NCBI GenBank assembly: GCA_950097015.1
Contig: CATNEN010000041.1
Location: 1,674,001-1,738,000, forward strand
DNA: 64,000 nucleotides
Direction: 5' to 3'
DNA from: Macrostomum hystrix
Taxonomy: Eukaryota; Animalia; Platyhelminthes
The notes under the pieces: model-generated
Told to the model about the DNA's origin: nothing
Databases searched by the model: none
Seen by the model: only the letters and a program-made list of their open reading frames with translations
Part shown: positions 1-64,000 of the stretch, one piece after another
Numbering within the stretch: position 1 is the stretch's first letter
Layout: each line of letters begins with the position of its first letter
Translations under genes and position numbers: made by a program

Positions 1-3000
1 TCTCTTTCTCACATCGCGGCTCTTGCGGTTGCGTCTGGCCGAGCGTCTGCGGTTACGTCTGACGCGTCTGTTGGAGCGTCTGCGGATGCGTCTAGCACGA
101 CGACGGTTGCTTCTTCTCTTTCTCACATCGCGGCTCTTGCGGTTGCGTCTGGCCGAGCGCCTGCGGTTACGTCTAGCACGACGAGGGTTGCTTCTTCTCT
201 TTCTGACATCGCGGCTCTTGCGATTGCGTCTGGCCGAGCGTCTGCGGTTACGTCTGGCGCGTCTGTTGGAGCGTCTGCGGTTGCGTCTAGCACGACGACG
301 GTTGCTTCTTCTCTTTCTGACATCGCGGCTCTTGCGGTTGCGTCTGGCCGAGCGCCTGCGGTTACGTCCTAGCACGACGAGGGTTGCTTCTTCTCTTTCT
401 GACATCGCGGCTCTTGCGATTGCGTCTAGCCGAGCGTCTGCGGTTACGTCTGGCGCGTCTGTTGGAGCGTCTGCGGTTGCGTCTAGCACGACGACGGTTG
501 CTTCTTCTCTTTCTGACATCGCGGCTCTTGCGGTTGCGTCTGGCCGAGCGTCTGCGGTTGCGTCTAGCACGACGACGGTTGCTTCTTCTCTTTCTCACAT
601 CGCGGCTCTTGCGGTTGCGTCTGGCCGAGCGCCTGCGGTTACGTCTAGCACGACGAGGGTTGCTTCTTCTCTTTCTGACATCGCGGCTCTTGCGATTGCG
701 TCTGGCCGAGCGTCTGCGGTTACGTCTGGCGCGTCTGTTGGAGCGTCTGCGGTTGCGTCTAGCACGACGACGGTTGCTTCTTCTCTTTCTGACATCGCGG
801 CTCTTGCGGTTGCGTCTGGCCGAGCGCCTGCGGTTACGTCTAGCACGACGAGGGTTGCTTCTTCTCTTTCTGACATCGCGGCTCTTGCGATTGCGTCTAG
901 CCGAGCGTCTGCGGTTACGTCTGGCGCGTCTGTTGGAGCGTCTGCGGTTGCGTCTAGCACGACGACGGTTGCTTCTTCTCTTTCTCACATCGCGGCTCTT
1001 GCGGTTGCGTCTGGCCGAGCGCCTGCGGTTACGTCTAGCACGACGTGGGTTGCTTCTTCTCTTTCTGACATCGCGGCTCTTGCGATTACGTCTGGCCGAG
1101 CGCCTGCGGTTACGTCTGGCGCGTCTGTTGGAGCGTCTGCGGTTGCGTCTAGCACGACGACGGTTGCTTCTTCTCTTTCTGACATCGCGGCTCTTGCGGT
1201 TGCGTCTGGCCGAGCGCCTGCGGTTACGTCTAGCGCGTCTGTTGGAGCGTCTGCGGTTGCGTCTAGCACGACGACGGTTGCTTCTTCTCTTTCTGACATC
1301 GCGGCTCTTGCGGTTTCGTCTGGCCGAGCGCCTGCGGTTACGTCTGGCGCGTCTGTTGGAGCGTCTGCTGTTGCGTCTAGCACGACGACGGTTGCTTCTT
1401 CTCTTTCTGACATCGCGTCTCTTGCGGTTGCGTCTGGCCGAGCGCCTGCGGTTACGTCTAGCACGACGACGGTTGCTTCTTCTCTTTCTGACATCGCGGC
1501 TCTTGCGGTGGCGTCTAGCCGAGCGTCTGCGGTTACGTCTGGCGCGTCTGTTGGAGCGTCTGCGGTTGCGTCTAGCACGACGACGGTTGCTTCTTCTCTT
1601 TCTGACATCGCGTCTCTTGCGGTTGCGTCTGGCCGAGCGCCTGCGGTTACGTCTAGCACGACGAGGGTTGCTTCTTCTCTTTCTGACATCGCGGCTCTTG
1701 CGATTGCGTCTAGCCGAGCGTCTGCGGTTACGTCTGGCGCGTCTGTTGGAGCGTCTGCGGTTGCGTCTAGCACGACGACGGTTGCTTCTTCTCTTTCTGA
1801 CATCGCGGCTCTTGCGGTTGCGTCTGGCCGAGCGCCTGCGGTTACGTCTAGCACGACGAGGGTTGCTTCTTCTCTTTCTGACATCGCGGCTCTTGCGATT
1901 GCGTCTAGCCGAGCGTCTGCGGTTACGTCTGGCGCGTCTGTTGGAGCGTCTGCGGTTGCGTCTAGCACGACGACGGTTGCTTCTTCTCTTTCTCACATCG
2001 CGGCTCTTGCGGTTGCGTCTGGCCGAGCGTCTGCGGTTACGTCTGGCGCGTCTGTTGGAGCGTCTGCGGTTGCGTCTAGCACGACGACGGTTGCTTCTTC
2101 TCTTTCTCACATCGCGGCTCTTGCGGTTGCGTCTGGCCGAGCGCCTGCGGTTACGTCTAGCACGACGACCGTTGCTTCTTCTCTTTCTGACATCGCGGCT
2201 CTTGCGGTTGCGTCTGGCCGAGCGTCTGCGGTTACGTCTGGCGCGTCTGTTGGAGCGTCTGCGGTTACGTCTAGCACGACGACGGTTGCTTCTTCTCTTT
2301 CTGACATCGCGGCTCTTGCGGTTGCGTCTGGCCGAGCGCCTGCGGTTACGTCTAGCACGACGAGGGTTGCTTCTTCTCTTTCTCACATCGCGGCTCTTGC
2401 GGTTGCGTCTAGCCGAGCGTCTGCGGTTACGTCTGGCGCGTCTGTTGGAGCGTCTGCGGTTGCGTCTAGCACGACGACGGTTGCTTCTTCTCTTTCTCAC
2501 ATCGCGGCTCTTGCGGTTGCGTCTGGCCGAGCGCCTGCGGTAACGTCTAGCACGACGAGGGTTGCTTCTTCTCTTTCTCACATCGCGGCTCTTGCGATTG
2601 CGTCTGGCCGAGCGTCTGCGGTTACGTCTGGCGCGTCTGTTGGAGCGTCTGCGGTTGCGTCTAGCACGACGACGGTTGCTTCTTCTCTTTCTGACATCGC
2701 GGCTCTTGCGGTTGCGTCTGGCCGAGCGTCTGCGGTTGCGTCTAGCACGACGACGGTTGCTTCTTCTCTTTCTCACATCGCGGCTCTTGCGGTTGCGTCT
2801 GGCCGAGCGTCTGCGGTTACGTCTGACGCGTCTGTTGGAGCGTCTGCGGATGCGTCTAGCACGACGACGGTTGCTTCTTCTCTTTCTCACATCGCGGCTC
2901 TTGCGGTTGCGTCTGGCCGAGCGCCTGCGGTTACGTCTAGCACGACGAGGGTTGCTTCTTCTCTTTCTGACATCGCGGCTCTTGCGATTGCGTCTAGGCC

Positions 3001-3290
3001 GAGCGTCTGCGGTTACGTCTGGCGCGTCTGTTGGAGCGTCTGCGGTTGCGTCTAGCACGACGACGGTTGCTTCTTCTCTTTCTGACATCGCGGCTCTTGC
3101 GGTTGCGTCTGGCCGAGCGCCTGCGGTTACGTCTAGCACGACGAGGGTTGCTTCTTCTCTTTCTGACATCGCGGCTCTTGCGATTGCGTCTAGCCGAGCG
3201 TCTGCGGTTACGTCTGGCGCGTCTGTTGGAGCGTCTGCGGTTGCGTCTAGCACGACGACGGTTGCTTCTTCTCTTTCTCACATCGCGGCT
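1..3290. repeat. Coding tandem array of interspersed 81-bp and 114-bp units
   Basis: tagcacgacg recurs at 370, 484, 565 (spacing 114, 81); the long unit is the short unit plus 33 bp. Confidence 0.97.
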
Positions 3291-3681
3291 TCTCTGGGCA
3301 CGTCGGTCGGATCGTCTGCCCTGACGCCTGTTTTGCCGCCGTGAGTCGCGACGACTTCGCCTGTCGTCACGTCGTCCTCGGTTTTCCCTTCTTGCGGGTC
3401 TCCCAATAAAAGAAGGTTTTATAGTCTTCTTTGCTGCCGATGCGGGTGCGGCAGTCTTGGCAGCAGCTGGTGCGGCTGGCTTCTTCAGCTTGTTTGCTGC
3501 ATTCGGAGGTGGTGCTGATAGCTGAAATTCAAATTTGGTTGTTGATAATTGTGTCTGTCTCTTTTTTGGGACGAGCACACAGAATGGCCTATCTTGTCAT
3601 GGAGCAGTTGATTATTCGTTGATGACTTACCACAAGGGTGCAGAGCACCGCTGCGCATGCAGCCAACAGAAGAAGTCTCAT
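1..3681 (-). CDS. Signal-peptide-bearing Arg-rich tandem-repeat protein, copy 1 (3' end beyond window; two apparent 1-nt insertions)
   Basis: aaacATG at 3681; exon 1 3681-3631 = MRLLLLAACAAVLCTLV; intron 3630-3522 (GTAAGT...TTTCAG, 109 bp); exon 2 from 3521 = LSAPPPNAANKLKKPAAPAAAKT... then RRNRKSRDVRKRRSN repeats. Extra bases at ~2997 (tctaggcc vs tctagcc/tctggcc) and ~369 (gtcctagc vs gtctagc) shift the frame. Confidence 0.75.
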
Positions 3682-4221
3682 GTTTGAGCTTCTCAGAGTT
3701 AACTTCAATGACTTGCATGATGGCTGGAATTCGAGTTGAATTTATGCCAAAGTTTTGCATGTTTCTTCGCAGGTGGTCGCTGTCGCACCTGTCGATTGTC
3801 AACTATTAAGCGCTGCGCTGGCATATTTGGCAAAGATTGCGACCGATCAAGTTGTTTGCTGCATTTGATCCGAAATTGTAAGAATTTTTTTATTTTTGAG
3901 CCTTCTGATTGTATTTGCTAATGTCAGTTCAGGGCCTTTTGTGAAATAATGCTGGGCTGTATCTATGCTGTTTTCAATAGTTGCTTTTTACTCAATCTTA
4001 AAGTGTTCTTCGCGAGTGTATCTGCTGGTTAAACACCCGTTAAGTCCGACAGAAGTTGCTGTTCAAATGGCAAATAGAACAGCACCCCGGAGCGCTCGCC
4101 AGCTCTACAGGGGAGCTGCTACTGGAAATGTTTGACTCCTCGCCTGCCTTTTTCGTCGAAGGGATGAACAGTCCGGTATTCAAAATTTATCACTTTGTTG
4201 TCCTTACGAATACGATGAATA

Positions 4222-4392
4222 CGTGATACGAGTACAAGAGATCTGATACGAGTACCAGAGATCTGATACGAGTACCAGAGATCTGATACGAGTACCAGAG
4301 ATCTGATACGAGTACCTGAGCTCTGATACGAATACCTGAGCTCTGATTCGAGTACTTGATACAAACGAGCTCTGACACGAACACCAGAGCTC
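4222..4392. repeat. 20-bp minisatellite (~8 copies, degenerating)
   Basis: Unit gatacgagtaccagagatct repeated. Confidence 0.9.
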
Positions 4393-4519
4393 AGCCCGCA
4401 TGTTAAAATGTCAAGGTTTATCCCGGCCTGTTAGTACAAGTGCAGCAGCTTGTAAAGTAATATAGAAATAATCAACGGCCAGTGCCACCAGGACCAAGCA
4501 CAACAATCTGACAAGTGCT

Positions 4520-6546
4520 CTAGATCAAAAGGAAGACAGGTCGGTGACTTTTATTCGAGAGCAGCTGCAGTTGAGCTGTGAGCCAAAGACCTCGAGGAGA
4601 TACTCTCAACAGCTGATGGTCTTGTGCTACATGATTTATTCAGTAGGTGCGGCAGCTTACGGGCTTCTACGTGAGCAAGAGATTCTCTGCCTGCCATCAG
4701 AGCGAACTCTGCGATCAGTCACGCGGAGAATTGGAAAGGATGGATTGGATTTTCAGAGTTACCTTCGGCTGCGAGCGTCCAAGCTGACACTGATAGAGCG
4801 AGTTGTGGTGCTGATCATTGATGAGATCTATGTAATTGATAATGTCAATTGCAGGCAAGTACAATGACATGGTGTCCATGTTTCCTGTGGCAAAGCTGAC
4901 AGCACAGAAGCTCAGTCACTGGTTCCAGGATGTCATGGATTTGCTGCGCAGCCTGCAGTTCTCCGTCATTCCAATATCCGTTGATAATGCACAAGTTAAC
5001 AGAAAGTTCGTCGCCGATTTTCTGTGCGATGGAGACTTGAAGGAGTCAATTACTGACAAGGTCACAGGGCATACTATCTTCATTGTGATCGATCCCGTGC
5101 ACAACCTCAAGAACATATACAACAACTTCTAGACACGGAAATCATTTCGCTGCCCAGCATTCCCACCAGTTTTGACAGAAGCCTGCGACGCTCACTTTTG
5201 TCACATCGGTGAGCTGTTCAATGCTGAAGCCAACAAGCCGGTGAGACTTGCTCACAAGCTCAGCCCTGCTGTGCTGAACCCTAAGAACATCGAGAAGTCG
5301 TCAGTGAAGCTGGCAGTGGCAGTATTTTGTGGTTCAACTCAAGATGCACTCAAATACTACACTGTACATGAGAATAAGAACTGGAGTGGCACCGCAAGAT
5401 TTGTCAGTGTGATTCTGAAGGTTCTGGAAAGTTCTCAACGTCAAGACAGCATCAAAGGGACTTCGAAAGCGTGACATTGCACAGGATCCAGTGCGCTCGT
5501 CGCTTGACTGGAAGCTGCAATTTCTTGATGAGTTCAGTTGCTTTCTAAAGGTGAGTCTTGAATTAACTATTATCTTTAACATTATTACCAGTTGCATATA
5601 TAAGTAAAATTATTCATGCGCAAACAATTATTTGCAGTTGTGGCAGTTCTCTGGAGAATATGGTTGTCGAAAGAGACCTTTTTGGCATGACGGATAACCT
5701 GCTGATCCATCGCTGCCTGTGCGAGACATCTGCTGGATCACGAAGGATTCTCCTAAGTACTTCTTGGCTCACTCCAGTCCGACAGCATTGAACGCCGATT
5801 CGGCTGGCTCCGTCAGATGTCCGGAGCCAACTACTTCATTTCTGCAAGGCAGCTAACTGAAAACAGTCGCAAAATTGCTGCGATCAGTCTGCTGAAGTTT
5901 TCTCAGCTGTCACTGGCCGATATTGACAATGCCATTGAGTCAATCTGCGCCAAGGATCAGCGCGTGAAGGAACTGGCGCGAGAGTTTGCAAGCAAGATGG
6001 AGATGAATATCCAGCCATTGAGCTCTGACTGCACCGTCATCTACTATATAAGTGGAGCAGTCGCAAAGAAATTCGTGCAAAGGATGCGCGGGTGCGCATC
6101 TTGCCGCGAACTTTTGCTTGGCTCTGACGATCTGCCGCCTCTTGAGACTGATGGCAGGATTCAGGCCACGGCCATCGTCTTATTGGAGGAGATCAACCGG
6201 GGTGGCCTGTCCAAGCCGTCTGATATCGCTTTTGGGCTGGCCAGACACTGCTGGCAGGTGTTCGAGGAGATCCGGCAGAGCAATGAACTGCGCAGACGGC
6301 TGCTGCATGCGCCCAGACCAGATGCAGCTGTTCTGTCACATTGTCGATGAGATGATGGATGACAGCAACTATCTGGAACATTTCATGGGTCAGACGATGT
6401 GCACGGATGGCCATGATGTGAAAGAAGGAATCGTCTGTGCATTTTTCAACTGCATGATGAAAAATCTAGTCAAGGACGTTTCGGTTGGTGGAGCTCGAAG
6501 TAAGCGAAAGTCGGCCAAACTTTCCAGTGCAAGTACAGACAAGTAA
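4520..6546 (+). mobile_element. Decayed P-element/THAP9-like DNA transposase (frameshifted)
   Basis: Motifs across successive ORFs: LPSERTL, LIIDEIY, ISVDNAQVN, IDPVHNLKNIYNN (DxxH), LNPKNIEKSSVKLA, QSDSIERRFGWLRQMSGANY (~5772-5832); probable intron 5551-5637; no TIR pair found. Confidence 0.85.
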
Positions 6547-7071
6547 CTTTCATTTGATGACAATATGACCTCTGTGAACACTCTTCTGCAAGTTCTACGT
6601 TACCATTGTCCACGTGTTTTGTTTCTTACCGATTGGTTGAAGCACACCTGCATATGCGTTAATCCATTTGAATTTGCGTTGTTGCTTCAAGGTAAACATA
6701 AATTAATAATCTGAAGAAAGGAACTAGCCAGCAAACATTACATCTCTGCATTTCCGATATTTTAATTTCCGATCTTGCATTTCCCAGTTTGACAGATTCC
6801 GTAGAAAGCAGGGGAAAAACTGGCCTCATGAGGTAATGGGTATTTCTTCGCTTCCAGTCCAGATGCTATTATATAGAAGTCCTTGGTTAAAGTAAACGGT
6901 AAAGGCGTCTAAAACAGAGCACTGACTGCGCAGACAAAGGATTTGTCCATGGCCAATTTATGTGAGAGCCATGCGAGAGAAGATACAGGCATAAATGCAA
7001 AAGAATAGTATTTACTTCACCAGTTTCAAATCGCTAAGCTTCACAACCCAAGATTACTATATAAATCTGCC

Positions 7072-9245
7072 ATGCATGCGAGAAAACCCCAAAGGGGGGC
7101 AGCTAAGCAAGCCCTGAGAAACTTGGGCCTCGACAGTGAATCCAGTGACGAAGGGTCTTTCTTCACTGCTGAGAGATTTGGAGAGGACAATAACCAAGCC
7201 GACAATAATGGGCTTCTAGAAGATGAGCCGACACTTCCGCATGACGATTGGAGGTCGGTAACAGCAGAGACTGATGCTCGTTCTAATAATCTTCCCGAAT
7301 TTTTGGGTGTGAATGGAGTTAACCCTGGATTTTCTACTCCTGATGATGTTGAAGACAGCTGGATGATGATTTTCGAGAAGTTTTTTCCGGATAATTTGCT
7401 GCTTCAGATGTGCGAGTGGACAAATAAGAGAGCACAGCTAGAGATCGCTAAGTTTCAAGATAAACATGGAGATGAGGAGCTGCCGTATGGCTTGAGATCT
7501 TGGAAGCCGTGTACTGTTTGCGAAATGAAGAAAGTAATTGCCGTTAACTTGTATACCGGAGTTGTTCAGAAGCCAGAGCTGACGTCCTACTAGTCCGTGG
7601 ATCCGTTCTACTTCCATCCGTACTTCCAGAGCATGGAGATGCTCCCTCGCTCTCGCTTCCAACAGATCATGGCGTGGCTGCGTTGCTATGACTGCCTGGA
7701 TTTCAACGACGATGATCCCTTGTATAAGATCCCTTGTATCCCTTGTATAAGATAAGAGTGTGCGGAAAATCTGCAAGAACAACAACTATACTAGCCAGGC
7801 CAAAACATTGCTGTTGATGAAGCGCTGCTCCTGTATAAGTGGCGGCTGATTTTCAAGCAGTACATATAATAATATATAATAATTGACACTAGACCCAAGG
7901 GCCAGTGCAGGTGTTGTGTGTCAAGCACACTAGCAGGTGGGGACTGCACACCTATTGTACTCCCCGGCTCTCTCGGACACCGGTTGACAGTCGCGTGTCA
8001 GCAATGGAATTTATTTTTCCAAACATATCGGCAGCATCCAAACCCCACAGAATTGCCGCACAGAACTGCTTTATTCCACGCCAGCCGGAATTATTATTAC
8101 CCGACGAAATTTCGGTACTCATTTGCAGCTGAGTAGACTGTGTGCACATCAGGGCAAAGCAGCTTGCCAAAGGCTGCACGAATAGTTCTAGACTAGGTCG
8201 GGAGTCGAACCCAGGACCATCTGATCCAGAGTCCGACACCTTACTGACTGAGCTATCCGCCCCTTACATGCAGTACATGCTCAACAAAATAGCCAAGTAT
8301 GGTATCAAGCTGTACTGTCTTGCAGAGTCCTCTACAGGATACATGTGGAACTGTCTGATACATTCAACCGCCATCGCAAATGAACAGTTTGCCAGCGATG
8401 TGCCACAGCTGTCACTCAGCGAGAGAATCGTCGTGGAGCTTTGCCACGACATTCTTGACCTCGGATATCAAGTTTTCTGTGACAGCTGGTTCTCATCTGT
8501 TATACTGGCCACGTTCCTCCTGAACCGAGGAAATACCTTAGGCTCGTAACTGGGACAGTTCGCAAAGATCGAGGCATTCCACCAATTTTGCGAGACATGC
8601 GGTACTGCAACCACCGAGCCATTCATTTGCCCGGCTTGGCGACGTCCTCGCTGTGAAACTGGTCGACAGACGAAGCTCAGGAACGAAGACCGTCTATCTA
8701 GTGAATTCAGCGTCAACGGCTGCTTGCTCTTTAGTCAGCCGAATACTGCGCGGTGGCGTAGAGCAGCAGCTTCTAAAGCCAAACTCGGTTTTGCAGTACA
8801 ATCAGCACATGGGCGGCGTCGACCGGCTGGATGCCGCAGCCCAGCGCCCTATAGCGCATGCTGCCGGACGCAGAAATGGTTCGTAAAGCTGGCTGTGTTT
8901 CTGGTGCAGCAACTGATTCGCAACTCCTGGATTGTGTACCGACACCTCGGTGAATCTCTGAGCTTTCTCAATTACACTGAAAGGTGTGTAAAACATTTGC
9001 TTGAGAGCAGTGGAAATTGTCGATCAAGAGTAAAGCGTCAGGCTCTGCCTCATCAGCAAAGCGAGATCCACCACCCTATAGAAAAGTTGCCCGCGACCGC
9101 AGCACAAGAGCGGCCCACTAAACGCGGTCGAGTCTGCTATCAGCGCGGATCGAAAAAGCGGACCGTCTACTTCTGCCAAGGCTGCGTTGGTCAACCTGGC
9201 CTGTGCATGCGACCATGTTTTTTCGCCTGGCATGTAGCCAATTAA
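7072..9245 (+). mobile_element. Decayed piggyBac (PGBD4-like) transposase, interrupted by a SINE
   Basis: FEKFFPDNLL..TN, VDEALLLYKWRLIFKQY|MLNKIAKYGIKLY (rejoined across the insert), FCDSWFSS, YNQHMGGVDRLD, C-terminal Cys-rich CYQ..FCQGC..LC..PCF..WH; stops and frameshifts. Confidence 0.9.
7866..8269 (-). mobile_element. tRNA-derived SINE (~404 bp) with 9-bp TSD
   Basis: Minus strand: A box TAGCTCAGTCAGTA (8255-8242), B box GGTTCGACTCC (8211-8201), CORE-like CCTTTGGCAAG...CAGCTGCAAATGAGTAC, (ATT)-rich tail; GCAGTACAT duplicated at 7857-7865 and 8270-8278. Confidence 0.85.
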
Positions 9246-10228
9246 TTCGGTCTGTTTGTACGAAACTGCTCGTAGACTCGTAGTTTGCCAGAAGTAAGAA
9301 GAGGCTAGGATACTTAAAAATTACAATGACGATTCCATTCAGAAACTGTACTTGCGGATACATTTCCGTTTACTTTGTTATGTTGATTTTGAATGTTAAG
9401 TTTTGTTCCCAAGTTATTTAATTTTTCATGGCATGCATAGCTTTCCATTCAGTAAACAAAGAAAAGTGCTCGTCTTGACCAAATTTTTGCGGAGTAAAAT
9501 ATATTCTATGGCCGATCTTCTAAATGAGCCATGGCATGCACTGCATGCCACTGATAATCACAAGGTTAAACCTTGGAGATGGAAGATCACGGTAAATAAA
9601 CCCTGTTGCCAAGCAACTTGGTATGCTATTGGCGTTTATAAAGGAAGCAGGATATAATTTTTCCTAAAATACGCAAATCTTGGCGAGAATTATCGTTTTA
9701 TTTGTTTCCTTGCGCCACTTTGGAGCTGCTTATGGTAAGGGACGCAAGTCTTCGATTCGGCTTCAGCCTTAAACATATTGTCGCGGTAGTTCAGTAAAAA
9801 AGGTATATTATATTATAAAGTATATTATGAAAGTATATTATGGGATTTTGCACTGACACGTTATTTTGTGACAGAGGACCCGCAGCCAGTGAGACGCAAC
9901 ACTGCCTATTCCGCTGACTCCAGAGCACGCCAGAACACATATTCCGTATCCAGGCCCACACATCTACACAGTTGTGTACATCTGCTCCGACTTTCTCATC
10001 GTCAGGCAGTGTACGCTCTCACTTTGCCTTAGAGGTTGGCCCCCCAAGGGCGCGAATTGCACGACATGCTTTCTCTCCGTGGCTGCTTCGAGCTCGAGCT
10101 CAGGGACCTTGGTGCGAGAGGCAGACGCGTTACCACAATGCCTCTTGTTGCTATGTGACATTTAAAGTTCATATTTATGCATAAAACCTGCTTATACCTG
10201 TCGCTCCATCGCAGTAACATATCCAGTC

Positions 10229-11719
10229 GTGCTAAGCAACACCACAAGCAGCGAAGTCGTCAACATTTCTGGTGTGGAGGCAGCTCCGACGTGCCTTGCC
10301 TTGTGCCAGCTGAGAGGCTGCTTGGTGGCTATTTTGAATTCCACCTCGCCCCAGTGTCAGCTGCTGCTGGTGAACGACGCATCCCGCGGCCTGGGGCCGG
10401 CCGAGACTCACGTGCGGAGACTGCTGCGCTCCGAACACGACGTGAAGCGGTGGATGGCTGACAACTTCTGGGAGCTGCTGGAAATGAGGACGTTGAGGAT
10501 CGAAGTCGAAGTGAAGAGTGAGCCACAGTAGTCAATGCTCTTGTATTTTTTGCAACTATTTACTTAAGTAATAGATACATGACATCGATTCTCTACAGGC
10601 CATTAAATTCGAGACAGGTCCATCCTGGTCGAAAGATTAGAATAGAGTAGAGTCGAGAAACATTCTAATTGAAAAAGTTTTAATTGCGATCCTAATTTCT
10701 GACTCGCAGAATGCGGCAGTGGAAGGCAGGGCTCAATACAGTCGGTGAACATTCCATGGACCAGCTGCTAGAGGCGCTATCGAAACCTAAGGCGCTTGAG
10801 GCGGCACCAACTCATTCTCGGGGTATGCCCAGTGGCAGCGGTGCCTTTGTGTCAGGAAATTTCAGCCTGGCCTCCTGAACTCAGCTGACTGTTTTGGTTG
10901 GTCAGGCTGGTGACCCATACAAAAACATTTACTGCTGCGGGGCAGTGGAGGCGGAAGCTTCGTGTACATGTCAGAGAAAAAAAGTTTTTGGTTTTTTTGA
11001 CTTTTGGTTTTGGTGAGTCGCGTTTGACTTCGCAGGCAGGCTTTAAAACTGCTTCCAGAGCCTAAATGAAGAGATTCAAATAGCTGAAGAATAATTTTTC
11101 TTCTCGAATGGGTCTGCAGAATGAGTTCTTTTATCCAAACGGAATTTCAACTTGGCGACTCAACAAAATCTGTGGGGACGTGAAAAACATCAAGTTCGGG
11201 AAAATTATTAGCATTTTTTCGCCAATCCATGTCTGGAGAAGTAGGCGTCAAGGGCAGCGGCACGCGGGAGAACGAAAATTGGCATCGCTGCAAGCAACGG
11301 ACAGTCAGGCTTCAACGACCCCAGCGACATGCCCACCTCCCATAACCACGGCGGCTGTGGTGCCAGCTGGCTGGGCAATCCAGTGCACCACAGGCGCGGA
11401 TCCGACGATGGCGACGGAGGTGGAAGCCTTGTCGTGGGATGATTCGACGGCAATAGCAACGGAGTGGTCGGCTTCGGTTTCGGCGAAGGAGGTGGATCTA
11501 CGACTCCCAACTTCCGCTGGAGCCGGCGGAAGCTTCAGTGGAGGCAGCACCGGCAACTTCGCCAGCATTCCCGGTGGCGGCGGTGGCTCCTACTGCTCCA
11601 CCCCCGGCTGCATCAGCATCAAGAGTAGCAACGACGGTCAGCATGGCCAGGTGGCCATTCGGCTGCTGGTGCCGGTTTGTGAATCTTGCGAGTTGTATGT
11701 CGAGCGAGCGAAGAGTTGA
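10229..11719 (+). pseudogene. PAN/Apple-like domain + ALK/LTK-type glycine-rich domain gene, disabled
   Basis: CLALCQLRGCLVAILNSTSPQCQLL (PAN-like); GSGAFVSGNFSL..QLTVLVGQAG, GSGGGSFVY (10820-10970); GFGFGEGGG...AGAGGSFSGG..GGGGGSYC..NDGQHGQVAI (11280-11670); in-frame stops and frameshifts. Confidence 0.6.
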
Positions 11720-13571
11720 CTTCTATGACATGCTGGTGGACAACGACTTTCATTTGAAAATGAATACTTAATAAAGTATTTAAGTTCAAACCTCACGTTA
11801 TATCTAAATTGAAACAAACAATGTGGATTCGGCTGTGATTTAGCAGAAGCCGCTCGTTTCAGCTGACTGACCGACTTCTTGGTTGCTTCCTTCGCGAGAT
11901 GACCGGAGTAGTGAGCTCGGACTCGAGAGAATCCCCCCTCCCCAGATTCCAACGCCGGCTGAGGCTGTTGCAACTTCGCCCGCGCTGCTTCCGTTTCCTG
12001 TTTATCTTGTCTCCTTTTAAGCTTTGGGTTTGGAGGCCGCATTGATACCCATTACTTCGTCTTCCCCTGGCTTCTGGCCAGTTTTTGCGTGCTTTGCTTT
12101 CAGATTTGGTTGATCACTTACAACCACTGGCCAAATACTGTTCGGTAACGCAGAGAAACAATCAGGGTGATGCAATCGAGCTTAAATTGTTGGTACAAGC
12201 TACCAGACAAAGCTTCACCAACGACCACTAGTCAGACCGCACTATTTATCAAAGATGGAGTCTTGTAGTAGTTGTACTGCAAGACAGCGCTTGGCGTCAT
12301 GTCAGAGAAAAAGTTTTTTGTCTGGCTTAAAAGTACGCCCAGATCGACTGCAGAACTTCTGGAGGCCCGAAACTGCCCAACCTTCCTTAGAAGCTGATTA
12401 TTAAAAGTATATTAAAAGCTTAGTTCAATTGATGCAGCGATCGGAGACAGAGCCGTAGAAGCCTTGTCGATAATTCCAAATAAATTACGCAAGGTTCGAC
12501 GATTTCGTGACGCAAGTCTCAACGCTTACAGTAAAGGATCTGCAATCGGAAGAAACTATTAAAAAACCTCTCCTGGAAACTTAGCGCCTTCGGTTATATC
12601 CTACGCTCTAATAAGTTGGCACTATCAATGGTTACGTCAAAAAATACTGTCTACTGGCCACAAAGTGATCAGAAGGTGGGGAAAGGGCACACAAACTGCT
12701 GACTAACTGCACGTTTCAATTAAAAATAATTTTTTCAATTGACAAAAGGCTTAGGAGCCTGCTGCGAATCATGGAGTGGAGTTGTGCAGCCTCATCATGA
12801 TGCTTTGTAGAACGGCACTAAGCAGTTGAGCTACGAGCTCGGCGAGAAACAGCTGCGCCAGAAATCAAGATGGACATTGAGAGCACAAGCAAGCTCGCCG
12901 CAACATGGTACGGAAAACAAATACCACCAAGTTTGGATGGAATTTGAGCTTGAATTTGTGGAATGCATGAAGTGGCACTGGCTCGCTCTCAATATTACGA
13001 GTATTATATTACGAGTATTATTACGAGTATAATATTCTTAGACAAAAATTGACCTTTTCTGCAAACCGCAAACTACTCGTACATGCAGTTTGTGTGGAGC
13101 AATTCACAAACAAAGCCATTTTGCAGTCTCAATTACCAACAATCGATATACGAGAATTAATTGCATTCCTGTCAAGTGCATTCAAAAAAAGTACATCTCA
13201 AAAAGAAAAGCACATCTCCTCGTTCAAACTCAGCGTCCAATTCTATCTCGACACTCATGTTCTCTTTACGCATTAAATACGACTCTTAGAATTCAAATTA
13301 AATAGTCAACTCGTGACATCTAAAATTACGCCCGAAAACCAGCACGATATATAAAAAATTAATTAACGAATTTATTCCCCTCGAGTGTAATAATCCTCAA
13401 TATACCACATTTTACATTCCCTGTGTTAATTTTTTTTCACTGAAAACACTAACAAACATAACATTAAAGGATTATTTCCATTTGAACAAGTTCAAATATT
13501 CAAATTATATTTTGAACGACAAAAGCAAAAGCGCATCTCAAATCTCATCATAATGCGCCGAGCATTGGTTT

Positions 13572-16500
13572 TTAGCGTCTGCGGTTACGTCTGGCGCGTC
13601 TGTTGGAGCGTCTGCGGTTGCGTCTAGCACGACGACGGTTGCTTCTTCTCTTTCTGACATCGCGGCTCTTGCGGTTGCGTCTGGCCGAGCGTCTGCGGTT
13701 ACGTCTAGCACGACGAGGGTTGCTTCTTCTCTTTCTGACATCGCGGCTCTTGCGGTTGCGTCTGCTGGAGCGTCTGCGGTTACGTCTAGCGCGTCTGTTG
13801 GAGCGTCTGCGGTTGCGTCTAGCACGACGACGGTTGCTTCTTCTCTTTCTCACATCACGGCTCTTGCGGTTGCGTCTGGCCGAGCGTCTGCGGTTACGTC
13901 TGGCGCGTCTGTTGGAGCGTCTGCGGTTGCGTCTAGCACGACGACGGTTGCTTCTTCTCTTTCTGACATCGCGGCTCTTGCGGTTGCGTCTGGCCGAGCG
14001 TCTGCGGTTACGTCTGGCGCGTCTGTTGGAGCGTCTGCGGTTGCGTCTAGCACGACGACGGTTGCTTCTTCTCTTTCTGACATCGCGGCTCTTGCGGTTG
14101 CGTCTGGCCGAGCCTCTGCGGTTACGTCTAGCACGACGAGGGTTGCGTCTTCTCTTTCTGACATCGCGGCTCTTACGGTTGCGTCTGGCCGAGCGTCTGC
14201 GATTACGTCTGACGCGTCTGTTGGAGCGTCTTCGGTTGCGTCTAGCACGACGACGGTTGCTTCTTCTCTTTCTGACATCGCGGCTCTTGCGGTTGCGTCT
14301 AGCCGAGCGTCTGCGGTTACGTCTGGCGCGTCTGTTGGAGCGTCTGCGGTTGCGCCTAGCACGACGACGGTTGCTTCTTCTCTTTCTGACATCGCGGCTC
14401 TTGCGGTTGCGTCTGGCCGAGCGTCTGCGGTTACGTCTGGCGCGTCTGTTGGAGCGTCTGCGGTTGCGTCTCGCACGACGACGGTTGCTTCTTCTCTTTC
14501 TGACATCGCGGCTCTTGCGGTTGCGTCTGGCCGAGCGTCTGCGGTTGCGTCTAGCACGACGACGGTTGCTTCTTCTCTTTCTGACATCGCGGCTCTTGCG
14601 GTTGCGTCTGGCCGAGCGTCTGCGGTTACGTCTGGCGCGTCTGTTGGAGCGTCTGCGGTTGCGTCTCGCACGACGACGGTTGCTTCTTCTCTTTCTGACA
14701 TCGCGGCTCTTGCGGTTGCGTCTGGCCGAGCGTCTGCGGTTGCGTCTAGCACGACGACGGTTGCTTCTTCTCTTTCTGACATCGCGGCTCTTGCGGTTGC
14801 GTCTGGCCGAGCGTCTGCGGTTACGTCTGGCGCGTCTGTTGGAGCGTCTGCGGTTGCGTCTCGCACGACGACGGTTGCTTCTTCTCTTTCTCACATCGCG
14901 GCTCTTGCGGTTGCGTCTGGCCGAGCGTCTGCGGTTGCGTCTAGCACGACGACGGTTGCTTCTTCTCTTTCTGACATCGCGGCTCTTGCGGTTGCGTCTG
15001 GCCGAGCGTCTGCGGTTACGTCTAGCACGACGAGGGTTGCTTCTTCTCTTTCTGACATCGCGGCTCTTGCGGTTGCGTCTGGCCGAGCGCCTGCGGTTAC
15101 GTCTGGCGCGTCTGTTGGAGCGTCTGCGGTTGCGTCTAGCACGACGACGGTTGCTTCTTCTCTTTCTGATATCGCGGCTCTTGCGGTTGCGTCTGGCCGA
15201 GCGCCTGCGGTTACGTCTGGCGCGTCTGTTTGAGCGTCTGCGGTTGCGTCTAGCACGACGACGGTTGCTTCTTTTCTTTCTGATATCGCGGCTCTTGCGG
15301 TTGCGTCTGGCCGAGCGCCTGCGGTTACGTCTGGCGCGTCTGTTGGAGCGTCTGCGGTTGCGTCTAGCACGACGACGGTTGCTTCTTCTCTTTCTGACAT
15401 CGCGGCTCTTGCGGTTGCGTCTGGCCGAGCGTCTGCGGTTACGTCTAGCACGACGAGGGTTGCTTCTTCTCTTTCTGACATCGCGGCTCTTGCGGTTGCG
15501 TCTGGCCGAGCGTCTGCGGTTACGTCTAGCACGACGAGGGTTGCTTCTTCTCTTTCTGACATCGCGGCTCTTGCGGTTGCGTCTGGCCGAGCGTCTGCGG
15601 TTACGTCTGGCGCGTCTGTTGGAGCGTCTGCGGTTGCGTCTCGCACGACGACGGTTGCTTCTTCTCTTTCTCACATCGCGGCTCTTGCGGTTGCGTCTGG
15701 CCGAGCGTCTGCGGTTGCGTCTAGCACGACGACGGTTGCTTCTTCTCTTTCTGACATCGCGGCTCTTGCGGTTGCGTCTGGCCGAGCGTCTGCGGTTGCG
15801 TCTAGCACGACGAGGGTTGCTTCTTCTCTTTCTGACATCGCGGCTCTTGCGGTTGCGTCTGGCCGAGCGCCTGCGGTTACGTCTGGCGCGTCTGTTGGAG
15901 CGTCTGCGGTTGCGTCTAGCACGACGACGGTTGCTTCTTCTCTTTCTGATATCGCGGCTCTTGCGGTTGCGTCTGGCCGAGCGCCTGCGGTTACGTCTGG
16001 CGCGTCTGTTGGAGCGTCTGCGGTTGCGTCTAGCACGACGACGGTTGCTTCTTCTCTTTCTGACATCGCGGCTCTTGCGGTTGCGTCTGGCCGAGCGTCT
16101 GCGGTTACGTCTGGCGCGTCTGTTGGAGCGTCTGCGGTTGCGTCTAGCACGACGACGGTTGCTTCTTCTCTTTCTGATATCGCGGCTCTTGCCGTTGCGT
16201 CTGTTGGAGCGTCTGCGGTTGCGTCTAGCACGACGAGGGTTGCTTCTTCTCTTTCTGACATCGCGGCTCTTGCGGTTGCGTCTGGCCGAGCGCCTGCGGT
16301 TACGTCTTGCGCGTCTGTTGGAGCGTCTGCGGTTGCGTCTCGCTCGACGACGGTTGCTTCTTCTCTTTCTGATATCGCGGCTCTTGCGGTTGCGTCTGGC
16401 CGAGCGTCTGCGGTTACGTCTGGCGCGTCTGTTGGAGCGTCTGCGGTTGCGTCTAGCACGACGACGGTTGCTTCTTCTCTTTCTCACATCGCGGCTCTTG

Positions 16501-17113
16501 CGGTTGCGTCTGCTGGAACGTCTGCGGTTACGTCTGGCGCGTCTGTTGGAACGGCTGCGGTTGCGTCTAGCACGACGACGGTTGCTTCTTCTCTTTCTCA
16601 CATCGCGGCTCTTGCGGTTGCGTCTGGCCGAGCGTCTGCGGTTACGTCTGGCGCGTCTGTTGGAGCGTCTGCGGTTGCGTCTAGCACGACGCCGGTTGCT
16701 TCTCTTTCTCACATCGCGGCTTCTCTGGGCACGTCGGTCGGATCGTCTGCCCTGACGCCTGTCTTTCCGCCGTGAGTCGCGACGACTTCGCCTGTCGTCA
16801 CGTCGTCCTCGGTTTTCCCTTCTTGCGGGTCTCCCAATAAAACAAGGTTTTATAGTCTTCTTTGCTGCCGATGCGGGTGCGGCAGTCCTGGCAGCAGCTG
16901 GTGCGGCCGGCTTCTTCAGCTTGTTTGCAGCATTCGGAGGTGGTGCTGATAGCTGAAATTCAAATTTGGTTGTTGATAATTGTGTCTGTCTCTTTTTTTG
17001 GGACGAGCACACAGAATGGACTATCTTGTCATGGAGCAGTTGATTATTCGTTGATGACTTACCACAAGGGTGCAGAGCACCGCTGCGCATGCAGCCAACA
17101 GAAGAAGTCTCAT
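13572..17113 (-). CDS. Signal-peptide-bearing Arg-rich tandem-repeat protein, copy 2 (intact, 1,143 aa)
   Basis: ATG 17113; exon 1 17113-17063 (17 codons); intron 17062-16953 (GTAAGT...TTTCAG, 110 bp, phase 0); exon 2 16952-13572 open to TAA (1,126 aa); candidate AATAAA at 13376-13371. Confidence 0.82.
13575..16710. repeat. Coding tandem array of 81/114-bp units (same family as 1-3290)
   Basis: Same unit sequence and variants as copy 1. Confidence 0.97.
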
Positions 17114-17804
17114 GTTTGTGCTTCTCAGAGTTAACTTCAATGACTTGCATGATGGCTGGAATTCGAGTTGAATTTATGCCAAAGTTTTGCATGTTTCTTC
17201 GCAGGTGGTCGCTGTCGCACCTGTCGATTGTCAACTATTAAGCGCTGCGTTGGCAGATTTTTTTAACTTCCCTTGGGTATATCTCTTCGTACTGCCCGCA
17301 TGCCCAGCGTTCTGTTTAACTTGAAGATCTGATCTGAGTATTTGCATTTTCGCTCAGTGGCTTATGGTTTCTCGTTTTACTTTGAACTTCACTATTATTC
17401 GCCTTGGGATCCAACTCAGAACTGTGTTGTATTTGTGCATCTGTCTGTTACACTACCAAACTTTGTTTACGGAAAGTCGCAGTGGCGGCGGTAGCAGTAG
17501 TTGGCGAAACTTCTCCCGGAGACAAATTTCGGAGCTCGTTAGCGCACCCCTGTGGCGCTGGTCGTTTGCTGGTTCGGCAGGTGAGCTTTTCCCTCGGTAT
17601 TTTTGCGTTTCACTTTCTTTGAGCAAGAAGCATTTGCCTGCTTAAATAAAAATTGTAGCGTTTCGTTGGATTTTGACCTTTTTCCTTGTACGAGTTTGCT
17701 CGTACGAAATGCATGTTTTTGCATTTTCCTTGCTGTCTGCTTTCTAAGGGTTGTTTGGGTATTGTTTGAAAACGATCTACATTAGAAGTAAGATCCGTAA
17801 TGTT

Positions 17805-18906
17805 CTGGAAAAGCTGGAAAGCAGAGCTGGAAAGCAGAGCTGGAATGCAGAGCTGGAAAGCAGAGCTGGAATGCAGAGCTGGAAAGCAGAGCTGGAAAGC
17901 AGACCTGGAATGCAGAGCTGGAAAGCAGAGCTGGAATGCAGAGCTGGAATGCAGAGCTGGAATGCAGAGCTGGAATGCAGAGCTGGAATGCAGAGCTGGA
18001 AAGCAGAGCTGGAATGCAGAGCTGGAATGCAGAGCTGGAATGCAGAGCTGGAATGCAGAGCTGGAATACAGAGCTGGAATGCAGAGCTGGAATGCAGAGC
18101 TGGAAAGCAGACCTGGAATGCAGAGCTGGAAAGCAGAGCTGGAATGCAGAGCTGGAATGCAGACCTGGAATGCAGAGCTGGAAAGCAGAGCTGGAATGCA
18201 GAGCTGGAATGCAGAGCTGGAAGGCAGAGCTGGACTGCAGAGCTGGAATGCAGAGCTGGAATGCAGAGCTGGAATGCAGAGCTGGAATGCAGAGCTGGAA
18301 TGCAGAGCTGGAATGCAGAGCTGGAATGCAGAGCTGGAAAGCAGAGCTGGAATGCAGAGCTGGAATGCAGAGCTGGAATGCAGAGCTGGAATGCAGAGCT
18401 GGAATGCAGAGCTGGAATGCAGAGCTGGAATGCAGAGCTGGAAAGCAGAGCTGGAATGCAGAGCTGGAATGCAGAGCTGGAATGCAGAGCTGGAATACAG
18501 AGCTGGAATGCAGAGCTGGAATGCAGAGCTGGAAAGCAGACCTGGAATGCAGAGCTGGAAAGCAGAGCTGGAATGCAGAGCTGGAATGCAGACCTGGAAT
18601 GCAGAGCTGGAAAGCAGAGCTGGAATGCAGAGCTGGAATGCAGAGCTGGAAGGCAGAGCTGGACTGCAGAGCTGGAATGCAGAGCTGGAATGCAGAGCTG
18701 GAATGCAGAGCTGGAATGCAGAGCTGGAATGCAGAGCTGGAATGCAGAGCTGGAATGCAGAGCTGGAAAGCAGAGCTGGAATGCAGAGCTGGAATGCAGA
18801 GCTGGAATGCAGAGCTGGAATGCAGAGCTGGAATGCAGAGCTGGAATGCAGAGCTAGAATGCAGAGCTGGAATGCAGAGCTGGAATGCAGAGCTGGAAAG
18901 CACAGC
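17805..18906. repeat. 13-bp satellite GCAGAGCTGGAA(T/A), ~84 copies, with a 429-bp higher-order duplication
   Basis: 13-nt period; rare variant aatac at 18065 and 18494 (33 units apart) followed by the same variant order. Confidence 0.97.
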
Positions 18907-19400
18907 TCTGCACCCTTGTGGTAAGTCATCAACGAATAATCAACTGCTCCATGACAAGATAGGCCATTCTGTGTGCTCGTCCCAAATAAGAGACAGACAC
19001 AATTATCAACAACCAAATTTGAATTTCAGCTATCAGCACCACCTCCGAATGCTGCAAACAAGCTGAAGAAGCCGGCCGCACCAGCTGCTGCCAAGACTGC
19101 CGCACCCGCAGCGGCAGCAAAGAAGACTATAAAACCTTGCTTTTTTGGGAGACCCGCAAGAAGGGAAACGGAGGACGACGTGACGACAGGCGAAGTCGTC
19201 GCGACTCACGGCGGAAAGACAGGCGTCAGGGCAGACGATCCGACCGACGTGCCCGGAGAAGCCGCGATGTGAGAAAGAGAAGCAACCGTCGTCGTGCTAG
19301 ACGCAACCGCAGACGCTCCAACAGACGCGCCAGACGTAACCGCAGACGCTGGGCCAGACGCAACCGCAAGAGCCGCGATGTCAGAAAGATAAGAAGCAAC
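18905..19400 (+). pseudogene. Truncated copy 3 of the Arg-rich gene
   Basis: Retains the end of exon 1 (ctctgcacccttgtg), the 109-bp intron 18921-19029, the linker and ~1.5 repeat units; ATG lost; 1-nt deletion at ~19168 (gggaaacggagg vs gggaaaaccgagg). Confidence 0.85.
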
Positions 19401-20129
19401 TGGAAAGCAGAGCTGGAAAGCAGAGCTGGAATGCACAGCTGGAATGCACAGCTGGAAAGCAGAGCTGGAAAGCAGAGCTGGAATGCACAGCTGGAATGCA
19501 CAGCTGGAAAGCACAGCTGGAAAGCAGAGCTGGAAAGCAGAGCTGGAAAGCAGAGCTGGAAAGCAGAGCTGGAAAGCAGAGCTGGAAAGCAGAGCTGGAA
19601 TGCACAGCTGGAATGCACAGCTGGAAAGCAGAGCTGGAATGCACAGCTGGAAAGCAGAGCTGGAAAGCAGAGCTGGAATGCACAGCTGGAATGCACAGCT
19701 GGAAAGCAGAGCTGGAAAGCAGAGCTGGAATGCACAGGTGGAATGCACAGCTGGAAAGCAGAGCTGGAAAGCAGAGCTGGAATGCACAGCTGGAATGCAC
19801 AGCTGGAAAGCACAGCTGGAAAGCAAAGCTGGAAAGCAGACCTGGAATGCAGAGCTGGAAAGCAGAGCTGGAAAGCAGAGCTGGAAAGCAGAGCTGGAAT
19901 GCACAGCTGGAAAGCAGAGCTGGAAAGCAGAGCTGGAAAGCAGAGCTGGAAAGCAGAGCTGGAATGCACAGCTGGAAAGCAGAGCTGGAAAGCAGAGCTG
20001 GAAAGCAGAGCTGGAAAGCAGAGCTGGAATGCACAGCTGGAAAGCAGAGCTGGAAAGCAGAGCTGGAAAGCAGAGCTGGAAAGCAGAGCTGGAATGCACA
20101 GCTGGAAAGCAGAGCTGGAAAGCAGAGCT
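19400..20129. repeat. 13-bp satellite, second block (~56 copies; GCACAGCTGG variants common)
   Basis: Same 13-nt period, different variant spectrum from the first block. Confidence 0.97.
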
Positions 20130-20730
20130 ACAAGGCGTAATGACTCAATAACTAGGCAGGGTTTTGGGTTGGAGAAGGGGGTGAGCCCTACAAAAGGACA
20201 AGACTGCTTAAAGTTTATTTGGCAGCGAAGTACAATCGATAAGCGAACAATCAATGAGCGAACAGCGCTCATGCTTAAATTGAGTGAGGGACACAAAGCA
20301 CGATGGATTTCAAATGAGTGCTAGCGCACTAGCCAAAGAGGCATTAAATTTCATGGATTAAAAATAGCTAACAAAGGATAAATTAGAAAAGCATTAATAA
20401 GCAAGAAGTCTTAACAAAATTTGCAGTTAAGTGTTTGAACAGTCTGTTCAAGCTTCCGCCTGTCAATCACACGAGTCAGCTTCTACGTAGGTTCTAGTCT
20501 TAATTGCATCTCCTCCTGTGGTCCTTCGCCAGGCGAGAATGTGGCTTGCGTGATAGATTCCTTATCGGGCTGTCGGACGCCACGTGGCTGAAGCGGCTGC
20601 TTAGCAGGCTGCTCAGGATGCTGTTCTGATAGGCAGCCGTTTGACCTTCGTGGCGTGCCATCGGCAGACTGCATGAGCAAGGAATCGCCTTGGACCTGCG
20701 AAACTGTCCAACTTTCATCTTCCGGAAAGC

Positions 20731-22166
20731 TTGTCGAGAAATCGTTTCCAGGAAATTCTATCATTCCTGCGATGCTATGATTGCAGACAGCTTGATGACA
20801 ATGATTGTCTCTGCAAGATTCGACCTTACATATCGCTTGTGCACGCGGTTTGCACGAATGTGTATGCTCCGGAGCGGGAGGTCAGTGTTGATGAGACCTT
20901 AGTTCTGTACAAGGGTAGGGTGCTGATGAAGCAGTACATACCCAGCAAGAAGGCTAAGTATGGCTTAAAGCTTTACTGTCTGACAGAGGCTTCTACTGGC
21001 TACCTTGTGAACAGTCTTGTACACAGCACTGCACTTCAGCACGCTCGCTTTGGCGATGGTATGAACTGCGAAGGTCCATTAATGAGTGAGAGGACTGTGG
21101 TCGAACTGTGCCGCAACCACCTGAACCTCGGATACCATGTCTTCTGCGAAAATTGGTTCACCTCTTTTCGACTATCATATTTCTTGTTGAAAAAAACACG
21201 TTGATGACCGGCACGGTGCGGAAAGATCGAGGAATTCCCGAGCAACTGAATGAGAAGCAGATTGTTGCTCCCGGCTTTCATGCGCAAAGGCCTCAAACTG
21301 GCTGTAAAGGTGTGTGACAGAAAATCGTCCTGTGTCAAGAAAGTTTAACTCACTGATACGAAGGAGCCTGCTAAGTGCTTGCCCAAGACGCGATTGCAGA
21401 TTTTTACGAGGAGGTGCAGAAGAACATATTGATTGCTCAACCAGCAACAGTTGCCGCCTACAATAAACACACATGGGTGGTGTTGACCGACTCGACGCGG
21501 CGCTGAGCATGTGTAGCGCCAATCGACGCACGTACAAATGGTTCCACAAGCTGCTGTTCCACTTCACCCTGCAGCTGGTCCACAACGCATGGATAGTATA
21601 CTCAAAGTGCGGCGGGTCAAAGCCATTCCAAGCCTTTTTGTGCTCAAGCATTCGCATCCTGATAGAATCGACTGGCAGAGGTCAAATGCGCGCTGCGAAC
21701 GGTGCAGCACTGCTCAGGCAGACGGCTTCTGAGCAGCACTTCTCTGAATTGCTGCAACTGAATCGTATTTACCTGCACGGCGTGCCCCACTTCGCCGGCA
21801 CTCTGCGCCGCTTTGAATGCTCTGCATGCTTTGAACGATGGCACTCACATTGATTGCATTCGTTAATTCGTTAATTAACATCTCAGCGACAAACAGTTAC
21901 GTGGAAGTTTCTGCTTTTTGTTTTTTTGATTGGCAAAAACTTTAGGTTTCAGATTATTAAACTACTGTTTTTTAAATTGCCTGAATGTTAGGACTGCCTC
22001 GACTCAGACCTAAGCAATCAGGATTTACTTCCAGTTAGATGGCTCTCCAGCCACATCGGGTTTTCTCAGAGTGATTTCAACTCTGGCCATAGACGACAGA
22101 ATGACTATGGGCTTTTAAAATAATAGTCGATGGCTGCTCTGCACCCACTGGGTTCGAGGGGGTTAA
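20731..22166 (+). mobile_element. Second decayed piggyBac element with probable right end
   Basis: MSRNRFQEILSFLR, VSVDETLVLYKGR..KQYIPSKKAKYGLKLY, GTVRKDRG, MGGVDRLD, YKWFHKL; ends ...GGTTCGAGGGGG-TTAA (22163-22166); left end not found. Confidence 0.88.
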
Positions 22167-22758
22167 TACCTTCTTGGCCTGGCGGCCCGCTCGACAATTG
22201 CGCTCTTGACTGGCTGTGCGTGTTGAAGACTCGGGATCATGTCGTTGATCTGGAATTATGATAGAAAGGGGAGCTGGAAATGGGAGCCCTAATAGGGAGC
22301 GAACTCATGCTCATACTCATACTCATACTCAAAGTGAGTGAGGGGCAGAGATCTCCACATTTAGGGATGTGCTGAAAGTGGAGTTCGAGAGGAAAGGTGT
22401 TGGAGGGAGCCAAATGCTGCAATCTCTCAGCAAAAAATAACTATCTTTCTGTTAATTTTTTTGCTTAACTGCAAAATAAAGCATGAAAAGTTATCGGAAA
22501 GCCTTCGGATGCGCATCAAGAAATTTAGGCTCGTAAATCTTATTTTCCACAATTTATTTGATTGCATTTTTATGTGCCATTCTTGTATTTCTTTCTAACA
22601 TAATGCATGCCGATATTTACGAATGTACAAAAAAACATGTAATACAACATTAAATGGCAACTAGATCAGGAAAGGCGGGTGACCCAGAAACTTATACGAG
22701 CCTAGAACCTGTCAGCGAAGCCGCAATTCTTCAAGCTTTCTTATTACGAGAATAGCCT

Positions 22759-23680
22759 TCACGGCTGCCGCTCATCATCGAGGTAGAAGTCAATGACCAC
22801 GGGTCTCGGGATCTGTTCCATGGCTGCGTTTGACACCAGAATGGGCCTGCTTGAGCCTGCCGCCGCCACCCACTCGACGCCGTTGCCTGCGTGAATGTGG
22901 CCGTGCAGCACGGCCAACGGCTTCACTCGCCCACGGATCTCGTCGCCGAGCTCGTCCCACGGCGGGATGTGCGTCACGAGCACGTCCGTGTCCCCAGGTG
23001 CGGCCCGCCAGCGTTGCGGCAAGCTTTGCCACGGCTCGCTGAAGCCGCGCGCCCAGCTGGAGTCACGCAGCGGACACCAAGGGATGCCGTAGAACTGCAG
23101 GCCGCAGAGGCGGACGCCGGAGTCGATGAGGATGTGGCAGCTGGAGGCTAGTCGGCTCGCCAGATCGCCGCGGCCCCGACCGCCAGCCCTGTGGTAGCTG
23201 TCAAGCCGCATGTCATGGTTGCCGGGCACGAAGATCCGGTGCCGGTGCGGCTGGGAGTCGAAAAACGTCGCCAGCTTGGCGATCTCGCGCTCCTCGAGCA
23301 GCCGCAGCAGGGGAAGCTTGGCCAGGCTGAAGGAGTCAAAGTCGCCGGAATGTACCAGGATGTCGCCGTGAGGAATCATCGTTGAGAATCGCGCGTGTCG
23401 CCGGTGTGTGTCGCTGATGTGAACAATGCGCACACGACGTCGTTCGCCGGAGCTATCGCCAACCTGCAGTGAACGGTGTGGGCTCGGTACATTCAGTTTC
23501 GGCTCGCAGAGGCCTTCTTACTTTGTTCAGAAAGGTTTTTAAACGAAGCTAAAAACGTCTGTAAAATAGAATGAGTTCCATGACTAGGAACCACAGCCAA
23601 CCACAACTTCAAGTTTGGAATGGCCAGCTTATCCGAAGCAACCCATTCTGACTCCATACCTGGACATGGTGCGGCTCCAT
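22759..23680 (-). CDS. Metallophosphoesterase, MPPED1/2-like
   Basis: Exon 1 23680-23660 (MEPHHVQ|GTATGG), exon 2 23463-22759; motifs SDTH, HSGDF, PGNHD, THIPP, HGHIH. Confidence 0.85.
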
Positions 23681-24864
23681 CGCGAGGTGAGCACGGACAG
23701 CCGCCAAATCGCGGCCAGCAACTCTAGCGGATGCCCTGATAATGCTGCTCAGATTTCAATGGCGCTGATATAACCCAAACAGCTTGTTGGGTTCAGTGAA
23801 CTGCTCGCTTTTCGGGTCTTTGCTGTTTGTAGCGACTAGCTCTATGACGACCCCGGCGCAGCGTACTGCAGGAATTCATGTACATTCGCCCTGTACACGT
23901 CAGCATTCACTACTTTTCAGTTTCCTTCTCTTCTCCACCTTTTTCTCTCCTCAGCGCACATCAAGATAGCTTGTAGAGCGTACAGTTGGTTGGTTGGTTG
24001 TACAACAGCCAAGTGAAGTGCACTAAAAATAGAATGAGAACGCGGACTGCAGATCACTAGGGCGGTGCGGCCCAATTTTCATTCTGTGTGTAGGCTTTAA
24101 TTACCGTTGAAAAGCCGGAATAATCCCAGCTTCTGCAGTTTCCAGTTTCATCCTCGAACTGAGATCAATCAACTCCACAGTGAGTCTGCACCAATTATAG
24201 TGCCAAACGTTTTCCCTAGACGTATAAATTAGACACTCAATTACTCGTAGCTTAGCTTCTACTATAAGCAGGAGTGGAAGTAAATGAAGCACGCGTCTGG
24301 TCTAACTTGCTCTCTCTCTTTCTGTGAAATATCTCGGTTGGCACCAAATCCTGGTAAAGCTTAGTATCCTAGTACCCATCGATCTTATATTCTCTGGCAA
24401 GTAGCCCATATCACTTACAGAGTAACATCAGATCTATGGGTATACGAGCGTAGTACGTTCAAAAAGCTCCGGGTGTCAAAATATGCTACATAAATCAATA
24501 GTACTATCAAAGTATAAGATGACCATGCTGGTAGCCTTTAAAATTCAGTTTCATGCAACTTTTATTTCGATTAACTCAGAATTCAGTGGCACTGAGAGCG
24601 TAGCAATCAAGCATAGTATCCAGAGAAAAGCAGGTTTTTGACAGGCCAAAAGGATTCAAGTATTTGTTTATTTATTGCCATGGGTTTGTTCTAAATGAAC
24701 AATGAACGACGTTTCTTCACGTTAAAGCGACGAAATTCTAGTAAACCCTTGGTCTAAAGATTGTAGACTCTGATTTCTATACTAGTCTAACTCTGATTTC
24801 GGCCAGACTGTGACCAGTTACGCAGGTGGGGGAAGGGACTCAGGGTCAGCTCATCGCTACCGTT

Positions 24865-25533
24865 TCAAGAAGGCGTGTTCGGCCGGGTGAGCACGTAGGC
24901 AGCCAGCCTGGGGCAGGTGGCCAGCAGCATTTCGCTGTGCGCTCGCAAGTCGGGCAGCAACAGCAGCCGATTGGCAGCTCCCAACAGTTCAGCATGCTGC
25001 TCCGACGTCAGGTTGAATAGCGGCAGACGGGCCACCGCGTCAGTGGCCTTGAAGATGGCCAGGTCGCCCAGAGAGACGCCGTTCGGGGTCACCAGCTTGC
25101 CTCCCGGCACGAGCCGCGCCAGGCCGGCAGCCAGCTGGCCGCATCGTACGCTGATGTCCGCCTCCCAGAGCTGCATCCGCTGGTCCTCAGGAGTCCGGTA
25201 GATGCGCAGCAGCTCGAGCTCAAGATCCTCCGCTTGCTGTACCGCCTGGTCTATGAGAAACTGTTCCCATGCGTCATCCTGGTTTCCATAGAGACCACCG
25301 AGTCGAGCAAAGTAGCGTGCAATGGCCAGGCTCTGAGTGAGGGTTCGTCCGTCGGGCAACTGCACGAACGGGCAGCGGGCGTTGGGCGACAAGCTGCGGT
25401 ATGTCTCGGCCCACTGCCGCCTGGTGAAGCGGACGTCGTCGAACTCGATGTCGGCAGCGACTAAGACGAGCCTGCAGAGCTCGCCGCGACCTCTGAAGTC
25501 GAAGTAGAACATTGTGGGACGCTCTGGAGCCAT
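24865..25533 (-). CDS. Glutathione S-transferase (sigma-like), intronless, 222 aa
   Basis: YFDFRGRGELCRLVL, CPFVQLPDGRTLTQSLAIARY, GVSLGDLAIF; ATG at 25533 preferred over the longer ORF start. Confidence 0.9.
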   Translation of the reverse strand: MAPERPTMFYFDFRGRGELCRLVLVAADIEFDDVRFTRRQWAETYRSLSPNARCPFVQLPDGRTLTQSLAIARYFARLGGLYGNQDDAWEQFLIDQAVQQAEDLELELLRIYRTPEDQRMQLWEADISVRCGQLAAGLARLVPGGKLVTPNGVSLGDLAIFKATDAVARLPLFNLTSEQHAELLGAANRLLLLPDLRAHSEMLLATCPRLAAYVLTRPNTPS

Positions 25534-26905
25534 CGCTACGCTTGGATTGAATTTTAGTTGTGCAGAAATAGGTACTAAATAGCACGGCTTGCTGTATGTA
25601 GCCTCTCGCGCCACGCGCTCGCACAGCAGCCACTACGAGCAATTTGTATCTGAGCCTGAGCATGTTAGCTCAAGAATGGACTTATTAAAGACAAATGAGA
25701 AGGCTTGGGGCTCTCGCTAATGCGCAGTGGCCTCGAGTTTTGTGATTAATTAACAGAGCTGCGCAGCAGTCCGGTGCCGATTTGCGCTGTCGGTGTCTGC
25801 GTGCAGCAACGCATGCCCAGCCTTGTCAATGGACAATTGAGTGCCCAAAGAGGGGTTTGTGGGGCTGAAGGGACCCGCATTGTCATAGAAGAAACACATT
25901 TTTCATTTTCTGACCGGCTAAATTTCATTTCAAAGTTGCTGTCCTCTGTCAGAAAAATACACTGTAGTGTTAAGGTCGAAACGCGTGGGCAGCTCACAGA
26001 AGCAGCTCAGGGCAGCTCGTTACTACTTTGAACTCTTTGAAGTCAGTTTCGATAAAAAACTTCTTTCTGATAATAAATTTAGCAGCCAGCTGCGCCATTA
26101 ACAGTAGAAAGAGCACGGCAGGTATTTTAAACACCCACTGTTTTCTTCTGTACCTCCAAAATTGATAAAGCAATCGCCATGACAATCCGGAAACAACTTC
26201 CAGAATAATAAAACATCGTCGAGCTATTCAACTATTGTCGTCGGTGGTGTCTTGTGGCGAAAAAACCACCAATATGGTCATAAAATTTTCTTCTCACCAA
26301 ATTTCATCAGGCAACCACGTCAGCTATTATTTTAAACATTTTTTTGATTCTATTGCTAATTTTCTATTATTTAATTTGAAACCAATATGGATTCGCCTCA
26401 GAGGTTTATACAGAAAAATGTTCGTTGTCTTTGTCACCAGGGTCTTCGACGAGAAAAATATCGAAAATGCTGACGTCGGCTGGCTTCGAAAGTTAACTGA
26501 TCTTAAATGGCGGAAGATTTTCATACATTTGGTGGACTTTCACGAAAATCGGTCCTTCGGTTTGGGAGCTGTCGTGAAGTAGGCAGTGGGATTTGAAATA
26601 GCCTGTGGTCTTTCCCCAGGGAAAAATAGTTTAAGTCAAACAAAAGTTATCGAATGTAGCTAATAGACGACTCCGTAAGTACAGCTTCCAAATACTTTTT
26701 CTACTTGAAATATTCAATGCCACTATGTTCTAATTGTCTCTGGAAATAACTACAAAACATTTTTTGCTCTCTAATGAAAGTTTCTCACAAAATATTTTCC
26801 ATATTTTGCACCTTTTTGTTGATTAGACCTTCAATCTTAATTCAGCAACCGCCCCACTGAGATCTCTCCCAATAAATCCTCATGGTTCCTTCGAACCGCA
26901 AAACG

Positions 26906-28877
26906 TTAGAGCAACCGCTTGTGAACCTCGGATGCCGCTCGCAGGCCGCTCTGCACGGCGCCGTCCATGAAGCCGCACCACTCGGTGGCGGTCTCGGTGC
27001 CGGCGAAGTGAACCCGGTTGAACGGGGCGCGCATGTTCGGCCCCATGAGGTGGGCGGAGCCGGCGCTGACAATGTTGACTGGGCAGCCGCCGTTATAGGG
27101 CTCGTGCCGCCAGTTCTTTTCGGCGAAGTCCAGGCAGGCGTGGACGCGCTCTTTGGGGAAAAATCGGCTGATGTGGTTCAGCACAGCTGAGCGCCGCTGC
27201 TCAGGGCTCAGGGCATCCAGCTCCTGGGGTATCGAGTGGGTCAAAGGGATGCCGATTTGATTTGATGGCTCAAAAGCAATCAGACAGGAAAGACAGTACA
27301 GCGCACCTGAGCCTGCAGGCCGCCGGACAGCACCACCAGCGCCGGGTGGCGGCCATCCTCCTGCGAGTAATCGAAGCAGACGGAGATGGGTGCCATGGTG
27401 AGGCCGGGCGCGGTGGGCGGCCCTTCGGAAGACACGATTTCGCCCGAGTAGCCCAGATCGCGCCAGAAGGCCGTCTCGTAGGTAATGATGAACTTAAAGA
27501 TGTGGCCCACGGGAGAGCACCTGACCAGGTGAATATTTGCCGCTTCACTGTGACTACATTAATGCGTTTACTTACAAGCAAGGCATCGTGCATAGCCATA
27601 GAAACCGTCCATGTTTCTACTCGTGGCCCAGAAACCAATGCGTGGGTAAACTCGAGTTTTATACATTGTGTCTGTTTTCGCCACGTCTGAAAGTCCGCTG
27701 CTCACCTGTACAGGTCCACCTTGCGAGCCGGAAGCGGCGGCTGCCACTCGAGCTGGGCCAGCAGATGCGGCGGAGCTGTCGACACGACGTAGCGCGCCGT
27801 CAGCGGCTCCGAACGCCCGACAATCTCCAGGCAGACGTGGTCATCTAGCTGACGGATGGCAGCCACCGGGGCGGACAGCAGTACTCGGTCGGGACCGAGC
27901 CGCTCTGCCAGGCGCTGGGAGACCTGGTGCGCGCCGCCTTTCATTCGGAAGCCCTGGCCGGACTGGGCGTCGCTAGCAACCAGAGCCTGCGGCAATTGCG
28001 TTTTATGCATTGGGGTAATTGCGTATTGCTGCTGAGATGGCATGATTTGGGAAGCCTTTAAAGCAAATAACTCAATACATTCTACTTGCAAGGTCATACA
28101 TTCTAATAGACTTAAATGAGGCACCCTGAGTGCTGCAAGGAATAATACGGAATTTACCTGGAATCCCCCGGCAGCCCTGGCATAGGCGAGCATGTAGAGA
28201 GCGGACATCTGGCCCAGGTCGGCGCCCCAGATGGTGCGGGCAGCAGCCTGCACCAGGCATTTGGTGGCGTGGCTCCAAGACAGGCCGTTGAGCAGGGCCT
28301 GGCCGGTTACATTGTCCAGCTGCGCGGCGTTGCGGCAGGCTCCGGGATTGGAGGCGTCCACTGTCCGGACCCGGCGCTCCACCTGGACCAGCACCTTGCC
28401 CATGTCCAGCAGACCTAGCAACCCGATGTAAGGGATCTCGCCGTTGTACTGAGCCACCTTGGCGCCCATCTCTGCGCACTTCCGACCGGCGAGGTACTGC
28501 GGGTACTGCTCGATCTGAAGGTCGCGCATCAGTTTCGTGATGTACCGCTGGCTGGGCCCGATCCACATGCCGCCCAGATCGAAGTCGGCCTCTTCGCTGC
28601 CGGCGGTGCGCATGCGGTGGCCCAGGGTGCGGCCGCCCACCCGGTCCTTCGCCTCCAGCACCGCCACGCGACAAGCGGGATTCTGATTCAGCAGTTCATA
28701 GGCTGCAACCAGTCCGCTGATGCCCCCTCCGATCACCAGGACATCATAGTCTGTCCGTTTCGGTAGTGCGTCCTGAGGCTTGGTGCTGTCATGAGGCTGA
28801 GTGTCCTGAGACTGGGTGTCCTGAGGCTGGGAGACCTGAGGCTGCTCCTGCGGATCCTCATTCGATCCACCTTCCAT
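26906..28877 (-). CDS. Flavin-containing monoamine-oxidase-like protein, 4 coding exons
   Basis: VIGGGISGL..LEAKDRVGGRT, DLGGMWIG, EPYNGGCP, FAGTETA..GFMDGAVQSG; exons 28877-28158, 27986-27706, 27520-27307, 27223-26906 with GT-AG sites in compatible phase. Confidence 0.88.
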
Positions 28878-30425
28878 GAAGGCTGACTGCATGCTGGAAG
28901 TCTGCACGGGCGAAGGCAATTGCTGGTGAAGTGAAAGCTAAGCAAAACAAAATACTTTCTCGACTTGAAAAAATGCGAAAGTGGCAACGGCAAGGACAGA
29001 AGAAAACACCGGTTCTAACTCAAGCGAGATAGCAAGTAAGAGAAACGCTCCCCAGTGTCTGTACTCAGTTCGAGTCTCTGAACTCGGCACAGCAGGTGAT
29101 AAGACTGGAGCGTGGCATTCCACCGACCCCAACAGATAAGTTAGGAAGCAGCTCGCGTTCACAGAGATGAGCAAGCTATTGATAGTAGTGACTGCAGCTT
29201 TTTATTCCTCAACAAGCTTCGCAAAGAAATCATAAGTTGATAAAAAATCAAGAGTGAAACTTGTTTTTACACTTAACAGCCTATCGCGGGCTGCAATCGG
29301 GCAATAAAAAACTGACATCAGACAGTCCATTGAAAACGTATGCATAAAGTTAGAATACAGCTAATTCAGGTCACGCAGTTTTTAACAAACAATTAAAATT
29401 AGCAGCAGACAAGGGAATAAAGAGGTTCTTTAATTGTTGTTTATAGGCATTAATACTATGTTCTTCCTTCCCAGAAAAAAATAATTTGGCCTTTACTTTT
29501 ATAGCAGAAGAACTAAAATATTTTTTGTATTTTTGCAAAACTAGAATCCGACTTGTCGAGATAACGTTGTTTAAACATACAGAAAACTATAAATCATGCA
29601 ATATATACAAATATATATTTACATATGATAAATCATTAAAGATAAAAAAATCGGGTCTGCTAGGCAAAACTAGTAGTGAAAATCCAACAATACCCTATAA
29701 TCATCACTCTCATTCTAATAGATATTGGGTTTTATATTTCATATTTAGTCGAAACTATTTCCTAGAAAATAGTCATTTAAAACGATCGCTGCTTGTTAAA
29801 ATTCAAATGAAAATAAAAAAATGCGAAAACAGTAATATGTATATGAAACTTTAAAATCAATTCAGCAAAAACTGAATTTTAATTTTTATACTTTAGTTAG
29901 CCCAAAGAATGTTAAACCTACTTTGTGTGCTTTTCTTACGTATTATTTCATCGTACTGCTCTCATATAGCAAAAAAGTCTGTCATCAGAGCATGTTAACT
30001 GCCAATCCTACCAGAAAAAAATAACTGTCAGAAACTTTGTCCTGATCTAATTAAAAAAGGTACTATAAAAATCGATGGCAAACATCTACATGACAGGAGC
30101 TACTAACAAAACAGTAACAAAAATTTACCTGGAACAAATATGACATGTTCAAAGTTCACAGGTCAGAATAATGAAGGGATCATTGTCTGGCAGGGAATTT
30201 TTAGCCAATAAAAAAGATTGTGACAGACTCCCAAAAATATTTTCAGCTACATAGCTGGTAGTTGAAGTTTTTACATAAAAAATCCAATCCGCCGCAAAAG
30301 AGCAAGCTAAGGAAGGTGACGTAATTGGCCCACCAAACATCAACGGCATGTTGAAACAAGTTGCACGCTCCAATCAAAACCAAACAGAAAGTCCTAAATA
30401 TACTCGAACAAACATGCAAAATACT

Positions 30426-31979
30426 TTAATGCCTCTGTGTGAAGGCGATCTTGTGCAATGGAGGAGCCCTCAAAATAGTCCCCTTAGAGAACTCGGGGTC
30501 CTCGGTAAGGTTCCACAATGTCCTGCTGTCCTCGGGGTCCAGTTCGAAGCGGTAGCGCTGCATCAGAGCCGTGAAGAAGATAAACAGCTCCATCTTGGCC
30601 AGGCTCTCGCCCAGGCAGGCCCTCTTACCCAGACCGAAGGTCGCCAGGTGCGGACACGCAGTGAACTGCCCGTCCTTCAGGTGTCGCTCTGGAAGAAAGC
30701 GCTGCGGCTCCGGAAACAACTCGGGATCGTGGTGGATGGAGTATACATTGAAGCCACAGATGCTGTCTGCCTTCAGACGGACTCCGCCGACTGTGATGTC
30801 ATCAGTGACGCGGTGGAACACTCCAAGCGGAACGAGGCACGACTTGCGGTGCACCTCCTCGATGACGGCCTGAGTATAGTGCAGGCTCGCCTTGTCCTGC
30901 ATCTTGGGCAGTCTGTCACGACCGATCAGATCGACGATCTCTCTGTGAGTCCTGTCAGCGACCTCCGGATTTCCGATCATGAAGAGAATGGCCCAACGCA
31001 GCGTGTTGGCTGTCGTGTCAGTGCCAGCAACAAACAGGTCACTGACAGCTAGTGTAAGCCGCGTATCGGTAAATATTTCAGGATGTTTGCGTTGGTGCAG
31101 CAGGTGCGCTTCTATGTAATCTCTGGCCTGATCGACCTTGTCCATCTCGGCCATGTGGCGGTCGAGCTGCTCTGTGCAGTAGAATTGAAGCTTTTTGAAG
31201 TTATTCACTAATCTATTAGAGCTGGGCAACTTCAGAAGGAGGTTCATGAGAGGGGGGAGTCCTTGTACCACTGGCATTACCGTCATGAACAGGCTGCGAG
31301 TGAAGTTTGAACTTGAGTTTTGGGTGATGTTGCGGAACAGGTTCAGCATTTCTCCGAATTTTTCGTCCTCAGAAGCGAGACGAGAGCCGAACACGAGCTG
31401 GCAGATCGCGTTGCTGGTTGCGGTGCTCATGACCAGCAGAGTTTCAACAGGCTTCCCTTCAGCAGCATCCAGAGTTCTGCACATGTGCTCAGCCTCGGTC
31501 GCTATGATCTCCTCGGCTCCCTGGCGCCCAAATCCGAAGTCACGAAGAGTTTTCAACGTAAAGCGTCGGTATTCTCTCCAAACTTCGCCTTCGGAAAGTA
31601 CAATACCTCCTTTCTCACCAACCAATTGAAGCAACAGATACTGGGGTTGTCTGCCAATCAGCTGTTCCGCATTGTCCACCATCGCCTCCTTGAATGCCGA
31701 CCAGCGGTTGAAGAAGTACACGCATTGTGTACCGAAGTGCACTCTCACGATCTGCTCCTTGCCGAACTTCTCGTGCAGAGACAGGTAGAGCGGCTCGTCC
31801 AGGTGGAAGTAGCTTCCAACCAGGGGGTAGCGACCGACCGAGGGTGGCTCGCGAGCGTCCTCCAGTTTTTGCTTGAGCCAGAGCAGACCGAGAGTGGCCG
31901 TGCCACCTGCGAGAGCCAGGGTCGTTACTGAGACCATAATTGTGCTTGGATAGACAGATATTTCTTGTGCGCTAGTCAT
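30426..31979 (-). CDS. Cytochrome P450, CYP2 clan, intronless, 517 aa
   Basis: WREYRRF, LRDFGFG, AGTDTT, EEVHR (ExxR), FLPERHL, FGLGKRACLG heme motif. Confidence 0.95.
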   Translation of the reverse strand: MTSAQEISVYPSTIMVSVTTLALAGGTATLGLLWLKQKLEDAREPPSVGRYPLVGSYFHLDEPLYLSLHEKFGKEQIVRVHFGTQCVYFFNRWSAFKEAMVDNAEQLIGRQPQYLLLQLVGEKGGIVLSEGEVWREYRRFTLKTLRDFGFGRQGAEEIIATEAEHMCRTLDAAEGKPVETLLVMSTATSNAICQLVFGSRLASEDEKFGEMLNLFRNITQNSSSNFTRSLFMTVMPVVQGLPPLMNLLLKLPSSNRLVNNFKKLQFYCTEQLDRHMAEMDKVDQARDYIEAHLLHQRKHPEIFTDTRLTLAVSDLFVAGTDTTANTLRWAILFMIGNPEVADRTHREIVDLIGRDRLPKMQDKASLHYTQAVIEEVHRKSCLVPLGVFHRVTDDITVGGVRLKADSICGFNVYSIHHDPELFPEPQRFLPERHLKDGQFTACPHLATFGLGKRACLGESLAKMELFIFFTALMQRYRFELDPEDSRTLWNLTEDPEFSKGTILRAPPLHKIAFTQRH

Positions 31980-32695
31980 GAGAGCTAGAATATAGTAGCG
32001 TCGGCACGCTATTTATACACTACTAAGGTGAATTCAATGACAATGAAAAATTCACCCTTCGCACCTTGAGTGCCTGTCCGAGCTGGTTTTTTGTTTCGCT
32101 GAATGTCAAACAGTTGAAAGTGCCTTGTTTCTGCTCTATTTTCAACCCCACTTCCAGCGGCATTGAGGTGAAACTTCATTTCAAGTGCTGCTTGCAAAGC
32201 ACAAAATACTCGTAGAAAAACAAGAAAGCCATTTTAAGTGTTTTAGGTTAATATCGGATATTTCCTGCATTGCTTTCTTGTCATAATCCACTACGCAAAA
32301 AATGTAAAACTGAATATATCTGAAACCATGCTTACACTATCACATTAGCGAAAAATGAGAATCTGGCAGTTTACAAAGCCAATATTACCGCAAAAAACTA
32401 TGAATATTGATCAATTGAAAAAATAAATTTTGTGTCAGTTTGTTTAAAAAAACTAAATAAAAGCAGTCTAAGCTGATGCAAGAGGCTAGTATTGAATCCA
32501 CACTAAACACTTCTTAACGCTTCGTCAGCAAAGACGAACAATTTCGTTGATTGCTGCTGGAATGAAGGGCTCGCACATTCCTTTGACGACTGTCAACATA
32601 ATGCCACGGTGGGAAAAAATTCTGTGTTGTGGCGAGGCCATAAAACTGTTCCCTAAAACTGTTCCATAAAATAATTCGGGGTCCACGGTGAGGTT

Positions 32696-33840
32696 TCACA
32701 ATGTCCTGCTGTCCTCGGGGTCCAGTTCGAAGCGGTAGCGCTGCATCAGAGCCGTGAAGAAGATAAACAGCTCCATCTTGGCCAGGCTCTCGCCCAGGCA
32801 GGCCCTCTTACCCAGACCGAAGGTCGCCAGGTGCGGACACGCAGTGAACTGCCCGTCCTTCAGGTGTCGCTCTGGAAGAAAGCGCTGCGGCTCCGGAAAC
32901 AACTCGGGATCGTGGTGGATGGAGTACACATTGAAGCCACAGATGCTGTCTGCCTTCAGACGGACTCCGCCGACTGTGATGTCATCAGTGACGCGGTGGA
33001 ACACTCCAAGCGGAACGAGGCACGACTTGCACCTCCTCGATGACGGCCTGAGCAGGCCTTGTCCTGCATCTTGGGCAGTCGGTCACGACCGATCACATCG
33101 ACGATCTCTCTGTGAGTCCTGTCAGCGACCTCCGGATTTCCGATCATGAAGAGAATGGCCCAACGCAGCGTGTTGGCTGCCGCTCAAATTTTGCAAGAAG
33201 GTCTCTAATTATCGGAGAATGGTCATTATCTTGAACAAACTAGGTATTCGGTCAACCAGGGGCAGTATCGACATAAAGATACTTCGTGTCGCACTGTACC
33301 GGAGTCTTACGTAATGCTTCGGAACAGTTGGATGATTTCGCCGATTTTTTTTATCTGATGCTAGTCGCGAGCCGAATAAGAGCTGGCAGATCACTTGTGG
33401 TTCTCATGACTAAGCTTGTCTCTAGCGGCTCCAAACGCAGCATCGAGTGTGCTTCGCATGTGCTCAGCTTCGATGGCTATGATCTCTTCAGCTCCCAGAC
33501 GTCCGAATCCGAAGTGGCGCAGGGTCTTCAATATGAAGCGGCGGCACTCTCGCCGTACTTTGCCGTCTCTCGAAGCGATTCTCTGAATATTTTCGCTAAT
33601 AGATTCTGCCGCTATTTATCGCTAATGAATGCCGACCAGCGGTTGAAGAACCGTGCAGAGACTTCTCGTGCAGAGACAGGTAGAGCGGCTCGTCCAGGTG
33701 GAAGTATAGCTTTCAAACAGTGAGCAGCGACCGACCGAGGGCGGCTCGTGCGTGCCCTCCAGTTTTTGCTTGAGCCAGAGCAGACCGTGTACCGAAGTGG
33801 CCGCGCCACCCACGAGAGCCAGGGTCGTTACTGAGGTCAG
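32696..33840 (-). pseudogene. Cytochrome P450 pseudogene (rearranged/deleted paralog)
   Basis: 32696-33175 nearly identical to the 3' part of 30426-31979 but with small deletions; 5' part frameshifted; I-helix region largely missing. Confidence 0.88.
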
Positions 33841-35890
33841 TCAGCGTTTTTGAAAAAAATTTGAGACTTGAGTAAAAGCTGAGTTCGGAAGGTTTCGCTT
33901 TTGCTGCCAGATGCGATGCCTTCGTGCCTATGTATAGACGCATAAATAAATAGACGCTCGAGACAGCTTGTGGCCGCAGGTCAAGCTGGTTTTGGTCAGC
34001 ACGCCTGCCTGGAGCTACTCAAATCTTCCATGAAATGAGAGATCTTTCGTCTGCTTTCACTTCATGTGAACGTATGTAGAGAGTAGTAAAATATGCAATT
34101 TGCTTAACGTGCTACTTAAAGTAATATCACAAGGATACCTTAGCTATAACGTTTAATCTATTTTTTAGGAATGAGTCATGCGCTATTTTTAGAAACAAAG
34201 TCATGTGACATGAAACCGGAGAACCGGTTCTCGACAGCTGTATTTGCTTGAATTCCAACTATGGTAAAACAAACAATTATGACTCATCGGTTTCTGCAGC
34301 TGTATTTACACAATATTCCAAATATGGTAGAACTCACAATCATGAATCACTAAACAAATATGTATGACCTAAGTAAACACCCGCTAGTAGAACCGGTTTC
34401 CCCCAGAATGTTACTATAAATACAAACGAAAATCCGAGCTGATAATTCAGACTCGGAGCGGTGCAGCGGATTTTGAGGAAGTTCAAAGAAGAAGAAGAGG
34501 ACTCATCTCTGAGGGAAAGACAAATGGTAAGCGCTTTCCTAGACAGAGTTATTTATTGCTAGCAATCGTTGCTTAATTGAACTAAGTTTACGAGAGTCAC
34601 ATGTCGTCGACGTCGATACATTTGAGAAAGGCCTCCTTGTTTCCTAGGATACATTCCTAGAGGATTATTGATTGGTTGATTTGAGTTATCCGTTATCTTT
34701 CGGAGGTAACGAAGAAGACGCCCTTCAGGAGGACCTATCAGAGAGACACAAGAAGAGAGATTTCGATTGTTCACTAGGGCGCACGTTCTATTGTTAATTC
34801 CGAGCTCGAGGACATTGTTAAGAATTCTGATTCGCTCTCGTCACCGGTTGACCTACAGATACGATTTAAGCACAGCCTAGAACAGCGGTCCGCTTTGCAA
34901 CTTTATACTTCCAAGGAGAAGAATAGAAGCTTCTCGTCAGAAGCCCACTACACAAGCGAAGAAGCGAAGACCCGGCCGGACAAAGGATAAATCGAGATTC
35001 GCGCGGAAGACATTAACCTCAGTAAGTGTCACGTGACTTTCGTAATTCCTAGGCAATTGTTTCCCATTGTCTAGAAGTGTGAGTTCCGTGTGTCTGATCA
35101 ACACCAAAACTCTTCACGTAGCGGTTTTGTAATTGAATGAATAGCAAGGCAGTATATTACGAGTATAGCAATTTCAACGTGACAGGCTTCATTTCACAAA
35201 ATGATTTCACAAAATTATCGACTAGTTTTTTGGAAAAAGCCCAGGCCGCTTCTGCAGACAAGCTGTCTGTTTGATTAAGACATTTCATTGAGTAAAGCGA
35301 CCTTTACAATTATAGATTGACAGTTTTCAAACGACAGTGAATGTGCGCATGCTATGTTTAGTGACCGGAAGGTTTGAATAAGGCATGCAATCGCACCGAC
35401 GTTACTGAAGCTCCTTGACAAACAGTAGAGCTTCTAGGAATGGGTCCCCACCTGCGGGCACATGTCTAAAGTTCGGATGACACAAGTTATCCAAAAAGCA
35501 TCAACACATCAAACGAATATTCTGAATACAAGCCTTGCTGTACCTGCGACAAAACTATTTTTGGGCTTGACGCAAATAATTGCAAACCACTTAACTTATC
35601 GAATAGCTGTAGGGTGACATAAAAAGTTCAGTCAAAAATGCAAGTTGCATCTTATCGACCAACGGAAGCTGAATTCCAATTATGTCATTCTATCCAAACA
35701 TTGGCCATGACTAACAAACTAACCGAATTGCAGTTGCAAAAACCTGGAACTGACGAAAACCCGAAATAGTTCTGACTTCGCGCTGCCATGTACGAGCTCG
35801 TATTTATAGATCTCCTGCTAAAAGCCAAATGCAATTCCTCCCGTGTTGAGAAAATACCGCACGAGAGTTACTAACGCAATACTGAAAGGC

Positions 35891-36515
35891 ATGAGCGAAA
35901 TCCCTTACAGTCAGGCAACTGGGATTGAGCTGAGTCTCAGCTGGAGACCGGATTCTTACGGTCACTATCCGGAAGGCGCCCTGAGTGCACACCCGAATCT
36001 GTACGTCATCAGGGCCAAGCACGAGAACGCCGAAAACACTTGGGTGCCAGGCAAACTGCAGGTTAATCCTGACTCGGGCCGCCCCTGCGCCTACATCTCC
36101 TACGAGGGCTATGCGATTGCAGTGGAGCACTATGAGGTTCTGGTTTGCTCCGGCATGGCTGATTTTGGCTGCGGCTACAGCTGGGTACCGGTGGAGGACG
36201 ACAAACTGCCGCCCAGAGCGCTTGTCGCAGGTGCTGACAAGAAAGGACTATTGTTCGTGGCTAGAGGCACGGTAATTAACCTGTGATCACTAACTGATTT
36301 ACTTATGAAAGCAGACTAATAGAAGGCGGATGAAGCTGGATTCTACTTCCAGTTTATGCTGCTTTACCATGAATGCCCCAACGAACCTGCAGAGTGCGGC
36401 CCTCCAAGGAGAAATCTGCGTTGGCAAGTACAGTCCGGGTCGAAAGGCGGCTCTCGTTCCTTCGGGCGGAAAGGAGCACAAGTTGGAAAAGTTCGATGTT
36501 CTGGCCTTCAAATGA
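35891..36515 (+). CDS. DM9-repeat (DUF3421) protein, 2 exons
   Basis: W..YGHYPEGAL, LYVIRAKH..WVPGKL..AYISYEG..YEVL; YSWVPV..LPPRALVAG..LFVARG | GEICVGKY..ALVPSGGKEH..FDVL; intron 36272-36392. Confidence 0.82.
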
Positions 36516-37172
36516 GCGCAGGGAATCAACGAGGCCATTCGAAAATTAGCTGGCTAACCTTTTCTGCAGCCGTCGGTTGAGTTTTGAGATGCGTTTAGTC
36601 TGCAATTTCCTGCAATTTCTGTTGCAATAAGCAATTTGCTTTCTTATTGATGCTCACTTTTCCGTCTTTTGTGTTTATACAAGTTTAACACCAGAACATA
36701 CTTAACTCAATAGTAATGGTATTCATGAATTTTCCCCAGGAAAATTGCACAATTACTTAATATAATTTTGAAAGCGAAAAGGATTGTCAACTGTTTGCAA
36801 CTGTCAATATTTTTAAAAATAAGCCGCCTTTAGCTTTTTCAGAGAGCACCCAGATTCGGCAAATATAAATAACAATACAAATAGTCCGATCGTACTGTTG
36901 GAGTCTTTGTTGTTAGCCTGCCTCAGGGCAGCTTGTGTTTATATATTTAATTGGGACAAAAATCTGTCAATCGATGATTAATTTGCAAAGAAAATATAAA
37001 AAAAATACGCTGCACGAATGAACTAGTCTTCTACTAGTTGCCTGCTTACAAGTGCATAAACTAATAAAGCGCAGAACATCAAAAGGTGGCCCTAAGAAGG
37101 TCCGTTTTTAACAAGTCACCAAGGTCAATAAAATTAACAGATCAGGTAGCAATCTGGCACCAGATCCCCGCA

Positions 37173-38683
37173 TCAGGTTCGCGCCGTGAACACAATGTTG
37201 TGCACTGGAGGTGCCCTCACCAGCGATCCCTTCCATGGTGTTGGATCCTCTAGGAGGTGCCACATGCTCAGCTTCTCTTCGGGGTCCAGCTCGAAGCGGT
37301 AGCGCTGCATCAGAGCCGTGAAGAAGATGAACAGCTCCATCTTGGCCAGGCTCTCGCCCAGGCAGGCCCTCTTACCCAGACCGAAGGTCGCCATGTGCGG
37401 GCTCGGTACGAACTGGCCGTCCTTTAGGTGTCGCTCCGGCATGAACTTCTTCGGCTCGGGAAAGGCTTTGGGGTCGTGGTTCACAGAGTAGAGGTTGAAC
37501 AGGCACAGGCTGTCCGCCTTCAGCCGGTAGCCGCACACGGTGATGTCCTCTGTGACCCGGTGCAAAATGCCCATTGTTCCTATGCAGGACAGGCGGTTGA
37601 ACTCCTCAATGACGGCCTGTGTGTACTGAAGATTTGGTTTGTCCTGCATTTTCGGCAGACGGTCGCGACCAATCGCATCGATGATCTCCTTGTGCGTCTT
37701 CTCGGCCACGTCCGGGTTGGCGATCATGAAGAGCAGGGCCCAGCGCAGGGTGTTGGCCGTGGTGTCTGTGCCAGCTACAAAGAGATCCGTGACTGCCAGA
37801 GTGAGCCGCGTGTCGGTGAACATCGCGGGGTCCTTGCGCTGATGCATCAGATGGGCCTCGATGTAGTCTCTGGCCTGGTCCACCTTGTCCATCTCGGCCA
37901 TGTGGCGGTCCCGCTGGTCTTGGCAGAAGTCGTGCACTTTCTTCATGCTGGCCATCATGGCTTTGCTGTTGGCAGTTGGGAAATCAGTTTGAACAGGAAT
38001 GGAAACCGCTCGGTCAGCGAGGAGGTGGACAGGACGATGCTTTGGCGTACATTGGCGTCGGTGCCCTGAGTGATGTCGTGAAAAACCTTCATCATCTCTT
38101 CGAATCGCGAGTCCTCATCGGCGAGGCGCGAGCCGAACACAAGCTGGCAAATCACATTGCTGGTGGCAGTGCTCATCATCATCCCCGTCTCAACGGGCGT
38201 GCCGCCAGCGGTGTCAAGCGTGCTCAACATGTGCTCAGCTTCGATCGCGATGATCTCTTCAGCTCCCTGACGTCCGAATCCGAAGTCGCGCAGTGTCTTT
38301 AGAGTGAAGCGTCGGTACTCACGCCAGACGTCGCCTTCTGTCATGGCGATTCCACCGTACTCACCAAAGGCCTTGGTTAGCATGTCCTGCTTTGGCCGGC
38401 CGCTCAGCTGTTCGGCATTGTCCAGCATGGCTTCCTTGAGCGCCGTCAAGTTATTGAATACGTACACACACTGGGTGCCAAAGTACACCCGCACAATCGG
38501 TGCATTGCCGAATCTCTCGTACATGGACAGGTAGAGCGGCTCTGGCAGGTGCAAATGACTGCCAATTAGTGGATACCAGCCAGCCGAGGGGGGCTCCATG
38601 GCCTCCTCACGTCTCCGCCTGATCCAGTAAAGGCCGAGAATGGCTGCGCCTCCGGCCAGAGCGATGGTCGCAGCGGAGGCCAT
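37173..38683 (-). CDS. Cytochrome P450, CYP2 clan, with a single 1-nt frameshift (error or recent pseudogene)
   Basis: Two abutting ORFs (37955-38683, 37173-37958) join into ~503 aa if one base is added at gcaaagccatg (~37962); all P450 motifs intact. Confidence 0.85.
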
Positions 38684-39414
38684 TCTTCGCTTTCCGTAGC
38701 CGACCTGGAGCGATGGTCAGGTGACGGGGGAACAGATGGCGGGTTTCAAACTGGATTTTTGCTCTTAAATAAAGGCCTGGCGTCTGTGGGGTGAGGGCGC
38801 AGTGCCCGCTGCTGTCTGTCTCGCACCCTCCATTGTTCTCGAGAGGACTGAAGCTGTTTCGGCCAGAGTCCTTCGCCCTTCCCTTGTTATTTCAATTCAA
38901 GGCAAAAAAAGCTTTGGACTGCTTCGCACATTTGCCACTCCCTGCCACAGCAATGTTTCGTCTTACACAATGCCCTCACCTTTGTCTATCCAGCGTTGCC
39001 TTGAAATTTCATTTTCCGGTCGGAGCCGGGTGGAAAATTTTGTCCAAGTTCAAGTTGCGTCCAAGTCTCTGATGCACGTGACAGAGTGCTGCCTGGGGCA
39101 TTGGTGCAAATCCGGGTAGCAATGAAGGTCATATCAAGTTTTCAAAGAGAAATATTATCCAAAAAACCCAATTATTGAATCTGTCATTGATTTTCATTCT
39201 CCACATGCAAACAAATGTTATTCATTTAGCTTTTTCGTATAATCGTTTTTGTGCTATCACTCGATTTGTTATACTCCTATAAAAAATAAGGACCTGTTAT
39301 TGCATGCGCAAAAATATAGATAGAAATAGAAAAAATAGTTTTTAAATTAAACACTGCTTTGCTAACAGAATAAATCACTCCGGTTGCCTACATTGGTTCT
39401 ATACACAGACATCC

Positions 39415-40001
39415 CAAATTCATTCAGTAGATACCAAATAAATTCAGTAGACACCCCGATTCAATAAGTAGACACCCCCCATTCAACCAGTAGTTACCCA
39501 GATTCAATCAGTAGACACCCCCATTCAACCAGTAGTTACCCAGATTCAATCAGTAGACACCCCCCATTCAACCAGTAGTTACCCAGATTCAATCAGTAGA
39601 CACCCCCCATTCAACCAGTAGTTACCCAGATTCAATCAGTAGACACCCCCATTCAACCAGTAGTTACCCAGATTCAATCAGTAGACACCCCCATTCAATC
39701 AGTAGACACCCTGATTCAATCAGTAGACACCCCCATTCAACCAGTAGTTACCCTGATTCAATCAGTAGACACCCCCATTCAACCAGTAGTTACCCAGATT
39801 CAATCAGTAGACACCCCCATTCAACCAGTAGTTACCCAGATTCAATCAGTAGACACCCCCATTCAGTCAGTAGACACCCTGATTCAATCAGTAGACACCC
39901 CCATTCAGTCAGTAGACACCCAGATGCAATCAGTAGACACCCCCATTCAGTCAGTAGTTACCCAGATTCAATCAGTAGACACCCCCATTCAATCAGTAGA
40001 T
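39415..40001. repeat. Minisatellite of alternating 20/21-bp subunits (~41-bp dimer)
   Basis: attcaatcagtagacacccc(c) / attcaaccagtagttacccag. Confidence 0.95.
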
Positions 40002-40509
40002 AAATTCATTTCCATCGTTTGCAAACCTAATTCTATGTGATTTTCAAGTCAAAACAGACTGCATTCTTGGATTCTTAAAATGAAAGTCTGTTAGGTGCCC
40101 AGAAGTGACAGTGCAAAAAGTTCTTTCCCTTAGAGTTAAAAGAACAAAGGAAAAATTACGTAGTCAAAGGACACCGAAAGTTCAATTTGACTGATAGAGG
40201 TCATATTTGTGTAAATATTGTGTGGTAGTGTATTTGATTTATAGTAAGACTATGCATTCAGGAACAAAAGGGCAGGTGAATACCATGTTGCTGAGAATCT
40301 ACTAGGCTAGATAGAAGACAATCAGTAAAGACTGTTGAAGGCGCAGAAAAAAGACAAAAATACCATCGCAGTTAATACATGATCAAAGAGTTTTGACAAC
40401 AACCTAAAATCACAGTCACCTCGTGCGCTTGCAGCTCCTTTGCAGTTGCAGTTAGTGATTCGCGGTTCCTCCACATGCTTTCCCCTCCAAATCATGATAA
40501 ATCCGGAAC

Positions 40510-41877
40510 AAAACAACCTGCCCAATGAGTTCTACTCTCCAAAGCTAAAAGGGTGCATTTGAAGGTTATACAACCTGCCAAATGAGTTCTACTCTCCAAA
40601 GCTAAAGTGGTGCATTTGAAGGTTATACAACCTGCCCAATGAGTTCTACTCTCCAAAGCTAAAAGGGCACATTTGAAGGTTATACAACCTGCCCAATGAG
40701 TTCTACTCTCCAAAGCTAAAGTGGTGCATTTGAAGGTTATACAACCTGCCCAATGAGTTCTACTCTCCAAAGCTGGAAGGGTACATTTGAAGGTTATACA
40801 ACCTGCCCAATGAGTTCTACTCTCCAAAGCTAAAGTGGTGCATTTGAAGGTTATACAACCTGCCCAATGAGTTCTACTCTCCAAAGCTGGAAGGGTACAT
40901 TTGAAGGTTATACAACCTGCCCAATGAGTTCTACTCTCCAAAGCTAAAAGGGTACATTTGAAGGTTATACAACCTGCCCAATGAGTTCTACTCTCCAAAG
41001 CTAAAAGGGTACATTTGAAGGTTATACAACCTGCTCAATGAGTTCTACTCTCCAAAGCTAAAAGGGTACATTTGAAGGTTATACAACCTGCCCAATGAGT
41101 TCTACTCTTCAAAGCTAAAAGGGTGCATTTGAAGGTTATACAACCTGCCCAATGAGTTCTACTCTCCAAAGCTAAAGTGGTGCATTTGAAGGTTATACAA
41201 CCTGCCCAATGAGTTCTACTCTCCAAAGCTAAAAGGGTGCATTTGAAGGTTATACAACCTGCCCAATGAGTTCTACTCTCCAAAGCTAAAAGGGTGCATT
41301 TGAAGGTTATACAACCTGCCCAATGAGTTCTACTCTCCAAAGCTAAAAGGGTACATTTGAAGGTTATACAACCTGCCCAATGAGTTCTACTCTCCAAAGC
41401 TAAAAGGGTACATTTGAAGGTTATACAACCTGCCCAATGAGTTCTACTCTCCAAAGCTAAAAGGGCACATTTGAAGGTTATACAACCTGCCCAATGAGTT
41501 CTACTCTCCAAAGCTGGAAGGGTACATTTGAAGGTTATTCAACCTGCCCAATGAGTTCTACTCTCCAAAGCTAAAAGGGTGCATTTGATGGTTATACAAC
41601 CTGCCCAATGAGTTCTACTCTCCAAAGCTAAAAGGGTGCTTTTGAAGGTTATACAGCCTGCCCAATGAGTTCTACTCTCCAAAGCTGGAAGGGTACATTT
41701 GAAGGTTATTCAACCTGCCCAATGAGTTCTACTCTCCAAAGCTAAAAGGGTGCATTTGATGGTTATACAACCTGCCCAATGAGTTCTACTCTCCAAAGCT
41801 AAAAGGGTGCATTTGATGGTTATACAGCCTGCCCAATGAGTTCTACTCTCCAAAGCTAAAAGGGTGCATTTGAAGAT
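40510..41877. repeat. 57-bp minisatellite (~24 copies)
   Basis: Unit caacctgcccaatgagttctactctccaaagctaaaagggtacatttgaaggttata. Confidence 0.97.
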
Positions 41878-42105
41878 TATAAGCATAAACAAAGCAATAC
41901 TTCTAAGTGTTTAAGGGGAGATTGCTTAGATTCTTTGACTCAATTTAAAAACTGAAAAAATGAATGAACGAAACTTAGAAGTATTCTACCCAAAGTAGTA
42001 TACTACGTGTAATGCAGCGCGGTTGTATTAGGTCTATTGCACTGCGTTATTGCATTCGATAAATGTGAGTTGACGCACATGGCTTGGCTGGTATCCCAGG
42101 CCAGC

Positions 42106-45100
42106 TCATTGCTCAGTGAGGTCCAGCAGCAGCGCCTTCAACATCCTGGCCTCGAAGGTGACGGAGTTGCGGCCTGGGTGGGGCTCCTTCTGGGCCAGCG
42201 GGTTCTCCACGTAGGCCTTAACCGTGTTGCCGTACCCTGAGATTTGAAAGCACAGGTCTGTCATCCAACTCAGCTTACACGAGCTCGTAGTAATTAGCAG
42301 TTGCAGGAGGGCTGTTATTATTTGGTACCATTTGACCCGTCAGCCAGGGAAAGACATTTCTGCTCATTCTGCAAACACAAACGCACACATACCGTACGCA
42401 GACATACTCACACAGGTGTGTACATCTGTCCTGAATCTTTCATCGTCCGGCAATGAACACTCTCACTGGGCCTTGGGGGGGGTTGGACCTCAAGGGCGAA
42501 AACTGCACGACAAGCCCGCCGAGCCTTCTCTCCGCGGTTGCGTCTGAGATAATCATAGCCGTGGAATCGAGCTCACGGACCTTGCAGGTGCGAGAGTTAA
42601 ACTCGTTAACCGCACAATCCGCAAAACTCACTTTCGCACAAGTCCAGAAACTTGAAGCAGTCGTCCAAGACGCCGTCCTTCATCAGAATCATGTGCTTGG
42701 CCATGTTCTCCAGCAGGGACAAGAAGCACCGCTTGGCGTAGTACCAGGTGTCCGTACCCAGCTTCTTCTGGTAGGGCTCCATGCTCTTGATGATGCGGCT
42801 GATGCCGAACTCGTAGTTGCCCTTGGAGCAGTAGAGTGTGCCAATCACCAGGTTCACGATGCACGAGTGAAAGATCTTCTTGTCCGGCTCCTCGTAGGCC
42901 ACCTGGAGGATCGATGGCGTTGGAATTTAGCATTCGGTACCCGGTCTAGAGGGAAGGGAAGGGAAGACGCCCTTTGACGAATGGGACGAGCATAAGAGCA
43001 GAAAAACGAAGGAACAGCTCACCGCCTCCTCTTCCTTCTCAATCTTTCGCATGAGTTCCTCGGCGTCCTCATTCTGGCTGGTCATGATGTAGGCCACGCA
43101 CAGGTTGGCCAGCACCACGGCGCTCACGTTAAGGATGTGGTCGTAGTGCTTCTTCACAATGGGCTCGTAGAAGCTGATGCTCTCCTTGAACTTGTCCCGC
43201 ATGAACAGCACGTGGGCGACGTTCAGCTTCCAAGAGTCGTGGTCGTTGCAGAACTCCACGGAGTTGCGGAAGATCTTCTCCACCTCAGGGTAGTTCTCCC
43301 GGTCCCAGTAGATCTTGGCCTGCTGCATCAGGATTGGGATGTACTTCTCCAGGGCTGCAGGTGTCGGATAATGATCAGGATTGGGATGTACTTCTCCAGG
43401 GCTGCAGGTGTTGGATAAAGATCAGGATTGGGATGTACTTCTCCAGGGCTGCAGGTGTCGGATAATGATCAGGATTGGGATGTACTTCTCCAGGGCTGCA
43501 GGTTTCGGATAATGATCAGGATTGGGATGTACTTCTCCAGGGCTGCAGGTTTCGGATAATGATCAGGATTGGGATGTACTTCTCCAGGGCTGCAGGTGTT
43601 GGATAAAGATCAGGATTGGGGTGTACTTCTCCAGGGCTGCAGGTGTTGGATAAAGATCAGGATTGGGGTGTACTTCTCCAGGGCTGCAGGTTTCGGATAA
43701 TGATCAGGATTGGGATGTACTTCTCCAGGGCTGCAGGTTTCGGATAATGATCAGGATTGGGGTGTACTTCTCCAGGGCTGCAGGTTTCGGATAATGATCA
43801 GGATTTGGATGTACTTCTCCAGGGCTGCAGGTGTCGGAAAAAGCCGATGATAGGGTGATGGTGGCGGTTTGTAGTTTGATCGCATCATTCATACTGCTGA
43901 ATGACGGCAAAGATAAAACAATACTTTCTGGTGACTCTTCGGTTCAGACTTTATTTGTAGTTGGCTTTTACAGATCGCGAATTCTCCTAAATGGTGTTAA
44001 AACTTTGCGTTCTTTGTTTTTCAAGCGTAATGGATGCTTTTTTAAAATAAGAATTGCAAAATATACGCATCTGTTCCATCAGCACTTGAAATGTACATCA
44101 ATCCACTAATAAGCATAGCTCAGCATGGACCAACCTTCGTCATAATCGTTAACGGCCTTCTTAACAGCCTCGTCCTCTTTCTTCTGTCGGGCCTGCTGCA
44201 CCGTCTTGGTGAGCTTGCGCAGCGTCTCCGTCTGCCGGCTCGCCATCTCCTCAAGGCGTCTGCAGATGGTCGGTGTGAAACTAATTAGTTCTTTATGTTT
44301 CACGGGGGGATGACAATCAAAATAGAGGCTGAGAATTTGTGATTTCTTGTGCTCAGGCAGATCGCGGAGCTGCGGAGCCGCTCGATCTGCATTGAAACGG
44401 GTGGGAATCAAGCTGCACGCTGAAAGACGTGGTGGCAAAGACCAGTAGTAGCTAATCCATTAGTCATTGCCTGGTAATCAAATTTGAATGCTAACACTAA
44501 TTTTACATAATAAAAGGAGAACTATGTATGACAGACAGGAGAAGACAAAAAGCCCAAGGGACATAGGTGAGAAAATATTATCTGAGAAAATAACTGGGAA
44601 GAATGCCGAGAACCTGTATGCCTCCTCTGGCGCCGTCTGGCACAGGATGACCGCCTCCAGGAAGTCCATTAGGTATGGCGGCAGCAGCTTGAAGGCCTGC
44701 TCGGTGCTCTCGGCCAGCACATCGGCGGCCAGGTCGTGAAAGTCGTGCTTCACGTAGAGCAGCAACAGATTTCCGAGCGTCTCTGGTGGGAAGGACTCCT
44801 GCTGCATGAGGAACTGCAGCTTCTGGAAGCCTGCCGATGCGTCGGTTTCCATGCCAACCAGCCCCAGATTGTGCAGGGTGACAGCGTCGAGCTCCTGCTC
44901 GGAGCGCGGCGGCATGTCAGTGAGGGCATCTTGTGACTGGGCGAAGTTCCGTCTGTTGAACTCGATTGCAGCCTTCAGGTTAAAGGCCTCGACCAGGGCT
45001 GTCTCGTGCAATGTTAATGAGTTGCCGACGCTGCGCACCTCGATGCCTTCAGTTGCCATGCCAACGCCGAGCTCCGGGTGCTCCCGGATGCCACGCTCGA

Positions 45101-46027
45101 TGATGTCAGCAATGAGCTTCAGGGCCTGGGCGTATTGACGCATCTGGTAGTGACAGACGGCCATGTTGTACGCGAGATCTGGCCGGAAGCTTGTCACCTG
45201 TGGAGACGAGACCGTACATTTTAAGCTAAATTGAGGTGAAAGTCGAGCAACAAGAAACAGTAAAGTAGCTCTCGAGCACTCACCTGCATAGCCTGTGTGA
45301 ACTTGGCGCAGGCTTCCTGGAACTTGCCCTCCTTAAACAGCAGGCAGCCGAGGTTCACCTGGCGGTCCGGGTCGTCTGCCTGGCACTGGTCCACGAGTGC
45401 CCGCGCACCCGTAAAATCTTCTTCGTCGTATTTGATGGCAGCCTCCAGCTTCAGCATCTGACTGCGATAGGCCGGGTCCTCTATCTGAGCAGCCACCTGG
45501 GAGCAGCGGTTTTAATTATCCATGAACAATGTGTGGCTATGACTCTCATGTTGGTGCAAATTGTGTGGTCCGACATGAAGCCAGTGCCGCTGGTAAATTA
45601 AAAGATCAGGACTAAGAAGCAGTTTTAGTACGGATACAATTTTTTATTACAAGTTAAGAGCATGGCAGTATAAAAGCGGTGAATTTAAAAGCTGCCTAAA
45701 GAAGGCTTGGTACTGGTCTTATAAGTGCAAGACACTCACCTTCATGGCTTGCTGATACAGGCCGGCCTGGTACAGGCTCTGTGCAAAGTACAGCTGATAC
45801 TCCACACAGTCGGGACACAGCTGGGAGAGCCGCTCGTATGAGTCGCTTGCGGAGACAAAGTCTTGCATCTGGTAGAAGCAGTATCCAAGCAAGGACAGGG
45901 CAGCGCGGGAGTCCGGATATGTTGTCAGCTGCTGATTGACAGCATTCACGGCCTCCTTGTAGCGGTGCTCTTTTATGTAGCCGTATATTGTTGAAGTGAA
46001 GTGGCCCTCCTTAATGCTGTGTGTCAT
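42106..46027 (-). CDS. TTC30: Tetratricopeptide repeat protein 30 / IFT70 (fleer, DYF-1)
   Basis: 7 exons: 46027-45740, 45496-45284, 45197-44614, 44259-44135, 43354-43023, 42902-42632, 42236-42106; hallmark peptides EGHFTSTIY, SRAALSLLGYC, LHETALVEAFNLKAAIE, FHSCIVNLVIGTLYCSKGNYEFGISRIIKS, LGTDTWYYAKRC. Confidence 0.93.
43328..43838. repeat. 47-bp tandem repeat x11 made of the TTC30 intron-4/exon-5 junction
   Basis: agggctgcag at 43351 and every 47 bp to 43821; minus-strand unit ...cacctgcag|ccctggagaagtacatcccaatcctgat. Confidence 0.95.
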
Positions 46028-47224
46028 TATCTAGCATGAAAAAGGTTGTTATCTGTGTTAAGCTTCGGTTCATAAACATAAGGAAAAGAAACCAGCTTCA
46101 TTTGTTGAAATTATTAGATAATGGTTTACAAATAGTAAATATTTTGCTTTATATAATTTTTACTATTCGTATTGTTAATTATACTTATTGATAAATATCA
46201 ATGAACAAGCGGTGGATCACACCGTTCTGAAAAATATAGCTTGTGGAGTTGGAAATTTCGACAAACCATTTAAATAAATTATTTAATGAGAAATTTATTT
46301 TAATATAAACTTGTATGCCAAATTCATTCCTGATCTCGAAGTTTCAATTTTCTTTTCAAATTTTATACAGATCGAAGGACTTCCGTCAGTGTGCTTTGTG
46401 CACAATAATAACACAATAACACAATAACACAACAATATTTAGTTTCAAAATTAGCAGAAGTATATTAAGTACATAAAAATGCTATACCAAGCTACTAAAT
46501 CAAGTTTAAAACTATTAAAGAGAAAAAAGACGACAGATAAAAAACTGTTTTCTAAAGCCAATGAAATTAAGTCAAACCATTTGCTTTTTCCCAGTACAAA
46601 GTTTTGACTAGAGATTGAAAGCAAGCAATTTGATGAATTTTATAAAATGCACAAATTCTTGCATGTTGCATTTACAAGACAAAGCATATTTAATATGTAA
46701 TAAATTTATTATCTAAATAGCTTGTTGTTACATAAAGTACCTTCGCCAATTCTTTGTAAGTTTTTCAGGGAAGCTTTATTAAATAAGAACTACAAAATAG
46801 TTACTTTTGTTAAAGCTTATTGCTAAATTTAAATTCGATTGATGACGCGCCGAGTGACTTCAGGATTCCACTACAATAAAAAAATATATATATATACCAA
46901 GTAATACAAATAACAAAAATTATTTAAGTTGACCTACCAATAATAGTTATTATCTGTATCAGTATACTTTTGTGGATGGGTGGATTGCCTTGATAATCCG
47001 ATATCAAATACAGAGCCGTGAATGAGAAGTACGTAATGTAATGTAAATGAAGACAACTAACAAAGGCAAGGGCAAGGGCTTCAGATAATGTCACTGTTGA
47101 TTACCATAATTCGAAGAAAACGTTACAACAAAAAATGTATAAATCAGCTATATAGCCACTCTTTCAATTCATTCATTAAATTTGTCTTTAGACTTTCAAA
47201 TGAGTGACCAAAGGATAGGCGACA

Positions 47225-47679
47225 GTGACGTCGTCTCTCTAATTTAATGTAATTTTAATATGCTATTTCTAATTAAGTGCATTATTTTCGTTAGCTATAT
47301 TTGTTAGGGATATTTCTTCGGTTTTCCATATATATTTATAATGGTTTTGTTTTAGTGTACTACATAGTCGTAGTTCGTATTCAAATGTGCTAATTAGGCC
47401 TTTCCAGGAAGGCTCCCAACCCTTCCCCCGGGCTTGTTCTACGACTGAGTGCTGGTTGTTATTTTGTCAGTGGCTAATCTGAACTGTAGCCGTAGCTGTA
47501 TTTCAAGTGAATCCATTGAGTAGCTCTGTAACCCATCTAAGATATAGCCAGCATTCGCCGTAAAGACGATTTCTTAATTCGAAGGCCCAATTTACTGCAT
47601 GAGAGTGCTTTCCGCTACGAAGGTTTTGTAACGATCGATAATTTACCTTGCTATTAAAATAAACCGAAACTTCGTCATA
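47225..47679 (+). repeat. 5' LTR (~455 bp)
   Basis: TGACG...CGTCA inverted termini; identical by eye to 55677-56131; followed by candidate PBS TGGAGGACCCACCG (~47686). Confidence 0.95.
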
Positions 47680-48749
47680 TAAATTTGGAGGACCCACCGT
47701 CAATGACAATTCGAACCCGGTCATCGACCATCGTCATTCGTCAAAAAGCTAGCTCATAGGCCTAGGCCTACTCATCATTAATTAGATCTCAAGTCTACTA
47801 AAGTCCAACAGTGATTCAGCACTATCAGTTCACGGCACAGCCTACCTACTACACAGACGATCGAGAAAGTAAACAACAACCAACTTTATCAGCTTAAGCG
47901 TATCGGCAGTGTGTCTTCGCAGAGTGAGTCAGACGCTAAGCCTAAAGGAGGGTCAGACAACCAGCCAACCTCTGTGCTCTGCGCCTGTGTCCAATCACGT
48001 GACCACTAAACACACCTGGTTAGGAGTATCAACTCTTAATTGCAAGCGCAACAACCCCAAAGCTTTAGCCCGCCGAGCGCCACCCCTCTCGTCTGTTGAA
48101 CTGCGCCTAGCCATTGCAATCGATTGCCTAAGGGTTCTCTCGGCCTGCGCCCCGCTTGATTTTTGTGGACTAGGCGAGCCAGGCTAGCACTGCAAAGCAT
48201 TTCCGCCGGGTCGTCACTTACAACATCAGCAATAGCAGTCAATTAGCCAAACGCCGGCAGCAGCGGCCCTACGCCAGCTGTTCACGACAACAGCTACTAC
48301 GGCAGCCGGTGCCAGTCTGCAGTTGCAACAGCGGCCAACAACAATCGGGTAGCATCAGAGCATCGCCTCGCGGGTTGAACGGGCCTGCGACTGAAGGGCA
48401 CCTGCCATCTGCGAACAAGCCAAGCCAAGCTGAACCGAACCGATCCGAGCCGAGCGGTGTGCAGCAAGCCTGGTTGAGCTGGACCTTGCCGATTGCCGTG
48501 GCGAACTGAGCAGTGTGCCGAAGACAACGGCGGCCGAGATTCGGAACTGGTGGTTGCAGCTAAGGCTGAGTTCAATTATTTATTATTATTATTATATTAG
48601 GATCTATTGTGGCAGTAACTTTAGACTTAGGACCACCATTAGTACTAGACTTGTTGCTCAATCATTTGTAAAACTGCCACATTCTTTCTTGTGTAGGCCT
48701 AGCTCGTTCTTCGCTCCTCTTTTTCTAGTTGTGTGTCTGAGTTCTAGTC

Positions 48750-49811
48750 ATGTCAGGCGTAAATTCAGATACCGACCAAGTCAACCAGTCAGGGGCAGCA
48801 TTGTCAGGCCAGGGACCAGAGGAGAACATCGGCCATGGGCCTGGGACAGCAGGAGGTGCTGAGGTGGAGATGGAGGGAGGTGAGCAGCCGGAGCGCGAGA
48901 CCTCCTTAGGTGACCTCGCCAGAACCCTAGCCCAAATCCGTGACAACACCAGCACCAGTTCTAGAATACCGAAATCGAGCCCTCGGCTCAGACCCCCAGT
49001 GGCCTACACACCCAAAACCAAATTTGATATCTGGTGGACGCAATTCCGCCTGTTTCTTGAAGCCAATGAGATCATGCCTGAGCATCGGACAGCAGTGTTG
49101 CTTTCATCCCTGTCACCCGAGTGCCAAGAATTCTTTTACAACTATCGTCTGCACGAGAAAAGCTTTGATGAAGCAGTGAAGAGTCTAAGAAGCCGGTATG
49201 GCGAGCCAACCCACGTAGATAAATACTATATAGAACTGACCTCAGCCCAACAGCTGTCATCGGAGAGTATCCAGGAGTATTTTGACCGCCTCATAGGCCT
49301 AGCAAATGCCGCGGACATGAGCCGCTCTGAGTACGAGCCCCTAGTAAGGACGCGGTTTTGCTATGGCTTGGCTGACAAAACTATTGCCGAAAAACTTATC
49401 AATATGCTGCATGAAGCACCCAGGGCTTCACTGGAGAGACTCCTAGCTAGGGCTCGAGACACAGATCAAACTAGGCAGCTGCTCAAACTGACTGAGCAAC
49501 CCAAGGTTAGAAGTGTTGAAGCAGACGAGATCCGAGCCCTGAAGGCGAGAATAGCAGAACTGGAGAAGAAACAGTCAGGGCCACAACAAAGCACGCAGAA
49601 ACCTACTAATAGCAACAGTGGTGGCCATAGGCACAACTTTCAATCTCAGAAGTCCCCCCAGGACTACTCTAGTCATGCCCGAATGAGCGGCGCCCTACCT
49701 AAATGCTTCAGGTGTAGTGAGACTGGCCACCTCATTGCCGAATGCCCCTATCCTAGAGAGCCAGGTACTGGTGCGCCACCCCTCGAAGTTCAGGACCCCG
49801 CAACCCTTTAG
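48750..49811 (+). CDS. gag: Gag (353 aa) with CX2CX4HX4C zinc knuckle
   Basis: CFRCSETGHLIAEC; Q...ESIQEYFDRL..LA; RFCYGL. Confidence 0.9.
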   Translation: MSGVNSDTDQVNQSGAALSGQGPEENIGHGPGTAGGAEVEMEGGEQPERETSLGDLARTLAQIRDNTSTSSRIPKSSPRLRPPVAYTPKTKFDIWWTQFRLFLEANEIMPEHRTAVLLSSLSPECQEFFYNYRLHEKSFDEAVKSLRSRYGEPTHVDKYYIELTSAQQLSSESIQEYFDRLIGLANAADMSRSEYEPLVRTRFCYGLADKTIAEKLINMLHEAPRASLERLLARARDTDQTRQLLKLTEQPKVRSVEADEIRALKARIAELEKKQSGPQQSTQKPTNSNSGGHRHNFQSQKSPQDYSSHARMSGALPKCFRCSETGHLIAECPYPREPGTGAPPLEVQDPATL

Positions 49812-52800
49812 GGAGCCGAAAAGTTTTAAGCCAAATGCGAGTTCGAGGCCACCCAGAGAGAAGGGAGTAGTGACTCATTGGAAAGACTCTTACGGGTTCA
49901 TCCAGTCCTCTCAGATAGGCGACTCTGTTTTTGCGCACCTGTCTCAGTTGGTCCAGCCCCTGTTGGACCTGGCCTTAAGCCACCAGCTAGTGGGTACCAG
50001 CGTGACATTCAGCCGTGTCGCCGACGCTGGCAAGTCTAGAGACAAAGCTATTAGTGTGACAGCTACGTCGACGGACCCTAAGTGTGCTGAAGTGTCTTCA
50101 GACCTTCCCAGTTACAAGGCAGGATTCTATGTTCAGGTTGAGATTGGCGAGACCAAGACTGTTGCCCTTCTAGATCCCGGTGCCAATGCCTCCCTGATTT
50201 GCCCGAAGATGCGAGACAAGCTCCTAGAAGCTGATCCAATCAATAATGTCTTCACCCCTGCTCGCACCCAGCGCACAGCTACTGGTTTCAATGGGGCTAG
50301 TTCGCAAATACTAGGCAAGCTCCAGTGCGAAGTGAGTTTAGGCAAATTAAAACAGCAGCACATATTCTTAGTGATTGAAGGCCAGTTATCCGAGATCCTG
50401 CTAGGGTTGGACTTCTGTGGTAATTTCCAAATCGTCATGGACATGGCCTGTGACCGTGTGACCTGCGCTGGAGAGTACGTCCCAATTTTTCGCGGCACCA
50501 ATGCGATCTGTAGCGTGAATCGCGTTGTGGCCGCTTGCGATACAGTCCTGCCACCCCGCTCAGAAACGCTGATCCCAGCTAGGGCTATAGACGCTGAGAG
50601 CAGTTCCTATGGCGTTGTTAGTGCCAGATTATTCGACCCCGACCCGTCTATCATAGTCGCCAATTCATTGGACCAGGTCAGCCCCACTAGTCACGTGTTA
50701 GTCAGAGTCCTAAACAGCGGCGAAGATGAGGTGAGGATTGCCAAGGGCGAGGAGGTAGCGTCTTTCAAGAAGCTAGGAGCTGATGAGAGCGTAGTGAGTA
50801 CCAGACTTAGTGAGAGTGATTTCAGCATTGACAACGAGAGCGCGCTTAATGATAAGCTGTGCAAGTTGCCCTACCCAGATCCAGGGACAGCCAAGTGGCT
50901 CTTAGATCAATTTCACCTGCAGGAGCGTAACCTGACCCAGGAGCAGCTGGATACGACAGTAAAAATGCTGAACTATTTTCTTAGCCAGATCTCGAAATCG
51001 GAAGCAGACATCGGTAGAACCCCTCTGCATGAACTGTCAATCGAGTTAAAGGACCCGAAGTGTCGCCCGATTTCTCAGCCATCGAGGCGAACAACCCCAG
51101 CGCAAAAGGAATTTCTGGATAAGTACATCGCCCAGCTCCTAAACCAGGGAGTTGTTGAAGAGTGCGACTCCGAGTGGGCCTCACCCATTGTGCTTGTGAA
51201 AAAGAAGGACGGTACATGGCGCCTTTGCGTAGATTACCGTGCGCTCAACAAGCACATAAAGCCGTGCTCTTTCCCGCTGCCCTTAATAGACGAATCTTTC
51301 GATAGCTTAGCGGGATCCGCCGTCTTCAGTAGTTTAGATCTGACGAGCGCCTACTGGCAGGTAGGGATCCGGGAAGCTGACCGAGACCTCACCGCGTTCT
51401 CATGTCCCCCAGGGCACCTTTCGTTGGACCGTAGTCCCCTATGGGATCAAGACCGCGCCTGCCAGTTTCGCCAGGCTGATGCACCGCGTGTTTCGCCCTC
51501 TTTTGCTCAGGGTTAGCCTAATTTACCTAGACGATGTCATCATCAAGGCCAGAAACAAACGACGAGATGATTTCCCATCTGGCGCTAGTTTTCTGGCAGC
51601 TTAGAAAAGCGAATCTGAAAATCAGACCCTCGAAGTGTGAGCTCTTCAAGGACAAACTGAAGTTTCTGGGATTCATAGTTTCCTCAAAAGGGATAGAGGC
51701 CGATCCGACCAAAACTGAGGCCGTTCAACAGTGGTGTACACCTAGGGATAAGAAGCAGCTTCTCTCCTTCCTGGGATTTGCCAATTATTACAGAAAGTTT
51801 GTCCCTAGGTTCTCCATCATAGCCACGCCTCTGTATGCCCTAGCCAAGAGCTCTGAGAAATTTGTTTGGCGCCAAGTGCACGAGGCCGCTTTCCAAGAAC
51901 TAAAGTCCAACCTATGTAATCCACCAGTGCTGAGATACCCAGACCTGAGTCCCACAGCGGGCACCTTTGTTCTAGACTGCGACAGCTCCCTTGACGGTGT
52001 GGGAGCAGTCCTTTCCCAACTAGATGGGAACGACGTAGAACAAGTGATTGCCTACGCTTCTAAAAAATTCACCAGCGCGCAGCGAAACTATTGCGCCACC
52101 ATGAGGGAGCTCCTAGGTCTGGTTCTCATGTTAGAGCAGTTTAGGACCTACTTACTTGACCGGGAGTTCCTAGTGCGAACAGATGCGATTGCTCTGAAGT
52201 GGTTACACTCGAAAAAACACGCAACCGGAATGCTCGCCCAATGGTTGGTCACACTAGAGCCTTACACCTTCAAGGTAGACCAGACTCCACTGGAGAGAAT
52301 AGCGGAGTACGATTTTAAAATCTCCCACAGAGCTGGGGAATCCCACGTTAATGCGGATGTTTTGAGTCGCAACCCGAAGTTCAGAGCAGACCATTTCGAC
52401 TGCCCAACCTGTAGCCTGATCCCAGAATTTATATCCAAGTTCCAGAAGGGAAAAAAACCAGCGCCATCGGATGTTAGTGAGGTCAAAATCAGCCGTATGT
52501 GTGTCAGTACTCAGACTCTAGTCACAACTGGCTGTCAGACCACCGAGCTGATATTCGACTCAGCGATTCAGCTTCAAAATGAGCCGGTTACAGACTTAGC
52601 AGTTCAGACTGACCTCCAACGGGTCCCTGAGATCCCTGAGCCTAATCAAGCTAGCAAGCGCCCAGTCATCCCAACCTCGTCTGCAGGTACTCAGGTAGAC
52701 ACCAAACCTAAACCGGAAACACCGCCATCAGCCGCAGCACATGCTGTGCAAGTCCAGGTCTCGGATAGGTCCACGATCGCAGACGAAGTTCTAGACCCAG

Positions 52801-54981
52801 GCAGTGATAACGAAGATGAGGCGGGGGCTGAACAGAGAGAAAGAGAATGGGCCCGTAGTGCTCAGGATTCGAACATTGATCTTGTTTTCCTGAGAGATGC
52901 TGTAGCTGGAAAGGTAGAGAGGTTGTCTAAGCAGGAGCTCCAAGGTTGCAGTCGTGAGCTCAGAGCCTTATGGGCTATGTTTGACGAACTGTCTGTTGAG
53001 GACGGTCTGCTGCTTCGGAACAAGCCAGCCAAGAAAAGGAAGCCCGCTGCCAAGCTTACGGTCATCCCCTGAGTCTGCGAATGTAGATGAACTAGTGACC
53101 CAACTACCACAGAGCCGTTAATCACTCGGGGATAAAAAAGACTTTAGGAGTGGTAAAAAAGAACTTTCAAATCTCGAACCTAGAAACTATGGTCAAGGGA
53201 GTCGTAGCCAGCTGTGAGATTTGCGCTAGGACTAAGAAATGCAAGCGAAAGAACAAAGCTCCGATGCAGCCAACTCTAGCCGGGTACCCGAACCAGGTCG
53301 TGCATGTAGACCATTGCGGACCGTTCCCTGAACAGGAAGGCTACCGGTATCTGCTTGTAATGATTGACAGATTCACCGGATTTGTGGAAATTGTCCCTGT
53401 GAAAGACGTAACTGCCGAGACAACCGCGGCAGCAATCCTGACAGAGTGGATTGTTCGCTACGGTGCTATGGAGCAAATGGTCTCGGACAATGGCACAGCA
53501 TTCATAAATAACATTGTTGCAGAGCTGACCCGCTTGCTAGAGATCGATACCGTTAGAATCACTGCTCGCCGCCCCCAGGCCAACGGGAAGGTGGAACGCA
53601 ACATCCAGACTATTAAGAGTCAAATTCGAGCAGTCTGTGCTGAGAGGCATGTGACTTGGCCCTTTGCCGCTAGGTGTGTAGGAATGAGCATCCGCTCTCT
53701 AGAATCCGAATCGACAGGCATGACACCTGCTAAGCTTTTTCTGGGCCGTGAATTTCAAATGCCCCTAGACCTGATGTACAACCCACCAAGGCAAGATTGC
53801 TATGACCCGGACAGTTACGCGCACCGACTCCACCGAACTCTTGTCGAAACCTCTGCCACCGCACGGGCTGTTAGGAAGAAGGCACAGGCTAGGCAGAAGC
53901 GTTACTATGACAGATCGGTTTATAAGTCAAGCTACGAGGTTGGAGAGCTAGTGTGGGTTCTAAACCCCGACCACAAGGGCCTCGACCCAGCTGTTTGGTT
54001 TGGTCCGTACAAGGTTATTCAGAAGGTCTCTGAGAGAAACTATAGGTTGATTCCAGAGTTTTCGCGAGAGAATCCGTTTAGAGTCCCGAATCCTAGTCAC
54101 AACATCTATAACGTAGACCGGATGAAGAGGTGCATCCGCCAGCCAAACTATCAGGATGTGGTTGATAGATTTAGATTAGACACCGTAGCAAGGATGCCAC
54201 GCTCATCTAAGCTAGGACAAGGAGATCTGGATTCCAGCTCCAGACAGCTGAGCTTTAGTTCTGACTCGACTTCCGAACCAGACTTGGTCACTGTCCCACC
54301 TCCGGGTCAGAAGAGCCGCTCTTTTCCGAGAAGCCAATCGTCATCAATCACACAGCCAGTTCAACAGCCAATCACACAGCCAGTTCAACAGCCAATCACA
54401 CAGACAGTTCAACAGCCAATCACACAGCCAGTCGAACAGCCAATCACACAGCCAGTTCAACAGCCAATCACACAGCCAGTTCAACAGCCAATCACACAGC
54501 CAGTTCAACAGCCAATCACACAGCCAGTTCAACAGCCAATCACACAGCCAGTTCAACAGCCAATCACACAGACAGTTCAACAGCCAATCACACAGCCAGT
54601 TCAACAGCCAATCAAAACACTGCCAGTGGAACAGCCAAATGCTCAACCAGTCACTAACCAGAGTCACCACCCGAGGTGCAACCTGAACAAGCACCACAAG
54701 CAGTAAACATTGTCAATAATGAACAGGTGCCAGACATCGGTGCTGAAGTTGAAGTCACAGCAGAGCCAAATCCAGATCCTCAGGCAACACCAATACCAAA
54801 TATGCCACCAGAACCACAACCACAAATAGAACACGAGCACGAACATGAACACGAATACGATCAGACAGACCATGCACAGAGACCAGCTTGCACTGTTACG
54901 AGGTCCGGCCGGCAAGTAAGGCCGCCGGTCAGATTCCTTTCCACGCTGGTCAACCTGCTCAGGAGAGGTAACGAGAGCTAA
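49807..54981 (+). CDS. pol: Pol: cold-shock-like domain, protease, RT, RNase H, integrase; broken by ~5 single-base indels
   Basis: LLDPGA (50167), WASPIVLVKKKDGTWRLCVDYRALN, YLDD (51524-51535), LDCDSS..VGAVL, YCATMRELL, H-x5-H..C-x2-C, VHVDHCG, SDNGTAF, NGKVERNI, TRSGRQVRPP. Confidence 0.88.
54345..54612 (+). repeat. 24-bp coding repeat (QPITQPVQ)x~11 in the integrase tail
   Basis: aatcacacagccagttcaacagcc repeated in frame. Confidence 0.92.
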
Positions 54982-55676
54982 GGTGTAGTCGTGTCGTATG
55001 CTGCCTGTGTTCTGTGTGCCTGTTAGCTTTTCTTTAATAGCTTTCGCCAATCTCTTCATTTTGTCATTAGTTTAGTATCTCTGCGGTCGAGCCTTGAATC
55101 TTCGGATTAGGTTTTGGCCATAGTGTAAGCCTTTGTCGTAGTCATTGTTTGTAGCCTGTAGTTAGGAGCTTAGCTTGGCTGCGGCCGCTGGTGCTGTAGT
55201 CGAGGCCGCCCAGGTTTTCGCTCCGCCGCCGATTCGCCGAAATTTTCGCCAGTCCTAGACAATTCTCGTGTTTGTCTATTTGTCAGTTTTGTTTAAAAAA
55301 TAAAAAAAACATTGCATTTGCTAAAACAAAAATATTTTCAATTCCTTTTATTGCCTCTGCGGTTTGATGACGTTGTTCAATTTGCCAATATCTTGCTGAA
55401 TTTTTGCCTTTGGTTTTTGTTCGAATTTTTGCCATTCGTCGTTCAGTTTTGCCACTCGATATTCCGTTTTTGCCGTTCGTCTTTGAAGTTTAATGCCTGT
55501 TTTTGTGTCACTTGAAACTGCCATTGTTAACCTTATTTTCAAAATATTTCTAGACAGCTATTCTAATAACTCTAATAACGTAGCAACAATTTTGAAATCG
55601 TTTTTTTCGCTAGCCATTTCGATGTTCGTAGCCACTACTGTTAGTAGGCCATTAAGCTTCTGAGAGGGAGGCGAGT

Positions 55677-56131
55677 GTGACGTCGTCTCTCTAATTTAAT
55701 GTAATTTTAATATGCTATTTCTAATTAAGTGCATTATTTTCGTTAGCTATATTTGTTAGGGATATTTCTTCGGTTTTCCATATATATTTATAATGGTTTT
55801 GTTTTAGTGTACTACATAGTCGTAGTTCGTATTCAAATGTGCTAATTAGGCCTTTCCAGGAAGGCTCCCAACCCTTCCCCCGGGCTTGTTCTACGACTGA
55901 GTGCTGGTTGTTATTTTGTCAGTGGCTAATCTGAACTGTAGCCGTAGCTGTATTTCAAGTGAATCCATTGAGTAGCTCTGTAACCCATCTAAGATATAGC
56001 CAGCATTCGCCGTAAAGACGATTTCTTAATTCGAAGGCCCAATTTACTGCATGAGAGTGCTTTCCGCTACGAAGGTTTTGTAACGATCGATAATTTACCT
56101 TGCTATTAAAATAAACCGAAACTTCGTCATA
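55677..56131 (+). repeat. 3' LTR (~455 bp)
   Basis: Preceded by the PPT; contains AATAAA near its end; identical to the 5' LTR. Confidence 0.95.
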
Positions 56132-57441
56132 ATGGGATAGGCCTAGCTCAGTGATAAGTGATATCGATATGGATAGTCTCAGTGCCTGATATGTTTAGCA
56201 TAATAATTGTGCAACTTTTTATTTAAGAAATATCCTTAAGACTGATATATTGATTAGCTTTAGGAACTGGGATATAGCCAATTCCTTGTCCAAAACATTT
56301 ACTATATCTAATCTAAGACTAAGTCACCATGCATTCCTGATCAAGACCTCAAAATGATAGGCCTATCTTGTTTTTTATACTAATATACTGTTGATACAAT
56401 AAAAATAATTGTAGGAAGGCTATGGGCAATGGCAAATCATTTGGTTACTGTAGACCCAGAACCAGTGATACCACTGACTCCTAAGCATATACAGACACAT
56501 TCTATACACTAAAATATACTGACATGACATTGATCTATATACCTACCCTGAGTTTTTCATCATTAGGTAGTGTACATTTCACAGAGTTTGGCCTTCAATG
56601 GTATAAAATGCATGACAAGCCCCTAAACCTTCTTTCTATGCCTTACATGAATGAGGAATGTGGCTTTGCCATAGAATTAAGCTTAGGGGTGATTCTCACG
56701 GGATTGCCACAGTACTGAAAAAATGTGTCTTTTAAAAAAATATATTTTATAATGTAATTTGAAGCTGTCCTGTTGAACCATTTGTGTTCTATCAATGTTT
56801 CCCTATGTGGGGCACTAAAGCTTTGTTATAAATTCCATTTGTTTACATATTTTTAAATTACTAGAAATCATGAAAGTCTGTAAAAGCACCATGTCTCACA
56901 CATGTTAGTCAAAGATTAAGACTTTCCCTTGTCAAAAGCGTTTGTGTTCAAGACGTCATTGTTCTTTTATATGGCAATATATAACTAAAATAAGCATTAG
57001 GAAACATAATTTCTATTATAATTCAGCTATATCTACTTACTTTGTGGCTTTTATAAGTGTCTCACAAAACTTAACTCATCGGATCTACGTCAGACCTCTT
57101 GACCTAAATTCGTCAGTAAAAAATTAGTGGTAGCATATTCAGTGCTAAATCCTCTTGCAAACAAAATATATATTTATGTACTTTCATAAAACTATAGGCA
57201 CACTACATACTATCTCTATTCAACTACCAAAAAACTAAAATGTAAAAAACAGATTTTTTTGAGTAAGCAGTTTGACTCATCGGATCTACGTTGGGGAAAT
57301 GTAAAATTCTCAGGATGTGTATTCTGTAAAACCGCAAATGCTATATCATATTATGAAGGGTACATAGATGTCTCTAATGACATATGGCACTTTATTCTAG
57401 CCCCAATGGATTCCTTAATATTTGCATTTAATAGCAGTTTT

Positions 57442-57484
57442 ACTCATCGGATCTACAGCCCTCAAAAGCATAGATCCGATGAGT
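57442..57484. other. Perfect 14-bp hairpin; arm also present at 57074 and 57275
   Basis: ACTCATCGGATCTA-15 nt-TAGATCCGATGAGT. Confidence 0.6.
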
Positions 57485-59056
57485 GATGAATGAAGAATTT
57501 GAATGAAAAATGATGAATTTGTCAATGAAGTGTTAAAAACTGCTTTAAACCACTTTTTACTGTAGCTTATATAATATACTGCAGTAATAGATGAAAAAAC
57601 AATCAAAATTGGCAAAAAACACTTTGGACACTAAAAGTGGCAACTCTGTGAGAACCACCCTTAGGGACCTTGTTAGATAAAGTAAACAAAATATACTTTC
57701 TTAGTTTTCTGTCCCTCTTTGTAAAATAGCCTTAAGTACTATGACTGTTATATTATTCTTTGTTGTTAAAATTGTAATTTAGTACTAGCTTAATAGCTAG
57801 TTGGTAATAGTGTACTGGCTTAATAATATTAATAAAATGCAACCCAAAGGCAACACAGTGGCCTGAAAAAGGGGGAAATGTCAAAACATGCATTTAAAGG
57901 TTGGTTTATGGACATGCTTCACTCTGTCAGCCTGGCTTAGGGCACATGCATAAGAGAAGAGCAGGTTGATATAACAGGTCAATTGTCCCTGTGCATACCT
58001 GTGTAGTCCCTACAGAGTACATGGAAGCATATCCTGCAGTAGCTCAGGGCAGTAGGCTTCAGTGCTGATCTCACCCAGTCAGCCACAGGCACTGCTGTCT
58101 CAGCAGGTCAGAAAGCCACATCAGTTGCACTTGTTCGTACAGTGAGTTGTTTGTCTCACTTCCTGGGGCGTGGCTCACTGTCCTTACCTAGATGAGCATC
58201 AGCCTAGTGACCAGCATTGCCCAGAGGTTGCAGCATATTTGCACCAGAGTGCAAATTAATAGATACTTAGATGAGCAAGCATATCTTATGCAACATTAAT
58301 TTAGTTGCTACAACAGCAAAAAATATAAATAAGCTATTTATGACACTTGATTATTCACTAAATATTGACCTTTTATTAGCTTATGGGTATTGAGTTACAA
58401 TGATATCATATCATATTCTCAAACCTAGTTATCTATGGCCTAACATTATGCACTTTTGAGACAAGTTCAAGTCTTTTAATAGTCTATTTTTGTTATTTGT
58501 AGCAGTACACTTGATTTATGCCTTATTACTAATTATTGCCTTGGAGCAACATGCTAAAATTAGATAAACTAGCAAGCTCATATTTCGCATAGTTATGGAC
58601 ATTGCAAAATAAAAAACAAAAGCGCATAAGGCCTAATAGCCTATGTATTTAGATTTGGGTCACCATGTTTATTTAAAACTTAGGCTTTAAATGAACTAGA
58701 AAAGCTAGACTAAGGGATAGAGAATGAAGGGCTAGCAGAGGAGGACATGGAACCCAATGAGAAATGAGTACATTTCTGAAGTTATAATGAAAAGTAGCCA
58801 ATAAATATTTTTAAAAGAAGATTGTGTTAAAGCTAGAACTTCAAAAATTATGAAATTTAGTATGTTAAATTTAACTCCAGTCTAGTCACTACCCTAAAAC
58901 TTTATTCTCTCTATCTAACCTATTCGAATGCATCATAAATTATTTAAGCTTTTGCTAAGTTGGTTAGATCGTTTGATGTGTCTATTACACAGAAATGTTA
59001 ATTTGCAATAGACCACAGAAAACCAGCAGCTTCACACTCATTGGCTTGCAGAGCCT

Positions 59057-61236
59057 ATGGACTCGGCAGCACTCCTGCCCATAGACATCCAGAGCAGCAA
59101 GCTCACAGACTGGCTGGTCAGCCGCCGGGTCTGCGACCGGCACTGGCTGCGCGACGCTGCTGAGGTTCGCCGGCGCATCGCCCAGCTGGCCGCCTCCGAC
59201 AGTCTCGGCCAGGAAGGCGTCAGCGCCGAGCTGCAGGCCGCCCTGCGGCAGCCGCAGATTCACTTCTGGCACTGCGACCGGATCGCAGAGGCGCTGAAGA
59301 AGCTAGACTCCGCTAATAAATCTTTTTTGTTTGGCTACTCATCCACTGTGATTCGCGAGCTGGACGCCATTCTGAAAGTTTATAAGTGAGCATGCAGCTG
59401 CCTACAGCTAGTAGGCTGTTTAGTTACTCTTGTGGTTATGTCAAAGTTCGCATTGAAAGCTTGAATTTCACAGATGCTTAGTTTACACTGTCTCCCTGAA
59501 CCCAGATCCAGGATTGGACTGCTTCCGTCAGCCCTGATTCGTAGTTATTGGATTTAGCGACAATCCCGTCTTTTTTAAGGGATTCCTAGATCCCAGATTC
59601 GATGGCATCCCTCTTCTTATAGTTAAGGAGTCACAGTCACAGCCAGTCTGTGAGCTTGCTGCTCTGGATGTCTATGGGCAGGAGTGCTGCCGAGTCCATA
59701 GGCTCTGCAAGCCAATGAGTGTGAAGCAGTTGGTTTTCTTATAGTTATCCCTAGATCACTAGATCCTCACACTCATCGCACTTTCGAATCTCCCCAATCG
59801 ACCACTTGCAGGCGCGGCAGCTGCTACGTTGCGGACGCCAGCCGCCTGCTGACTAAACTGGTGCAGGAGGAGGCGCCGCTGCTGAAGCGCCAGGCTGAAC
59901 GGTCCAGACGGCGCCAGACGGAGAGCGAGCGGCGCAAAGGCGAATTGGCTGCTTCAGGCGCCGAGGCCAGGTGAGAATGTGGGAACATTGCTCATGCTTT
60001 GAGCAGTAACAATATGCTTGACCGTTGCTGAATCTACCTTGTTCCATCTTTCATTTCCAGAGCGAAGTTCGCCGCCCTCTGCCGCCAGTTTGGCCTGGCG
60101 GGCGCCGCGGAAATCGATGGCTCGGGTGGTAGTCAGCAGCAGTTGCCGCTGGGCCGAGTGCGCCGCGAGCTAGTTACGCAGGCTGAGGCCCTGCCCGCCT
60201 GGTTCGACAGCGACTGCATGATCTCGGTGCGCGGCCTGGCCGATGCTGCCAGGTTCTATGCTGAATTCCTGCAGCAGACTTCACAGCTCAGCCAGGAGCA
60301 GCAGCAGCTGTGCCCGACCCTGAACTACCTGCTGCGGTGCGGCAACACCACCCAGTTCGAGTACGCTCACGGCCGCCCTCCGTCCAGCGTCGAACCGTTT
60401 CGCATGGCCCTGCCTGCCGAATTCACCGCCGATGATGCCACCGATGTCGTGGGCACTGGCGCTGGAGACGTCAGCGAAGGCGGCGGTATCGACTTTGGCG
60501 ATGATATCGACTTCTCAATTGCTGACGAAGGCGGCATCGACTTCTCCGGCATCGAGATCACTGACGACGCCACGAGTGTCTCCACCACGGCAGCAGGTGT
60601 TGTAGCTAGCAGTGCGGACGGCGATGGTGTTGCTCGCGGCGAGCAGGTGAAAAATCTAGCGATTCGTACTTGAGTGCTGTCAGACTCACATGCCACTGGC
60701 GTTTCAGGGCTTCTCAACACCTTGCCTCACTGCAGGCCCGCTCCGTGCTGGACACGCTCGACCTTCGCGAGCGCCTGCTAGACGATCTGCATGAGCTGGA
60801 CGCATTCTACAGCCGCGTGGGCCAGGAGCTGGCGGACCACTCCAACTGCGTCAGCCAGGCTGTGCTTGCTGCCTCCCCGGCGGTTAGCGAAATTGCCGCC
60901 GCTGGCGACCTGGGCGGCCGTGCTCGAGCTCTGATTGGCCAGCTCACTGAACCAAGTAGGCAGCACCTCATGCTCACTCGGTCATCTCCGGCCTACCTGA
61001 GCCGCCTGCTGCAGAGATTTGCCAGCCTGCGGGACCAGGCGGATAAGGCCGCTGCGGCCAGTAGCCTGCTGGAGCAGCGCCGCCAGGATGCCGAGGACGA
61101 GGAGCGCGCCCTGGCCCAACAGTTGGCCGCACTAAGAGCCCAGATTCTGGAGCTGAAGTCGCTGATTGAGTCGGAGATCTCACGCAGATGCGACAATCGC
61201 AGGATTAACATTATGGGCGAGGTGAATGCCGTGTGA
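59057..61236 (+). CDS. CDK5RAP3: CDK5 regulatory subunit-associated protein 3 (C53/LZAP)
   Basis: LPIDIQSSKLTDWLVSRR, IHFWHCDRI..L, SFLFGYSS, acidic IDFG/IDFS linker, RERLLDDLHELDAF, RRINIMGEVN; exons ~59057-59386, 59812-59970, 60061-60645, 60737-61236. Confidence 0.9.
59640..59739 (-). repeat. 100-bp inverted copy of the CDK5RAP3 start region (59017-59116)
   Basis: Reverse complement with 2 mismatches; flanked by TTCTTATAGTTA at 59614-59625 and 59736-59747. Confidence 0.92.
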
Positions 61237-61695
61237 CCGCTGAGACAGACTGAGTGTGAATGCTGTGTTGCTTAGTTGTCTTCTGACTGCTTAAGGAGAG
61301 TTTTGCTTGTGGTGTTGGGAAGACGGCTTCCGTGCTTTGCAGTTGCAGTACACCATTATTTATCATCAAATCTAACTATATGTAGTTTGTCTTTTGTGTT
61401 AGTGTCCCAGTAATGCTAGCCCGACTTGTGCATCCATGATGATTTTGTGATTTTTTGCGTTTTCAATGTGTTTAAATTCGCTGTTTAACCTGTTCATTAC
61501 TGTTCCAAAAGAGCTCTTTTTGTGACCGGAGCACATTTAGCAGATTATTGACTTCTCACTATAACATATATTATAAACTTAAACTGGTCAAAGTTTATAA
61601 GCGCGTCAAAGCTCGCTTGTTGTGTTACCATGGTAACCCGTTTAGAAAGTGCTGATTAATTCGCCTTGGGCAAAATTGAATTGATCGTGCCTTGA

Positions 61696-62800
61696 TTGAC
61701 CAACCTGGAACTGCATACAGGAATTGCTGGCGGACAGAGTCAGGGAAAAACCTTTCTTAATTACCACAGGACAGCTTCATACGTTTGTTTCATATATACT
61801 GTGAAGCTTAAAGAAGCCGCAGAAAGCTCGTTTACCAATCTCATCCTCAACTTTAATGCTTTGTGCCCAAGGCAGTGGAAATCCGGTCTCATCAGATGTC
61901 TGCTCCACAGAGCTTTCACTGTCTGCAACACCTGGACTAACTTTGACCAAGAAGTGAATTTTCTGACCAAAATGTTTCAACAAAATGGTTACCCTCGTGC
62001 GTTTATCCACACTCACATTCACAAATTTGTCTCTGAGAAAATTGCCAAACAGCCTAACGCTAAAACCGATCTCATTGATCTCAACGAACCAATTCTCGTC
62101 CTCCCTTTCTTTGGCTATCCTTCTCAATTATTCAAAAATCGAATCTGCTAATTATTTCGCAACTTCCTTAATTGCAACATCCGCATCATCTTTCGTTCTG
62201 CTAAAGTTGGCAACTTTGTCGGTCGGTTGAAGTCACGTGTTCCCTGTGCTCTTCGTGCTGGTGTAGTTTACCAATTCAACTGCTCTGATGACCAGAGCGT
62301 CTCCTACGTGGGGAAGACTAAAAGGCACCTGCACACTAGAATCAGGGAGCACTGGCTGAAACCGTCGGCTATTCAAAACCATCTCTTAGAATGTAATAGC
62401 TGCTCCAGCCGCAAACCCGAAGAGCGCTTCAAAGTCATTGACCAATGCTCATTTGACTCCAAACTGCAGATACTTGAAGCGTTGTACATTAAAGCTCATT
62501 CACCCAACCTCAACACTCAACTCCAACACAGTGGCGCGGGCCATGTTCTCCGTGTGTTCTGAGGGAGGGGGCACTGGCTGTACTTTCTACACTGCTGGCT
62601 GTAATGCTAACAATCCGCCCCTGGACTTGCCTCTTGACTTACGGAATATCAAATATGTACTCGGAAAATTTTAAATTATTGGTTAAAAAATATTGAATAA
62701 AGTTCACCCAACAATCTCATATTTATTCGCTGTTCTATTTGCTATATTCGTTTTAATAAACCTGAAGATGCACGAAACGTGCGAAACGCGTCGTTAAACG
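61696..62800 (+). mobile_element. 5'-truncated Penelope-like retroelement (RT thumb + GIY-YIG endonuclease)
   Basis: KSGLIRCLLHRAFTVC..FQQNGYP, LVLPF, GVVYQFNC..SYVGKTKRHLHTRIREH..SAI..H, ILEALYI..PNLN; frameshifted. Confidence 0.88.
62755..62797 (+). ncRNA. Minimal type-I hammerhead ribozyme motif at the Penelope 3' end
   Basis: AAC-CTGAAGA-T-GCAC(GAAAC)GTGC-GAAA-CGCG-TC-GTT: core CUGANGA/GAAA/UH, 4-bp stem II, palindromic ACGCGT stem III, short stem I. Confidence 0.68.
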
Positions 62801-64000
62801 TTAAATGTTGATTCTCGCCTTTTTAATTAACTGTTTGCCGCGATTGAGGAGCTTTGACTGCAGCGAAACGAAAAAATACGCTTCCTTTTTCATTAAAAGA
62901 TTACCTACACATTTCATAATTAACAAAAAAATTAATTTTTGAGTTACATGTTACTTTTATTATTAAGATTAGCACCAATTCCTTAAAAAAAGTAATGATT
63001 GTTGTTATAAACGACAGCTGGCAAGTTCAATGTGGACTTCTTCCAAGAAAGAAAAAACATTGTTCAAGGTTCCATACTATTCAAACTTTACTATCAGGCA
63101 AGACCTTAGTTAATTTGCTTTAAATACCATCGCATCAAGTTACGTATTATTATCTTGTAATTACTACGTGTTGATGCATTTCGGTGAGAAATAATATACG
63201 CAATCTAATCACAGCAAGTCGTTGGTGCACACCGCAAGTTAATGACAGAACATGATATGAAGCGTACAAAAAGGAATCAGCTATCGGTAAAAATAACAAC
63301 TTATGATGCTGATGTAGAATTCGATGTAAAGGTAGGTCGTAAACAATTTTTATCACAATTACACGAACTCCAACCTTTCTTTTATTTTAGCTTATAGCTA
63401 CTTCTATTAGAAAATTTTTATCCTGTATATAACAACGCCTATCTTCTGTAACATAAAAGGGCTGGCTATATGTTGCTAATCTTATGGCTGAGCTGATTTG
63501 TGTGAATTCATTCCTCTGTGTTTATTACATATGTTTGGCTTACTGTAAAATGAATTTGATATGTACTATGAAATTGTATTTCTTATAATAAAAGAAAGTT
63601 AGCTCCATTGTGGATACTAATTTTAATAATCCTACTTACTCCTACTAGCTAATGGTATATTAGTATGAAATTACAATTATTTCCAAAGAAATAATGCTAA
63701 TTAAATGCATTTGTATTATGTAATAGCTACCACTGCAGTAAGTAATAACTATTAATTGCTATTATATATCTTGGGTATGCCAAATGCTCATCAATATGGT
63801 ATAAAAAGCTATATTTGTAAGTTCAGTTGTACCAAGAGTAGCCTTTTAAGACCCATTAATAGTACCATCAGAGTATAAATGACTTCTTGTGTTTATATTC
63901 TGTTTAAGAGTTTTTAAATTCATAATATAATTTTATTCTTGTCTTTATTTAATAACAATGTGAACAAGACAATTGTGCAAGCAAGGACAGTAAACAGTAG

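Follow-up and report, generated by a model that had tools for sequence, protein, structure and literature searches.

The window analysed here, a stretch of 64,000 nucleotides from Macrostomum hystrix, contains on its minus strand a two-exon gene with a start codon at ATG 17113 and a spliced coding sequence of 3,432 nt which, as read from the sequence, is predicted to encode a protein of 1,143 aa. The coding part of exon 1 (17063-17113, 51 nt) specifies MRLLLLAACAAVLCTLV, i.e., most of a signal-peptide-like leader, and is joined in phase 0 to exon 2 (13572-16952, 3,381 nt), which opens with LSAPPPNAANKLKKP. The exons are separated by an intron of 110 nt (16953-17062) that starts with GTAAGT at 17062 and ends with TTTCAG at 16953. 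The first part of exon 2 (16695-16952, residues 18-103) completes the leader with LSA and then encodes a linker rich in Ala/Pro/Lys (PPPNAANKLKKPAAP...) and a degenerate Arg/Asp/Ser transition, and is followed by a repeat array (13575-16694) built of 81-nt (27 aa) and 114-nt (38 aa) units, which accounts for 1,040 aa with an arginine content of 56.5%. The frame is closed by a TAA stop codon (13572-13574). The sequence past the stop is an AT-rich tail with an AATAAA, a candidate poly(A) signal, at 13371-13376, 195 nt downstream. The start codon has A at position -3, and there is no upstream ATG within the 5' UTR, whose extent (17114-17135) is given by RNA contigs. A TATA-like ATAAAT (17172-17177, minus strand) lies about 40 nt upstream of position 17135, the furthest 5' reach of any RNA contig, and belongs to an upstream block of about 165 bp that is common to this copy of the gene and a second long copy and differs by one base between the two; this element may function as a part of the promoter.

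The initial annotation, made from the sequence alone, had proposed this gene although the list of open reading frames gave it a nonsensical N-terminus, and it had named RNA reads across the 17063/16952 junction as a way to check the model. Such a junction, skipping 110 nt with CT..AC on the plus strand (GT..AG on the minus strand), is present in one assembled contig in each of four public runs (X6, X7, X1 and X4) that come from three labelled organisms (A, B and C), and these spliced contigs support the proposed model. The RNA evidence is confined to 330 nt at the 5' end of the mRNA, reaching down to 16720 in exon 2; one X6 contig extends upstream to 17135, while the others stop at 17118-17120. 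The depth of RNA contigs is zero across the intron (16963-17043) and upstream of about 17135, a pattern that RNA should give and genomic DNA should not. No loose ends were reported for these contigs, which thus give no hint of a spliced leader. At least two sequence variants are expressed. The orientation of the splice sites fixes the minus strand as the sense strand.

The gene was thought to belong to a three-copy family. This stands only in part: the copy described above (copy B, 13572-17113) is the one intact copy. Copy A (1-3681, minus strand) has its ATG at 3681, the coding part of exon 1 at 3631-3681, an intron of 109 nt at 3522-3630 and an exon 2 that begins at 3521 and runs off the window start, and in the assembly its arginine frame is broken near positions ~3010 and ~365 by 1-nt insertions, which produce units of 115 and 82 nt and may be either real or assembly errors. 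The third member (18905-19400, plus strand) is a 496-bp fragment embedded in a 13-bp satellite: the ATG and 35 nt at the beginning of exon 1 are gone, and what remains is the last 16 nt of that exon, the intron, the linker, shortened by a 1-nt deletion, and some 1.5 repeat units. Start-less and frameshifted, it is a dead fragment. Both long copies have kept the leader exon and the phase-0 intron, and the initial annotation had already noted a GTAAGT...TTTCAG intron in all three copies.

The predicted product of the intact copy contains 53.5% Arg and 59.6% basic residues, has a net charge of about +643 and a mass of about 147 kDa. Its 103-aa N-terminal part leads into 19 of the 38-aa units and 11 of the 27-aa units, with a piece of 21 aa at the end; the earlier count of more than 1,000 aa of repeat, with 24 basic residues in the 38-aa unit and 17 in the 27-aa unit, agrees with this layout. 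The units are assembled from an 11-aa module, RRARRNRRRS[NA], and a 16-aa module, RRNRKSRDVRKRRSN. In the consensus unit there is a single Asp, and Cys, aromatic residues and Gly are missing, as was also claimed previously, with the proviso that Gly occurs in two variant units; in the whole protein Gly makes up 0.4% and Lys 6%, and Asp and Glu together account for 37 of the 1,143 residues. The runs of basic residues never exceed five and are separated by segments of one to three residues (N, A, SN, S, SA or DV); the chain contains 133 overlapping furin-type R-X-[K/R]-R motifs, 388 dibasic pairs and 52 R-R-X-S motifs. A scan of all of exon 2 against Pfam returned no families at E<=1. A word-indexed search gave no match for the 104 aa at the N-terminus of exon 2, for the complete exon with scoring over residues 1-100 or over repeat residues 104-600, and a HMMER search of the same N-terminal 104 aa against 1.84 billion representatives gave none either; with ESM Atlas features the best score was 0.74, recognition being far below the useful range. 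No description of such a protein was found in the literature on Macrostomum arginine-rich proteins, protamines, rhabdite basic proteins and gland in situ hybridisation screens, nor in that on secreted protamine-like proteins with a signal peptide, and in the portions of the supplements of a seminal-fluid screen that were available (PMC5977470) the strings RRNRR, RRARR and MRLLLLAAC and the word arginine are all absent.

An array of this kind might be a transcribed satellite or a decaying gene family without a functional protein, with an open frame that is a by-product of composition and recent amplification. The antisense strand is also open, over 1,050 codons, which shows that such repeats stay open through their composition; as assembled, copy A is frameshifted twice, the third copy is dead, and a homologue was found nowhere that was searched. 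The variation between the repeat units speaks otherwise. Of the 26 distinct variants seen between the 114-nt units, 19 are synonymous and 7 replace a residue when read in the arginine frame, where a synonymous share of 25% was expected (binomial p=4e-7); in the other two frames only 1 and 3 of the 26 are synonymous, and in the set of 38-aa units 19 of 25 variants fall on codon position 3. The +1 'acidic' frame contains five stops, all of which arise from GTC>GTG, a substitution that the arginine frame reads as synonymous. The arginine frame is thus the one that is maintained by purifying selection. The two features that distinguish a protein-coding gene from a transcribed satellite, a spliced sense transcript and frame-specific purifying selection, were both found here, and taken together the splicing and a synonymous bias confined to the arginine frame mark it as a real, expressed gene. 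With the leader exon and phase-0 intron kept in both long copies, the sense strand fixed by splice orientation and more than one variant expressed, we consider a satellite-like origin of the open frame quite improbable. Two other candidate products, the antisense Leu/Arg ORF of 1,050 codons and the +1 acidic frame, were ruled out by the splice orientation and the variant patterns.

The N-terminus of the protein consists of R2 and a 16-residue Leu/Ala/Val/Cys core (L3-L18; mean Kyte-Doolittle hydropathy of 2.85 over 15 residues), after which come small residues at -3 and -1, with a potential cleavage site at V17-L18-S19|A20 or L18-S19-A20|P21, and PPP follows. By inspection, this fits the layout of a classical cleavable secretory signal peptide, in agreement with the n/h/c organization noted initially, and the same leader is encoded in copy A, where a 57-nt stretch including GTAAGT is identical (3625-3681). 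Some details are less favorable to secretion: cleaved signals seldom have a hydrophobic core as long as the 16-18 residues counted here, and a cut after Ala20 is disfavored by the Pro at +1. The hydrophobic segment could be an uncleaved membrane anchor, for which its length is borderline, or be irrelevant, with the poly-arginine chain condensing nucleic acid in the cytosol or nucleus as a giant protamine-like sperm protein or as a condenser of RNA or granules. According to the charge-difference rule, the more positive flank of a hydrophobic segment tends to stay cytosolic, and here the C-terminal flank (K28, K30, K31) is more positive than the N-terminal one (R2), which could favor a cytosolic C-terminus. 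The composition of the protein is indeed protamine-like: protamines and protamine-like sperm nuclear basic proteins have an Arg fraction of 50-70% and carry Ser in R-R-X-S contexts, which resemble the sites of basophilic kinases and occur 52 times in our protein. They are, however, small nuclear proteins of ~30-100 aa (up to a few hundred for protamine-like ones), 10- to 30-fold shorter than the product described here, and they have no hydrophobic leader, while the protein in question exceeds 1,100 aa and has a leader on an exon of its own. Free poly-arginine in the cytosol is generally toxic, which argues for compartmentalization, and R2, the small residues at -3 and -1 and the Pro cluster make up the classic layout of a cleavable signal. 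A non-secreted product is an improbable alternative to a secreted one.

The nearest precedent for a secreted product comes from the same genus. Mlig-ap1 of Macrostomum lignano combines a signal peptide with polybasic regions that exceed 3,600 aa and have a reported pI above 14, and it is secreted into adhesive footprints, where trypsin-based mass spectrometry largely misses these regions (PMC6410801, PMC8621496). Both proteins join a signal-peptide or signal-peptide-like leader to a very large, low-complexity polybasic repeat, to which in the case of Mlig-ap1 an electrostatic action on anionic glycans is attributed and which is collapsed when short reads are assembled. A sequence relationship between the two is not detectable. 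Mlig-ap1 is given its cohesive function by a core of C-type lectin, vWD, C8, TIL and EGF domains, while the product described here is domain-free, is made of Arg/Asn/Ser/Ala and is encoded by two exons. It could still be proposed that the repeat is a piece or paralogue of the N-terminal polybasic region of Mlig-ap1 and not a separate gene, since a signal-peptide-like leader followed by a polybasic repeat is what is drawn for ap1 proteins (PMC8621496) and since the short motif NRKSR is common to our protein and to the published ap1 peptide SRKPRRKNRKSRKP. The reading frame, however, closes with TAA and is followed by the AT-rich tail with AATAAA, and it encodes no vWD, C8, TIL, EGF or lectin domain; in none of the six frames of the repeat does the ap1 peptide or an SRKP-type repeat occur. 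The ap1 regions are rich in Gly/Arg/Lys (PMC8621496), whereas Gly and Lys are scarce here. In the parts of the supplements of PMC6410801 that could be seen, 'KR-region', RRNRK and NRKSR are all absent. Derivation from ap1 is thus very improbable, and the gene is separate from that of Mlig-ap1; outright identity with Mlig-ap1 was ruled out by the absence of SRKPRRKNRKSRKP from the window in six frames. The contrast with Mlig-ap1 drawn in the initial annotation is borne out by these comparisons.

The reading that we prefer, with a probability of roughly 0.55, is that of a lineage-restricted expressed gene whose polycationic product enters the secretory pathway, is stored in gland cells and acts electrostatically. 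Translation would begin at the first AUG, and the hydrophobic leader of 19-20 residues would direct co-translational entry into the ER and be cut off after Ser19 or Ala20. The resulting mature chain of ~1,124 aa, domain-free, with a net charge of ~+643 and one Asp per unit, could be stored in granules with its charge neutralized by a polyanion and, once released, would act by charge alone, binding or condensing anionic glycans, surfaces or cells in a multivalent manner. The feasibility of such secretion is suggested by Mlig-ap1, whose polybasic regions are exported in the same genus (PMC6410801, PMC8621496). There is no acidic pro-piece to neutralize the charge in cis, and an intact polymer must somehow escape the convertases in spite of its 133 furin-type motifs.

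Those motifs, the 388 dibasic pairs and the signal-peptide-like leader would also suit a polyprotein precursor, a chain that enters the ER and is cut by furin/PC-type convertases at R-X-K/R-R into short oligo-arginine peptides (antimicrobial, membrane-active or cell-penetrating) or is trimmed to nothing useful. Multi-copy cationic antimicrobial precursors share with our protein such a leader, tandem cationic units and dibasic sites, but the acidic pro-region or spacers and the discrete peptides that are usual for them were not found here: with one to three residues between basic runs, full processing followed by carboxypeptidase trimming would leave no peptide. The polybasic regions of Mlig-ap1, moreover, are intact after secretion (PMC6410801). 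We regard processing into peptides as unlikely, somewhat less so than a cytosolic or nuclear product, and return to the intact secreted polycation.

Its function may be considered in the light of the polycationic cement proteins of complex-coacervate glues, such as the Pc proteins of the sandcastle worm, which are secreted, repetitive, basic, stored in granules with polyanions and act by charge complexation. The arginine-rich protein resembles them in being repetitive and strongly basic. The Pc proteins, however, are small, cross-linkable and rich in Gly, Lys, Tyr (DOPA) and His, while the consensus repeat has no Tyr, Gly or His and no conserved Cys (the single Cys54 of copy B is Ser in copy A) and thus offers no obvious curing chemistry. 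The most plausible role is to provide cohesion or filling in a glue, or in a mucus or rhabdite-type secretion, and a role in defence or in seminal fluid is possible; nothing in the analysis separates the glue, mucus/rhabdite, seminal-fluid and antimicrobial roles from each other.

A stronger version of the same idea is that a poly-arginine polymer of ~150 kDa, secreted on its own and encoded next to a longer paralogue, is a major gland product of macrostomids and supplies the polycation of a complex coacervate kept in granules that serves glue cohesion or the condensation and swelling of rhabdites and mucus, and that it was overlooked since trypsin breaks it into very small pieces and its sequence collapses when short reads are assembled. 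We put this forward as a tentative and rather doubtful proposal. If it is true, gland cells must translocate and export a chain of ~+640 while shielding it from furin-type convertases. If the protein is simply made and secreted, a domain-free, purely electrostatic component would be added to flatworm secretions, with a bearing on temporary bioadhesion and on the biochemistry of rhabdites and mucus, and the questions to be answered are how a ~+640 chain is translated without stalling, passes Sec61, is spared by convertases and is neutralized in granules. Arginine-based coacervate materials could take such a protein as a natural template. Genes of this kind also point to a blind spot, being concealed by repeat masking, by ORF-only annotation, by assembly from short reads and by tryptic proteomics alike. 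If the product is made and secreted, no protein of this size is known to have a higher arginine content or a higher density of positive charge, and this one has a secretory-type leader as well. Between the two long copies in the window, the region of residues 18-103 differs by two synonymous changes, about four replacement changes and one codon indel.

The intact two-exon poly-arginine gene (copy B) is read on the minus strand from 17113 to 13572, as the initial annotation had claimed. Its start codon is ATG 17113 (context aacATGa), and the coding part of exon 1 (17113-17063) consists of 17 codons, MRLLLLAACAAVLCTLV, with GTAAGT immediately after; a 110-nt intron (17062-16953, GTAAGT...TTTCAG) is followed by exon 2, which begins at 16952 with LSAPPPNAANKLKKPAAPAAARTAAPASAAKK..., is joined to the leader in phase 0, and runs to the TAA stop codon at 13574-13572. 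The spliced coding sequence of 3,432 nt encodes 1,143 amino acids. On the same strand, a TATA-like ATAAAT (17177-17172) lies upstream of the 5' ends of the RNA contigs, and AATAAA at 13376-13371, 195 nt past the stop, is a candidate poly(A) signal. The mechanical ORF 13572-17234 yields a meaningless N-terminus because the intron length is not a multiple of three and the leader is misframed, which, together with the spliced contigs, bears out the earlier view that a nonsensical ORF hid a two-exon gene.

The gene is transcribed and spliced as proposed, with RNA support spanning ~330 nt at the 5' end; the short-read contigs end within the repeats. A query with the 3' UTR among runs of any kind brought up DNA runs alone and does not bear on RNA. 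A search of public runs with 16740-17400 returned RNA-type runs from three organisms, and four runs were compared over 16720-17500. Position 16952 is joined straight to 17063 in an assembled contig of each of the four, the junction that had been singled out for an RNA-seq check; the joint skips 110 nt with CT..AC on the plus strand, i.e., GT..AG on the minus strand. Two of these four runs carry no RNA label. Word depth is 0 across the intron part 16963-17043 and at all positions upstream of 17118-17135, and the contigs must be RNA-derived because genomic DNA would cover both the intron and the upstream region. The contigs start ~40 nt downstream of ATAAAT, and no foreign sequence was reported at their 5' ends. 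In run X6 the first repeat region occurs in two versions of similar depth, and contigs from organisms A and B contain several of the differences between copy B and its neighbour, copy A (R39K, C54S and a silent change at P32); expression therefore involves more than one member of the family, or more than one allele. A separate run, the sediment metatranscriptome X5, contains 7% of the words sampled from the 5' region of the gene, suggesting that transcripts of this flatworm, or of one closely related to it, are present in an environmental sample.

The product is composed of Arg (53.5%), Asn (11.9%), Ser (10.4%), Ala (8.4%) and Lys (6.0%), with only 37 Asp and Glu residues over its whole length. 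Behind a 103-residue N-terminal part, the 38-aa unit is present 19 times and the 27-aa unit 11 times, and a 21-aa piece closes the chain, in agreement with the 27-aa repeat and 38-aa variant noticed initially. An 11-aa module, RRARRNRRRS[N/A], occurs twice per 38-mer and once per 27-mer, and the 16-aa module RRNRKSRDVRKRRSN is the second building block, common to both unit types.

Selection acts on the frame encoding the Arg-rich repeat. With the S-R-D anchor as the cutting point, both arrays were divided into units, and every distinct departure from the unit consensus was scored in three frames. Among the 26 variants of the 114-nt units (n = 32), 19 are synonymous when read in the Arg frame, against the 25% that the full set of possible single changes would give (binomial p = 4e-7, which is indicative as recently duplicated units are not independent, while the frame specificity is unaffected by kinship); in the two other frames the counts are just 1/26 and 3/26. 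Codon position 3 holds 19 of the 25 variants in the 38-aa-unit set, and the 81-nt units (5/13 synonymous) point in the same direction, alone not significantly. Read in the +1 frame, the minus strand would give an acidic DATADAP... protein and stays open but for five TGA codons, every one of them produced by a GTC>GTG substitution that leaves the amino acid of the Arg frame unchanged. The locus could also be viewed as a transcribed array without function, a reading that is very improbable beside such frame-specific silent variation. An antisense ORF (13603-16755, plus strand; 1,050 open codons, Leu/Arg-rich) is excluded as a product by the splice orientation and is a by-product of composition.

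Pfam gave no family match to the protein, a word-indexed search of 5.8 billion clustered proteins gave no relative, HMMER run with the first 104 residues of exon 2 found no match among 1.84 billion cluster representatives, and the protein atlas comparison returned nothing usable. The closest published parallel is Mlig-ap1, Macrostomum lignano adhesion protein 1, a secreted 'cohesive' glue protein two-thirds of which (>3,600 aa) is a polybasic repeat with a reported pI >14; neither tryptic mass spectrometry nor short-read assembly copes with it (PMC6410801; PMC8621496). The ap1 repeats are Gly/Arg/Lys-rich, whereas the poly-Arg protein contains 0.4% Gly and lacks the ap1 domain core, so the contrast drawn earlier, globular domains there and none here, stands. 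That the gene is a piece of Mlig-ap1 is hardly credible: it ends with a stop and a 3' tail of its own, and the published ap1 peptide SRKPRRKNRKSRKP was not found in six frames of the window. If the protein is a low-complexity polycation that a flatworm gland secretes, its kind already has a precedent in the same genus; what is new is the domain-free architecture, the arginine rather than lysine/glycine chemistry, and the charge density. A protamine in the family sense is likewise rejected, as the protein, unlike protamines, carries a hydrophobic leader and is at least ten times longer.

The leader comprises R2, a 16-residue hydrophobic core and V-L-S-A, followed by PPP. From this layout and general knowledge of signal peptides, we infer that it would carry the chain into the ER and then be removed, probably after Ser19, as a cut after Ala20 would place Pro at +1, where it is disfavoured. 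It could instead act as an uncleaved anchor and leave the chain cytosolic or nuclear, which we consider improbable. Minus ~19 leader residues, the chain has a computed mass of ~147 kDa and a net charge of ~+643; its longest basic run is at most 5 residues. Physical chemistry and the Mlig-ap1 precedent imply that a chain with six basic residues per ten would have to be stored with a polyanion and, upon release, would be a multivalent electrostatic binder or condenser. Shredding by convertases into oligo-Arg peptides might be expected from the 133 furin-type motifs, but the chain has neither spacers nor an acidic pro-piece and trimming would leave nothing, making this outcome unlikely. We lean (with a probability of roughly 0.55) towards a polycation of the secretory pathway whose intact chain does the work. 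Glue cohesion or a mucus/rhabdite matrix would then seem the most likely role, though a function in defence or seminal fluid would fit the data as well. Demonstration of the protein in granules or secretions would sharply raise the value of the finding.

The proposed three-copy family contains one intact member, copy B; copy A is frame-broken in the assembly, and the third member is a fragment. The intron is indeed conserved in all three (110 nt in B, 109 nt in A, kept in the fragment). Copy A (1-3681, minus strand) has the same 57 nt of exon 1 and donor, the same linker apart from a few changes, and ~165 bp of upstream sequence shared with copy B, past which the likeness stops abruptly. Its Arg frame is broken by 1-nt insertions near ~3010 and ~365, which show up as a 115-nt unit and an 82-nt unit; between them the frame is open for ~880 codons, so that the insertions may be either errors of the assembly or inactivating lesions of very recent date. 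The 496-bp fragment C (18905-19400, plus strand), with ~1.5 units, a 1-nt linker deletion, no ATG and an exon 1 that has lost its first 35 nt, is dead.

Fragment C sits, inverted and ~1.8 kb upstream of copy B, inside a 2.3-kb array of the satellite AGCTGGAATGCAG (17812-20129; ~176 copies of 13 bp), which owing to its composition has at most one stop in each of six frames. The satellite variants differ across the insert, being AATGCAG-rich on the left and AAAGCAG/AATGCAC on the right. Degenerate, fragmented remnants of a piggyBac-type transposase lie between copies A and B (7072-9245), where Pfam detects DDE_Tnp_1_7 in two separate ORFs and a zf-Tnp_2 finger in a third; a further stretch, piggyBac-like by eye, is found just beyond the satellite (~20730-21200). 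Other tandem arrays occupy 39445-40000 (42/21 bp x 13), 40513-41881 (57 bp x 24, one minus-strand frame open for 174 codons) and 54345-54638 (24 bp x 12, four frames stop-free).
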